NCBI RefSeq assembly: GCF_009914755.1
Contig: NC_060927.1
Strand: one strand, 5' to 3'
DNA length: 64,000 nucleotides
From: the human T2T-CHM13v2.0 reference genome, Homo sapiens
Of this stretch, positions 1 through 64,000 are shown one piece after another (positions within the stretch are counted from its first letter, which is position 1; the number at the start of each line of letters is the position of its first letter). Under the pieces are notes generated by a model. That model did no database searches, was not told where the DNA came from, and saw only the letters and a program-made list of their open reading frames with translations. A program made the translations under genes and the position numbers.

Positions 1-324
1 GAGCTCCCTGTCACAATTCCATGAGATTTACAGACTTCTCCCCTTGCCAATGAAAGTTTTTTGCATTCTTCACATTTGTGAAATGTACCACCTGCCACGT
101 GTCTTTGCATGTGTCATTCTGCTGCCTAAACGCTACCCTTTCCTTGTCCCTCTTTATTCTTGAGATCTTAGACATAGGTTTTAAGGGGCGATCTGAGCTT
201 TTGGTCAAGTTAGATTCCTCTGAGCCCTGAGATTTCTTCCACTCCTCTGACATTCCCGTAGAACCCTGCTCCTTGTCTTCAGGGTGACTTTCTTTAGTTG
301 GTAATTATACATTTGTATCCAGGG

Positions 325-530
325 TGTGGTGGATGAAATATTAGCATAAACTCTTTGTAGCTCTTACCATTAAATTTATTTCCCCATTCCTTGAATGACT
401 GGGGCTGGCCTTGTAACATGCTCTGACCCATGGAATATGGAGGCCCTACCCCTCCTGGCATGCTGCCCTGTGACCTCCATGCTGGTCAGCCCAGCAGCAG
501 TGGAGAAAAGGACAGAGAAGAACTGAGATC
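325..530 (+). mobile_element. MLT1 (MaLR) LTR fragment, MLT1G/H-like
   Basis: tgtggtggatgaaat...ctctttgtagctc...ccttgaatgactggggctggccttgtaac resembles the MLT1 5' end; right boundary approximate. Confidence 0.6.
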
Positions 531-1699
531 ATGCTGAGGTGTCTCACGTGAAAAATCAGCTCATGAAGGGAGAAATAGCCTTGGGAGCCAGACCATCCTT
601 GTGAGGGGAGGCTTCCAGTTTATTTTGTTCCCATTCATTACATCAGCACCTGATCCAGATTTTAGATTTTTCTCATGCCAGCTCTGTGTATGGTGAGATG
701 TACGGGAAGTTTAAATAGCTCCACACAGTGTAGTATTTTGTATGTGTTAGCTCGAGCTGCATGCTAGGGGCAGACTGCTACCCAGATGAGAAATTTATAC
801 ACCAGGGCAATCAGCTTGGTTTTAATCAGAAAGGATTTCAGAAACATTGATTCTAAAAGCATTGCTAATCCTTGCGTGAAATCCAGAGTCTTTGGTCATT
901 CACAAAATGAACATTAGAAATATGTTCTGTTAAAATTAGAGGTTTTAAATTAACATATTAGATGCTGTAAGTGGATTCTCCTTGGGCAATTTAGTGGTAG
1001 TCAGGATACATGGCTTGGCCAGAGCATTGTGGGGCCAGTCCTCTGCCCTTGTAAGAGGGTAGAAAGTCCAGGGAGGCCTGCAGTGGGTACTCTCAGGGAT
1101 GACACTGGAGACTTTGTCTCCTGGTCTCCTGCTGCTGCCTCGAGGCTAGTGTCATGCCTGCTGCATGTGAACCTTTTTAGGAAAGGTGAGGTTAAAAGGG
1201 CAAAGACCTGGGACTTCATCCAGCTTGCAAAAACATTTTCTATAAGCCATTTTATGCCTTGTATTTAATAAGTACGTTTAAATAATATATCTGTAATATA
1301 TGGGCCACAACTTGGAGACTTGCTTACATTATAACTTGGCCTTCACTTGCAAAAAGTGAAGACGTTGATTGATCTACTTTTTTTAAAGCTTTTTCCAGAT
1401 CATGGCACATGGAAGGAAAACTGAAACAGAGAATGGCAGTGTTACTGAAGAGATGTGATGAGACTGGAGTTAGGTCTGATAACATGGCTGGAATTTACAG
1501 GGCAGAGTTCTAGAGAAGTAGCAGTCATACAGAGAAGAAGCTTCTGAAATCTGCTCAGAAAAAAAAAAAAAAAAAGAAGCTTCAGGAATCCTAGACTCTT
1601 TGGGTACCAAGTGACAAGTATGCAGCACACGAATCCAGGTGGCTAGGAAAAGAACAAAGCTATGAGCTGAATTGAGATTTGGAGCTTGTATGGAACTGA

Positions 1700-2052
<353 letters not shown>

Positions 2053-2779
2053 TAGGCTGCTTTGAAAATTCTGGGTACTCAGTTGACCCTCAAGAAAGGC
2101 CATGTGTTAGGAGAAGGTTACTATTGTCTTGGAGTTAAAGATATATTAGCCCCTCCCTAACAAACATTAAAAACAAACCTCAAAGGATCAAGCTGATCCA
2201 TAAGGAAATTAACTGTCTGCCAGACAAAATCTGATATTTAAAGGAAGACGACAAAATCCAGACACTGAACAATGCATCATCCAAAATGCCCAGAACACAA
2301 TAAAATATGCACAGACACCTGAAGAAGCAGGAAAATGTGAAGGACAGAAAATCAGTCAATAATTGAAACAAATCAGAAGAAACAAGAAGAAGGAAATAGA
2401 AGAAAAGGCTTTTAAACAGCTACTATATACACAGTCAAAGATGTTAAAGGAAAACAAAAATGTTATGAGGAAATAGATGGCAAATCTCAATAGAGAAATG
2501 GAAACTATAAAAAAGAACCAAATTATAAAAACTGAAAAATACAAGATTTGACATAAAAATTCACTGGATGGGATTAATAGAGACACTACAGAAGAAAATA
2601 TTAGTGAACTCAAAGACAGGGCAATAGTTAACTAATCAAACTGAAGCATGCAGAGAATAAAAGATGAAAAAAAAAAACTGAATAGAGTTTCAGTGACCTA
2701 TGGGATCACATCAAGTGATCTAACCTACTTTTCAGAGTCCTTGAAGGAGAGAAGAGTGAGAGAAGGACAGACAAAAATA

Positions 2780-3057
<278 letters not shown>

Positions 3058-3648
3058 TTAGCCAAAATATTTCCAAATTGATGAAAACTTTAAACCCATA
3101 GATTCAAGAAGCTCAGCAAATCTCAGATGGGGTAAACACAAAAAAATCCACACTAAGGCATATCATGAAAAAAATTGCTGAAACCTAAAAATAACATTAT
3201 TAGAAGGTTACAGAAAAAAAAGACATTACACACAGACGGACAACTATACAAATGATGAATGACTTCTCATTAAAAACAACATGAGCCAAAGACACTGGAA
3301 TGACATCTCAAAAGTACCGAAGGAAAAAAACTGCCTGTCTAGAATTCTATGTCCAGTGAAAATATTGTTCAAAAACTCATTTTCAGGTGAAGAAAAACTA
3401 AAAATTTAGCACCGGCAGAAGAAATACTACTGGAAGTTCTTTAGGAGAAGGAAAATAAAAGAAAAATCTAAATCTACTCCCCAAAATGAATGCTTTAAAT
3501 GGTAAGTACCATTAAATGTACAAGGTCCTTCCCCTATTTATAACTTATGTAAAAGATAATTTACTGTTTAAGGCAAAAAATAATATCAACCTATTGTGAA
3601 TGTTATAATATGTGTAAATAAAATGTATGTTAACAATAGCTCAAAGTG

Positions 3649-3947
3649 GGCTGGGCATAGTAGCTCATGCCTGTAACCGCAGTGTTTTGGGAGGCTGAGG
3701 CAGGAGGATCGCTTGAGCCCAGTGGTTTGAAACCAGCCCGGGCAACACAGTGAGATCCTGGCTCTACAAAAAATACAAAAAAATAATTAGCCAGATGTGG
3801 TGGTGTGCACCTGTAGTCCCAGGTACTTGGGAATCTGAGAGGAGAGGATCGCTTGAGCCCAGGAGTCAGTCTGCAGTGAACTATGATTGCCACTGCACTC
3901 CAGTCTGGGTGACAGAGCAAGACTCTGTAAACAAAGAAGGCAAACAG
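3649..3947 (+). mobile_element. AluJ
   Basis: ggctgggcatagtagctcatgcctgtaa...ggatcgcttgagccc in both arms. Confidence 0.92.
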
Positions 3948-3955
3948 TAAGCCCC

Positions 3956-3997
<42 letters not shown>
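3956..3997 (+). repeat. (ACA)14 microsatellite just 3' of the Alu
   Basis: Directly visible. Confidence 0.97.
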
Positions 3998-3998
<1 letters not shown>

Positions 3999-5777
3999 AA
4001 CTAATAGCACAAAGGATAGAAGAAAGAAACAGAAGTATTTTTTTAAAAGTTTTTATACATATTTGTGAAATGGCATGTTATTTGGAGGCAGACTGTAATA
4101 AGTTAGCAATGCACATTTTAAACCCTAAAGCTACCACTAAATCAAACTATTTGTTGAATGAATGAAAGATTTATTCTGGATATTAAAAACTTACCTTTTA
4201 TGGGACTGCTGATTAAATTAGATGTGACATTTGTCTTCTCCTGTGCACTTTTATTCAGTGGGATAAGACAGTGGGCAATTTTCACAAGAGCAAAGAAAGG
4301 ATGAATGGGGAGCAGGATAGGGTGAATTTTCTGCTTCACTGTGCCTAATACAATGCTCCAATTGTTAGAATGTCAAACCAGATTCAACCAGACAGTACTG
4401 TAAATTCCAAGGGAAACATATTCCAGGAAAGTCTTCCAGCCAGGACTTTAGCTGGCCTCCTGTGGTGACATTCCATTAAGAAACATTCCAACTTACATTT
4501 AGGAAAGGATTAGAACTGACAAAGTGTCTTGGCTGCTAATGTAAATACTTGAAAGAAAATTTCCAAATTTTTAGAATATGACTTTTCCTTCACTTTTAAT
4601 GTCTGTTTGAGGGTCCACTTCTCGTATTTTACCTTCAGACTTAGGTCTTGATGTTTACTCTGCATGTTTTGTAATGCTGTGTAGTGGATTAAAAGGAATT
4701 ACATTTTGGGTGCTGGGTATGGATATTCCTGGGCGAATGGAAACCAGGCTTTCTTGGTTGTGGATAGGATAGAGTCTGTGACTAGGAGAAGTTTCTATTC
4801 ATGGTGTAGCCCCCAAAGGGTATATAATCAAAGAACTGATGTTTTTCCACTCCTCCTCTTCACGGGAGGATATATTAGCTGGGTCACAGAAAGGACCAGG
4901 AATGGGGGTGGATCCCCATTAGAATGATGTTGAAAGGCACGGGGTGAGTGCACCCTCCCTTCTTCCTTGAAGCTTCTCCACCCTTTCTCTAGTCTTCTCA
5001 ATAGAACCCCATGGTGGGCTGTTTGGAATCAGTATAATAGCGTGTGTAATTATAATAATCATTTTGCATGCATGTAGCTCTTTTCTTCCAAAAAAACTCA
5101 AAGGCAACATTAAAAGAAAAACACAACTCTCAGAACCTAGGTCAGCTTTTAAATCAGGATTCCTTAACATAGGGTTTGAGGCCAAGTGTGGCTTTCAGGG
5201 TATTGGTGAATTATTTGAAATGGTTTGGAGAACAAATGGTCATGCATTTTTCCCAAGAAGAGAGTCCTTAGATGTACTGGGGGTTGGGGGGAGTCCAAAA
5301 AAAAAGTAAAATCTATTGTTATAAAACATGAATTCCTCTTACAAAAATTAAGAAACCAAAATATTTAAGTATTTAATTTAATCACTGAGTTACTGAAGCC
5401 AAGAGTGAGAAGAACTAATGTATTGAGGGTACATTGTCCTGGTCTCACGATTTATGGGATAAATGTTGTGTACCTATTTTACGGAAATAATTGAAACTTT
5501 TCCTGCAGATCACGTGGGGCAAAAAAGAAAAAAGAAAAGAAAAAAGTAATACTTTGAACTTGAAGAATCTGTCCTTTTCTGAAAGCAAATAGCGTTAAAA
5601 GTTCTAAAGAGAATTCAAACCAAAATATTTCAGTCAAAGTCCTAATTTTTTCCACTTCTTTTTCCCACTGTCATAGATGACAGTCCATGCTCTAATATAA
5701 AGCCAGTTCCTCCACCTGCACATTGGACTCCTCCTCCACTCACCTACTCAACCGCATTGTCCAGCCATCTTCCTACC

Positions 5778-6408
5778 AGAAACTGGTGAACTGTGGTCTG
5801 TAGGCCAAACTAGCTGGCCCATTTTCCTATGGCCCACAAAATAAAAATAATGTTTACACTTTTAAATGGTTGGGGAAAATGTTTTTGAAAAGAAGAATAT
5901 TTGGTAATACCTGAATATGATACAAAACTCAAATTTCACTGCCCATGAATAGTTTTATTGGTACCCAGCATGCTCATTCATTTATATATTGTCTATGTTT
6001 ACTTTCACACTATGTCAGCAGAGTCAAGAAGTTACAACTTCATAAAAACCATATGACCCACAGAGCCTAAAATATTTGCAGCCAGGCGCAGTAGCTCATG
6101 CCTCTATTCCCAGGACTTCGGGAGGCTCAGGCGAGTGGATCACTTGAGGCCAGGAGTTTGAGACCAGCCTGGCCAACATGGCAAAACCGAATGTCTACTA
6201 AAAATACAAAAATGGGCTGGGTGTGGTGGTACACGCCTGTGATCCCAGCTACTTGGGAGGCTGGGGCAGGAGAATCACTTGAACCCACGAGGCAGAGGTT
6301 GTAGTGAGCCAAGATTGCACTCTAGCCTGGGCAATAGAGTGAGGCTGTCTCAAAAAAAAAAAAAAAAAAATGCTACTTTCCTTTTTACAGAAAAATTCTG
6401 CCAACCCT
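5778..6408 (+). mobile_element. MER58B-like hAT-Charlie DNA transposon, split by an Alu
   Basis: ttttattggtacccagcatgctcattcatttatatattgtctatg...gcctaaaatattt [Alu] ...tttacagaaaaattctgccaaccc. Confidence 0.85.
6080..6370 (+). mobile_element. Alu (S/J), full length
   Basis: Dimeric Alu with poly(A) ending at 6370. Confidence 0.95.
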
Positions 6409-6442
6409 TACCCTACACCATTATTTAATTTTTGCCCCTAGC

Positions 6443-6923
6443 TATAGTGGGCTGTAAGATGGTCCCCAAAGATATGCCTTGTCCTAATCATGGAATCTGT
6501 AAATGTAAATGTGACCTTAAATGGAAAAAGGATCTTCGCAAATTAAGTGAAGGATTTTGAGAAGAGGAGATCATCCTGGATTATCTGGGTGAGCTCTAAT
6601 TGCTATCACAAGTGTCCTTACAAGCCAGAGGCAGAGGGAGACTAGACAGACACACACCATGGAGAAGATGATGTGCAAATGGAAGCAGAGATTGGAGAGA
6701 TGTGGCTACAAAGTCCAGGAATGCTGACGGCCACCAGCAGCTAGAAGAGGCAAAGAATGGATTCTCTCCTGGAGGGAGTAGAGCCCTGCCAACACCTTGA
6801 TTTCAGTTGAGTGGAAATGATGTTAAACTTCTGGGCTTCAGAAGTGTGAAAGAAAAAAAAAATGTTTATTTAAGCCACCAACTTTGTAGTAATTTCTTAC
6901 AACAGCCTCCGGAAACTAATACA
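6443..6923 (+). mobile_element. MLT1C/D MaLR solo LTR
   Basis: ccccaaagatatg...gaagcagagattggag...ttaagccacc...ggaaactaataca. Confidence 0.9.
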
Positions 6924-8033
6924 CTACTGGATTGTTTCTACCCCATCAGGGTAGAAACATGTTGTTATTTCTTCCACTAAGGAAGTTCTCTGATTCCACT
7001 TCCCCTGCTGGCTACTGTCCCATTTCTTTGATCCTGTTATGGTAAAACTTCTCAGGTGAGTTGCCAAAGTGTATTCTTTCCAATTCCTCTTCTCCCATTC
7101 CCTCTCAACCCCATGCCAGTGAAGCATTTTCTCCGCCCCCCTGCCCAAACTGCCTTCATCAAGTTGCCAATGATAGCCACATGGCTAAATTTAATGGTCA
7201 ATATGCAGATTTCATCCTGATCGATTCACCCAGCAGCACTGGACACAGCTGACCCTCCTTCCGCCATGACACGATTTCCTCTTTTGACTTCCGGGACATC
7301 AACCCACACTCTTGGTTTTCTCCTGCCTCACCAGCTGCTGCTTCTAAATCTCCTTTGCTGCTCCTCCTCTTCTCAATGTCGTAACTCCTACCTTCTCTAT
7401 CCAAGCTTCCTCTGCTGGAGATCTTAGCCTTACAGCTTTAAGTACCATCTGTGGGTCATGGATTCCCAAATGAATATTCCCAGCTGTCCAGACCTCTCTG
7501 TTGAACTCCAGACTTACTTATCCACTGCCTGGATGAGATCTCCACAACAGTGAAGAGACATCTCAGATGCAGCATGTGTGATCTACCCAACCTGAGATCA
7601 GCCTTATTCACAGCCTCCCCCATCTCTGTTGATGTCTTCTGCATCCTTCCAGTTTCTCAGGCCAAAAATCTTGGAGTAATCTTTGACGCTTACCTGTCTC
7701 TCACGTCACACATCCAACCCATAAGGAGATCTTGCTGACTCTCATCTGGATCAAAATCTTAACCCCGCTCAGCTCCACTGCTGCAACCCTGGTCCATGTT
7801 ACTGTCATGACTTGTTTGGATGATTGCAATGCCTTTTGATAGGTCTCCTTATTCCACCTTTGCTCCCTTCTGTCTCTCTCATTATCGCACCAGAGTAATC
7901 CTTTTCATAAAGCAGCTCTTTGTTTAAAACCAGGCAGTAGTACCCTGTTTTTTCAGCACAGAAGCTGAAGTGCTGAGCTTTCTCGGACCCTGGACAAGAG
8001 GGACCCTTGTTCTGAGTCCCACGCACTTGAGAG

Positions 8034-8359
8034 TGGTGCTTCTTAAACCATTTGTGTTGGTGGACTGGGGCTTTTTAAAATATTATTTTCAATCCATGTG
8101 GATAGGCATATAGTCTCACTCCACAGAACTGGGATACAGCTGTGTTGCATGAAACTCAAGTTCATCAGTGCCAGGCAAGTTCAACAATACCCGATTGGTC
8201 CATAGCTCAGGACCAGACTTGGCCACAAGCTTGGATGAAGATCTTTCAATTCTGAAACTGCTATGCGAGTGTCTCAATGTCTTTTCATCCCCTGTCACAG
8301 ATGGGAAACAGACTGCTCTTGGACTGGCACTGGTTTTTGGGCTGCACTGGGGAGCACTG
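8034..8359 (-). mobile_element. hAT-Charlie DNA transposon (Charlie4-like)
   Basis: Degenerate Charlie termini (gtgcttcttaaacc ... ggactggcactgg...gagcactg). Confidence 0.5.
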
Positions 8360-8731
8360 CTGGAGGGAGCCCTGGTCTTCTCTTCTCTGGCCCCTTACTG
8401 TGGGGTGAGGCTTCTGCATCACAAGGAACGGTGCCCACTTGGAGCCCATGACCACCTGGAGATCACATTCTGAGTACCCTGGGTCTTGGAGTCTCCTGCT
8501 TGCTGACTCCAAGTCCACATCCAGGGCCCACACAGCCCTTTTCCCCAGGTCCATCCACCTCACCTCCAGATCCAAGAGTTGACAAAAGGGCACCTGTTTG
8601 TGGTGGTGGTGGGTGTGGACAAAGCTTGGGTGCTCAAGCACCAACCACCAGCTGGGAAGCTCTTCTGGTCTAGGCTTGCTTGGATGTATTCAGAAGTTAG
8701 AAGATGGTGGCTGGGCTGGGGCTGGATGGAA

Positions 8732-8872
8732 TATTAGTCAGTGTTCTCCAGAGAAATAGAATCAACAGGAGATACATACATATATACATATATATGTATG
8801 AATATATCTAAATGTATATCTGTATGTATCTCCATATATATTTTATATATGTATACCCTATATAGATACATA
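8732..8872 (-). mobile_element. MLT2 LTR end fragment with a TA-rich microsatellite
   Basis: tattagtcagtgttctccagagaaatagaatcaacaggagata followed by a (TA/CA)n tract. Confidence 0.8.
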
Positions 8873-8873
8873 A

Positions 8874-8918
8874 AGCCTGGGTGACAGAATAAGACCTTGT
8901 CTCAAAAAAAAAAAAAAA
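8874..8918 (+). mobile_element. Alu 3'-terminal fragment
   Basis: agcctgggtgacagaataagaccttgtctc + poly(A). Confidence 0.85.
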
Positions 8919-9083
8919 TTCATGGACACACTGCAACACTTGGGAGCTTAGATTTAATCTAAGAACTTCATGATTAAGCCAAAGATGCTTCTTCTCAAAA
9001 CACTTGTATTTTAAAAGGAAACTTAGAGTTCACGCGAGAGCTTTACAGATTGGGCCACTGGAGGTAGTTTAAGAATTAGCTTG

Positions 9084-9389
<306 letters not shown>

Positions 9390-9679
9390 AAGAATTAGCT
9401 TGAGATGGCTGCTGGCAGGTAGATGGGATCTTATCCAAGGAAGGGCTGTCTCTGGAGGCCCTCAAATCCCACCTGTGGCCAGGATTTCTCCAAGTGCAGC
9501 CTGCCTGCAATGTGTTTTACACACACCCAGGGAGCCTACTTATGGGGGTTGTGGGGAGCCAGGAAAGCTAAATTCTATCCAACTCTGTCCAGGATGCTGA
9601 CACAGCATGTGCCTGAGAATGTCCCCTACTCTTCCTAGCTATGACAGGTCCTCTAAGGGGAGTTCTGTTTAAGAGTCAC

Positions 9680-9782
9680 TTTTTTTTTTTTTTGAGACAA
9701 GGTTCACTGCTGTCACCCAGGCTGGAGTGCCACGGCATGATCTCAGCTCAGTGCAACCTCCACCTCTTGGGCTCAAGTGATT
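9680..9782 (-). mobile_element. Alu right-arm fragment
   Basis: poly(T) + gagacaagg...caggctggagtgc...gctcaagtgat. Confidence 0.9.
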
Positions 9783-10469
9783 TGAAAAGACTCAGTCTTT
9801 GCTTCATGAACCCTCTTGGCCAAACAAAACCAAAGTGATTTCTCAAAAGTTTTTCCTATGTGTGAAACATTCCTGATGACAGCCCAGCCCTGTCAAGCTG
9901 ATCTCTCACACCCTGAGGAAACCTTCATAGCCACGCTGCCTCGCTTTGAATACAGAGGACAGACAATGTTCCTAAGCATCATACCTCCAAAAATAGCCCT
10001 TTATTTCCTTCTTATCCAGTGATGAAAAAGGTTAACCATAGTCTAAAAACAAAGTTGAGAAACTCACACTTTAAAAATGGGAATACAGAGAAAAGGGAAG
10101 ACTTTTGTTTCTAGTTGTTCTCTCTTCTCACTCTGGGTATTGCAGGGCGGTTCTCATAAAGCAAGCTCCTGGTTTCTGGGCCAGCTTTGCCTGGGGCATT
10201 TACCTTCGCTATGACTGAAGTGTCAAGGTACTCTGAGCCAGCCTTGACAGGGGAATTTGGCTCATTGGGAATCTTGGTTCAGGGGAACTCTGGGGTTCTT
10301 GGGGTTCTTTCTGCCTAGATCCCCCCTTTCTTTTTGGGGAAGCTTACAAAGAGGAATTGGCAGTTATTGCCAAGTCCCATGGATGCCTGAGTTTGAACTC
10401 TGCCTGGAAGACATTATTACAGTCTCTACTGGGCAACTTCTAGGAAGGCCACTTTGAGGGGCCTAACAG

Positions 10470-10920
10470 CCAAGACTTTCAGAGTAAGAAACTGAACTCT
10501 ACCTCAAACTGTGTAGGCAAAAAGGGAAGGTGCTGGTTCAGATAGCTGGGAAGGATCCTGGGATAGTCCCTAAAATCCAAGGCAGATGTGCAGGAGGCAG
10601 GCCCTCAGAGTTAAGAGCTGGTGGTCCCTGTCTCCAGGCTCCTTCTCTCTCCTAGCTGGCTGCCTCTGCTTTCTTCATTCTCCCAGGCTGCCATAGAAAA
10701 GGCTTCCTCCATTCTGTGGGAAGATAGCCATTGTTGCTCCCAGCTGACACAGTAGCTACTGGTCATCCTTAATCTCACAACATCTGTATTTTTTCTCTGG
10801 GAAGGGCTCTGATTGGTCCTTCCTAGTTTCTGTCATACTAAATGGACCACTTGCCATTGCTGGTTGGGTGAGGTCCTGAGATGGATCAGGCCTGAGTCAC
10901 TTGCCCACTTTTGGCCTAGG
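10470..10920 (-). mobile_element. Old MLT1 (K/L-like) LTR remnant
   Basis: gtaagaaactgaactctacctcaaact...aaaagggaa...gggctctgattggtcc...cctgagtcac. Confidence 0.45.
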
Positions 10921-11224
10921 AGATTGGGCTGAATTTCAGAGGCAGGGCATTTGCAGCACTTGCTGGACAGGAAAGTGGGAAGAGCTATAACTATCTACTT
11001 CAGGGGCAGGAGAGCTTACCCAGAACCAAGTGAATCTGCTCCAGGGCATATTAGGAGGGGGCAGCCGAGGGGCAGCCAGAAGTGGGTACAGTGAACTTCC
11101 CTCCTATAATAGTGCTGAGCTTTTAGGAGTATGTTAAATAGAACTGCCCATGGCAAAGCTGCCCCAAGGGGCTTGAAACAGTCTTAAAAAGAAGGCAAGC
11201 TGGAAGTTCTATGATTGACCCGTG

Positions 11225-11410
11225 TGTGCTATTTTTAATGGAAAAAAATATGAAAATAACCTAAACACCCAACAATGGAGGACTGGTTAAGTATATTACA
11301 ATGCACACTCACAACAGACCATCATCAAGAGGTTTTAACAGCAGAGTAAAATGGTTACAGGATAATGTTAAAAGAGGTAGGAACCAAAAATTCAAATGCT
11401 CTGTGGGCTT
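11225..11410 (+). mobile_element. L1ME-type 3' fragment
   Basis: aataacctaaacacccaacaatggaggactggttaagtatatta. Confidence 0.6.
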
Positions 11411-11520
11411 AACCATGTGCCTCCTTCCCCAGAAAGGTAAACCGAGAAGCATGCCTGTTAACCACAGTTGCCTTTGGGTTGTAACAGTATGCCCCCTCTA
11501 CCTCCTTATTTCTTTATATG

Positions 11521-11804
11521 TTATTTTATTTTATTTTATTTTATTTAAGACAGCATATCGCTCTGTCTCCAAGGCTAGAGTGCAGTGGTGTGACCACAGC
11601 TCACTGCAGCCTCAGCTTCCTGGGTTCAAGTGATCCTCCTGCCTTAGCCTCCTAAGTAGCTGGGACTACAGGTGCATGCCACCAAGCCCAGCTAATTGTT
11701 TTATTTTTTACAGAGACAGGGGTCTCGCTATGTTGCCCAGGCTGGTTTCACCCTCCTGGGCTGAAGTGATCCTCCCATCTCAGCCTCCCAAAGTGCTGAG
11801 ATTA
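11521..11804 (-). mobile_element. AluJ
   Basis: (TTTTA)n tail plus antisense Alu body. Confidence 0.92.
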
Positions 11805-12029
11805 ATTAGAAAAAAAAAAAACAAACTGTAATAACATCATCACCAAAACTGAACTGTAAAGGTTTAAGCATCACGAGAAGAGATTAAAAGAGGACCAACT
11901 CCTGAGAGCTGGTGTGCTGGGCAGGGATAGAGGTTCAGGAGAGGGGAAGAGAGAGCCGCAAGAAACTCACATCCTTCTTTTTCTTCTGAAAAGAATACTT
12001 CTGGAATAGTTTTACATTTAAATGTTTCA

Positions 12030-12140
12030 GTACCATTATTTATCCCATCTTTCCAATGAGGAAATGAAGTCTCAGCGAAGTCAGTTGACTTGTCCAAAGT
12101 CATACAGCCAGCAATGTGGTCGGGCTGGGGCTGGACTCTT
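12030..12140 (-). mobile_element. MIR
   Basis: atcccatctttccaatgaggaaatgaagtctcag...acttgtccaaagtcatacagc. Confidence 0.8.
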
Positions 12141-12339
12141 GCCTTTCACACTGCACTGCAGCAAAAGGAAGCCTAGGGATGACCTCATTTCTTAGCTTTT
12201 ACAGGGGCGATCCTAAGGGAGAAGGATAGACAAGGTGGATCTTCCAACAGGTTTCTCCTAGTAACAGAGTCCTTGAAATATAACTCAGAGTTCATATTCT
12301 CAGAGAAGGATGTAACCTAACATGGAACGGCACAACAGT

Positions 12340-12490
12340 CATGCAGAATTTGTTTTAGATTAAGAGGGACACTTGTAAGAGCATCGCATCCAGCTTACTG
12401 CTTTTACAGATGAGGCCACTGAGGCCCAGAGAGGGTAAGTAACATGGCCAAGGTCACACAGCAAGTGAGCAGTGTTGCCGAAGACAGGCA
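12340..12490 (-). mobile_element. MIR
   Basis: ttttacagatgaggccactgaggcccagagagggtaagtaac...caaggtcacacagc. Confidence 0.85.
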
Positions 12491-12989
12491 AGGCTTGTAA
12501 CTGGCAATGCAGTGCTGTTTGGGGGCCATCACGTGGCAGTGCATCATTTGCTATAAAAAGAAGCAGACACCTCAGCTGGGAGGAAGCATCAGTGCCTGTC
12601 TCCTAGAAACACACATCGCTGAGATGATCTAGAGCTGCGAGGGACTGATTTGATAGGGATTTTGATACAGGGCTGGAAAACCAGTTACATTTAATCACTG
12701 TTCAAAAACCATATTTAATTTAAAGGCACTTTTATGAAAAAGTAAAAATAATCTTTACATATTTTTCATGCATATATATATATATTTAATGTATTTCATT
12801 TTGTTACCCTGGACCTTAGGTTGCCAGGGAGACAGTTATCAGTGGGACTAAGCTATTGGTGAATAATTAATTGCCTGTTCTCAGCGAGGCTAGGAGAGAG
12901 AACTTCTCAGCGAGCCTCTGCTGGGTTTAGGCAAGGTCTGCCTCTGTCAATAGCAAAAAGAGACTTGAGGGAGCCAGTGAGACAGGCTT

Positions 12990-13477
12990 ATGAGAGGTGG
13001 GTATGCGGGATGGAGTCTCCCCGCTTCCCTTGGACAGAGCCAGTAGCAGCCACTGCCATTTTCAACCTATGTCCCTCGCACCTGGCCATTGCAGGGAAAC
13101 TGCAGGCCACCCACTGTCACCATTTGCATTCTTTTGCTTAGGAGTTTCCTCTGGAAGCCAGAGGTCTCCTGCCTGCTCATGGCAGGCCAGAAGTTCCAAA
13201 ACCAAATATTTTGGGGTGGGGGGAGTTGCCCTTAACCAATGAGTGATGGAAGGATAACTCCAAGATGTGTTGTGCACTGGTACCCCATATTCCAGAGGGA
13301 CTCAGCTCCACTTGCCCACAGTGCTGGCTTGCTAATGCCCTCTTTATGGGCTTCCTTCCTTTTCTGGGCTTGCTTCTACACTTCTCTATAGGTACTTCCT
13401 GGATTCTCCTCCCAGATAAACTCCTTACATTCAGATCCTGGCCTCAGGCCTGCTCCTGGGACAACCTAAACTAGGAT
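12990..13477 (+). mobile_element. LTR16-family ERVL solo LTR
   Basis: ggagtttcctctggaagccag...ctcccagataaactccttacattcagatcc...aacctaaactagga. Confidence 0.7.
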
Positions 13478-13590
13478 GGTCACATGGTACAGCAAGACCT
13501 GGATGAGTAAACAGGAGCTAGGGGCAGGATTCCTGTCTACTGTTTCATTCTACCCTAATTTTCTGCAAAATGAAATTGTCCTGTAAATGT

Positions 13591-13883
13591 TTTGTTTGAG
13601 ACAGAGTCTCCCTCTGTAGCTCAGGCTGGAGTGCAGTGGCACGATCTTGGCTCACCGTAACCTCCCCGTCCCGGGTCCCAGTGCAAGCAATTCTCCTGCC
13701 TCAGCCTCCTGAGTAGCTGGGATTACAGGTAAGTGCCACCATGCCCAGCTAATTTTTGTATTTTTAGTAGAGACGGGGTTTCACCGTGTTGGCCAGGCTG
13801 GTTTTGAAATCCTGACCTCGTGATCTGCCTGCCTCGGCCTCCCAAAGTGCTAGGATTACAGACGTGAGCCACTGCGCCCAGCC
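13591..13883 (-). mobile_element. AluS with 18-bp TSD, very short tail and a 7-nt insertion
   Basis: TSD aaattgtcctgtaaatgt at 13573-13590 and 13885-13902; cccgggtcccagtgcaagc versus consensus cccgggttcaagc. Confidence 0.95.
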
Positions 13884-14533
13884 AAAATTGTCCTGTAAAT
13901 GTAAAATGGCATTTCTCAGGCTCTCCCTCTCTTTTCTGGCTAAATCTGTTACAGATCATATTAGCCTAAGTTCAAATAGTGGCATGCTCTGAGCCTGTAA
14001 TAATTTATGCCCAAACTATTTTCTAAGTTAGACCTTTCTCCAAAGCATAGTGGGCTACCTAGGCAAAAGCCCCAGAAGGAACTGAAGTTTTCTCAGTGAT
14101 TGGCATTGATTGGAACTTAATGGTGACAACCTTCTATTTTCTAAATTAAGTTTCCAGGCTAAACACTCAACATAAAAAAAGTCAATTCAAGGAAGTCCTA
14201 TGGAAACTAATTTCTTGACATCATTACTTTGTTCACTTACCTCGTTTACTGAAATCAGCATCCTCTTTACTGATCAGTTTGTTTGCTTTATAAGGTTGCT
14301 ACCTTCACTCCAGGAAGGTTTAAAGAACAGAAGATGATCTTTTTCCCACTCTGAGATTCTTATTACAGAAACCATTTTAAATACACAAATACTAGATTAT
14401 CAGGTGGGATTGGGAGAGAATGGGGCGCTAACACTCAACTCACTAGAGCTAGCCTCTCCTACAACATTGTTTATGAGGATGACCTCTCATGAGAAGTGTA
14501 AAATGCAGCTCTCTGAAAATAACCTATGATCAC

Positions 14534-14901
14534 TGATACGGTTTGGGTGTGTCCCCAACCAAGTATCATCTTGAATTGTAGTTCTCATAATCCCCATGTG
14601 TTGTGGGAGGGACCCAGTGGGAGGTAATTGAATCATGGACGTGGTTACCCCTATGCTGTTGTTCTTGTGATAGTGGGTTCTCATGAGATCAGGTGGTTTT
14701 ATAAGTGGCTTTTCCCACTTTGCTCAGCGCTTCTCCTTCTGGCCATCATGTGAAGAAGGACATGTTTACTTCCCCTTCCGCTGTGATTGTAAGTTTCCTG
14801 AGGCCTCCCCAAACCTGCAGACTGTGAGTTAATTAAACCTCTTTTACAAATTACCCAGTCTCAGGCAGTTCTCTATAGCAGCGTGAGAATGGACTAATAC
14901 A
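14534..14901 (+). mobile_element. THE1D-like MaLR solo LTR
   Basis: tgatacggtttgg...gactaataca; TSD ATCAC/ATCGC. Confidence 0.93.
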
Positions 14902-16304
14902 ATCGCGAAGAGGTGTGTTAGCTGAAAACACTATGTGTATGTTGAGTGTGAGATGAGAAAACATTACAGACCATTTTCTCTGGGCCATGAGTAGGATCCA
15001 ACTGTCAAAGCAGAGAACTGAGAGTAGAGAGAAGATGGGTGGGGTAGGGTCCCCACAGCTGGGACTGATGGCCATCATTTTAACATCATAGCTACATCCA
15101 GATGGCTGGCTTACCACTCTGAGCAAGCTATTCCAAGATGGAGCAACTTCCTGGGTTCTCAATCCTTCCTAGGTTTTCTTCTCAAATTTTCATGAGGAGT
15201 ACCCCTACTGTCTATGCCCCTGAACTCAAAGAACTACTCAGATCTGTTGTATGTCACTGGAAGTACATATTCTTTAAAGTGGTAGATTTCCATCTTACTT
15301 GCTCCATCTCTAACTTTTTTCTTTTTGACCACCTTGTCAATGGCCAGAGTGAGTGCAGCTGAGCAGGGAGAAGAGAAATAAGTACTCCCCCCAAATCCAA
15401 CCATCTCTTTCTGTCTTTGTTATCTGGCAACAATAAATAGCTTTGGGGGAAAACTGTCTGCTATGGAGGAAAATTAAGGACCAGTAATCGGGACTTTGAT
15501 ATTCAAACCTAAGGCCCAAGTCTTTCTACCAAGAAAGGTATAAACCAATGGTTAGTGCGGACATCTAGGACACACGCAACTCAGTTTCAGTTTGAGCTTG
15601 CTTGGCTTCTCCAGCTAAATGTTCAGAGGACAATTGAGTAAAAAAGAAAAACCTCCTAACTTTCTAGCATGTTCTATATGAATCTTCCCAGTTCAACTTC
15701 TTCAGGGTTAAGAGTTGTGAATCTTAGCTGGACATACCATAGTCAAACATCTGTGTGATGCATTGGTTGGGTGCACCTTTCATGAGCTCTACCACTGTTC
15801 CTGGTTGTGCAGAGAAGAACTTTACAGTGTTCCTGGTTGCACAGAAAAGAACTTCAAGTTGCTATCACCTCTCTCCTCCTCTGCCATGCAAAGGGATGGG
15901 ATCTTAAGGCTCCCAGAAGAAACTGGGTCCTCTGGAAACTTCAGTGGTGAATCGATGCAGAAACCACCCTTCACTCTTTCTCAAACACACAAATTGTCCA
16001 CCTTCTCCCTAAACCCACATTCAATTCTACTTTATGACATATACAGTGTTAGAACTGAAACCTTTACTCTTTGCCAGTTCATTTCAAAATCTATTAATTA
16101 CGTAATAGTATGAAAGATTTCTCCATGGTCACAATAGGTTGCATACCGTAAACACTTAATAATGCAGTGATGTTACAACTGCACTCTGATAACATCAAGT
16201 CTCTTTGTCAGACTCTAAACATGTCCCAACTTTCCTGGATTGTTAAAATGAAAAATCTTCCACCTACCTCACCCCAAAGTCCCCTAATATAAAAGTTGTC
16301 TTAC

Positions 16305-16368
16305 CAAGCATTGACGAGTATTACAAGGCAGCTATTCACGGATTCTTCACTGGCAGCATCATTCGCTT
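16305..16368 (-). other. Candidate 64-nt internal exon on the minus strand
   Basis: Minus strand reads ctgcttttttctccctccctgcAG|aagcg...gcttg|GTAAGA; no transcript evidence. Confidence 0.3.
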
Positions 16369-16484
16369 CTGCAGGGAGGGAGAAAAAAGCAGTTTTCTCA
16401 GCTTACTGGTCAATTTGTGCAGAATTACCAAGGTAAGACAAATCTAACAGAGTGAGAATGTGTTTATCATTAAACTTAATACAA

Positions 16485-16650
16485 GTCTAGTGTTATGGGC
16501 TAGCTCCTTGAGTCACTAGCTGAAGGAACTTGGCCAAGTTGTTGTATCTCTCTGGACTTCAGTTTCCTCATAAATTTCTTGTGGGAATTAAAAAGAGATA
16601 ATATACAAAAAGTACTAAGTTCAATTCCTGGGCATAGTAACCACTTCTTG
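16485..16650 (+). mobile_element. MIR
   Basis: cactagctg...cttggccaagttg...ttcagtttcctcat. Confidence 0.75.
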
Positions 16651-17055
16651 CAAATTGATTACATCTCATTTTCTCTTCGAGTAAATGAAGCACCCCTAGA
16701 ATAAGAAAGCAGGAAGAGTGTTGGGGTTATGTGCTTTTGCCTATCTATCACTCTTTCTCCTCCTTTCAGGAACCCACTTCTTTTCCCCCAGGGGATAGCC
16801 TTTCATATGTGTTAAGTGGGGCTGACCTCCCTTCTTCTCCCCAGCTACAAAAGTGGGAATGAGCCTCGGGCTTGGCCGAACCTCCTAACTTGCCCTGATC
16901 ACAATGATAGGTACAGGAATGAGTATATGAACCAAGCTGCCTCCATTATGAGTCCTCCCGTGGACATTTTTCTGGTTATAGATATCATAAAAGTCTCTTT
17001 CAGCACTAAACTTGTAGAGTGTGAATTTCATGCATACGGCAACCAGCTTTCTTGC

Positions 17056-17709
17056 TGTATGGGTCAGGATTTGCTCAGAAAAGCAGAAGCTTTACAAGAT
17101 CTAAATTATAGGGGATTAGAGGAATTTGGCTTTCTGCAATTGTAAGAGCTAATTCTATAGTCTATGTGAAGCTGCTGTTTCTGTGACAGGTTCAGGAAAA
17201 CAAGGTCTACCCTTATCAACAGGCTGTTGAGACGGGAAGATGGACATGAAGTGGGTGAATCAAGGATAAACTGAAATCTGTGAGGATGGGCTGGGACTCA
17301 TGAGGAGAGACTTGGACCAACATTGGTCTCTCCCCACCTCCAAGCCACCCACTTCAATGATGGAAGCAAGCTGGAGGGGAAGCTGGCATCCTTCATCAGA
17401 AAGCTAATCACGCGCCTGGCCCAGGAGTCAGAGAGGGTGGAGGAGGATCCAGCAGGAGGTGAGGATGCTGTGAGCTCAACCTGACGAGGTGAGTGAAGAG
17501 ATGAGTGACAACAGGAGCAGCCACGACAGCACCTCCTGCACTGCCCTGGCCTTCCAAGCATAAAGCGAAATATGATTGCTGCTTTACTTCCACTTCCCAA
17601 TGGCACACAAAATGTCTCTGTGGCCCACACTAACTGCAATTATGTAAAGAAAAGAATTCTGGGAAATACAGTTCCAGCTTAGCTAAGTGGACAGTCCAAG
17701 CATCCCACA
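17056..17709 (-). mobile_element. Old ERVL-class LTR (LTR82/LTR40 group, name tentative) carrying a captured gene fragment
   Basis: TG...CA termini (tgtatgggtcagg ... gaattctgggaaatacagttccagcttagctaagtggaca...cccaca); strand inferred by analogy with MLT2. Confidence 0.7.
17371..17535 (+). pseudogene. APOA4: Decayed APOA4 (apolipoprotein A-IV) coding fragment inside an LTR
   Basis: Translates LEGKLASFIRKLITRLAQESERVEE / (frameshift) IQQEVRML*AQPDEVSEEMSDN; recalled ApoA-IV reads [52 protein letters not shown]. Confidence 0.75.
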
Positions 17710-17865
17710 TTGGCTATATGGAGAGAACTCTTTCAATGGATGGGTAGAGGGCAACAGCCCTGATGACAGCCTTGGAGCCTCTGGATCCAGCCAGCTCTGA
17801 AGCTGTAACTATCACTAGAATTTTCAGTTATGTGAACTATTTGGCTTATACTTGTTTGCTGGGGG

Positions 17866-17950
17866 TTTTTTTGGTTTTTTTTTTGTTTGTTTGTTTTTTT
17901 GAGATGGAGTCTCGCTCTGTCACCCAGGCTGGAGTGCAGTGGTGCAATCT
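17866..17950 (-). mobile_element. Alu 3' fragment
   Basis: T-rich tail + gagatggagtctcgctctgtcacccaggctggagtgcagtggtgcaatct. Confidence 0.9.
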
Positions 17951-19589
17951 CTGTCTCTTGAAAATAAAAGTGGCCTGACTCATATGTGGAGCTAGTTTAG
18001 CATCTAAGAGTAATTTAGTTAAGGCGTTGTAATAGAATTCCAATAAAGAAGTAACTTTGTCAGGGCAATTAGGAACACACTGAAAATCTCTTGGGTAATA
18101 AGGAATGACTATTACACAGCATGTTCAGTTTTGGTGGGTAAAAGAGTGATGGGTAAAGAGTGCGCTAAAAAATGGCCAAAAAAAGTCTTATGTACAAACT
18201 GCTATTAACCTCTGCTGTTAACTTATTACCAAGTGGCAGGTGTAATCTTTGTAGGAGGTAAGATGACACATAGTGGGAAACAGAGGGACACCCAAACAGG
18301 ACCTCCCTGGTAAGTAGCCCCTGAGTTAGGATCCCACATGTCAAAATTTCATTCTTGTTTCTGCAGGTCAAGAAAACTCATCTGGTGTGTGCATATAATT
18401 GTTCAGCTTTCAGGTGTCTGACTCCCTTACCATACCCTCAAGAGACTGATAAATTAACCAGTATAAATTAATTTATGAAGTGTATGTGGCAGTATATTTT
18501 TCCAGGGACTGAAATCCTTGCACCCTTCACCTAGGACACATCTTTCCCAGAGAGAGCTCACTTAGGGTTATCAAATGAAGACCCAGAAGCCTTTTGTGGA
18601 AAGCATGGAATGGTTTGCACAGGGGGAATTTACCTAAGCTCTGGGCCAGCCTGGTACATGACCCTCCTTACTCCACAACCAAGTGGACAAATGTTTGTGA
18701 GTATACACAACCACCAGAAAGTTCTTTTCTTAATGGTTCTTTGGATCCCATCCTATCCTCAAAAACATGCTCTGATTTTTGTGATTGACTCTTGAGAATT
18801 TCCCAAGTCACCTACTTGTCCCAGTTACAGATGACCAAGTAGAGTATCATCTACATAGATATTAAACTTCATCACTAAGAACATACTTTTTAAAAATCAG
18901 GCTTTTAAAAAAATCCCTTCTTTCTCCCTCTCTTTCCAATCCTTTTAAGGTATTAAGCAGTATATGCAAATAAATGTGTGAGGCCCAGGCACAGTCCTTC
19001 CCTTATGGAGCTCAAAGAATCACCCTCCTTATTCTAGATACTATTTCTCTAATTATGCAACCCAAAATTCCATTAGCTTTCTGGAAAGCCATCTCTCACT
19101 ACATATTGAGCCTACCATTTACCAAAGCTCCCTAATATATATTTTCCCTCTTCCAGATGGATTAACTACCCTCCTCCCCTTCTTTCCTTCAGTGGATTTT
19201 TTTTTACTTTTTCCCTCCAATTTCAAAAGTAATATATGCAGCATGCAGAAAATGTAGGACACTATGCAAAAAAAAAAAAAAAAAAAATTTAACCACACTT
19301 TTATTCTCTCTCAAAGCCCGGGAGGCCTCTGTCTACCAACTGCAGGAAGAAGAGCATGCTGGGTAGACAGGACAGATCTCAACTCCATCCACTGTCCCTG
19401 TCTGAGCTCCTCCCACCTGGTGTAAGCCACCTTCACCTCTTACTGCTACAGTCGCTTGGTAACTGGTCTCACTGCTTCTGTTTTTGTGTGTCTCCTTCAC
19501 AGCAGCCTGGGTGCTCCATTAGAATGTAAATCAGACCCCACCACTTCCTTGCTTAAAGCCCCCAGTCATTCCCCATCACAACTAGAATA

Positions 19590-20333
<744 letters not shown>

Positions 20334-20734
20334 TCTGACCCCAGTGCTTCACGGGGTCTGCAAGGCCTTGCCCTTTTCTTCCTCCTCACACCCTCAAGTC
20401 ACCACATTCTAGCCCATGGGGCTTCCTTCTGCCCCTCAAGCACTCCTGGCTGTTCTCAGTTCCCATTCTGGGCACCTCCTGGCTAGCTCTGACTCGGTGT
20501 CAGGACCAGAGGCGCCCCCTACCCCCGCCCCCAATATCTACTTTCAGACATATTGAAGTCCTAACCTCCAGCGCCTCTGCCTAACTCAAGGAGTCCCCCC
20601 ATCTCTTTCCCATTCTTTTATGCCCCCACTTCTACTTTTTCTTTAAAGCACTTATCAATATCTGAAAATATCTTGTTTCTGGGTTTACTGCTTGTATTCC
20701 CCACCCCAAAGAGTGGAAACTCCTTAAGGATGGG

Positions 20735-20935
20735 TTGTTGAGAGACCCCAACACAGCGGCTCTGTGGTTCCCTTCAGGCCTAGGGGTGCTGAGGGGCCCG
20801 GTGCTTCCCCATCCTTTCTCGGCCTCCTTCAGTCCTGCTCTCACCTTTGTAAAGAGTCATCTTCTTCATTAAACTCGCCTTAATTACCCCCTTCTAATGG
20901 GCCACCTCTTCCCTCCCTCGGGCCTGACTCAGATT
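20735..20935 (+). mobile_element. LTR33-like ERVL LTR 3' fragment
   Basis: cccttcaggcctaggggtg...cacctttgtaaag...attaaactc...aattaccc...cctgact. Confidence 0.7.
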
Positions 20936-21089
20936 TGAACTTGACTTTTGTGACAGTGGAGGCTGCGCTGATGATGGATGCCGAATCATCAAAGGCCAGT
21001 CCTGGGCTCTGGTCTGAGTGTCTGGGTAGTCACCACCCGCCTGATCAGCAAGCGCCTTGTCATTTCCCTCCGCCGCTGGCACTCTGTAG

Positions 21090-21560
21090 GCACAGGCATT
21101 ATGAATTAATGCATCTCTAAAAATTAAGCACTGAATCCGGCCCTTTATTTATAGCTCATTTTACAAATGTGAATTAAAGTGGGCCAGTCTTATGACATAA
21201 TCAAATTTATTATCCCCACTTGATAGCTTGGATAGTTAAATACTTCAGTGAATAAACTTAGAATTCATTAAGTCTCATTTTCTCATATTTCATATATTTG
21301 TAATCTACTCTCTTCCCTGGCAGTTTTCAAACAGGAAAATTAAGCCTGGCTCAGAAATTTATGAATGTATTCTTCTAATATTCCTTTAATGAGAAACTCA
21401 TAGGCGGCTTCCTAAGCGAGCCACCCACGGAGCTAACCTATGTAATGTGAGCTACCTTATTGTGTGAATCCTTCTTCATTCCAATTTTCTTTTCTTAAGC
21501 TCTCATTAGCTCTGGAACACCACCTAGGAGAAGTTCTATAGAAACACAGCGAGGAGGGCT
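21090..21560. promoter_or_regulatory. Candidate enhancer (non-repeat block rich in homeodomain and MEF2-like motifs)
   Basis: ATGAATTAATGCAT 21101-21114; TTATTTATAG 21145-21154; TTATGACATAA 21190-21200. Confidence 0.4.
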
Positions 21561-22189
21561 AACTTTTCACCTCCAGGTTGATATTCAGAAGGTTTGGTCA
21601 TAGTTTATGTGCTTAGTGCTCCCTGTTGATTATTAACAGAGTGGAATTAGAGCTTTTGAGCTCCTAGGCAATGTGGTACTCTCTGAGATAGTTTGGAAAT
21701 CAGTTTTTCTGTGGGGAAAGGGAGTCTACATTTCTAGATGCAGACTAAATCCTTCTAAATCCATCCTGTTGCCACTTGTGCTGTGTCAGGTACCACTTTG
21801 GAGGTCCTGTTAACTACTGCAGGAAAGAGTGGGGGGGAGGAGAGAGGGGAGAGAAAGAGAGGGTGAGAGTATACGGCACATACCCAGCTGGCATTTGAGG
21901 AGATCTTAGGTTATCCAAGTAGCCCTGTTAAGTGTGCCTAAAATTCAATATCACTTCAGGATCAGCTGTTTATGTTGGGAATGGTTTGCGTGGTAGGACT
22001 GAGGAGTTAGAGATGTTCTAAAACTGTTACAGCCAAACATTTTTGGCCTGAAACTTAATAGACAGAGCTAGAGGAAGTAGAGTCCGTTAACAAATATTTA
22101 TCTTCTATTCTGTGCAATCCTAGTCTTAGAAGCTGGAGATGCAGCTCTGATCAGGCAGTTAATGCTTACATAGGGCTTATGATGGGCTG

Positions 22190-22376
22190 GGAGTAGTTCT
22201 CAGTGTTTTATATTAACTCCACTTAATCCCCATGGTACCCTGCGAAGTAGGTACTAATATTTTTCCCAGTCTACAGATGGGGAAACTGAGGCTCTGAGAA
22301 GTTAACATGCTCAAGGTCACACAGCCAGTAAATGGGAGGAGAGAGAAGTGACTCCAGAGTTCATGTTCCTAACCAC
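22190..22376 (-). mobile_element. MIR (its last bases resume at ~23599)
   Basis: tacagatggggaaactgaggctctgagaagttaac...caaggtcacacagccagt. Confidence 0.88.
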
Positions 22377-23138
<762 letters not shown>

Positions 23139-23143
23139 ACCCC

Positions 23144-23598
23144 TGTTGTGGATTTAGTTACGTTCTTTGGAAAATATACGGTGAACTCCTAATTCCCAGT
23201 ACCTCAGAATGTGGCCTTGTTTAGATACAGGTCTAGGGACATGTAGACCTGTATGTTGCAGACATTTAGTTAAGATGAAGTCAGACTGGAGTAGGCTGGG
23301 CCCTTAATCCAATGTGACTCATGTTCTCAAAAGCAGAGGAGACACAGAGCAGAAACGGCCAAACGAAGACACACAGACACAGGGAGAAGGCCGTGTGAGG
23401 ACAGAGGTGGGGACTGGGGCGTGCTGCCACAGGTCAAGTGGGAGAGGTGAGAAAAGATCCTCCCTGGAGGCTTCAGAGGTGGCACCTTGCTGACACCTTG
23501 ATGCGAGGCTTCCAGTCTCCAGAACTGTGAGAGAATATGTCGTGTTAAGCCACTCAGGGTGGGGTACTTTGTTATGGCACCCCTGGGAAACTGATACA
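23144..23598 (+). mobile_element. MLT1B/C solo LTR
   Basis: tgttgtgg...cccagtacctcagaatgtg...ccagaactgtgagag...gaaactgataca. Confidence 0.9.
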
Positions 23599-23611
23599 AC
23601 TGCTATGCTAT

Positions 23612-23664
23612 GGGGGTCTCTCAACAACCCAACCCTTAGGGAGTTTACACTCTTGGAGGGGTGG
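23612..23664 (-). repeat. Inverted copy of 20701-20749
   Basis: GGGGTCTCTCAACAACCCA (23613-23631) is the exact reverse complement of 20731-20749; similarity continues to 23664. Confidence 0.85.
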
Positions 23665-23687
23665 ACAATCATCACGAGCCTCATGAG

Positions 23688-23983
23688 ATTCACAAAAGAC
23701 CCTTTCAGTGCCACGCTTGCAGGGTGCAAGTTTTATGCATATGGTGGCCACCTTCCCTGCTGGAAGGGTCAGGACTCAGAAAAGCAGCACCTTTAGAAGA
23801 TCTTTACTATTGGGGTTTTATTATAGGGATTTGGCCTTTTGCAGTCGTAAGAGCTGGTTCCATAGTCCCAGCTGTGTGGCAGCCCATGTCTGTGTCTGAT
23901 ACAGGAACCTGAAGTCTGCAGGCCAGGCCTTTGACTAAGGAAAGATGGGCAGAAAATGGGGGAAGAAAGATAAACTGAAATCC
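23688..23983 (+). repeat. Diverged direct copy of ~16985-17280 (MLT1/ERVL-LTR junction)
   Basis: Colinear blocks: ctttcag, atgcata, gggtcagga, ctcagaaaagcag, aagatct, gtaagagct, aagatgg, ataaactgaaatc. Confidence 0.8.
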
Positions 23984-24450
23984 TTGCAGTGAATGTCCTG
24001 GCGGAGGTCAGACACTGAGGCCGTGGCAGAATGGACTCAGCATCACCCGACTTGTCATTGAGGGTCTTTCCATTATGTCATGGTGCCTCTTTAGAAGCCT
24101 GGAACTTTTTTTCTTCCAAAATAAATCTCGAGGGCTTCACTAGATCTGTAGGAACTAGAAAGTGTCAATACTCAATGAGCTTTAGTTAAAAAGTGATCTT
24201 CTTCTGGAATGAAATACAGCAAAATGCATATAGTAGTTATGAAGTTTAAGGACTTAGAGTAATACAAAAATTTCCTATTCTGCTATGTTTTCTAAATTTC
24301 CTATAATGATCGAGAATGCATTTAAAAATGAAACTTAAAACAACACTATTATTAAAAGGAAAAAGAGAAGCCTTGATGTTCATCTACGCTGGGTATCCTT
24401 CTCAAGCAGGACAGATATGAACTTGCTGGTTAGCTGGTCCTGGCTGACAG

Positions 24451-24728
24451 TTATTTATTTTGAGACAAGGTCTTGCTTTGCCACCTAGGCTGGAGTGCAG
24501 TGGCAGCCTCAACTGCAGTGTCAACCTCCCGGGCTCAAGTGATCCTCCCACCTCAGCCCCCCAGGTAACAGGGACTACAGGTGTGTGCCACCATGCCCAG
24601 CTAATTTTTGTATTTTTTGTAGAGACAGGGTTTTGCTATGTTGCTCAGGCTGGTCTCAAACTCCTGGGCTCAAGCGATCCTCCTGCCCGAAGTATGGGGA
24701 TTACAGGCGTGAGCCACTGGGCCTGGCC
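24451..24728 (-). mobile_element. AluJ
   Basis: Antisense Alu; TSD ctggctgaca/ctggctaaca. Confidence 0.92.
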
Positions 24729-25104
24729 CTGGCTAACATTTAAAGCAAGTAGGAAGCCTGTGGTTTTAGAATTTGAGGAAGTTCAGAACCCACATTTCGA
24801 AATTACATGTCTAACTTCTGGTCTTATTTGAATGTCTACTTCCTTCCCCCTCACCTTTCAACCTCTGTTTTACATAAGGATAAGGGAGGTTTAGGACCAG
24901 ATTAACCTAACCAAGGAAGCGTAGGAGTCCTTAGATCCATAATTTGGTTGGTTTAACATTGGGTCAGTACCTGCTGGCTTCTGAGTCAATCATGTATTGG
25001 TGCTAGTAACTAAGTTACTAAGTAACAGATTCTATAGCCCCCTCTTCTTCCCCATCCTTTCCTGAAATTAGCCCAACTTATTCCTCCAGACCTGTGTTTT
25101 TCCT

Positions 25105-25220
25105 GATTCAGTCATTCATTCCATCAACATTTACTGAGCTCTTACTGTGTGCCAGAGACTATGACAGGCACTGGGATGCAAAGATGAAAATGGCATGATC
25201 CTGGTTCTCAAGGGGCTCAC
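25105..25220 (-). mobile_element. L2 3' end
   Basis: cattcattccatcaacatttactgagctcttactgtgtgccag. Confidence 0.8.
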
Positions 25221-25259
25221 AGATACATCATCAACTCCTCTGTAACAGAGGCTACATTT

Positions 25260-25620
25260 GAGTGAGCAGTGAAGCCCATTTGTTAAGTCTGGGCTTAGCT
25301 ATCATACTGCTTGGATTCAAATCCTGACTTCACTTCTTTCTGGCCACATGACTTTGATGAATTTTTCTAGTCCTCATCTGTACATTATAGGCAATAAGGG
25401 TGGCAGTACAAGTAGCTAATCTTCGTTGTACCCTTACTAGGTTCTAGGCCCTGAGCTCTTTCATGTGGATTATTACCTCCTTTAATTCTAACCCTTGAGA
25501 ATATGTTTATTGTCCCCATCTTCTATATAAGCAACTTAGGTTTAAGAGGGTTAAATTATTTACAAGCAAAGTGGTTGGTGGGGATGAGGATGCCTACCTG
25601 CTGTGTGTGACAAGCCCCGG
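25260..25620. mobile_element. Two adjacent MIRs in opposite orientation (+ then -)
   Basis: ggattcaaatcctgact...cctcatctgtac (plus); tccccatcttcta...agagggttaaattatttac (minus). Confidence 0.65.
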
Positions 25621-26074
25621 GCCTGTCCAACTCTATCTCCTGGGGCAGCACCCACCTGGCCCTTGGCTCTGAGCTCCAGGGGTCAACAATGACATGAAGT
25701 ACAGCAATCCAATGCAAACCACAAAACCCAAGGTCCAGAGTGTATAAATTAAACACGTACCCCCTGCCTGAGAGAATAACCTCCCCGTGATTACTGCACT
25801 GTGAACAATGTTGGCCTTCAGAAGGGTTTCCTCCCTTCCTATCCTGTTCACACTCACACAGGATTATTGTCTGTTGGGCCTGTGGCAAACCCATAAGAAG
25901 AACCCACTCCTCCAGAGTGCTGGCCGTGGTTTTAGATCCAGGCTGCTGGTGCATGCCACCTGCCTAGGTACCCAGTTGCAGGATTTACTGTGCCAGGTGT
26001 GTCCCAAAACCACCCTGAGATGCTAACACTGACAGATGTGTTTCATGGAAAAATATATAGGCTGCTACACATGG

Positions 26075-26235
26075 GCAAGGAGAGAGGGAACAGAGAGGAG
26101 TAGGGGGAAAGGGGGGAAGGAGGGAAGGAAGAAGAGGAAGGGAGGACAGGGGAGAAAAGAGGAGGGAAAGGAAGGAAGGGGAGAAGAGGAAGGGAGGAGA
26201 GAGAGAGAAGGGCAGAAGCAGATCAGAAAGGAGAG
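26075..26235 (+). repeat. GA-rich low-complexity purine tract
   Basis: Directly visible. Confidence 0.9.
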
Positions 26236-26849
26236 GACTGCAAAAGAGTCTGCCCCATCCCTGGGCCTTTAAAAGTAGGAAGCAGTGAGCTGCTGTATGG
26301 TATTAAAAATTTAGTTTCAGAACAGATATTTTCCCTGTGGTCAAAGGAGGGAAGTAAACTTACAGACACGGTCTCGGTCCTGTAGGGGTTATGATGGAGG
26401 CAGAAGGAAGCGGAGACAGTGTTGAAGGAAAAAGTCCAAGTTCCACCCAGCAGGGCCAAACCCCTCTCCTCTCTTCCTGCAGAAACAATTCCTCCATGGT
26501 CACCCCTCTACACAGGAAGGTGCCCCAGCATCCACTGGACAAGTGCCACACAAGTGTGGGCTGCTGGTCTAATTGTTTGTTACCAAGGGAAGTACAGAAC
26601 TGAGAGGATGGGATTGGAAACTTTTATTGCAATTTAATGCTATTGAGATAGCTGTGATCGTGGGACTTACTGGTTGTGGCACAAACCAGCTAGGGTGGTG
26701 TTGAACTTGAACTTGGAGGGTGAGTTGCATGTGGCCTGAGCTATGTGTTGTTGCTCATGCACAGACACACCATATACCAGGCTGCAATAGTTTGAGCAGT
26801 ACTGTTGTAGAGGTTATGCAAATACCTCTATGGACACTAAGTGGCTGCG

Positions 26850-26990
26850 CCTCTCTGAGCCTCAGTTTCCCTATTTGTACACTGGTGATAAATTACCTAT
26901 GTCCAAGGGATTCTTGAGACATTAAATGTGGATGATGCACATCAAGTGTTCAGCACAGTAGCTGGCACAGAGCTTGCACTTAATTAAAGT
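26850..26990 (+). mobile_element. MIR
   Basis: cctctctgagcctcagtttccctatttgta. Confidence 0.8.
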
Positions 26991-27214
26991 CAGCTCTTGT
27001 CACTTGGTCATGGCGAATACAGCCTTCAAATTGGCTTGGAGCAGTGTCTCAGCACGACAGATGTCTGAAGAAATGAGCCCGGTCTTTCAGGCTTGACCCA
27101 GAGCAAGCCAGGGATCCCCAAGTACAAGACAGAGGGGCTGGTCAGCAGCCAGGGGATGAAGATGGCAAAGCTCACCCCCTTGGCTGGGAACAAGCAAATC
27201 GATGGTGAAGGAAA

Positions 27215-27500
27215 GCCTCAGGTCCTCAAGCGCTCTAAAAGCCAATAATAAAATTTAAAAATCAATGAGGAAGCTGACGGCAAGCCGATGACGGGGCCAG
27301 AGGCCAGGAATGATGTGTCTCCAAGTGAGGAGCAGGCAGACAGCCCAGGCGGCAGGGCTTCCAACCAGAACCCCAGACCCAGAGCCCCGAGCATCCTGGC
27401 GCAGACGCCTGGGATTTGGCAGAGATCCTGCGTCCCTGGACGGCGCCTCCCCACGGATGCGGGAAGCACAAGTGGGAAATGAGGCTGTCCAAGGATTAAG
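27215..27500. promoter_or_regulatory. Short GC/CpG-enriched unique segment, possible regulatory element
   Basis: Locally retained CpGs in non-repeat sequence (gacggcaagccgatgacgg, ggacggcgcctccccacgg). Confidence 0.3.
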
Positions 27501-27679
27501 ACCCAGACCCCCAGTGCCGTACTGTTCTATTCTTCCTGTCTTTGGAGGAGTGCAGCCAAAGCCTGGGAAATCATATTTTACAACATTGATCCCAGCTGCA
27601 CTTTTTTTTTTTTTAATTGGACAGGCAATGTGGTCTGGCACAGAGAGATTCAAAGTATTTCTCAGCTGAGGGGTTATAT

Positions 27680-27860
27680 AGATTCATTTATCTGTGCAAA
27701 CATTTCTTGAGCCCCGTCAATCTATCAGGGACTATGATGAAATAGGACAGTCTAGAAATAAGGTTCTAACCATGAGTTCGTGACTGGCAACGGAGACAGT
27801 GGATGAATAAACACTTGCCATCCAGTGTGGCAGGTATAATAGCTGCTTTAGTGAGCCCCC
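27680..27860 (-). mobile_element. L2 fragment
   Basis: attcatttatctgtgcaaacatttcttgagccc. Confidence 0.5.
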
Positions 27861-28539
27861 ACAGAGGGTGTGGGCAACTCTATCCGGGGCAGAGGTGGGT
27901 GGAGACACTGCTGAAGACAGCCCGGTCCTTGCCTGTTCACACTCGTTCTCGGGACACGGTGGGCAGTGGGCTCACGGTGGCTGCTCACGGCAGAAGAGGG
28001 AAGTGGGCTCATTGGACTATTTCAGGAATTTTAGTAGTAAGTGTGGGAATAAAACCTTAAATGGGCCATGAAAGCTGAAGGAGGAGAAAAGGGAGATGCT
28101 TAGGATATAGGAGAAAGGAAGAGAGAAAGAGGGAGAGAGAAGGGGAAAGTCCTTAGTCCCAGTTTTGTAGTTCTGTTCCCTTGGCTGTATTTGGCTTCTG
28201 TTTTTGTGAATTTCCGTAAGTTTCTACCAGGATTCCTGAGAATAAGCAACCTTGACTAGAAGTAGTGGGAGTGGCTCTCTGATCCTAACAACCCAAGCAG
28301 TCCTCACAAAACTCTAGGAGTGATCCTGGAAGGCAACATTAACTCACACAAATCCAATGTAGTCTCTCACCAAAACAAAACAAAGAGAAAAGAGAGAAAT
28401 AACAATTTGAGTATTGTGGCTGATGTCATCCTTCTGCTTGAGTATAAACCTTGGTGTGAGTGTGTACCTGGAGAAGTGACCCTGCCTGTCCCTCGGTCCA
28501 TGAACTTCTCTTGGTTTGGGGACAGGAGAAAGAGAGAAA

Positions 28540-28930
28540 AGGAGAGAATAATTAGCAAAAGCACAAATGAGCATCCCCCATTTTCATTTCTATTGCCAAA
28601 GCGAATCATTTATTTCAACTGAGGCACTTGGTAAATTAAAGCCACATGTAAGTTTATTGTGTTGATTTCATGCTGTAACTCTTGAGAGCAAAAGCACCCA
28701 GTCTCAGCCTTGGGTTTGAAGAACTGAAGCCGGTAATTAACTCATAAGGTCTTAAACTAACAAATGACTTCCTTTACAAGTGAAGTGTCAATCGAATCTT
28801 GATTCATGAAGTCAGTAATTGGCCTTCTTGGCTTCACATTTAGTCCAGAGCCATCGGATAAATAAATACATTACAACATGTCCCTGAATTGCCTCTTTTT
28901 CAAAGATAAATGTCAGACGAACAGATCAAA
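28540..28930. promoter_or_regulatory. Candidate enhancer (non-repeat, dense in TAATTA/TAATTG motifs)
   Basis: ataattagc, gtaaattaaag, ggtaattaactcata, tgtcaatc, agtaattggcc. Confidence 0.4.
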
Positions 28931-29405
28931 ACCCAAACCCAATATACTAGACCTGGACTGTGGGAGAATGGGTAGAAAGACAAGAACAACATTCAGAGAT
29001 CAGAAAGATCTTAGGGTTTCTGAATGACTTATCTACTGGAATTAAAAACGTTTTCTCTGAGCTGTTCAGGGAGAGGGGACAGTCAGGTGCCCAGGTGCAT
29101 CATTTTGTTCATTTTAAATGTGCTAAGTGGAGCCGTGAGAACGGTTGCCTTGTGGGCCAGGCAGAGTTCACAATTTAACAGCTGGCAAGGTGTGAGCCCA
29201 GTGCTAATGCACACAATATTTTCCCCCATCTAAGTGCACAGATTGAGCCCCTGCAGAGGCTTCTCTGGAACAGATCGACATTCAGGCTCTGACCTAGGCT
29301 TGGCAGGTTTCAAGAAAGGACTATAGAAGACTCTGCCCCCAGCAAGTAAAAACTGAGCAGCCCTCAGCAACTTACACATTTATCTCACATTGCAAGATTT
29401 AAGTC

Positions 29406-29872
29406 TGCCATAGCTTAGATGTTTGTTTCCAGAAACCTCATGTTGAAATTTGATCCCCAGTGTTGGAGGTGGGGCCTAATGGGAAATGTTTGGTTCTGGG
29501 GGGGCGGATCCCTTACAAAGGGCTCAGTGCTATCCTCCCAACAGTAAGTGAATTTTCGTCTTATTTAACAACTACGAGAGCTGGTTGTTCAAAAGAGCCT
29601 GTACTGCAGTAGGACTATTTAAAAAAAAAAAAAGTGAAAGAGAGAGAGAGAGAGAGTCCGGTACCTCCCTGCTAGATCTCTCCCCATGTGATCTCTGCGC
29701 CTGCTGGTTCCCCTTTGCCTTCTGCCATGAGTGGAAGCAGCCTGAGGCCCCCACCAGAAGCTGAGCAGATATCAGCACCATGTTGCAGAATCATGAACCA
29801 GATAAACCTCTTTTCTTTAAAAATTACCCAATTTCAGGTATTTCTTTATAACAACACAAACAGACCAAGACA
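29406..29872 (+). mobile_element. MST (MaLR) solo LTR with an internal A/GA expansion
   Basis: tgccatagcttagatg...agaccaagaca; perfect TSD AAGTC at 29401-29405 and 29873-29877. Confidence 0.93.
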
Positions 29873-29931
29873 AAGTCTAACCCTGAATCAAGCTCATTTG
29901 TGAAATTAACAGTAAACATTCATTTTCCTGC

Positions 29932-30032
29932 TGAAAGGATCCAAAACATGTCACTTCAAATGATGCCGCTTTGGCATAAGGATGTTTTTGAGGTGAAGGC
30001 AACTGAGAATCAAGATATGCAGGAAGAGAGCT
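29932..30032 (+). mobile_element. MER34/MER39-like ERV1 LTR 5' fragment
   Basis: ctttggcataaggatgtttttgaggtgaaggcaa. Confidence 0.65.
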
Positions 30033-31400
<1,368 letters not shown>

Positions 31401-31646
31401 AAAAACAAACTCCCAATAAGCGATGTACAAGGAATCGTCTGCAGGTGGCATGGATATTTGGAGAAGGGAATCATCATCATGGTCTGACAAGATGAGGGCA
31501 GAAAGTTGGTGGAAAAGTTATTTGATTTGGAGAGGGAAGGTTGGATGGCACTTGGCCGGGCAAGGAGTTGAGGATGTGGAAATTTAGATAGGAATGGAGT
31601 AGCATTGTGATGAGTCCAGTACCGCCCAGGTCTCAGTGTTCCACAG

Positions 31647-32176
31647 CAGTGGTCACCAACCTTTTTGACACCACGGACTGGTTTTGTAGAAGACAATTTT
31701 TCCATGGACCAGCAGGGGTGGGAGATGGTTTTGTGATGATTCTAGTGCATTACATTTATTGTGCACTTTATTCCTATGATTATTACATTGTAATATATAA
31801 TGAATTAATTATACAACTCACCATAATGTAGAATGAGTGGGAGCCTTGAACTTGTTTTCCTGCAACTAGGCAGTCCCATGTGGGGGTGATGGGAGACAGT
31901 GACAGATCATCAGGCATTAGATTCTCATAAGGAGCATGCAACCTAGACCCCTCACATGCTCTGTTCACAATAGGGTAGGATTTTCTATGAGAATCTAAAG
32001 CTTCAGCTGATCTGACAGGAGGCAGAGCTCAGGTGGTAATGTGAGTGATGGGGAACAGCTGTAAATACAGACGAAGCTTCGCTGGATCACTTGCTACTCA
32101 CTTCCGGCTGTGCGGCCCAGTTCTGAACAGGCCATGGACTGGTATCTGTCTGTGGCCCAGGGGTTGGGAACCCCTG
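31647..32176 (-). mobile_element. MER1A hAT-Charlie transposon
   Basis: Terminal repeats cagtggtcaccaacc / ggttgggaacccctg; 8-bp TSD ttccacag/ttctaaag. Confidence 0.93.
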
Positions 32177-32269
32177 TTCTAAAGTGCATTCATTAATCAG
32201 CTTATACTCATTATTGCTCTGTTCTCATGAGGAAACCGCAGGCGGATCTGTCAGTATCAGATAAGATTT

Positions 32270-32390
32270 TACAGAAGAAAAAAAGGCAAGGAAGACAGGA
32301 AGGGCAGGAGAGAGGGAGGGAGGAAGGGAGGAAGGGAGAAAGGGAAGAAAGGAGAAGGAAAAAAGGCAGGCAGGAAGGAAGACCAAAAAC
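32270..32390 (+). repeat. GA-rich low-complexity tract
   Basis: Directly visible. Confidence 0.85.
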
Positions 32391-33054
32391 CAAAAGGTGA
32401 AACTCCAGTGTCATTTTAATGACCAGACCTGTTAAACAATAATGAAAAGTGTTGAAATTTCTAGAATTCTCTGGATTTTATACAGTTCAGTTCTTTCCTC
32501 TGAGAGAAGAAAACTCTCATAGCAACCAAAATAGTATCATTTTCCTTGCTAATTCTGTTTTTGGCATCACCGTCTAGTTGGACTTCATAATTGGGTAAAA
32601 GTATCTTTCAGAACAGTCTGCAGCCTGGAGTTGTGGCTTCCTTCACAAAGAAGTGTTGCATAAAGACAGAAGAACACGTCTGACCTCACCTCCTGGGTCA
32701 TCTTTAGTTTGATCTTTGGGATGATTCAGGCTCAAGTTTCTAGTTAGTTTTGGCCTTGGGCAGCTCATAAAGAGCCCGGCTTTGCTTTCAAAGTATCCAG
32801 ATGCAGAAGAATTAACCAAGTCTGTTGTGCATATGCACTAGGTGCAGGTATAACCTAAGTCATAAGAATACCCATCCATGGTTTCTGGAAACTTTTTGTC
32901 ACTTCACTCATACTCCTGGGGTGGAAGTGAAATAAATGACAAGAGAGAGTCCTTGGAGGAACAGGATTGAGATTACTCCCTGAAACCCTCGATTTCAAAG
33001 CAGGGACAACATTAGTAAAGAAGAGTCAGGCCCATGGTACCAAAACATTAAAAA

Positions 33055-33307
33055 ATATATATATATGTATGTATGTATGTATTTCAATAGCTTTTGGGGG
33101 TACAAATGGTTTTTGGTTACAGGGATGAACTGTATAGTGGTGAAGTATGAAGGTGAGTAGTGTACATTGCACCTAATACGTAGTTTTTTTTTTTTCCTTC
33201 ACCCTCGTCTCGCCCTCCTCATTCTGAGTCTCTAAAGTCAATACTCTGTATGCCTTTGCACAGCCATAGCTTAGCTCCCATGTATAAAGGAAGAGCACAT
33301 GGTATTA
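33055..33307 (-). mobile_element. L1PB/L1PA-old 3' end fragment
   Basis: tttcaatagcttttgggggtacaaatggtttttggttaca...cttagctcccatgtata. Confidence 0.85.
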
Positions 33308-33332
33308 AGACATTATTTAAAAACTTGGTCTG

Positions 33333-33518
33333 GGCCAAGTACCATGGCTCCTGCCTGTAATCCCAGCACTCTGGGAGGCCAGGTGGGAGGATCCTTTGAG
33401 TCCAGGAGTTGGAGGCTGCAGTGGGCTATGATCATGCCACTGCTTTCCAGCCTGGGTGACCCTGAGTGATACCCTGTCTGTAAAAATGAAAACGAAAGAA
33501 ACAAAGCAACAACAAAAT
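33333..33518 (+). mobile_element. Monomeric Alu (FAM/FRAM-like) with TSD AACTTGGTCTG
   Basis: Single arm plus A-rich tail; TSD at 33322-33332 and 33519-33529. Confidence 0.85.
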
Positions 33519-33849
33519 AACTTGGTCTGCCGCTAAATATGGACTTGCTGGAGTCACAATCTTGTTTAAACTAATTGGTGGGGTCCCAAACTCCATCAAG
33601 CTAAAGGAATTCAGACATTCAGACAGCGTGAGTATCCATCCCTTTGAATTAAAAGTGAAATCTTTGCTTTGCAACAAACAAACAAACAAAACTCAATCAA
33701 ACCTATGTTGTAAGTAGTTTCAGCTGTGGGGTATGCTTTTATCAGAAGCAGAGAAAAATTAGTTTTTAAAATGCAAGCATTTTGTAAATGAGACTGAGAG
33801 ATGTTTTGGTTTTCTTTCTGAGACGAAAGCATTTCTAAATAGTTGTCCT

Positions 33850-34420
33850 TGAACCTGGATTACATTTCTTCTTCCTTGAAACCCAACAGTTGACATTGAT
33901 AAAGACAATATAAACAGGTTGCAATCTACTGCAAGGACATCACTCCCAACCTTGAATATATTTTAAGGGCCTTTGATCAAAGGAGGAGAAAGTAAGCAAA
34001 CAATTCAATGTAATACCCACTACTTGGTTTATCCCAGTGGGCAGCCACAGTGAGCAACAATCTGATACCACTCTCTAACACACCTGTACTACCTCAGTGG
34101 CTGACAAGTTCAAATTAAGTCAATATGATTGCAGAAAATTAATTTTTCCAATTCTTGGCTGTTGTCACTTTCCCCTTCCATGAAAATTAATGCAAAAAAT
34201 TCCTTTCAAGTTATTAATATGAAAGAATAGCCCAACTTTTATGACTGAAAGGCTTACCATCATATCTTTAAGAATAATGATACAACTTAAATATTGGGAG
34301 TTGTGCGGGAACCACTTCCCTTCATAAATGTGGCCTGAACAAGATGGTTAAAACACCAGTTAATCTTTATATTCAAGGCAAATGAAAGGAAAAGACTTGC
34401 AGATAAATTATTTTCTCTAT
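33850..34420. promoter_or_regulatory. Candidate enhancer (AT-rich non-repeat block)
   Basis: tgacattgat, tgacaagttcaaattaagtcaat, gaaaattaatttttc, gaaaattaatgca. Confidence 0.3.
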
Positions 34421-35008
34421 AGCCAGAAGCAAAGTGTGTACAATAAAGCACATACTCCTCAAATAACAAGAATAAATCTATTTCATTTTTCCCCTTGCAT
34501 ACCATGCTTATTGAACTAGGGCCTTGTTTGACAAGCTCTCTGTTCTGATATAAACAGTGCAAAGATGAACACAGTTCTTCTTGCTCATGATTAATATATT
34601 TGGGGAATCAAGTCTGAATCACTTAGGTAAATCATTTCAGTATATTCATGGTAAGGACAAATTTTCACCCTCTTATCTGAAGTACAGTCTTTCACTTCTA
34701 TTACCCTAAATAACTACAGGGACTTTTACCTCAAAGTTATTCCTAACAAGAGAAAATTTTCCAGTGATGTATTATCTTTTTAATCCCTAAAGGTAGAAGA
34801 TAGAAAATATACATCTGGGATGTGAACAGGACATAGAAAATCTACTGACCAACCACGAAAAATGTTACAGGTCTGTGGTTCCAAGAAGCTGAGGGAATTG
34901 GGGGCATGCATGCCTGTTTAGATGAGAGAAGCAGGCCAACTGATAAATAAAACCTATGTTTGGAATACAGCTGAGTTCCCATTTATAATATGTGGGGTCA
35001 GGGATAGG

Positions 35009-35310
35009 TTTTTCATTTTTTTAATTTTTATTTTTTTATTTTGGAAACAGGGTCTTGCTCTGTTGCCCAGGCTAGAGTAGAGTGGCATGATCATAGCTCA
35101 CTGCAGCCTCCTGGGCTCAAGTGATCCTCCCACCTCACCCCTCTGGTAGCTGGGACTACAGCCACACACCACCCATGCTTGGCTAATTTTTTATAAGGAA
35201 ATGGTCTCACTATGTTGCCCAGGCTGGACTTGAACTCCTGGCTTCAAGGGATCCTCCTGCCTTGGCCTACCAAAGTGCTGAGATATGGGTATGAGCCATT
35301 GTGCCTGGCC
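35009..35310 (-). mobile_element. AluJ
   Basis: Antisense Alu body. Confidence 0.92.
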
Positions 35311-35604
35311 TAGGCTTAACTTTAGATATTTACTAGTTATAAAGGGAGAATTTGCTAAACAATCAGTATAAACAAGAAACCAGAATATTTACCTGTATCA
35401 AAGAACAAGGTGGAACCTGAGCCTCTTGAGCCAGCAACATGCAGAATTCAAAAGACTGAGCTTCTACATGGGAGCCACGGCTTAGGAAGAGTGAACATTT
35501 GCTTAGTACTTTACGGTTGCAAAGAGCTTCCCGCTAAGGCATCTTGTTTGATTCAGCTCCCATGTCAACCTTGGGAGAAAAGATTTTTTTTTAAAAAAGA
35601 ACTA

Positions 35605-35890
35605 GGCTGGGAATGGTGGCTCATGGCTGCAATTTCAGCACTTTAAGAGGCTGAGGCAGGAGGATCACTTATGGCCAGGAGTTCGAGACCAGCCTGGGCA
35701 ACATATTGAAACCCTGCCTCTACCAAAAATTAAAAAATTAACTGGTACGCACCTGTAGTCCCAGCTACTCAGGGGGGCTGAGGTGGGAGGATCACTTGAG
35801 CCTGGGAGGTTGAGGCTGCAGTTAGCCGTGATCATACCACTGTACTCTAGCCTGGGCGACAGAGCAAGACCCTGTCTCAAAAAATAAAAT
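35605..35890 (+). mobile_element. AluJ inserted in a MIR; TSD AAAAGAACTA
   Basis: TSD at 35595-35604 and 35891-35900. Confidence 0.93.
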
Positions 35891-36118
35891 AAAAGAACTA
35901 TATTCATTATACAGATGAAGAAACATAGCCATACATAACAGACCTAAGACAGGAACCCAGATCTTTGAAACCTAAATCCACTGTACAAACTTTTGTCCCG
36001 AAATAGCTCCACAGCAGGTCAGCCATCCTCTCTGAGTGTGTCTCCATTTGTAATGTGGGAATAACAGCATCTTACAACAGGGTTGTCATGGAGATAGGAT
36101 GAGATAACTTATCTGATG

Positions 36119-36500
36119 GGTATCAGTTAAGATGCTTTAGGCTATAAAGTAAAAGAAAAATCCAGTTTAGCATGGTTTTAAAATAAAGCAATTTATTGGA
36201 TCCTGGGCCTGAAGAGTTTACAGTGAAGGAGGGGGAATTTCAGAATTGGGTTGGTATAGAGGTAGCTGGTGAGCCAGGATGGGGCTTCATTTCTCAGGCA
36301 GTCTCCTGTCTCCGCCTTGCTCTGTGTATTGGCCTTGTGCCCGGGCTGGCTGTCTTCATGGCAGAGAGATGACTGTTGCAGCTCCTTGGCTGCATGACTT
36401 CTCCTCTACAGCACAGCAAAGAGGACGGCTTCCTTTCTCCCAACCATCTAGCCGAGTCCTGAGCTCTGCTGTATTGCATGAACAGCCCCACTGCAACAAG
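36119..36500 (-). mobile_element. MLT1K/L-like LTR remnant
   Basis: tatcagttaagatgctttaggct...aagaaaaatcc...aatttattgg. Confidence 0.6.
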
Positions 36501-36759
36501 TAACTGGCATGGAACATGGCAAGGAGTGTGGCTGCTACCCCAGGGGATAGCAGAGGAATAGTTGCTGTACAGGCAGCCAGGATGACGGCCATGGTGTGTG
36601 AAACACACAGTACGGTCATGAAGCACACCAGCCCTTCGAAAGCACTCCAGGTGTCCCAGCATTTGATGCTATATTTCTGTCATCCTTTTTTTAAATATAT
36701 GAAGCAGATTCTTTGGTCGGCAGCACTTATAAGCCTTATTAAATGTTAATGTTAATTAT

Positions 36760-37291
<532 letters not shown>

Positions 37292-37599
37292 TAGATCCCA
37301 TTCTTAAATCACAATCTGGTCCATGTTTTTTTATAAAGCAGAACAGCATTTCACAAGAGATCCTGTAACTTATACTTTTCACTTTCTCCACTGGTCAGTT
37401 TAGAACATCATTCCATTACCCACGTCATATCATTAGTGTTGTACTTAGAAACTGTCTATTCCAGTGGGATGTTAATCCTGAGAATTACATCATCAAAGAA
37501 AAAAAATGATAGTCCCGTTTGAGGACATCAGTGTGGAAAACACAATCTACCTCTCTACCAGTAGATGCCAAGAGGGAAGGTTCCACACAACCTCTCCCC

Positions 37600-38003
37600 C
37601 TCTTCTCCCACATCATCTCACCACTGTCCCCATATCAGCTGCATTCACCCCCTTGATGTTCTGTGACCAGGAAAAATGTTTTGCCACCTTGCATTTACAG
37701 TTCCTCCTTTCCTTCAGGTCTCTGCTCAAAAATACTCTTATGAGAGAAGAAAGCCTCATCTCTCCTATGTATAGCACCGCCTTCTATCTCCTGTGCTGTG
37801 TTACTATGATTACTTTTTTGTACAGGATTTAGCTCCATTTGTCATTAGACCTATCACTGTTGATTGTCTCTTTGTATTCCCTCACTAGAAGGCAAATACT
37901 TTCACAGAGGGACTGAAGCCTTTTGTTCACTGGTAGGTCCCCAGCACTAGAATAGTGCCCGGCATATGCTTGGTGCTAATGTAGATCAAACAAATAAATG
38001 AAT
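37600..38003 (+). mobile_element. L2 3' end
   Basis: cttcaggtctctgctcaaa...ttgttcactgg...ccccagcactagaatagtgcccggca...aataaatgaat. Confidence 0.8.
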
Positions 38004-38799
38004 ACTTTATCACATTTCTTAGAGATTTATAATATCCAGCATACCAAAAGCTCAAAGAATTCCTGCTCATTTAAAATGAGTGTTGCCCAAATCTGACCAT
38101 TTAACCCTTTTGGTGAGGAAAAAAAAGAAAAAAAAAACCCTACTAACGTTACAAATAATTAAGGATCACTGGAAATCACTTTGGGAAACTCTGAACTGCC
38201 ATCCTCCCATTTTACAAGTGAGGAACCCATGCATCTGAGGAGTCCGGGGTGCTTCCAGGCTACGCAGGGAACCAGTGGCCCTCAGGACAGAGCCCAGCTC
38301 TCCACTCCCTGTTCTGGATACATTGGCTCCATCCCCTCCCCAAGCTGCACTGATTGAAGATCAGTGGGGCTAATTATACTGGACACACAAATCAATAAAC
38401 CCATCAGTGAGTATTAATGGGCCATCTATTCTGTGCCCAGCCATTGGCACCTGCATCATGACACCGTGAAAGCTCTGATGACACTTTTACGGGAGATACA
38501 ATTTTTCAAGAGCTGCTGATTGATTCCTTGAAGACAGGGGTTCATGGATAGATACATTTTCCTGGACAGGTTTGGCTTCATTGATCCTTGCGACTTGCTC
38601 ATCCCGTTCTTGCCATTCTATTTTTTATATTTTATTCCCATTTTCACCTCCTTGGTACAATTATTGACCGAATGGGACAAGACCTTCTTTGTGACCTATA
38701 GAAAATGCTCTACAGCATATATGGGGAAAAAAATGAAGTTGCTGTGTGGAGAGAGCTGGAGAGAATGCCAGGGACCATGGGCCCTTGCAGCTCAGTCCC

Positions 38800-39583
38800 T
38801 GGATTTTTCTTGAAAGGTAGCACCTCCCCAACATTACTTTCTCGCCTCCCACTCTACCACAATTGGACTTTGTCCCCTCTCCTCCAAAGCAGCTGCTCCT
38901 GTCAAAAGCACAATGTCTTCCTCCCTGCAAAAGCACTTCTCAGACTTTATCTTACTTGGCCATCCAGCAGCTCCAGACACAACTGGCCACTTCCTGGTCT
39001 TTGGAATGCTTCCCTTTCTTGGCTTCCGGAATACCTCACTGTCGTTGATTTCTTCTTACCTCACTGACCTTTCTCCAGTTCCCAGTAGTGGCTCCTACCC
39101 CTCTATATTCTCATCTCTAAATTTGGGAGTGCTTAGGGCTTGGTCCAGACACTCTCCTTTTCCCAGTCTAGGTGCTTTCCCAGGAAGACTGATGGGATCA
39201 ATAGCTCTAAATATCATCTTATCAGCTGTTGACTTCCGAATCTGTATTTCCAGCTTTGTTCTCACTCCCACCACACACACCTCTCCAAAATCGTGTAACC
39301 AAATGACTACTTGCCTTTTTTGTTATGTTCCCTTGAACAATTACTTAATCTCCTCAGTTTCCTAAATGGAAAAAGGTGTAAGTACTAACCTCATAGGGTC
39401 GTTGTGAGGATTAAATGACTTAATCTATGGAAAGTGCCTAAACCAGTAAGCACGAAGCAAGGGACACTAACTGCAGTTACTCCACCTCTCCACTGAAATA
39501 GTTAATGGATATACCCAAACACAATTTTGGATTTCCCCACCCTGCACCCCACTCCAACCTCCAGGGTCTTAGTGTCTTGTCAC
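38800..39583 (+). mobile_element. L2 remnant with an embedded MIR (~39300-39470)
   Basis: tttatcttacttgg...gacacaactggccac...cttggcttcc; MIR ttacttaatctcctcagtttcct. Confidence 0.75.
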
Positions 39584-40030
39584 TCGCATGTGGGACCCGT
39601 AATAACTCCAACAGGGATGACACAAGGTTCAAGAGGCCGAAGGAGAGACCTGGAGGCAGCCAATGAGACCTAGGGTTTTACCAGTGGGAAAGCTACGTAC
39701 AGCGATGGCCCAGCAACAACAGTCAAGCTGGGCAGGAAAACTGCAACTGCTTAAGGGTGCAGTTCACATAGCATCCTCACTTAGCATCCTCCCCCTAACA
39801 ACCTCCACCTGGCAACCTTCATTTAACCCAAAACAAAGGCCTCCATCCACTACACGGCCATGTTCTACAGGACAGGCTGGGAGTGCAGGTGTTCCTTATA
39901 GACAAGGAATGACTCTCCCGGTCGGCCACGTGCAGAACTCCGAACACACATTCAGGTGTGTCTGCCATACAGGGTCATCCTCGGGGTATGTGTAAGTTAA
40001 ATTATTGCTATCAGATGTGTCTATCAGACA
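39584..40030 (-). mobile_element. Solo LTR copy A, LTR47-like (ERVL; name tentative)
   Basis: Shares blocks with copies B-D (aacacacattcaggtg, ctgccatacagggtca, acctccacctggcaaccttcattt); TSD GTCAC at 39579-39583 and 40031-40035. Confidence 0.85.
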
Positions 40031-41194
40031 GTCACCATTGTCATAACAACCACAAACTAAAAATCTCAAATAATTAGAAAGGTTCAAGAGCCATCGCTTG
40101 TGAAGAACATCTCAGGGTGGGGGTGACAGTCAGCCCTGTTCACCCATCATTGCATCCAGCAAGGGTCCTGTGCCTCTTCGGGCTCTAGTGGGATGAGGCA
40201 TAAATGCTACAACTCAGTGAACCCAAACCCCTTGTTCCCCCAGACCCAGGAAATGTAAACCTCCCACCTTGCATAGTCTCCCCTATTTAGGTAGCTCAGT
40301 CCTTTGCCAGCCAGAGCTTGGATTTTCCTCCTCTAAAAGATTTGTTTTGTTAACCAATCCTCTGGGACAAGGGAAACTTGAGGTTCCATGTTACAAAGAC
40401 CTGCTTGTCCTCTTCAGAGAAGGCGAGGGAGAAAAAGTTTGTTCTTCTGGGCTAAGCCTAAGGGAAAATAAGCTGGTGAATTTCTCACTTTATTTTCAGA
40501 TATTCTTGCCAAGAAGGAAGGCCCAACTATTAAGGGGTCAGGAGGGAAGCAGGGTTTAGGAGGATTGATCAGGAAGGGTTTTTGGAGGGCTTGGACATTC
40601 TTGCCCTCTCTGTCGACAAAGGAAGTCGAGATCGTGTGACCAGGACAGTGAGCTGTGAGCACATTCTCTGTCTGCCAAGACATAGACACCTCCCAAGCCT
40701 TCTCTAGGAGGGCAGAGAGGAGTCTCCAAGCCTGTTAGATCCACCAGTTAAATAAATAGGACACAGTTCCTCCACAAGGACCCCTGACCGGTGAGGTTCA
40801 AGTGTCTCTGGCTGGACTGGATGTGGTTACAGCTGAGTTGACTTGTGGCCCGTGCCCTGCACGCCCCGTATCAGCCTCAGGTGGAACTCTGCAGGTGTCC
40901 ACTGCAGGACCACTGCAGGAGTTTGTGCTCGGTCCACCCACCCCAGTCTCCCGCTCTGCTTTCTAGCACCTTCTTGTGGCCCTGAACCTCCAAGAGTCAC
41001 CTGTCCCAACACCTTTGCACAACCTGTTCTTTCAGACTGTGATGCAACCCTGGAAGTTCCTGAATATACTAACCCACCTTCCTATGTGTATTCAGACATT
41101 TATTGGAGACCACCAATGTGGCGGCTGCTGTGCTAAGCATTGGTGGAAAGTCATTTCTGCACACACATTTGATGCCCTCAAGATGCTCACCATC

Positions 41195-41373
41195 TGGAGC
41201 CCGGGCCTTCAACCTTAGCTGCACATTGCAATCACCTGGAATCATCAGGGAGAACTTCTGATACCTGAGTCTCACCCCTAGAGAGTGATTTCATTGGTCT
41301 GACATGTGGCCAGGATATGGGGAGTTTAAAAAGCTTCCAGCTGATTCTAGTGGGAAGAGCTGAGAACCACTGA
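41195..41373. mobile_element. MER5A/B hAT-Charlie
   Basis: tcaaccttagctgcacattgcaatcacctgg...ctgattct...ctgagaaccactg. Confidence 0.8.
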
Positions 41374-41379
41374 TGCAGA

Positions 41380-42330
41380 GGTCAGATACGTGAGCAGTTA
41401 GAATAGGAGGCGAAAGTGCTGAGAGGTGTCCCAGGGGACACTGCAGAGGGTCCTCCCCGAGCCCAGGTGGAGGAAGGAGGTCAGGGAGGCTTCCTAGGGG
41501 AGGTGACCGCTGGGCTGTTTCAAAGGATGAGTAGAAGTGTATTAAGTAACCCAGGATGGGGTTATTGTTGGGGAGAGAGAATGAACTGTAGAAGGAGGAA
41601 GGAAAAATGTAGGTAGTTAGGTAGGTAGGTAGGTGGGTGGAAAGTGAATTGGACACTGTGCAATATGGGAGTTCAAAGGTTCTGAGTGGTAAGATAAGGA
41701 GCTGGAGAGGTCAGTAGGGGCAAAAGCATGTAGAGCCTTGTATGACTTTAACATGAAGGCAATAGGGAGCTGTCATGCCAAACCCCTATCAACTCCAGTG
41801 GGAGTGGCACCATGTTCATGAGATGAAAGAAAAGACCCAGACCTGGGGTTTTATTAGGGGCTTAACATCCAGGGGAGAGAGTCCAGTGGTAGCAGCCTGG
41901 ACAGGGGAGCTGCAACTGCTTGCAAAAGGCATGCAAGTTTATATAGCATTTTTACTTGGCACCCTTTCCCTAACACTTAAGCCAAAACAAAGGGCCTCGA
42001 TCCCCTGTACACCCTGTGTTCCACAAAAAGGAATAGGGGTTTAGATGTTCCTCATAGAGAAGGAACGAATCTCTGGGTTGGCCACTCTTGGGTTCCCTAG
42101 CTCACAACACACACTCAGGTGACTCAGCCATAAAGGGTCATTCTCATGGTATGCTTGTTATTGTTCTCAGGTGCATTTACCCTAAGGGAGCCATTGAGGG
42201 ATTGTAAGGTGCGGTGGTAGAGCGGGATGAGATATGGATTTTGGAGCCATCTCAGGCAGCTGTGTAGAGGATGGATTGCCTGGGTAGGAGGGGAGGGAGT
42301 GATGGGAATCTGTTAACATTAATAGATCCT
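41380..42330 (-). mobile_element. L2 remnant, split by LTR copy B; (GTAG)n at 41609-41640
   Basis: ggtcagggaggcttcc...aggcaatagggagc[LTR]cattgaggg. Confidence 0.7.
41771..42186 (-). mobile_element. Solo LTR copy B, LTR47-like
   Basis: tgtcatgccaaacccc...gcatttacc; TSD GGAGC at 41766-41770 and 42187-42191. Confidence 0.87.
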
Positions 42331-42388
42331 CTAGCACTTGTATCCCTCTACAAATACCTCATAATAACTGGATACCATTTTACCCCGG

Positions 42389-42835
42389 TGTATGGTAGGC
42401 AGTCACAGTCACACCTGACAGCAATAGCAATCACTGCCTCAGAATGACCCTTTATGGCAGACTCACCTGCATGTGTGTTCAGAGTTCTTAGCATGGCCAA
42501 CCTGGAGATCCGTTCCTCATCTATGAGGAACATCTGAGCCCCCGGCCTGTCCAGCAGAACACGGGCTGTGCAGGGGATTGAGGCCCTTTGTTTTGGGTTA
42601 AATGAAATTTGCGAGGTGGAGGTGTTAGGGGGAGGGTGCTAAGTGAGGGTGCTATATAAACTGCCTGCTTTTTGCAAGCAGTTGCAGTTTTCCTGCTCAG
42701 CCCACCACCACGGACCCTCCCTGTAAGGTTTCCCCTGATGAAACCCCAGATCTTGTTTATGGGCTCTGGGTCTCTTTCTTGGCCTCTGGAGCCTGGTGCC
42801 ATCCCTGTTGGAGTTAGTAGGGGTCTGACATGACA
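42389..42835 (+). mobile_element. Solo LTR copy C, LTR47-like
   Basis: tgtatggt...agaatgaccctttatggcagac...gctatataaactgc (TATA box)...catgaca. Confidence 0.87.
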
Positions 42836-42859
42836 CCAAGGCATAGCCTGGGCCATATA

Positions 42860-43020
42860 CAGAGGTCAGCCATTTATATGCATCATCCCTATGAGGTTGT
42901 CATCATCCCCATTTAATGGATGGACAATCCAAGTTAAAGAACTTGCCTGAGACTCACAGGGCTAGTGAGGTGACTGAGTGGACCCCAACTCAGCAAAGCC
43001 AGCACTCCTAAACTTTAAGC
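42860..43020 (-). mobile_element. MIR
   Basis: catccccatttaatggatg...gttaaagaacttgcc. Confidence 0.7.
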
Positions 43021-44648
43021 ATTTGTCCCTTCCCACTGCAGACTGCATAGTGTCCTAAGCGCTGCTAGCATCACTCAGGGCTCAGCTAATGTTTGCATTT
43101 TAATGAGGGCCTTCTCTTACCTTAAAGCAATGACTTTTCCTAATTGATCCAGATGTCTGATGCCCCAGTGGCACAATCTAAGGATATAAAACCGACTTGC
43201 CCCCAGTAAATCATTCTGACTTGCCCAGAAAATTCAAAGGCTTTTAGGCACATGTGTTCATCAGTTCTAAACTCAAGGCAGATCACCAGGACAAGATGGA
43301 AGGACTTGAGCTAGGTTACCACATCTCCTGGTCCTAAATCACAAGGGAGAGCAGCTTATTAGAGATGCAGATGCTCCAGGCCTGTTGAATTAGGACCTCT
43401 GGGTGTGGCATCTGGGAATCCACACCGCATAAGCGCCCCCTAATAACAGCTTAGAGCAGACAGCTGCTTCAGCTCCTGTGTCTTCAGGAGTGGGGGGGTC
43501 TCCTGAAATAATTGTTCCTTCCCCTTCCTTCTGCAGATCATCTTAAAGGATCCCGTGTGCACATGATTTTTGAAGCCCAACATCTCTCTTAACCACCTGC
43601 AAATCTGCAGGTCTTGGTACACAGCCTGTTTCCCATGACTGCTCCTGTCCAGCAGATCAAGTGACACGTGCAGGCCCAGGTAGAAGCAATGGGGGAGTGC
43701 AAAGCAGATGATCAAGAAGTGAGGGGTGGGGCGAAGGTAATTTGTAGCTGACAGGTAGGTGAGCCTTTCTCCTTTAGCCAAAATGGACTACAGCTTGAGT
43801 CTGGCCTAATTTCCTTACTCAAGTGCTTAAGGGCAAAAATCTGTGTCTGCAGGGCTCAAGGTTGCTCTCGCGTGGTAATTGCATGGTGGGATGCCCTAAT
43901 GAAGGGGTGATCAGCAAAGCCTCTGAGGATTGCTTAGGTTTTAGCAACCTGGTCGCAGAAGGATTTGCTTTGAAAACTAGAATAAGTTGCCTGCCTCAGC
44001 AGAAAAGACTTTTATGTAGCAAAGCTAACAAGGAAAACATTGTCTGCAACCGACCCACCAAATACCCAGCCATATGCCCCTGGTGACTTGCCTTTAAGAA
44101 ATGAGATGCTTTGATCCCCAGCCAATTCCTGCTGCTCTAAACTTGAATGGAGTTTTGCTGGCCAAGCTCTTCATTCAGGATTGTAATTTAGTACAGTGAG
44201 GATGAAACAGTTCCTTAGAACTCACTGAGATACTAAAGTCTCCAGAATAAGGGCAGAGGAGTGGCCTTTGTCCTAGAGATAGGCAATGACCTGCTCAGTC
44301 CTGTCCACTTACGTGCAGATCTGCCTAGACATCTCACAGTGCCAACCTGTTGCCTCTCCAACTGGCCACAGTCCACAACTTCCTTCTTTCTGGGAAAGGC
44401 CCAAGGAGTGGTTAATGGATCTTTTTCATCTTAAACCTGAAAAAGCGAATCAAATGTTCAAAGACCAAAACGTGTAATTACAAGTTTGATCTAAGGTAAG
44501 ACTCAAGCAAGAGAAACGACTCCCTGGAATAAGTATTGGGAGAGATTTCCTTGCAGAGCATTAGGGGAGGGCAGGTTCCCATGTTTGGGGTGGAATAATG
44601 ACTTTTTGTTATTTTTAAGGATCTTAAAATATTTTATTAACCTCATAG

Positions 44649-45149
44649 TGTCAGGCCTCTGTGCCCAAGCCAAGCCATCGCATCCCCTGTGACTTGCATG
44701 TATACGCCCAGATGGCCTGAAGTAACTGAAGAATCACAAAAGAAGTGAATATGCACTGCCCCGCCTTAACTGATGACATTCCACCACAAAAGAAGTGTAA
44801 ATGGCCGGTCCTTGCCTTAACTGATGATATTCCACCACAAAAGAAGTGAAAATGGCCAGTCCTTGCTTTAAGTGATGACATTACCTTGTGAAAGTCCTTT
44901 TCCTGGCTCATCCTGGCTCAAAAGCTCCCCCACTGAGCACCTTGCGACCCCCACTCTGCCCGCCAGAGAACAACTCCCCTTTGACTGTCATTTTCCTTTA
45001 TCTATCCAAATCCTATAAAACGGCCCCACCCTTATCTCCCTTCGCTGACTCCCTTTTCGGACTCAGCCCGCCTGCACCCAGGTGATTAAAAGCTTTTATT
45101 GCTCACACAAAGCCTGTTTGGTGGTCTCTTCACACAGACGCGCATGAAA
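44649..45149 (+). mobile_element. HERV-H LTR7 solo LTR
   Basis: tgtcaggcctctg...gacgcgcatgaaa; TSD CATAG at 44644-44648 and 45150-45154; TATAAAA 45014-45020; ATTAAA 45085-45090. Confidence 0.97.
44763..44882 (+). repeat. 51-bp tandem unit (~2.3 copies) in LTR7 U3
   Basis: gccttaactgatga...ccaccacaaaagaagtg...tccttg units start at 44763, 44814 and 44865. Confidence 0.92.
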
Positions 45150-45819
45150 CATAGTGCCTGACCTCTGTCACCAAGTGAGTAGTCTGTGTTTTGATTCCCA
45201 AGCCTAATTCAAACAGGTAAACTTACTAAAATTACATTTGGTCATCACTACAGTGTTTTCTCTAACCACTTCCCAAATTCGCCCTTTTTATTAGTCATAC
45301 AGTAACCTGTATAATACATAGCTTATGACTTGTCTTTTTGGTCCTATGAGTGGCCATACCTGTCCCCGAGGAAGGAAGATACATAGTTAGGTGGAATGTT
45401 TGGTTCAGTGTCCACCTGATTGTTCAGCCTATGGATAGATCGAGGCCTAAGTGTTCCAGCCACTTCCTAAATGGTCTAGGGCAGTTCCCATGGCAACACC
45501 ACCTCATTGACATAACCGGGTTCTCATTTACCAGCCTACAATCCAGGTGAGCTTTCCTGCCACCAGGTGGAGACTGACTCAAATCTATAAACTGGGATAT
45601 TCTCTGCATATCCAAGAGGCAGATCATTTGAGAGGGAAAAAGCACACAAAGATAGGCTAGTGATTCCCAAACATGACTGCTCAGAGGTACCAAAGGGGCA
45701 CTTGAAATATACAGATGGCTGCCTGTAGATGACATTAAAATTATTGTCTTGCTGAATGTGATCATTGCATTTGTGATGCAGAGTGATTTGCTTTAGAATA
45801 TTCAGGCACGAATAAAAAG

Positions 45820-46262
45820 AGGGTTAGTCCCCATGGAAAATAATGTCATATGCAAATTAGGTAATTAGAGAGCATTTGCTGTTTCTAAAGATGTGGGCAG
45901 GGCTTAGGGAAATCAAAAAAGGGTGAAATAAGCAACACTAGGGAAACCACAATTCTTAGACCTGAAGTGTCAAGGGGCGGGAATCGTTAAGACGCTATGG
46001 ACAGATGCAGGCTGCCAGGGAAGGCTGGCTGCCTTCAGCTGTGCCCTGGGGTGGAGGGACATAGCCATTGCCAACGCCCAAGGAAGGGGGAGCCAGAGAA
46101 ATGCATGGCCCAACCTTGCTCTCCTCCTAATTTCCAGTCCCTGCTGGAGACAAAAGGCAAGGGAACCTGGTGAAAACAGTTGTTGAGTTCATCCTTCCTG
46201 AGGCTCAGAGCAGGGTATAGTGGACCTGCTCTGGGGGTGGCGAATGAAGAACAGCCTGCATA
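45820..46262 (-). mobile_element. LTR33-like ERVL LTR
   Basis: caaattaggtaatt...aaagatgtgggcagggcttagggaaatc...agacctgaag. Confidence 0.7.
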
Positions 46263-46659
46263 GGATAGATCAAACAAATACAACAAAGCCTTGGTGACTA
46301 TTGAAGCTGGCCAACGTATACTTAACGGGGCCATTGCCTTTCTTAGTATTGAGTCTATTTGTACTTTTTCATCATTAAGTTAAAAGCAATGCAGATTCCC
46401 AGGCCTGACTCCAGAACTAGCCAATCTGAATCTTTATGACATGGAGCCCAAGAATCTGGGTTTTTTAAAAAAGATCCTCAGGTTTTAGCCTCTCATCTAA
46501 TCCAAGTTTTTTTCTTAACAGCAAACTCTGTAAAAAGAAAAATTGAGTCCCTGTAGAAGTGACTTGTTCGAAAATCACAGAGTCAGCGGTAGAGATTGGA
46601 CAGAATGGAAGAAACCAGTCCCAGAAGAGTTCTTAGTAACAACGTCAGAGGCAGCAAGA

Positions 46660-46930
46660 ATACTATGGCTATTATAGCCACGTTCTGAGCGCTCACTGTA
46701 AAGAGTTTAAAACAAGGCCCAGTGCATAAAACTACTCAACAAATCATAGCTGTTATTCCTACAAGTTGTTTTAAGTCTGGACAAATTTCTGAGGTCGCTA
46801 TTTCCTTTTTTCTTCCGTTTCAAACAGATGAAGAAACTGAAATCTAGATAAGCTAAGCCCCTTCCTGGGTGTCACTCTAGTTACTAGGTTTTGGACACAA
46901 GCCTGTACAATTCCAAAGCCCGAGCTGTTA
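46660..46930 (-). mobile_element. MIR
   Basis: acagatgaagaaactgaaatctaga. Confidence 0.65.
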
Positions 46931-47241
46931 ATGTGGTTTGTAGGAGAACACACTCTCTTCTGAAGTCTAGACTATGTTGGTAGCACCATCTTCACTTTGC
47001 TTCTCCAAGTCCCTCTTTGGGCTTGTGGGTCTGTAGTATTATTGCATCACGCATCACTTTTCCTACACAATTGGAGCAGCAGTGAGACTTTTCTAAGTTC
47101 CTCGAGGGCAGGGACTGAGCCTTCATAGAGCTAGCCAGCCTCAGCATCCTGCAGTGCCTTGCACCCAGTAAACACCTAAGGGACGTTTTTTTGTTGACTA
47201 AATGAAACAAAGTAAAGTCAACCCTTAAACATGCACAGTAG

Positions 47242-47388
47242 GGCCAGGCATAAAGGCTAATGCCTGTAATCCCAGCACTCTGGGGAGCTGAGGTGGGAGC
47301 ATTGCTTGAGGCCAGGAGTTTGAAACCAACCTGGGCAGCAGCATAGCAAGATCCCATATCTCCAAAAAATAAAAGTATAATTAAAAAA
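47242..47388 (+). mobile_element. FLAM-like Alu left monomer
   Basis: Single left arm plus A-rich tail. Confidence 0.85.
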
Positions 47389-47659
47389 GAATAGCAATCC
47401 ACCCATTTGCCATGCTTCCATTTTGTACCTTGGTAATCAAAGCTAATAGATAGTCAAAGTCCTTGTCAGGCCTGGTAAATTATCAAAGTTCTTGTTAGGC
47501 CTCGAAACAATTTTGAAATCCTCAACTGAGGATGTCATTCAGCCACAATTTATGAGTTGGACTGGGCTTGTGAGATAAATTTTATCGTGCTGCCTCTTTG
47601 TAGCAGGCTTTTTAAAAGTTGTTACCCTTCATCCAAGAATGTTATTGTTTGTTGAAAAT

Positions 47660-47860
47660 AAGATCACAGATCTCAGATTCAGAAGAACCTAATCCAGGCC
47701 CTATGTGTAAATGTTGGCTGAGTGCCTTTGAACAAATTTCCTACCTTCTCTGAGTTTGAAGCCCTTGGCTGTAGATTGGGAATGCCAACATCCATTCATC
47801 ATGGTTCTTACAAGAATTAAAGGAGAAAGCATTTGCAACAATACCTGATACAATCCGAAG
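47660..47860 (+). mobile_element. MIR
   Basis: gcctttgaacaaatttcctaccttctctgag. Confidence 0.65.
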
Positions 47861-48077
47861 CATCATATAAATATATGTTTGTTATCAAAAACAATAATGC
47901 CACTGGCCTTATGGGAGTAGATGCTAGTTATTCTCTGTGATACTAACTTTATAAATGTAGTGGTGGCATCCTGGGTAGCCCTAAGTCTTTCTTATTAACC
48001 TCTTGTTGATTTATCATCCATAAAGGTAGGAAAATGTTCTCTGAGCCTATTTATTTTATACTTTCTATGATCCATTT

Positions 48078-48735
48078 GCCCCGTCCGGGAGGGAGGTGGG
48101 GGGATCAGCCCCCCGCCCGGCCAGCCGCCCGGTCCGGGAGGTGAGGGGCGCCTCTGCCCGGCCGCCCCTACTGGGAAGTGAGGAGCCCCTCTGCCCGGCC
48201 ACCACCCCGTCTGGGAGGTGTACCCAACAGCTCATTGAGAACAGGCCATGATGACAATGGCGTTTTTGTGGAATAGAAAGGGGGGAAAGGCGGGGAAAGG
48301 ATTGAGAAATCGGATGGTTGCCATGTCTGTGTAGAAAGAGGTAGACACGGGAGACTTTTCATTTTGTTCTGTACTAAGAAAAATTCTTCTGCCTTGTGAT
48401 CCTGTTGATCGGTGACCCTACCCGCAACCCTGTGCTCTCTGAAACATGTGCTGTGTCCACTCAGGGTTAAATGGATTAAGGGTGGTGCAAGATGTGCTTT
48501 GTTAAACAGATGCTTGAAGGCAGCATGCTCCTTAAGAGTCATCACCACTCCCTAATCTCAAGTACCCAGGGACACAAACACTGCGGAAGGCCGCAGGGTC
48601 CTCTGCATAGGAAAACCAGAGACCTTTGTTCACTTGTTTATCTGCTGACCCTCCCTCCACTATTGTCCTATGACCCTGCCAAATCCCCCTCTGTGAGAAA
48701 CACCCAAGAATGATTAAAAAAAAAAAAAAAAAAAA
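48078..48735 (+). mobile_element. SVA (D-like), 5'-truncated: end of VNTR, SINE-R and poly(A)
   Basis: gccccgtccgggagggaggtgggggg VNTR; cccaacagctcattgagaac...gagaaacacccaagaatga + A20. Confidence 0.97.
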
Positions 48736-48861
48736 GAAATATGAGGTCCATAAGTTTACTGTCTTTTGCATGAAGTAGATTCTCCTTTTATCTGCTAAAA
48801 CAATCCCCTAGTTAGAGCAAATTCTCCTGCTGTTTCAGAACTTCTTGCTTATATATGGTAA

Positions 48862-49511
48862 CTACAATCCTTTATCTAAAACTCTTGGCCAGGCTGGGCA
48901 CAGTGGCTCACACCTGTAATCCCAGCACTTTGGGAGGCTGGGACGGGCGGATCACCTGAGGTCAGGGGTTCGAGACCAGGCTGGCCAACATGGTGAAACC
49001 TTCTCTCTACTAAAAATACAAAAATGAGCCGGGTGTGGTGGCGGGCACCTGTAGTCCCAGCTTCTCAGTAGGCTGAGGCAGGAGAATTGCTTGAACCCGG
49101 GAGGCGGAGGTTGCAGCGAGCCGAGATTTCGCCACTGCACTCTAGCCCGGGCAACAGAGTGAGAGTTCATCTCAAAAAACAAACAAACAAACAAACAAAC
49201 AAACAAAAACACTCGGGCCAGATGTGTTATGAAATTTAGGATTTTTTGAATGTTAGAAAGGCAATACTCTATGTATGCCATTTATTATTTAACACCGATC
49301 ATTGAACTCATTAATCCTTCTACACAGGAAAACATTAATATTCACATTAAGTGGACTAAATAGATTAAGTTACATTATGCCAGACAGAGTCGGGGTGAAT
49401 GAGTTTAGTTTAGGCTCAGGTTTGGTCATCAAATGAATCACCAAAAAAAAAAAAAAAAAAATTTGTTTTCAGAGCTTTCTGGATTTCAGAATTTCAGATA
49501 AGGGAATGTAG
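48862..49511. mobile_element. Tigger-type DNA transposon, split by an Alu
   Basis: Terminal inverted repeats ctacaatcctttatct / agataagggaatgtag (14/16 match). Confidence 0.7.
48892..49209 (+). mobile_element. AluSx-like with (CAAA)n tail
   Basis: Full dimer; TSD approximately actc(t/g)(t/g)ggcca. Confidence 0.95.
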
Positions 49512-49639
49512 GTCTCGGCTTCTGTATTTCACAGGGAGGAGTAGTCCGAGTAGGTGTCTGCCAACAAGGATAAAATTAGCCAGGATCCCAACAGGCAGAA
49601 GTTCAAGTGCACAAAAAGCAACCTCCTCTTTTCAGTAAC

Positions 49640-50430
49640 TATGCATTCCTTCCTCCTCTGCATTCCTGCATGCTGCTGCCAGTGCTGATGTGCTAGAACA
49701 TAGCTTGCATCATGTCACTCCCTGACTCAACACCCTTCCATGGCTCGCTAACATTCAGCCCCTTAGCCTGACACACAAGACCTTTAGTGATCTAACCTCT
49801 GACTGACTGACTTTAAGTCTCATCTCTTGGTCTTCCTCCAGAAATCACCTGTTATTGGCAGATCCTCGACACTGGACACTTGCAGCGCTTGGGCCAGCTC
49901 TGCCTGGCATGTTCTTGTCCTCCCCTTCATCTTGCTGAAATTGCATTCAACTACCAACAGGTGGCTCTGAGGTTAACCCTTTGCTGACACCCACACTTCC
50001 CTGCACACAGCTGGGCATATGGTTCTGTGAGCTCTAATCCAGAAGGCAGCTGCTCTCCCCCAAACCAGGCTCCACCAGCGAGCGGACGCTATAACTCTGT
50101 ATCACCAGTACCCTGCACCATGCACATTGTAGGTGCTCAAAACACACAGAGATGATCAGACTACCTGCTAAAGGGTATTATCTCCTACTTAATACTCCTT
50201 AGCAGCTTCCAGTGCACTTAGAATAAAGCCCCACATCTTAACAAGGCCCGGGTTCATCAGGTCTCTGCCTACCTTGCCCTGTTTTATCTCTCAGTACCTC
50301 ATCTTCCCATCCGTGGTCCAGCTACATTAGCCTGTTTAGTTTATGGGGAGACCTACGTCCCTCCCCCTTTCACATGGTTAGCCCCTCCTCATCCTATATC
50401 TTTCAACATAGGCATCACTCCCTGGGAGAA
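49640..50430 (+). mobile_element. L2 fragments
   Basis: tcatgtcactccctgactcaacacccttccatggct; cacttagaataaagcc. Confidence 0.65.
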
Positions 50431-50448
50431 TGGCGTTCCTTTGTTTCA

Positions 50449-50910
50449 TGTGATAGAGGGATCCGACTCCCCACACAATATCCTTTCTGCCTTTTGTCCT
50501 TGGTTTTAGAATCATGATTTTATTTTAGGGTGACATGAGCCCAGTTAAAGTCTATTATTTCCAGCCTCTCTTGCAGATAGGTGGCCATGTAACAGGGTTC
50601 TGATGAGGACATGTAAGTGGAATTTGATTGGTTAATACTCACAGGAAAGCTCTTTAAAGGGGTATAGCGTTTTGTTCTTCAGCCTTCCTGGAATATGAAC
50701 CTGATGCCTGGAGCTCCTGTGGCCATCTAGCACCATGAGATATGCTAAAAATTATGGGCCAGAGGACCGAAGGGGCCTGAGTTCCTGATGACTGTAGAGT
50801 CGCTGTACCAGCCATCTCTGAATTTTATTTATGAGAGAGAAAAACTGCTAATATTTAAACCACTGTGATTCTTAAAAATGGAAAAAAATCCTGCAAATCT
50901 AATCCTACCA
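50449..50910 (+). mobile_element. MLT1J-like LTR
   Basis: tttccagcctctcttgcagataggtggccatgt...tgagttcctgatgac...tatgagagagaaaaact. Confidence 0.75.
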
Positions 50911-51149
50911 TTATGTTATTATCTGAATTTGTAATTAAACATTTATTTGAAGGATTATTTGGTTACTGTCTCTCTCCCAGTAGACAGATTGTTAATAGCC
51001 TGGAGGATAGGCGCAATATGGATTTTTGCTTACACTGCGACATGGCCAGTGTGTAGTAGCTACTGACCAATGAAACAAATGTCATCTTATTTTATATCAG
51101 CTCTGGAAGCTTGCCACCAGGTCCTTCTGTTTAGATCTCCAAGCTTGCA

Positions 51150-51502
51150 TGTATTAGTCTGTTCTCATGCTGCTAATAAAGCCATACCTGAGTCTGGGTA
51201 ATTTCTAAAGGAAAGAGATTTAATTGACTCACAGTTCCACATGGCTGGGGAGGCCTCACAATCATAGCGGAAAGCAAAGGGGAAGCAGGACGTGTCTTAC
51301 ATGGCAGCAGGCAAAAGAGTTTGTGTAGGGGAACTCTCATGTATAAAACCATCAGATCTTGTGAAACTTATTCACGACCATGGGAACAGCATGAAGGAAC
51401 CACCCGGTGATTCAATTATCTTCACCTGGCCCCACCCTTGACATGTGGGGAGTATTACAATTCAAGGTGAGATTTGGGAGAGGATAGAGCCAAACTATAT
51501 CA
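51150..51502 (-). mobile_element. THE1B/C solo LTR
   Basis: tgtattagtctgttctcatgctgc...ccaaactatatca; perfect TSD TTGCA. Confidence 0.95.
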
Positions 51503-51953
51503 TTGCAGTTTGCACTGCATATAGAAATGATGACTCTCAGACACTTGAGGTAAGAAAAAGAATTCCTACAAATAAAGATTCTTCCGTGCATCTCTCTTCT
51601 TTCCCTAGTGTCTGCTGCTCAGGAAAGTTCCAGCTGGCACAGTTCCATCTCTCTTTTATCATGCTCCTCTTGTGCCATTATTCTCTCGTTCTTTCTGATC
51701 TAACGAGTCTGAACTGCTTATCCTGTAACGTACCATGCTTTTCCCTTTCTCCCGGTCTGTGCATGTGCTGTTCCTTCCTGGAACTCATTTTACCTCTCTA
51801 GTGCCTAGTCATCCACAGGTCTCCGTTTGATGGCGCCTCCTCCAGGAAGCCTTTCCAGTCCCTGTAAGCCCAGGCCCTTCCCTACAGTGCTCCCGGGCCT
51901 CCCCACTCTCCATTACAGCATTTACAACACTGTATTATGTCCTCTATCCTCTG

Positions 51954-52397
51954 TATTGTGAGTTGAATTGTATTCTCCAACAAGATACGTTGAAGTCCTA
52001 ACCCCCGAACCTGTAAATGTGATCTTACCTGGAAATAGGGTCTTTGTAGATGTAATCAAGTTATGATGAGGTCATTAGGGTGGGCCCTGATCCGATACAA
52101 AGTGTGTCCTTTTGAGAAGAGGAAAATCTGCATATAGACAGACACGGAGGGAAAACGCCGTGTAAAGACGGAGGCAGAGATTGGAGTGACGCATCTAGGA
52201 ATCAAGGCATATCAAGGACTGCTGGTTCCTACCAGAAACTAGGAAAATGCACAGAGCACATTCTCCTCCAGAGGGAATGAACCTGCCAATGCCGTGATTT
52301 TGGACTTGTAGCTATTAGTGTGAGAGAATAAATTTCTATTGTTTTAAGCCACCCAATTTGTGGTACTGTGTTATGGCAGCCCGAGTAAATGAATGCA
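51954..52397 (+). mobile_element. MLT1B/C solo LTR
   Basis: gttgaagtcctaacccc...aataaatttctattgttttaagccaccc. Confidence 0.92.
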
Positions 52398-52872
52398 CCC
52401 TATAAGGCTAAAAACTGCAGGGATGGCGATGAGGCTGCTCTTGTCATGGGAAGCCCTGTATCCATCTCTTCTCATTTCTAAGCATCCGATCTTGGCCATG
52501 ATTATCAGCATCACTGATGGTTTTGCCTGGGTACCATGTAGGCCTTTGACCTATTATTGCCATCTCTAGGTGACCTCATGAGAGACACTTTTCCACTGGG
52601 GCCCCTGAGTGTCTTTGTCCTCCCAGCTGTTCCTCCCACCCACTCCACAGCACAAGACCTAAACCTCTGACTGCATCTCCCCACTCCTCTTGGTAAGATC
52701 CATACTGTTGAAACAGCGACCGCTAAACCACCAGGACAATTCCTTTTTCTTCTAGAATCCTCCTTGACTCTTCCAGAAACTTAAACATTGGCTGACTATT
52801 CCTGCCAAAGCCCCATAAAACCATCAGCATGTGCTCCTGGCATCTCTTCGGAGCCTTCTTAAGAGTACACAG

Positions 52873-53337
52873 TATTGTGGTTTGAATTGTGTCCCCCAAA
52901 AACCTATGTTCAAGTCCCAACCCTGGTACCTGTGAACATGCTCTAATTTGGAATTAGGGTCTTTGCAGATGCAATCAACTTATGATGAATTTATAATGAA
53001 TTAGGGTGAGTCCTTAATCCAACATGATTGGAGTCTTCATGAGAGGAGCAGAGGAACCGAGACAGACACACAGATGAGGAGGCGGCCATGTGAAAACACG
53101 GATGCCCAGGAGGAAGAGAAACATGTGATCACAGAGGCAGCTATGGGAGTCATGCAGCTACGAACCAAGAAACACCACCAATTATAGCAACCAGGAGCTA
53201 GGAAGAGAGGAAGTGGCCCTGCTGACCCCTTGATTTTAGACTCCTAGTCTCCAGCCTTGAGAGAGAATACATTTCTGTTCCTTTAGGCCACTCAATTTGT
53301 GAGACTTTGTTATGGCAGTCCTATGAGACTGAATATA
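52873..53337 (+). mobile_element. MLT1B/C solo LTR
   Basis: tgaattgtgtccccc...tagggtctttgcagatg...ttgttatggcag. Confidence 0.9.
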
Positions 53338-53810
53338 CAAATAGACCATGGCCAGACAATATATAAAGCCGACCTCTGATCCACAACCTGAAGCAACCAG
53401 CCCAGGAAGCCAATCTACTGCCTACAGCAACTAGTCCAGAAAGTTAGCCTCCTGTCTGTAGTAACCAGCCCAGGATGCCACACAACAACCGCTGTAGCAA
53501 TCAGCCCCAAGTGGCCAGGATATCATCAGTAACTGACAGCTTCCCCAACTTGTGTCCCCATGTTCAACTTAGGCCCAATCAGAGGAAGCCAAAGATGCAC
53601 GCTAGCCCATCACATAGGATTGCCCCACTTCTCGTTAGCCCACCTCCCATGCCAACAACCTGAATCAGGGCTGAAATCTTCTCCTTCTTCCCTTTACAAA
53701 GCTTTCTGGCTCCTCTGCCTGCTTTTGCGTCTCTGTCAAACACACATGATGGTGGCTGACTCCCTTCCTGTAGCAAGCTCGGGTTGGTCTCATTTGGGTG
53801 GAAGGCAACT
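53338..53810 (+). mobile_element. ERVL-type LTR (MER74/MER54-like) with internal gcaaccagcccagga repeats
   Basis: ctctgatccacaacctgaagcaaccagcccaggaagcca...taactgacagcttcccc. Confidence 0.6.
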
Positions 53811-54557
53811 AATGAGAATTGGGAAATGAATACACCCGCATTTTTAAATAAAGTCTTAGACTAACAGTGTCCTGGTTCCTTCTCATCCACACCTTTCTCT
53901 GACGTCATTTTAGGCAGTTTTAGAGAGGTGAGCTTATTTTGAACGTATTTTGTGACTCATTAAATATCTCATTCACCATAATCTCCCCAGTCTCTGGCTG
54001 AATGCCAAGCAGATAGCAAGTGCTCAATTAATACCTTGTTTAATGGAATTGATGGTTCTCTTTTACCTGCCTGGGTAGAGATCACCTGGCCAGAGCATCA
54101 TACTTCACAGGGGAAAGCTGTTGTACAGAACAGGCACGGCCTCATGCTTATTTAATACCCTAATAAAGGAGCTTTCCCACTAGATAATGTGATCCGGAGT
54201 GGACGGTTAATCACAGCTGGTCAATATTTATGAGGCCAGAAACCCAGCTGTGCCGTATGAGTTATTTACAAGCCAATTCTGGAGCCCATAAGCCTGCCTG
54301 TGAGACCCACCTGTTCCTAGGAACTGGAGCTAGTGAGACCGCCAAGGCGTGAAGTAGAGACCCTGTCCTCATCCCAGCAATTCAAATGACAACTCAGATG
54401 CCCCCCTGCTATCTTCCTGGAGCAGTAGGCATTTCTTTTGAATAAAAAGCTAAGCTTTGGCTTTTCTTCACTGCAAGCTTCAACACTCCCTTTACCAACC
54501 CCCTCCAGGTAATCACAGCAAAAACAGAAAAATCAGACAAGCACCAGGTACCCTAAG

Positions 54558-54740
54558 GCACTGGTTTTTCAACCTGGCTGTGCATTAGAAGCACCTGGGG
54601 GTGCTTGTTGATACTGCAAGTACTAGAGTCTCACCTAGCCCTGCAAGTGGGGCTGGGTACTGGGGCTTTTAAACATGCTGGGTGCCTGAGATTTGGGGTA
54701 CCTGAAACCAATTTACAGATTCACTCTGAGAACTGCTGCT
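54558..54740. mobile_element. MER5A/B
   Basis: ttttcaacctggctgtgcattagaagcacctgggg...tgagaactgctg. Confidence 0.75.
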
Positions 54741-54932
54741 TCTAAGGCCCGTGGATTTAAAAGCAAAATGCCGCACATGTGGGCATTCAGACTAATTGTG
54801 GAGATTCTTCAGATCTTGAAATAAGACATATCTGGTCTATGTGAGAAGCAGCATGGAATCATAAAAAAGCTCAGGCTTTGGGGTCTGAGAGATGCCCTGC
54901 CTGGTTCTGCATCTTCCCAGCTGTGTGGCTTT

Positions 54933-55358
54933 AGTTGTGCTGAACCCCTCTTAACCTCAGCGGATTCAAGACGCTGAAGACAGAGCCGGCAAAGGAGACA
55001 TGAGATTTTATTTGGGGCTTCCGTACAGGGGAGAGTCCAGCAGCAGCGGGCTGGGCAGGAGAACCGCAACCCCCTGCACACAACATGCAGTTTATGCAGT
55101 ATTTTCACTTAACACCCTTCCCCTAACGACCTCCACTTGGCAACCTTCATTTGACCCCAAACTCAGGGCCTCGATCCCCTGTACGGCCTGTGTGCCACAG
55201 GACAGGCCAGGGGCTCAGATGTTTATAGATCAGGAATGATATCTGGGCTGGTCACCCCCGGATTCCCTAGTTCGGAACACACATTCAGGAGCATCTGCCA
55301 TACAGGGTCAGTCTAAGGGTGTGATGAAGCTATTGCTATTAGGTGTGTTTACCCCACA
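54933..55358 (-). mobile_element. Solo LTR copy D, LTR47-like, inserted in a MIR (54840-55440)
   Basis: gggcctcgatcccctgtac...aacacacattcagg...tctgccatacagggtca...gtgtttaccccaca. Confidence 0.85.
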
Positions 55359-55459
55359 GCACATCATTTGCACTCTCTGAACCTGTGTCTTTACCATAAA
55401 AGTGGATAATAAAGGTTATTGGGAGGATTCATGAGTTTAGCACAAGGAAGAGGGAAAAT

Positions 55460-55830
55460 ATAGCAAGCACCTACCTGTTCCCAGCAATGTACCAGACAAC
55501 GGAGATAAAGTGGTACATAAGAAACAGCCCTTGCCCTCTTAGAGCTTGTAGCCTAGTCTAAGGGACAGACATGAAATAATTAAAACAAACAGGTCATTGC
55601 ACGTGTGATAAACTCAGCGAAAGAAAAGCATAGCATATTACCGGAGCGTGAAACTGATGACCGTCAGCTCCTCTGAGGGTCGGTGATAGGACATCCAATT
55701 AGAGAGCTGCAGAGGAGGAGGAGTACCAGGCCATGGAAGGGGTTGGAGGCTAGAAGGGGCTTTCCAGGCAGAGGGAGCAGAGTTTTCAAAAGTCCTGTGG
55801 CAGGATTGAGCGGTCAGGAAGCTAAAAGGT
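55460..55830 (-). mobile_element. L2 fragment
   Basis: agcacctacctgttcccagc...cttgccctcttagagctt...ttccaggcagagggagcag. Confidence 0.7.
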
Positions 55831-56789
55831 ATTCTAGAAAACCCTTTGCGAATAAAGTTTAAAGCTTCCCCAATTTAAACAGAAATGGAGCCCTGCCTAA
55901 ATGTAAAGGCTACTAAGTAGAACTTGCTTATTGTGGCAGACAAGCTGTGGGGTTCTGGCCAGTTGTCTGCATCCGTCTCTGAGAATTCTTTTCCTTCAGC
56001 CACGGGGGAAGGAAGGCCCCTTCAGCCTAATGGGACCTGCGTAAGCCCACCCCTCTTCTGCAGCTGTTCGGCCAGGAGCGAGCTTTGGTTGGCTTCTTGC
56101 CGCTTAAATATTTCTCTCTCTCTCTCTGAATCAAGAAACAGAGATGAGAGAGTTGGCCGTTTAGTTACTTTAATGGCGCAACTTTAGAATGTCTAGACTT
56201 CTGCTTCAGAGAGATGCCTGGCTCCTACCTTCTGATAAGGCTGGCAGGTGAGCATTTCCTTAAATTCCACTCAAGTAGCCAATGTGAGTAGGTTATCATT
56301 CTTTATAACTAAACAACCTCTAGATCCTTCCACCTCCACCTCCACCTGGGGTTCTACAAGGCCCCATGGGCTAGGAAAGCCCGGCATTCATCAGGTTAAA
56401 TCCCACCAGATTTGTATCTCTTCTGGTCCTGGTCATTTCCGTTGCTGACCCCCTGGAAGAATGAGTTCCTGTGAATGGCTTCACGGTCGTGGCTCTCAGG
56501 TAATTCCCATCAGATGGTGGCTGGCAGGTGCGACAAGTCGCTGTGGAGCCGCACACTGGGATTGCTGAAGCTCTACTCACAGTGTCCCGACCTAGCAGAA
56601 CATTCCCTAGCAAAGAACAGGGCCTGACATAACTCCCTTCCACACCTCGGCTGATATTCCTCTAAAATGGCAAAGCAAGGTTGTACATCCACAGGTCCCT
56701 GCCGTCCACGGACCCCCTACCCAACACAGTGAGACTCTTCTGAGGCCCGGGAAGTGGTTGGGAAACCCTGGAGGTGGGTAGGATGGGAT

Positions 56790-56915
56790 TTAATATTTAC
56801 TGAACAGTTACTCTACAACAGGCGTAGTACTGGGTATTTTTTTTTTCAGTTGACTCTCACTGTCACCTGTGAAGTAAATATCTTTTCCTATTTTACAGTG
56901 AGAAAACTGAAGTTC
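56790..56915 (-). mobile_element. MIR
   Basis: cctattttacagtgagaaaactgaag. Confidence 0.7.
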
Positions 56916-57162
56916 TGAATTTAAAAACATGTTCATTTGCAATTATGTAGCTCAAATTACAATCCACCTATGTTCTGCACCTTTCAATAGCCATGTGACT
57001 CACCCTTTTAATGAAAGCTTCAGGGAAGTAAGGTAAGGACACTGGAACTATTGCAAAGACGGACAAAGGGGCTGCGTGATAGCAGACCTCCAGAGCCATG
57101 ATGACAACAAGAAGGGGGATGTTTTCACCCCACACCCCTAGAGGAACTTAAGGGCAGCCTTC

Positions 57163-57165
<3 letters not shown>

Positions 57166-57202
<37 letters not shown>
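57166..57202 (+). repeat. (TG)18 microsatellite
   Basis: Directly visible. Confidence 0.98.
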
Positions 57203-57204
<2 letters not shown>

Positions 57205-57234
57205 AGAGGATAATTAAAAAGAAAAAACATATAT

Positions 57235-57594
57235 TGTATCAACCCATTCTCTCGCTGCCATGGAGAAACACCAGAGACTGCATAATTTATTTTGTTAAAA
57301 AAGAGTTTTAATTAACTCACAGTTCCACATGGCTGGGGAGGCCTCAGGAAACTTACAATCACGGTGGAAGGCACCTCTTCACAGGGTAGCAGGAGAGAGA
57401 ATGAGTGCCTAGCAAAGGGGGAAGCCCCTTATAAAACCATCAGCTCTCATGAGAGCTAACTCACTGTCATGAGAACAGGGGAAACCACCCCCATGATTCA
57501 ATGACCTCCACCTGGTCCCTCCCATGACACGTGGGGATTACAGGAACTACAATTCGAGATGAGATTTGGGTGGGAACACAGTTAAACCATATAA
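57235..57594 (-). mobile_element. THE1C/D solo LTR
   Basis: ctcacagttccacatggctggggaggcctcaggaaacttacaatc; TSD TATAT. Confidence 0.93.
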
Positions 57595-57680
57595 TATATA
57601 TAGCTGCATATCTATCTATCAATCATCTATAATCTATCTGCCCTCAGAAATCTCAATTCCTGACTGTTCAGGAGAAGATG

Positions 57681-57749
57681 GAGAAGAGCCACATAATGTG
57701 GGCCTTCGAGTGATTCTGGATGGGCAGTGTGCCTTTTAAAGTGGTTGAG
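57681..57749 (+). repeat. 69-bp direct repeat, copy 1
   Basis: 60/69 ungapped identity to 58376-58444. Confidence 0.92.
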
Positions 57750-57779
57750 GGTGCACTGGTTTCTTTTTATTAATCTGGA

Positions 57780-58010
57780 AATGTAGCAGGCTGTGGTACC
57801 ATATCAAGAGCCCCAGACTCAGTCAGAAGCCCTTGGTTCCATTTCTGATCTTGCTCTTTCCTAGCTGTGTGACCTTGAGCAAATCCTTATCTTCTCTGAT
57901 CTTCAATTTCTACCTTTGTAAAATTGTACTAATAATGACACCTAACTTAAAAGCTTTTTAGGAGGGTTATTCCCCTCATTTTTGCAAGCGAGGAAACTGA
58001 GGCTTAGACA
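57780..58010. mobile_element. MIR (+) followed by a MIR core (-)
   Basis: ctagctgtgtgaccttgagcaa; gaggaaactgaggcttaga. Confidence 0.8.
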
Positions 58011-58033
58011 TTCATTCATTCTTCCTATAGACA

Positions 58034-58335
58034 TTTTTTATTTTTGAGATGGAGTATTGCTCTGTTGCCTAGGATGCAGTAGAGTGGCATGATCAACAGC
58101 TCACTGCAGCCTCAAATTCCAGGGCTCAAGCAATCCTCCCACCTCAACCTCTTGAGTAGCTGGGACCACAGACACGTGCTGCTACACCTGGATAATTTTA
58201 TTTATTTAATTTTTTTGTAGAGATAGGGTCTTGTCATGTTCCCCATGCTGGTCTTGAACTCCTGGACTCAAGCAATCCTCCCACCTTGGCCTCCCAAAGT
58301 GCTGGGATTCGCGGTGTGAGCCACTGCACCTGGCC
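58034..58335 (-). mobile_element. AluJ
   Basis: Antisense Alu; TSD approximately atagacattt/acagacgttt. Confidence 0.92.
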
Positions 58336-58375
58336 ACAGACGTTTATTGAAGAATGATATAATGGGAGGGACAAA

Positions 58376-58444
58376 GAGAAGAGCCAGATAAAGCAGGTCT
58401 TTGAGTGATCCTGAATGGGCAGTGTGCCTTTTAAAATGGTTGAG
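58376..58444 (+). repeat. 69-bp direct repeat, copy 2
   Basis: 60/69 ungapped identity to 57681-57749. Confidence 0.92.
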
Positions 58445-58635
58445 AAACGTTGTTCTAAAGATCAAAGATAAAATAGAGAGAAAGCAGAGAAGAGTCTGCA
58501 ATGCTGAGCTTCAGGGACCTCAATGTAGACCTCCAAAGACAAAGACATACATATTCTGTCTGGTTCCTGGCCTTTCAGGAATCTTGGGAAATCCTGGGTG
58601 AAACTATTTCATTTCTGGACAATAGGATGGGGTTG

Positions 58636-59108
58636 TGTGTGAGTCAGGGTCCTGGCAGAAAAAGCACAAAGGGGTGATTAAGGAGGTGTTCATAAAGATT
58701 CATCTTACAAATGGAGGTATAAGGAAAACTGAGGAGGAACAAGGAAGCACAGCCCAGCTAATACAGAGAGGAGCTGCTTCCCTTTCCACAGATCCAGTCC
58801 TGAAGGGCTAAAGGGAAGGAACAGTTTCTGGAACTAACAAGAGCCATGACTCCAACAGTGGAGCTGAGAGGAACTGTGGCCTTGGAAAAAGGAGCATGGC
58901 CTCTGCCCTTGGCTAGGGACTGAGGAAGTCAGGAGGAAGAAATAACCCAATCTCTTTCTGTTCCCCTCAACATTCTCCTATTGGTGCCTCCCATTGGCTG
59001 AATCAGAATAGAAGCTGGAAAGTAAGGGAGCTCACTGATGCAGCCTTGGAGATCAGTCCCACCTGAGACACGGAATGGGGTGGAAAAAGTGGGAGAATGC
59101 CCAGCACA
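58636..59108 (-). mobile_element. LTR33-like ERVL solo LTR
   Basis: gagtcagggtcctggcagaaaa...cctgaagggc...tgcctcccattggctgaa...cagcaca. Confidence 0.75.
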
Positions 59109-59447
59109 ACTCCTTACAAAGAAGAAGGGTACAGAAGTCCATTTTAGAAGGCAAGGTCTATGTATGTTGGGGAAGAAAACTACTGAGAGGCCCTTTAGCT
59201 AATTGAAAGGAGAAAGTGGTTCCATTGGCAGGGACAATCTGGCATTCCCTAATGGCCACATATCAAAGGAAGGCTTTGATTTGGCATCTCTTGGCACATG
59301 TACCTGTTTGGTATTGAAAAGTCAGTTCCAGAAAGCAAGACGTGAATCAACTCCCCAGTAAAGAGTTAGATTGGATTGCCACTTGATATTCTAAAAGAGG
59401 TGAAGAAATGGAATGTTTATCTCCTTGAAACTTATAGAATGTTATTT

Positions 59448-59800
59448 TGTGGACACTGTGGTGCGTCACCTAGTCCCCCTTCAGGAATGAGGGACTTACA
59501 CCCTGACTGCTGGTAGCCCGATGCAGGGACTGGCTCTGATGAGTCCAGCAGGTGGGTGTTGTATCCAATGACTGATCAAGGTGTGGAGGTAAAGGCCCAT
59601 TCCCTTCATCCCAACTAGGGTTGACGCTGAATGGCCAGCCCAGCTCCAGAGTGCCCCTTGGGGGCATTTAGCCATCAACAGGGTGCATTGCAAACCAGCT
59701 TCTCCCTCTGCCCAGTCCAGCTTCCTTCTCCTCCTTTCCTTGGGTATAAACCTCAAGAGCATGTGGGGCACACCCTGTATCCCAGAGTCTACTTCCTGAC
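59448..59800 (+). mobile_element. LTR16A-like ERVL LTR
   Basis: ccccttcagga...ccaatgactgatc...ccagctccagag...cttctccctctgcccagtcc. Confidence 0.75.
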
Positions 59801-60202
59801 ACTCCCACAAGCACAGTTATTAGAAGCTCCCTTATTAGCAATCCTTAAAAACAAAACCACTGTTGAGAGTTGACAAGCAGTAACAATAACAGACATCTGT
59901 GAAGCTTCATACTTCACTCAGCACTCATCACTCACTTAGTCTTCCCAGCAATCTGGAAAGGTTGGCAGACACTTGGAGGACTGGTGCCTTCCCTATTTTA
60001 TTGTCTCACAAACAGGATGCCCAGCGTGGATGGGTATCAGCAAAATCCTGTTGTAGGCAGTAATTAGAAAATTTAGGATGATGATTGCCAAACTGTTTGA
60101 TGAAACATGAGTACGCTACCAGATGTTAACAGGTGTTCTGTTTTAAAAAGTGGGAGTGATGTGTAGTCATATATTTTTGGAAAAGACTAAAATTGGTTTC
60201 TT

Positions 60203-60507
60203 GGCTGGGTGTGATGGCTCATGCCTGTAATCTCAGCACTTTGGGAGGTCAAGGCAGGAGGATCGCTTGAGCCCAGAGTTTGAGACCAGACTGGGCAAGA
60301 TTCTTGCTGTCTCTATCTCTTTACAAACAAAAAATAAAACAATTAGCTGGTTATGGTGGTGTACACCTGTAGTTCCAGTTACTCAGGAGGCTGAGGCAGG
60401 AGGATTGCTTAAGCTTGGGAGGTGAAGGCTACAGTGAGCTGTGATCATGCCACTGCACTCCAGCCTGGGTAACAGAGTGAGACCCTGTCCCAAAAAACAA
60501 CAAAAAC
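60203..60507 (+). mobile_element. AluJ
   Basis: Full dimer. Confidence 0.92.
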
Positions 60508-61002
60508 GGGCTCTGGGGAGATGGGGAGGAAAAGCTTGGGGCTTTCTCCAGAGCCAGGTGGATTTTCCCAGAGCTTCTGGCTTCCTAGTCGACTCCGCTG
60601 AGGCTGTTGAAGGCACTGATGCTTTCAAGAGAGCAAATGAGAAGGAGAAAAATAAGCCTGGGTAGTTGTGTTCCAGCTGACTGATGTGGCAACGGCTCCT
60701 GCTGCTCTCCAGGGCTTTGGTCTGCTCCTGCTCACGACCCTCCATGACAGGAGTCCCTGGCTGAAGCCCAGAGCAGCCAACTCTTTTCTTGAGGCTAACT
60801 CTATCTCTTTGGTCCAGAAAATATCAAGCCAGAGTTCAAGTATGAGCCTGGCTATCTGATAGCAGGGAGGAAAATGCAAACCAACATTGAATAATATTCC
60901 TCTGCCTCATATTTACTTAGTGAATTCTCAATGATTTCCATGAATAGAGAGATCAGAAATGTGGCCAATCCCAAACAGCAGATCATTCCTAAGTCTGATT
61001 AG

Positions 61003-61930
<928 letters not shown>

Positions 61931-62045
61931 TCTGGTAAGCAAGAAAACTTTCTGTTCCTCTATTTTCTCATGTGTGAAATGTGGATGGCTAATAGCATCT
62001 ATCTTGTAGGCTGTTGTGCGGATTACAGGAAATAATGCTGTAAAG

Positions 62046-62589
62046 CAAGGGTCTCCAACCCCAACCGCACCGCCCACCCCGTCCCCCGCCCTGGTAGCAG
62101 TCTGTGGCCTTTTAGGAACCAGGTCACACAGCAGGAAGTGAGGAGTGGGAGAGCCAGTGAAGCTTCACCTGTGTTTACAGCTGCTCCCAATTGCTCACAT
62201 TACTGCCTGAGCTCCGCCTCCTGTCAGATCAACTGCGGCATCAGATTCTCAAAGGAGCACAAACCCTATTGTGAACTGCACATGCAAGGGATCTAGGTTG
62301 TTCACTCTTGATGATAATCTAATGCCTGATGATCAGTCACTTTCTCCCATAACCCCAAGATGGAACCGTCTAGTTGAAGGAAAACAAGCTCAGAGATCTC
62401 ACTGATTCTACATTATGGTGAGTTGTATAATTATTTCATTATATATTACAATGTAACAATAATAGAAATAAAGTGTACAAAAAATGTAATGTGTTTGAGT
62501 CATCCCAAAACCATCCCCACACCCCTATTAGTGGAAAAATTGTCTTCCATGAAACCAGTCCCTGGTGCCAAAGAGGTTGGGGACTGCTG
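62046..62589 (+). mobile_element. MER1A hAT-Charlie transposon, inserted in a MIR
   Basis: Terminal inverted repeats; TSD ctgtaaag/ctctaaag. Confidence 0.93.
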
Positions 62590-62608
62590 CTCTAAAGCAC
62601 ACACAGAG

Positions 62609-63648
62609 CATGTTAGTGATCTATTACAGCTGACCCTTGAACAACATGGAGGCTAAGGGTACACAGTTGAAAATTTGGATATAACTTTTGATTCCCCAAA
62701 ATCTTAACTGCTAATAACCTACTGTTGACCAAAAGCCTTACTGATAACATAAACAGTCAATGAAGACATATTTTGTATGCTCATGTATTGAAGCATATAG
62801 GTGGCTGTATTCTTACAATAGAGTCAGCTGGAGGAAAGAAAATGTTATTAAAATCTTAAAGAAGAGAGAATATATTTACTATTCATTAATCATAAAGGTC
62901 TTCATCCTCATTGTTTTCAAGTTGAGTAGGTTGAGGAGGAGGGGGAAGAGGAGGAGTTGGTCTTGCTGTATCCAGTTGGCAGAGGCAGAAGAGGTGGAGG
63001 AGCTGGAAGGGGAGGCAGGAGAGGCAGGCATGCTCAATGTAACTTTTATTGAAAAAAACCTGCATATAAGTAAACCTGCATAATTTAAACCCATTTTGTA
63101 CAAGGATCGACTGTACTCTCTAACAAACCACCCCAAAACTTAATGACTTGAAACCACAGCAATCATTTATTGTACCTCACAGTTTGCATGGATAATTCAG
63201 ATGGAGTACACTTGGGGCCGCTTAGCTCTGCTCCACTATCTGGGGGGCTGCAGCTGGAAGACTTGGAAGCTAGGGGCTGGGATCATCTGAAGGCCTAATC
63301 AGGGCTGGAGCATCCATTTCCAAGGTGACTCACACACATGGCTGGCAAATTGGTGCTGGATATTGGCCAAAGGCATCAGTTTCTCCCCACACAGGCCTTT
63401 CCTGAAGACTGCTTGAGTGTCCTCACAACATGGCAGCTGCCTTCCTCCAGAGCAAGCTATCCAAGAGGCAAAGGCAGATGCCTCAATGTCTTTTATGGCA
63501 TAACCTCAGAAGTCACATACCATTCCTTATGTAATATTCTTCTGCTCACACAGGTCAACTCTGCTTCATTGTGGGAAGGGACTACCCAAGGGCATGTGTA
63601 CTAGAAGGTAAGGACGACAGAGGGCCATCTTGGAGGCTGGCCACCAAA
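62609..63648 (-). mobile_element. MLT1F/G/H LTR, split by Tigger2
   Basis: gttagtgatctatt[Tigger]...taacaaaccaccccaaaacttaatgactt...gccatcttggaggctggccacca. Confidence 0.85.
62627..63113 (-). mobile_element. Tigger2a/b DNA transposon
   Basis: TA|cagctgacccttgaacaac ... gtacaaggatcgactg|TA. Confidence 0.9.
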
Positions 63649-64000
63649 CAAAGTGATAGACGCATAATAAGAACTCAATAATATGAGCTATTGTTTTCAT
63701 TCTAAGAACAAAAGAGGGCCCCTTGGTAAAGACTTCACTCTGGAGAGGCAAGAAACTGAGAGCCAAGTTTCCCACCTGGTGCTCACCCAGCTCCTCCCAG
63801 CCACTGCTCCCTGGGGGTACACAGCTTATTCTCTGCTTGATGAAAGGTCTGCCTCTCTAACCTTCCCTGGAGCCAGGCAGGTGGCACTTGGCTTTCAGCA
63901 TGCATCTCAGCAGGCAAAGTAAACAGAGGGTGCAGAGATATCCATAATGCTGTAATTAAGCAGAGAAAGGTGCTAACTGCAAATCCGGAGCTCCAAATGT

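What the first reader, a model, noticed from the sequence alone, without database searches (positions are those of the whole stretch)
17371..17535. Apolipoprotein A-IV coding sequence captured inside an ancient LTR
Seen: on the + strand 17371-17445 reads LEGKLASFIRKLITRLAQESERVEE. After a frameshift, 17447-17512 reads IQQEVRML*AQPDEVSEEMSDN. Recalled human ApoA-IV (last coding exon) reads [52 protein letters not shown]. That gives 11/25 identities in the first block, then I..E...L.A and EVS....DN after a 4-codon gap. The TGA falls at an Arg position, as CpG decay of CGA would predict. The fragment sits inside a TG...CA ERVL-type LTR (17056-17709), probably antisense to it, with no flanking APOA4 sequence or poly(A). 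Inference: an LTR element captured host mRNA and may have spread it genome-wide. It is absent from the ORF track in this frame. The capture may already be recorded in the family's consensus annotation.
Basis: partly seen in the sequence, partly recalled or inferred. Interest (0 to 1): 0.8.

Follow-up and report, generated by a model that had tools for sequence, protein, structure and literature searches.

The report
APOA4 exon fragment inside ancient LTR
An old retrovirus-like repeat in the human genome carries a roughly 190-base piece of the apolipoprotein A-IV gene; the piece was captured once, more than about 80 million years ago, and copied with the repeat to well over a hundred places, of which this window holds one decayed, non-functional copy.

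Summary

- **Window copy.** On its own it is weak at protein level (tblastn 23-25 bits, no Pfam hit). At DNA level it aligns to APOA4 exon 3 over 198 nt: window 17371-17551, 61.6% identity. None of 300 shuffles and none of 95 window tiles reach its score.
- **Family.** A 78-aa APOA4 piece hits 140 dispersed genomic places. Thirty-four of these have E below 1e-3, better than APOA1, APOA5 or APOE. Fetched copies match APOA4 at up to 72% nt identity over 196 nt (E 5.5e-28) and 42-65% aa identity.
- **One capture.** All copies share the same non-APOA4 flanks and the same junctions. Of 40 copies with both flanks, none lacks the insert.
- **Age and source.** The insert is as diverged between copies as its flanks (about 70%). 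APOA4's CpG sites read CA or TG in the copies.
- **Direction.** It is host to repeat, because paralogues align colinearly across the captured region.
- **Carrier.** TG...CA ends at 17056-17709 and some 5-bp target-site duplications point to a solo class-III (ERVL/MaLR-type) LTR.

Open points: the family name, the LTR's sense strand (a weak hint that the insert is antisense), and whether the source was mRNA or DNA. Ten full-text searches found no published record.

The parts
17056..17709 (.). Solo LTR of an ancient dispersed family, 654 nt, TG...CA ends. Which strand is the LTR's sense strand is not settled; there is a weak hint for the minus strand.
   Evidence: Seven copies begin aligning at window 17055-17058 and many end at 17692-17693. 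The last 16 nt, to 17709, are shared with other copies by inspection. In the TSD test, same-copy flanks match 5/5 in 2 of 8 and 4/5 in 3 of 8. Mismatched-copy controls match 5/5 in 0 of 56. The window copy's own flanks match 4/5 with a 1-nt offset.
17363..17551 (+). Segment derived from APOA4 exon 3. It corresponds to APOA4 residues from about AGDLQKK to LEPYAD of the last-exon ORF, is sense on the + strand, and is decayed.
   Evidence: blastn aligns APOA4 1546-1741 to window 17371-17551 at 61.6% over 198 nt, E 1.3e-5. None of 300 shuffles and none of 95 tiles reach its score. The 5' junction at 17362/17363 comes from the alignment of ten copies with APOA4.
17471..17473 (+). It follows a 2-nt loss near 17446 and precedes a 12-nt deletion.
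   Evidence: At this codon human APOA4 has AGG, and the other copies read CAG 14, TGG 12, TGA 4.
16980..17055 (+). Left flank of the LTR that is repeated, together with the first 223 nt of the LTR, about 6.7 kb downstream.
   Evidence: 16980-17278 aligns to 23686-23982 at 70% over 308 columns. This flank is not a common repeat: a genome search finds only these 2 places.
23686..23982 (+). Second, partial local copy: 76 nt of the same flank plus LTR positions 1-223. It stops before the APOA4-like segment.

Best explanation
Window 17056-17709 is a decayed solo LTR of an ancient class-III-like (ERVL/MaLR-type) retroelement family. Every sampled member of that family carries, in mid-LTR, about 190-210 nt copied from exon 3 of the host gene APOA4.

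The piece was acquired once, in the founder of the family. It was then copied with the LTR to at least 140 places and has since decayed neutrally, with heavy CpG loss.

The window copy is one of the more eroded ones. It has a frameshift, a 12-nt deletion and a stop codon, and I infer that it neither codes nor acts today.

Shown: the homology, its fixed position and junctions, its presence in all sampled copies, its equal age with the flanks, and the host-to-repeat direction.

Inferred: how the capture happened. The likeliest route is non-homologous recombination or template switching during reverse transcription into the U3 part of the LTR, which is the part copied to both ends in the next cycle.
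For: **Family-wide homology**
- a 78-aa APOA4 piece, searched in six frames against the genome, gives 147 matches at E<=10 (150 of 250 candidates were scored). Seven lie in the apolipoprotein genes.
- Of the 147, 39 have E<1e-3. Five of those lie in the apolipoprotein genes and 34 are dispersed (best 7e-10, 51-62% identity). APOE, APOA5 and APOA1 score only about 1e-4.
- all 20 fetched top loci give tblastn HSPs of 42-65% identity over 41-89 aa (E 6e-4 to 7e-13).
- 48 of 54 subjects have DNA HSPs to APOA4. The best is 72.4% over 196 nt, E 5.5e-28. Starts cluster at APOA4 1535-1546 and ends at about 1725-1750.
- 54 of 73 loci have such an HSP.

**Same carrier**
- the copies share the flanking LTR sequence on both sides.

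**Fixed in the family**
- 40 copies have both sides aligned. In 36 the spacing is within 60 nt of an insert-bearing reference, 4 are longer, and 0 fit an empty site.
- of 10 loci chosen only by LTR 5'-part similarity and absent from the protein list, 7 have APOA4 DNA homology. The other 3 are truncated or too decayed.

**Same age as the LTR**
- median pairwise identity is 0.705 in the insert, 0.696 in the 5' flank and 0.694 in the 3' flank. Insert against APOA4 is 0.729.

**CpG decay**
- at APOA4 CpGs in codons 45, 50, 67, 84 and 89 the copies read mostly CA or TG.

**Source gene and direction**
- APOA4 is the best paralogue in 43 of 52 loci with any hit. The other paralogues never exceed 28.5 bits.
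- APOA5, APOA1 and APOE align colinearly with APOA4 ORF residues 8-297, across the captured part. The segment therefore belongs to the old gene family.

**LTR nature**
- TG...CA ends and 5-bp duplications.
Against: - The window copy alone does not reach significance at protein level. It gave no HSP at E<=0.01.
- No provirus was found. No two APOA4-like hits lie in the same orientation within 10 kb among the 147 places. The pair in L011 is a young 95% local duplication.
- No retroviral Pfam domain appears in 70 ORFs of at least 45 aa between the two local copies. That call gave only sub-threshold hits to unrelated families.
- TSD support is partial: 2 of 8 exact.
- L049-L068 were chosen by APOA4 similarity, so the counts that include them are biased upward.
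- The family name and the sense strand are not established.
- The mechanism of capture is inference only. If the insert is antisense to the LTR, as weakly hints, a simple switch to APOA4 mRNA during minus-strand synthesis would not give this orientation.
Confidence: 0.88

Rival explanations
1. Chance or compositional resemblance. GA-rich repeat DNA translates into E/K/R/L-rich helices that look like apolipoprotein 22-mers.
For: The window copy's best protein HSP is only 23-25 bits. One of 300 shuffles equals it. Pfam finds nothing. The top PDB hits are designed helical proteins at E about 0.8.
Against: The DNA-level score of the window copy is beaten by 0 of 300 shuffles and 0 of 95 tiles. Other copies reach E 5.5e-28 at DNA level and 7e-13 at protein level, always against the same APOA4 residues. 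The other paralogues stay at noise level. APOA4's CpG sites are CA or TG in the copies.
Confidence: 0.01
2. Reverse direction: APOA4 exon 3 took up a piece of this LTR (exonisation), so the repeat is the donor.
For: LTR-derived coding exons exist in human genes (PMC2008291, abstract and passages). Sequence similarity alone does not give a direction.
Against: APOA5, APOA1 and APOE align colinearly with APOA4 from ORF residue 8-10 onward, through the shared segment, at E 4e-25 to 4e-13. The segment is therefore part of the ancestral apolipoprotein exon. Homology between LTR and gene stops sharply at both ends inside the exon, and the LTR flanks have no counterpart in APOA4.
Confidence: 0.02
3. 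The carrier is not an LTR. It could be another kind of dispersed repeat, such as a non-autonomous element or a fragment of a larger unit, that happens to end in TG...CA.
For: No paired copies or internal retroviral genes were found. The window copy's left flank is repeated with it 6.7 kb away, which is not expected of a simple solo LTR. No Dfam or RepeatMasker was available.
Against: Unit ends are sharp and common to many copies. 5-bp duplications are exact in 2 of 8 copies against 0 of 56 controls. The size of about 650 nt and the almost exclusively solitary copies fit an old LTR family. By recollection only, the termini resemble MaLR-type LTRs.
Confidence: 0.07
4. The captured piece was kept because it served the element. 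It could have acted as a U3 regulatory module, or as part of a reading frame entering the LTR, rather than as a neutral passenger.
For: It is fixed in all sampled copies. The founder's insert had no frame-breaking indels relative to APOA4: several copies read 55-66 codons without a gap.
Against: Fixation is equally expected for a neutral passenger in the founder. The APOA4 frame is not clearly more open than the other frames beyond the insert. Median distance to the first stop is 61, 49 and 12 nt upstream and 78, 45 and 63 nt downstream for the three frames. No functional data could be consulted.
Confidence: 0.1

Closest known systems
LTR-mediated retroposition and capture of host gene fragments by LTR retrotransposons (Tan et al. 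2016, PMC5131818, abstract read; rice/sorghum survey PMC3726574, abstract seen in the listing)
   Same: Host coding sequence is joined to LTR-retroelement sequence by non-homologous switches, and the chimera can be copied further.
   Different: Here the host piece sits inside the LTR itself, is only about 200 nt long and is fixed in a whole old mammalian family with at least 140 copies. The published animal cases are mostly young single retrocopies lying between LTR pieces. Microsimilarity at the junctions could not be tested without the pre-insertion LTR.
Cassandra-type elements with a 5S rRNA-derived sequence in their LTRs (PMC10886601, abstract seen in the listing)
   Same: A cellular gene-derived module lies within the LTR and is inherited by all copies.
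   Different: In Cassandra the module is an RNA gene with its own promoter, in plants. Here it is a protein-coding exon fragment with no known promoter function, in mammals.
Retroviral transduction of cellular genes such as acute transforming retroviruses (textbook knowledge, no call)
   Same: Capture of host sequence by a retroelement through recombination during replication.
   Different: Transduced oncogenes replace internal genes and are expressed. Here a short fragment lies in the LTR with no sign of expression or selection.
Pack-MULE and Helitron gene-fragment capture (PMC8277862, abstract seen in the listing)
   Same: Amplification of host exon fragments as passengers of a mobile element.
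   Different: Those are DNA transposons that capture at the DNA level, with many independent captures. Here there is one capture in a retroelement LTR.
APOA4 and the apolipoprotein A1/A4/E family (Pfam PF01442)
   Same: The insert is homologous to APOA4 exon 3, up to 65% aa and 72% nt in the best long alignments.
   Different: It is a 63-70-codon fragment without start, signal peptide or the remaining repeats. It is broken in nearly all copies and is not a gene or a processed pseudogene.

Membership tests
APOA4-derived sequence | Significant similarity to APOA4 exon 3 beyond composition | tested here: met
   For the window copy, blastn gives 45.4 bits, reached by 0 of 300 shuffles and 0 of 95 tiles. 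For the family, E goes down to 5.5e-28 at DNA level and 7e-13 at protein level.
APOA4-derived sequence | Closer to APOA4 than to APOA1, APOA5 or APOE | tested here: met
   APOA4 is the best match in 43 of 52 loci with any hit, with up to 61 bits. The other paralogues score at most 28.5 bits.
Pfam Apolipoprotein domain (PF01442) | Score over the curated cut-off of 90 bits | tested here: not met
   There is no hit on four window ORF pieces at E<=10. In the genome scan, six places give only E 0.13-3.8. Five of them I confirmed as copies of this family. This is expected for a fragment of about 65 residues.
LTR of a class-III (ERVL/MaLR-type) retroelement | TG...CA termini and unit ends shared by many copies | tested here: met
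   Starts fall at window 17055-17058 in seven copies. There is a common 3' tail reaching 17709.
LTR of a class-III (ERVL/MaLR-type) retroelement | 5-bp target-site duplication (textbook: class III and MaLR give 5 bp) | tested here: inconclusive
   Same-copy flanks match 5/5 in 2 of 8 and 4/5 in 3 of 8. Controls match 5/5 in 0 of 56 and 4/5 in 12 of 56. One more copy (L065) looks exact by eye. The copies are old, so decay is expected.
LTR of a class-III (ERVL/MaLR-type) retroelement | Pairs of LTRs flanking an internal region with PBS, PPT or pol | tested here: not met
   No same-orientation pair lies within 10 kb among the 147 places. No retroviral Pfam domain was found in 70 ORFs. No polypurine tract lies next to the LTR.
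LTR of a class-III (ERVL/MaLR-type) retroelement | Match to a curated Dfam/Repbase consensus | not testable with these tools
   No repeat library is on hand. The resemblance of the termini to MaLR MLT1-type LTRs is recollection only.

The most novel reading that the evidence does not exclude
The APOA4 fragment was not a passenger. The founder element may have owed its spread to it, either as a regulatory module in U3 (for example gut- or liver-type factor binding carried over from the gene) or as an antisense or coding piece that interfered with host lipoprotein biology. In that case the several hundred fossil copies would preserve a snapshot of the APOA4 exon of an early mammal and of a retroelement-host interaction.
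Probability: 0.08. Interest if true: 0.8.

Novelty: new member of a known kind. Interest (0 to 1): 0.55.

Why it matters
- **A rare mammalian case.** It is a clean example of a host coding-exon fragment fixed inside an LTR and amplified to at least 140 copies. Such cases are well documented in plants and flies but are hardly noted for old mammalian LTR families.
- **Noise in homology searches.** APOA4 protein or Pfam Apolipoprotein searches of mammalian genomes pick up these LTRs.
- **Risk of mis-annotation.** Repeat-masking with a family consensus that contains the fragment could mark APOA4 exon 3 as 'LTR-derived' and so invert the true direction.
- **A natural archive.** The many neutrally decayed copies record the APOA4 sequence, including its CpG sites, at the time of capture, roughly 10^8 years ago. 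That date is an inference from about 0.19 substitutions per site per copy.
- **This locus.** The finding means nothing functional for the window itself. It is a fossil in a gene desert.

Tried and rejected
- **Protein-level tests on the window alone.** Pfam on window ORFs and a PDB sequence search found nothing useful. The window copy is too decayed at protein level.
- **Whole-frame Pfam scan of 17710-23771.** I redid it with 70 stop-free ORFs and saw no retroviral domain.
- **A provirus in the window.** Apart from Alus, the two local copies share only 16980-17278 with 23686-23982.
- **Internal sequence next to other copies.** The window flanks match nothing adjacent to other copies.
- **An LTR pair in L011.** It is a 95% identical 264-nt local duplication.
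- **Extension of APOA4 homology into intron 2 or the start of exon 3.** Ten of 200 shuffled references reach the real total, which is suggestive at best. Downstream there is none: 157 of 200 reach it.
- **A longer reading frame through the insert.** There is no clear signal.
- **Rfam on 16800-17900.** No match at E<=1.
- **Insert-free relatives.** None was found among 40 copies.
- **tRNA primer-binding-site comparison.** It was abandoned. The two small loci obtained were both tRNA-Thr.
- **Smit 1993 on MaLRs.** Not held under the two ids I tried.
- **Literature.** Ten full-text searches and passages of four papers gave no report of APOA4 sequence in an LTR. Supplements, Repbase and Dfam notes were not seen.

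Full report

To avoid using sequence from memory, I located the apolipoprotein genes in the same genome with Pfam PF01442. I then read the APOA4 last exon as an open frame of 351 residues (L032:1060-2115, minus strand).

A pairwise tblastn of that frame against 17056-17709 gives [26 protein letters not shown] against LEGKLASFIRKLITRLAQESERVEED. That is 11 identities in 26 residues, at 25.0 bits, or 23.1 with composition correction. A second colinear HSP, [10 protein letters not shown] against DEVSEEMSDN, lies in the next frame.

Taken alone this is weak:
- Pfam finds nothing in four window ORF pieces at E up to 10.
- A PDB sequence search returns two unrelated helical proteins at E about 0.8.
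- One of 300 dinucleotide shuffles of the LTR reaches 23.1 bits, although 0 of 95 other 654-nt tiles of the window do.

At DNA level the window copy is clearly above chance. APOA4 sense positions 1546-1741 align to window 17371-17551 at 61.6% over 198 nt, 45.4 bits. The shuffles have mean 22.6, sd 3.3 and maximum 31.1 bits, so 0 of 300 reach it. The window tiles have maximum 29.7 bits, so 0 of 95 reach it.

**2. The decisive evidence comes from the rest of the genome.**

The 654 nt are a dispersed repeat: 40 further matches at 65-93% identity over parts of the unit.

A 78-residue APOA4 piece was searched in six frames against the whole genome:
- It gives 147 matches at E<=10. Only 150 of 250 first-look candidates were scored, so this is a lower bound.
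- Seven of the 147 lie in APOA4, APOA1, APOA5 or APOE, leaving 140 dispersed places.
- Thirty-nine of the 147 have E<1e-3. Five of these lie in the apolipoprotein genes and 34 are dispersed.
- The best dispersed hits (E 7e-10 to 1e-7, 47-62% identity) beat the true paralogues, which score about 1e-4.
- Nine of the dispersed places coincide with repeat copies found by DNA.

I fetched the 20 best places. All 20 give tblastn HSPs to the same APOA4 residues, roughly AGDLQKK...LEPYAD. Identity is 42-65% over 41-89 residues, with E from 6e-4 to 7e-13. The window stretch included in that call gave no HSP at E<=0.01.

At DNA level, 48 of 54 subjects have HSPs to APOA4. The best is L050, at 72.4% over 196 nt with E 5.5e-28. 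With more loci, 54 of 73 have such an HSP, at a median identity of 67.5%.

L049-L068 were chosen by APOA4 similarity, so they inflate these fractions. As a less biased sample I took ten loci chosen only by similarity to the LTR's 5' part and absent from the protein list. Seven of the ten have APOA4 DNA homology. The other three are truncated before or within the insert, or are too decayed.

**3. One capture, fixed in the family.**

In APOA4 coordinates the HSPs start within 1535-1546 and end around 1725-1750. An alignment of ten copies with the exon shows common junctions. In the window these lie at 17362/17363 and at about 17551.

Forty copies have LTR sequence aligned on both sides of the insert. 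Their spacing compares with an insert-bearing reference as follows:

| Spacing relative to reference | Copies |
|---|---|
| Within 60 nt | 36 |
| Longer (secondary insertions) | 4 |
| About 200 nt shorter (empty site) | 0 |

Divergence between copies is the same inside and outside the insert:

| Comparison | Median identity |
|---|---|
| Insert, copy against copy | 0.705 |
| 5' flank, copy against copy | 0.696 |
| 3' flank, copy against copy | 0.694 |
| Insert, copy against human APOA4 | 0.729 |

This is as expected if the gene changed more slowly than the neutral copies.

At the CpG dinucleotides of human APOA4 within the segment, the copies read overwhelmingly CA or TG and rarely CG. For example, codon 45 (CGC) reads CA 29 and CG 6. 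Codon 67 (CGG) reads CA 22, TG 13 and CG 4. That is the signature of methyl-CpG decay of a sequence that had the gene's CpGs.

The codon under the window's TGA (17471-17473) is AGG in human APOA4. In the copies it reads CAG 14, TGG 12 and TGA 4.

A Jukes-Cantor distance of 0.37-0.39 between copies means about 0.19 substitutions per site per copy. By inference this gives an age of the order of 10^8 years.

**4. Source gene and direction.**

APOA4 is the best of the four paralogues in 43 of the 52 loci with any hit, at up to 61 bits. APOA1, APOA5 and APOE never exceed 28.5 bits.

APOA5, APOA1 and APOE align colinearly with APOA4 ORF residues 8-297, 8-213 and 9-245, at E 4e-25, 3e-19 and 4e-13. 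The captured part therefore belongs to the ancestral apolipoprotein exon. The gene is the donor and the repeat is the recipient.

The captured piece lies wholly within exon 3. A test for further homology upstream, into intron 2 or the exon start, is marginal: 10 of 200 shuffled references reach the real total. Downstream there is none: 157 of 200 reach it. Whether spliced mRNA, pre-mRNA or DNA was the source cannot be told.

**5. The carrier.**

Sensitive alignments show seven copies starting at window 17055-17058 and many ending at 17692-17693. Inspection shows that the following 16 nt, to 17709, are also shared.

Flanking 5-mers of the same copy match 5/5 in 2 of 8 copies and 4/5 in 3 of 8. 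Mismatched left-right pairs match 5/5 in 0 of 56 and 4/5 in 12 of 56. One more copy looks exact by eye. Five-base duplications are the textbook mark of class-III (ERVL/MaLR) elements.

Against a full membership claim:
- No provirus was found.
- There is no same-orientation pair within 10 kb among the 147 places.
- There is no retroviral Pfam domain in 70 ORFs of at least 45 aa between the two local copies.
- No repeat library was available.

By recollection only, the termini look like MaLR MLT1-type LTRs. This is a lead, not a test.

**6. Orientation.**

The APOA4 sense strand is the window's + strand. The only recurrent poly(A)-signal-like hexamer in the family is TTTATT on that strand, 41-60 nt from the + strand start, in 12 of 53 copies. 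No AATAAA recurs on the + strand.

This hints that the LTR's own sense strand is the minus strand, with its poly(A) signal about 50 nt from its 3' end. I put this at about 0.6. If so, the insert occupies roughly positions 159-347 of the 654-nt LTR, in U3.

**7. How it works.**

Today it most likely does nothing. The window copy has a 2-nt loss, a 12-nt deletion and a stop codon. It has no Rfam match and lies in a gene desert.

Its origin is inferred. A non-homologous event placed about 200 nt of APOA4 into the U3 part of a replicating element. Because U3 of the RNA genome is copied to both LTRs, the insert became part of every descendant.

Microsimilarity-guided template switching between LTR-element RNA and host mRNA is documented in animals (PMC5131818, abstract). 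An antisense orientation would call for a different route, such as an antisense transcript, plus-strand synthesis, or repair-mediated insertion of DNA.

I found no sign that the insert was selected. The APOA4 frame is not clearly more open than the other frames beyond the insert.

**8. Known or new?**

Ten full-text searches and passages of four papers gave no report of APOA4 sequence in an LTR or MaLR family.

The curated family consensus must contain the block, since it is fixed in the family. Whether its origin is noted in Dfam or Repbase I could not see, and I saw no supplements.

I file it as a new member of a known kind, namely host-gene fragments captured and amplified by LTR retroelements. 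It is unusual in three ways: it lies inside the LTR, it is old and mammalian, and it is present in every sampled copy.

Noticed in passing
window 16980-17278 and 23686-23982: The first 223 nt of the LTR, together with 76 nt of its left flank, are repeated about 6.7 kb downstream at 70% identity. The flank is not a common repeat: a genome search finds only these 2 places. It may be an old local duplication, or LTR-adjacent internal sequence kept twice. This is unexplained.
   Followed up: partly
L056 (G000:C17:5529086-5534365), about 1471-1716 minus strand and 3565-3825 plus strand: Two copies of the APOA4-bearing LTR lie in inverted orientation about 2 kb apart, with nearly the same reading. 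This is an inverted duplication of the locus.
   Followed up: no
L011 (G000:C17:52257677-52260900), 1334-1597 and 2787-3050: A 264-nt piece of the LTR is duplicated 1.45 kb downstream at 95% identity. This is a young local duplication, not an LTR pair.
   Followed up: yes
L003 (G000:C23:20531442-20534611), inside the APOA4-like segment: This copy carries about 86 extra nt within the insert (alignment columns 465-550). Its origin was not examined.
   Followed up: no
Genome-wide; six places listed (e.g. G000:C23:23902500-23902619, G000:C15:72019678-72019824): The Pfam Apolipoprotein model gives sub-threshold six-frame hits (E 0.13-3.8) at copies of this LTR family. This is a source of spurious 'apolipoprotein-like' signals in genome scans.
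   Followed up: partly
window 17867-17951 and many other places (e.g. 6065-6370, 9069-9394, 19808-20133, 22688-23016): Alu-type repeats flank and fill the region between the two local LTR copies. They account for all other self-similarity found there.
   Followed up: no
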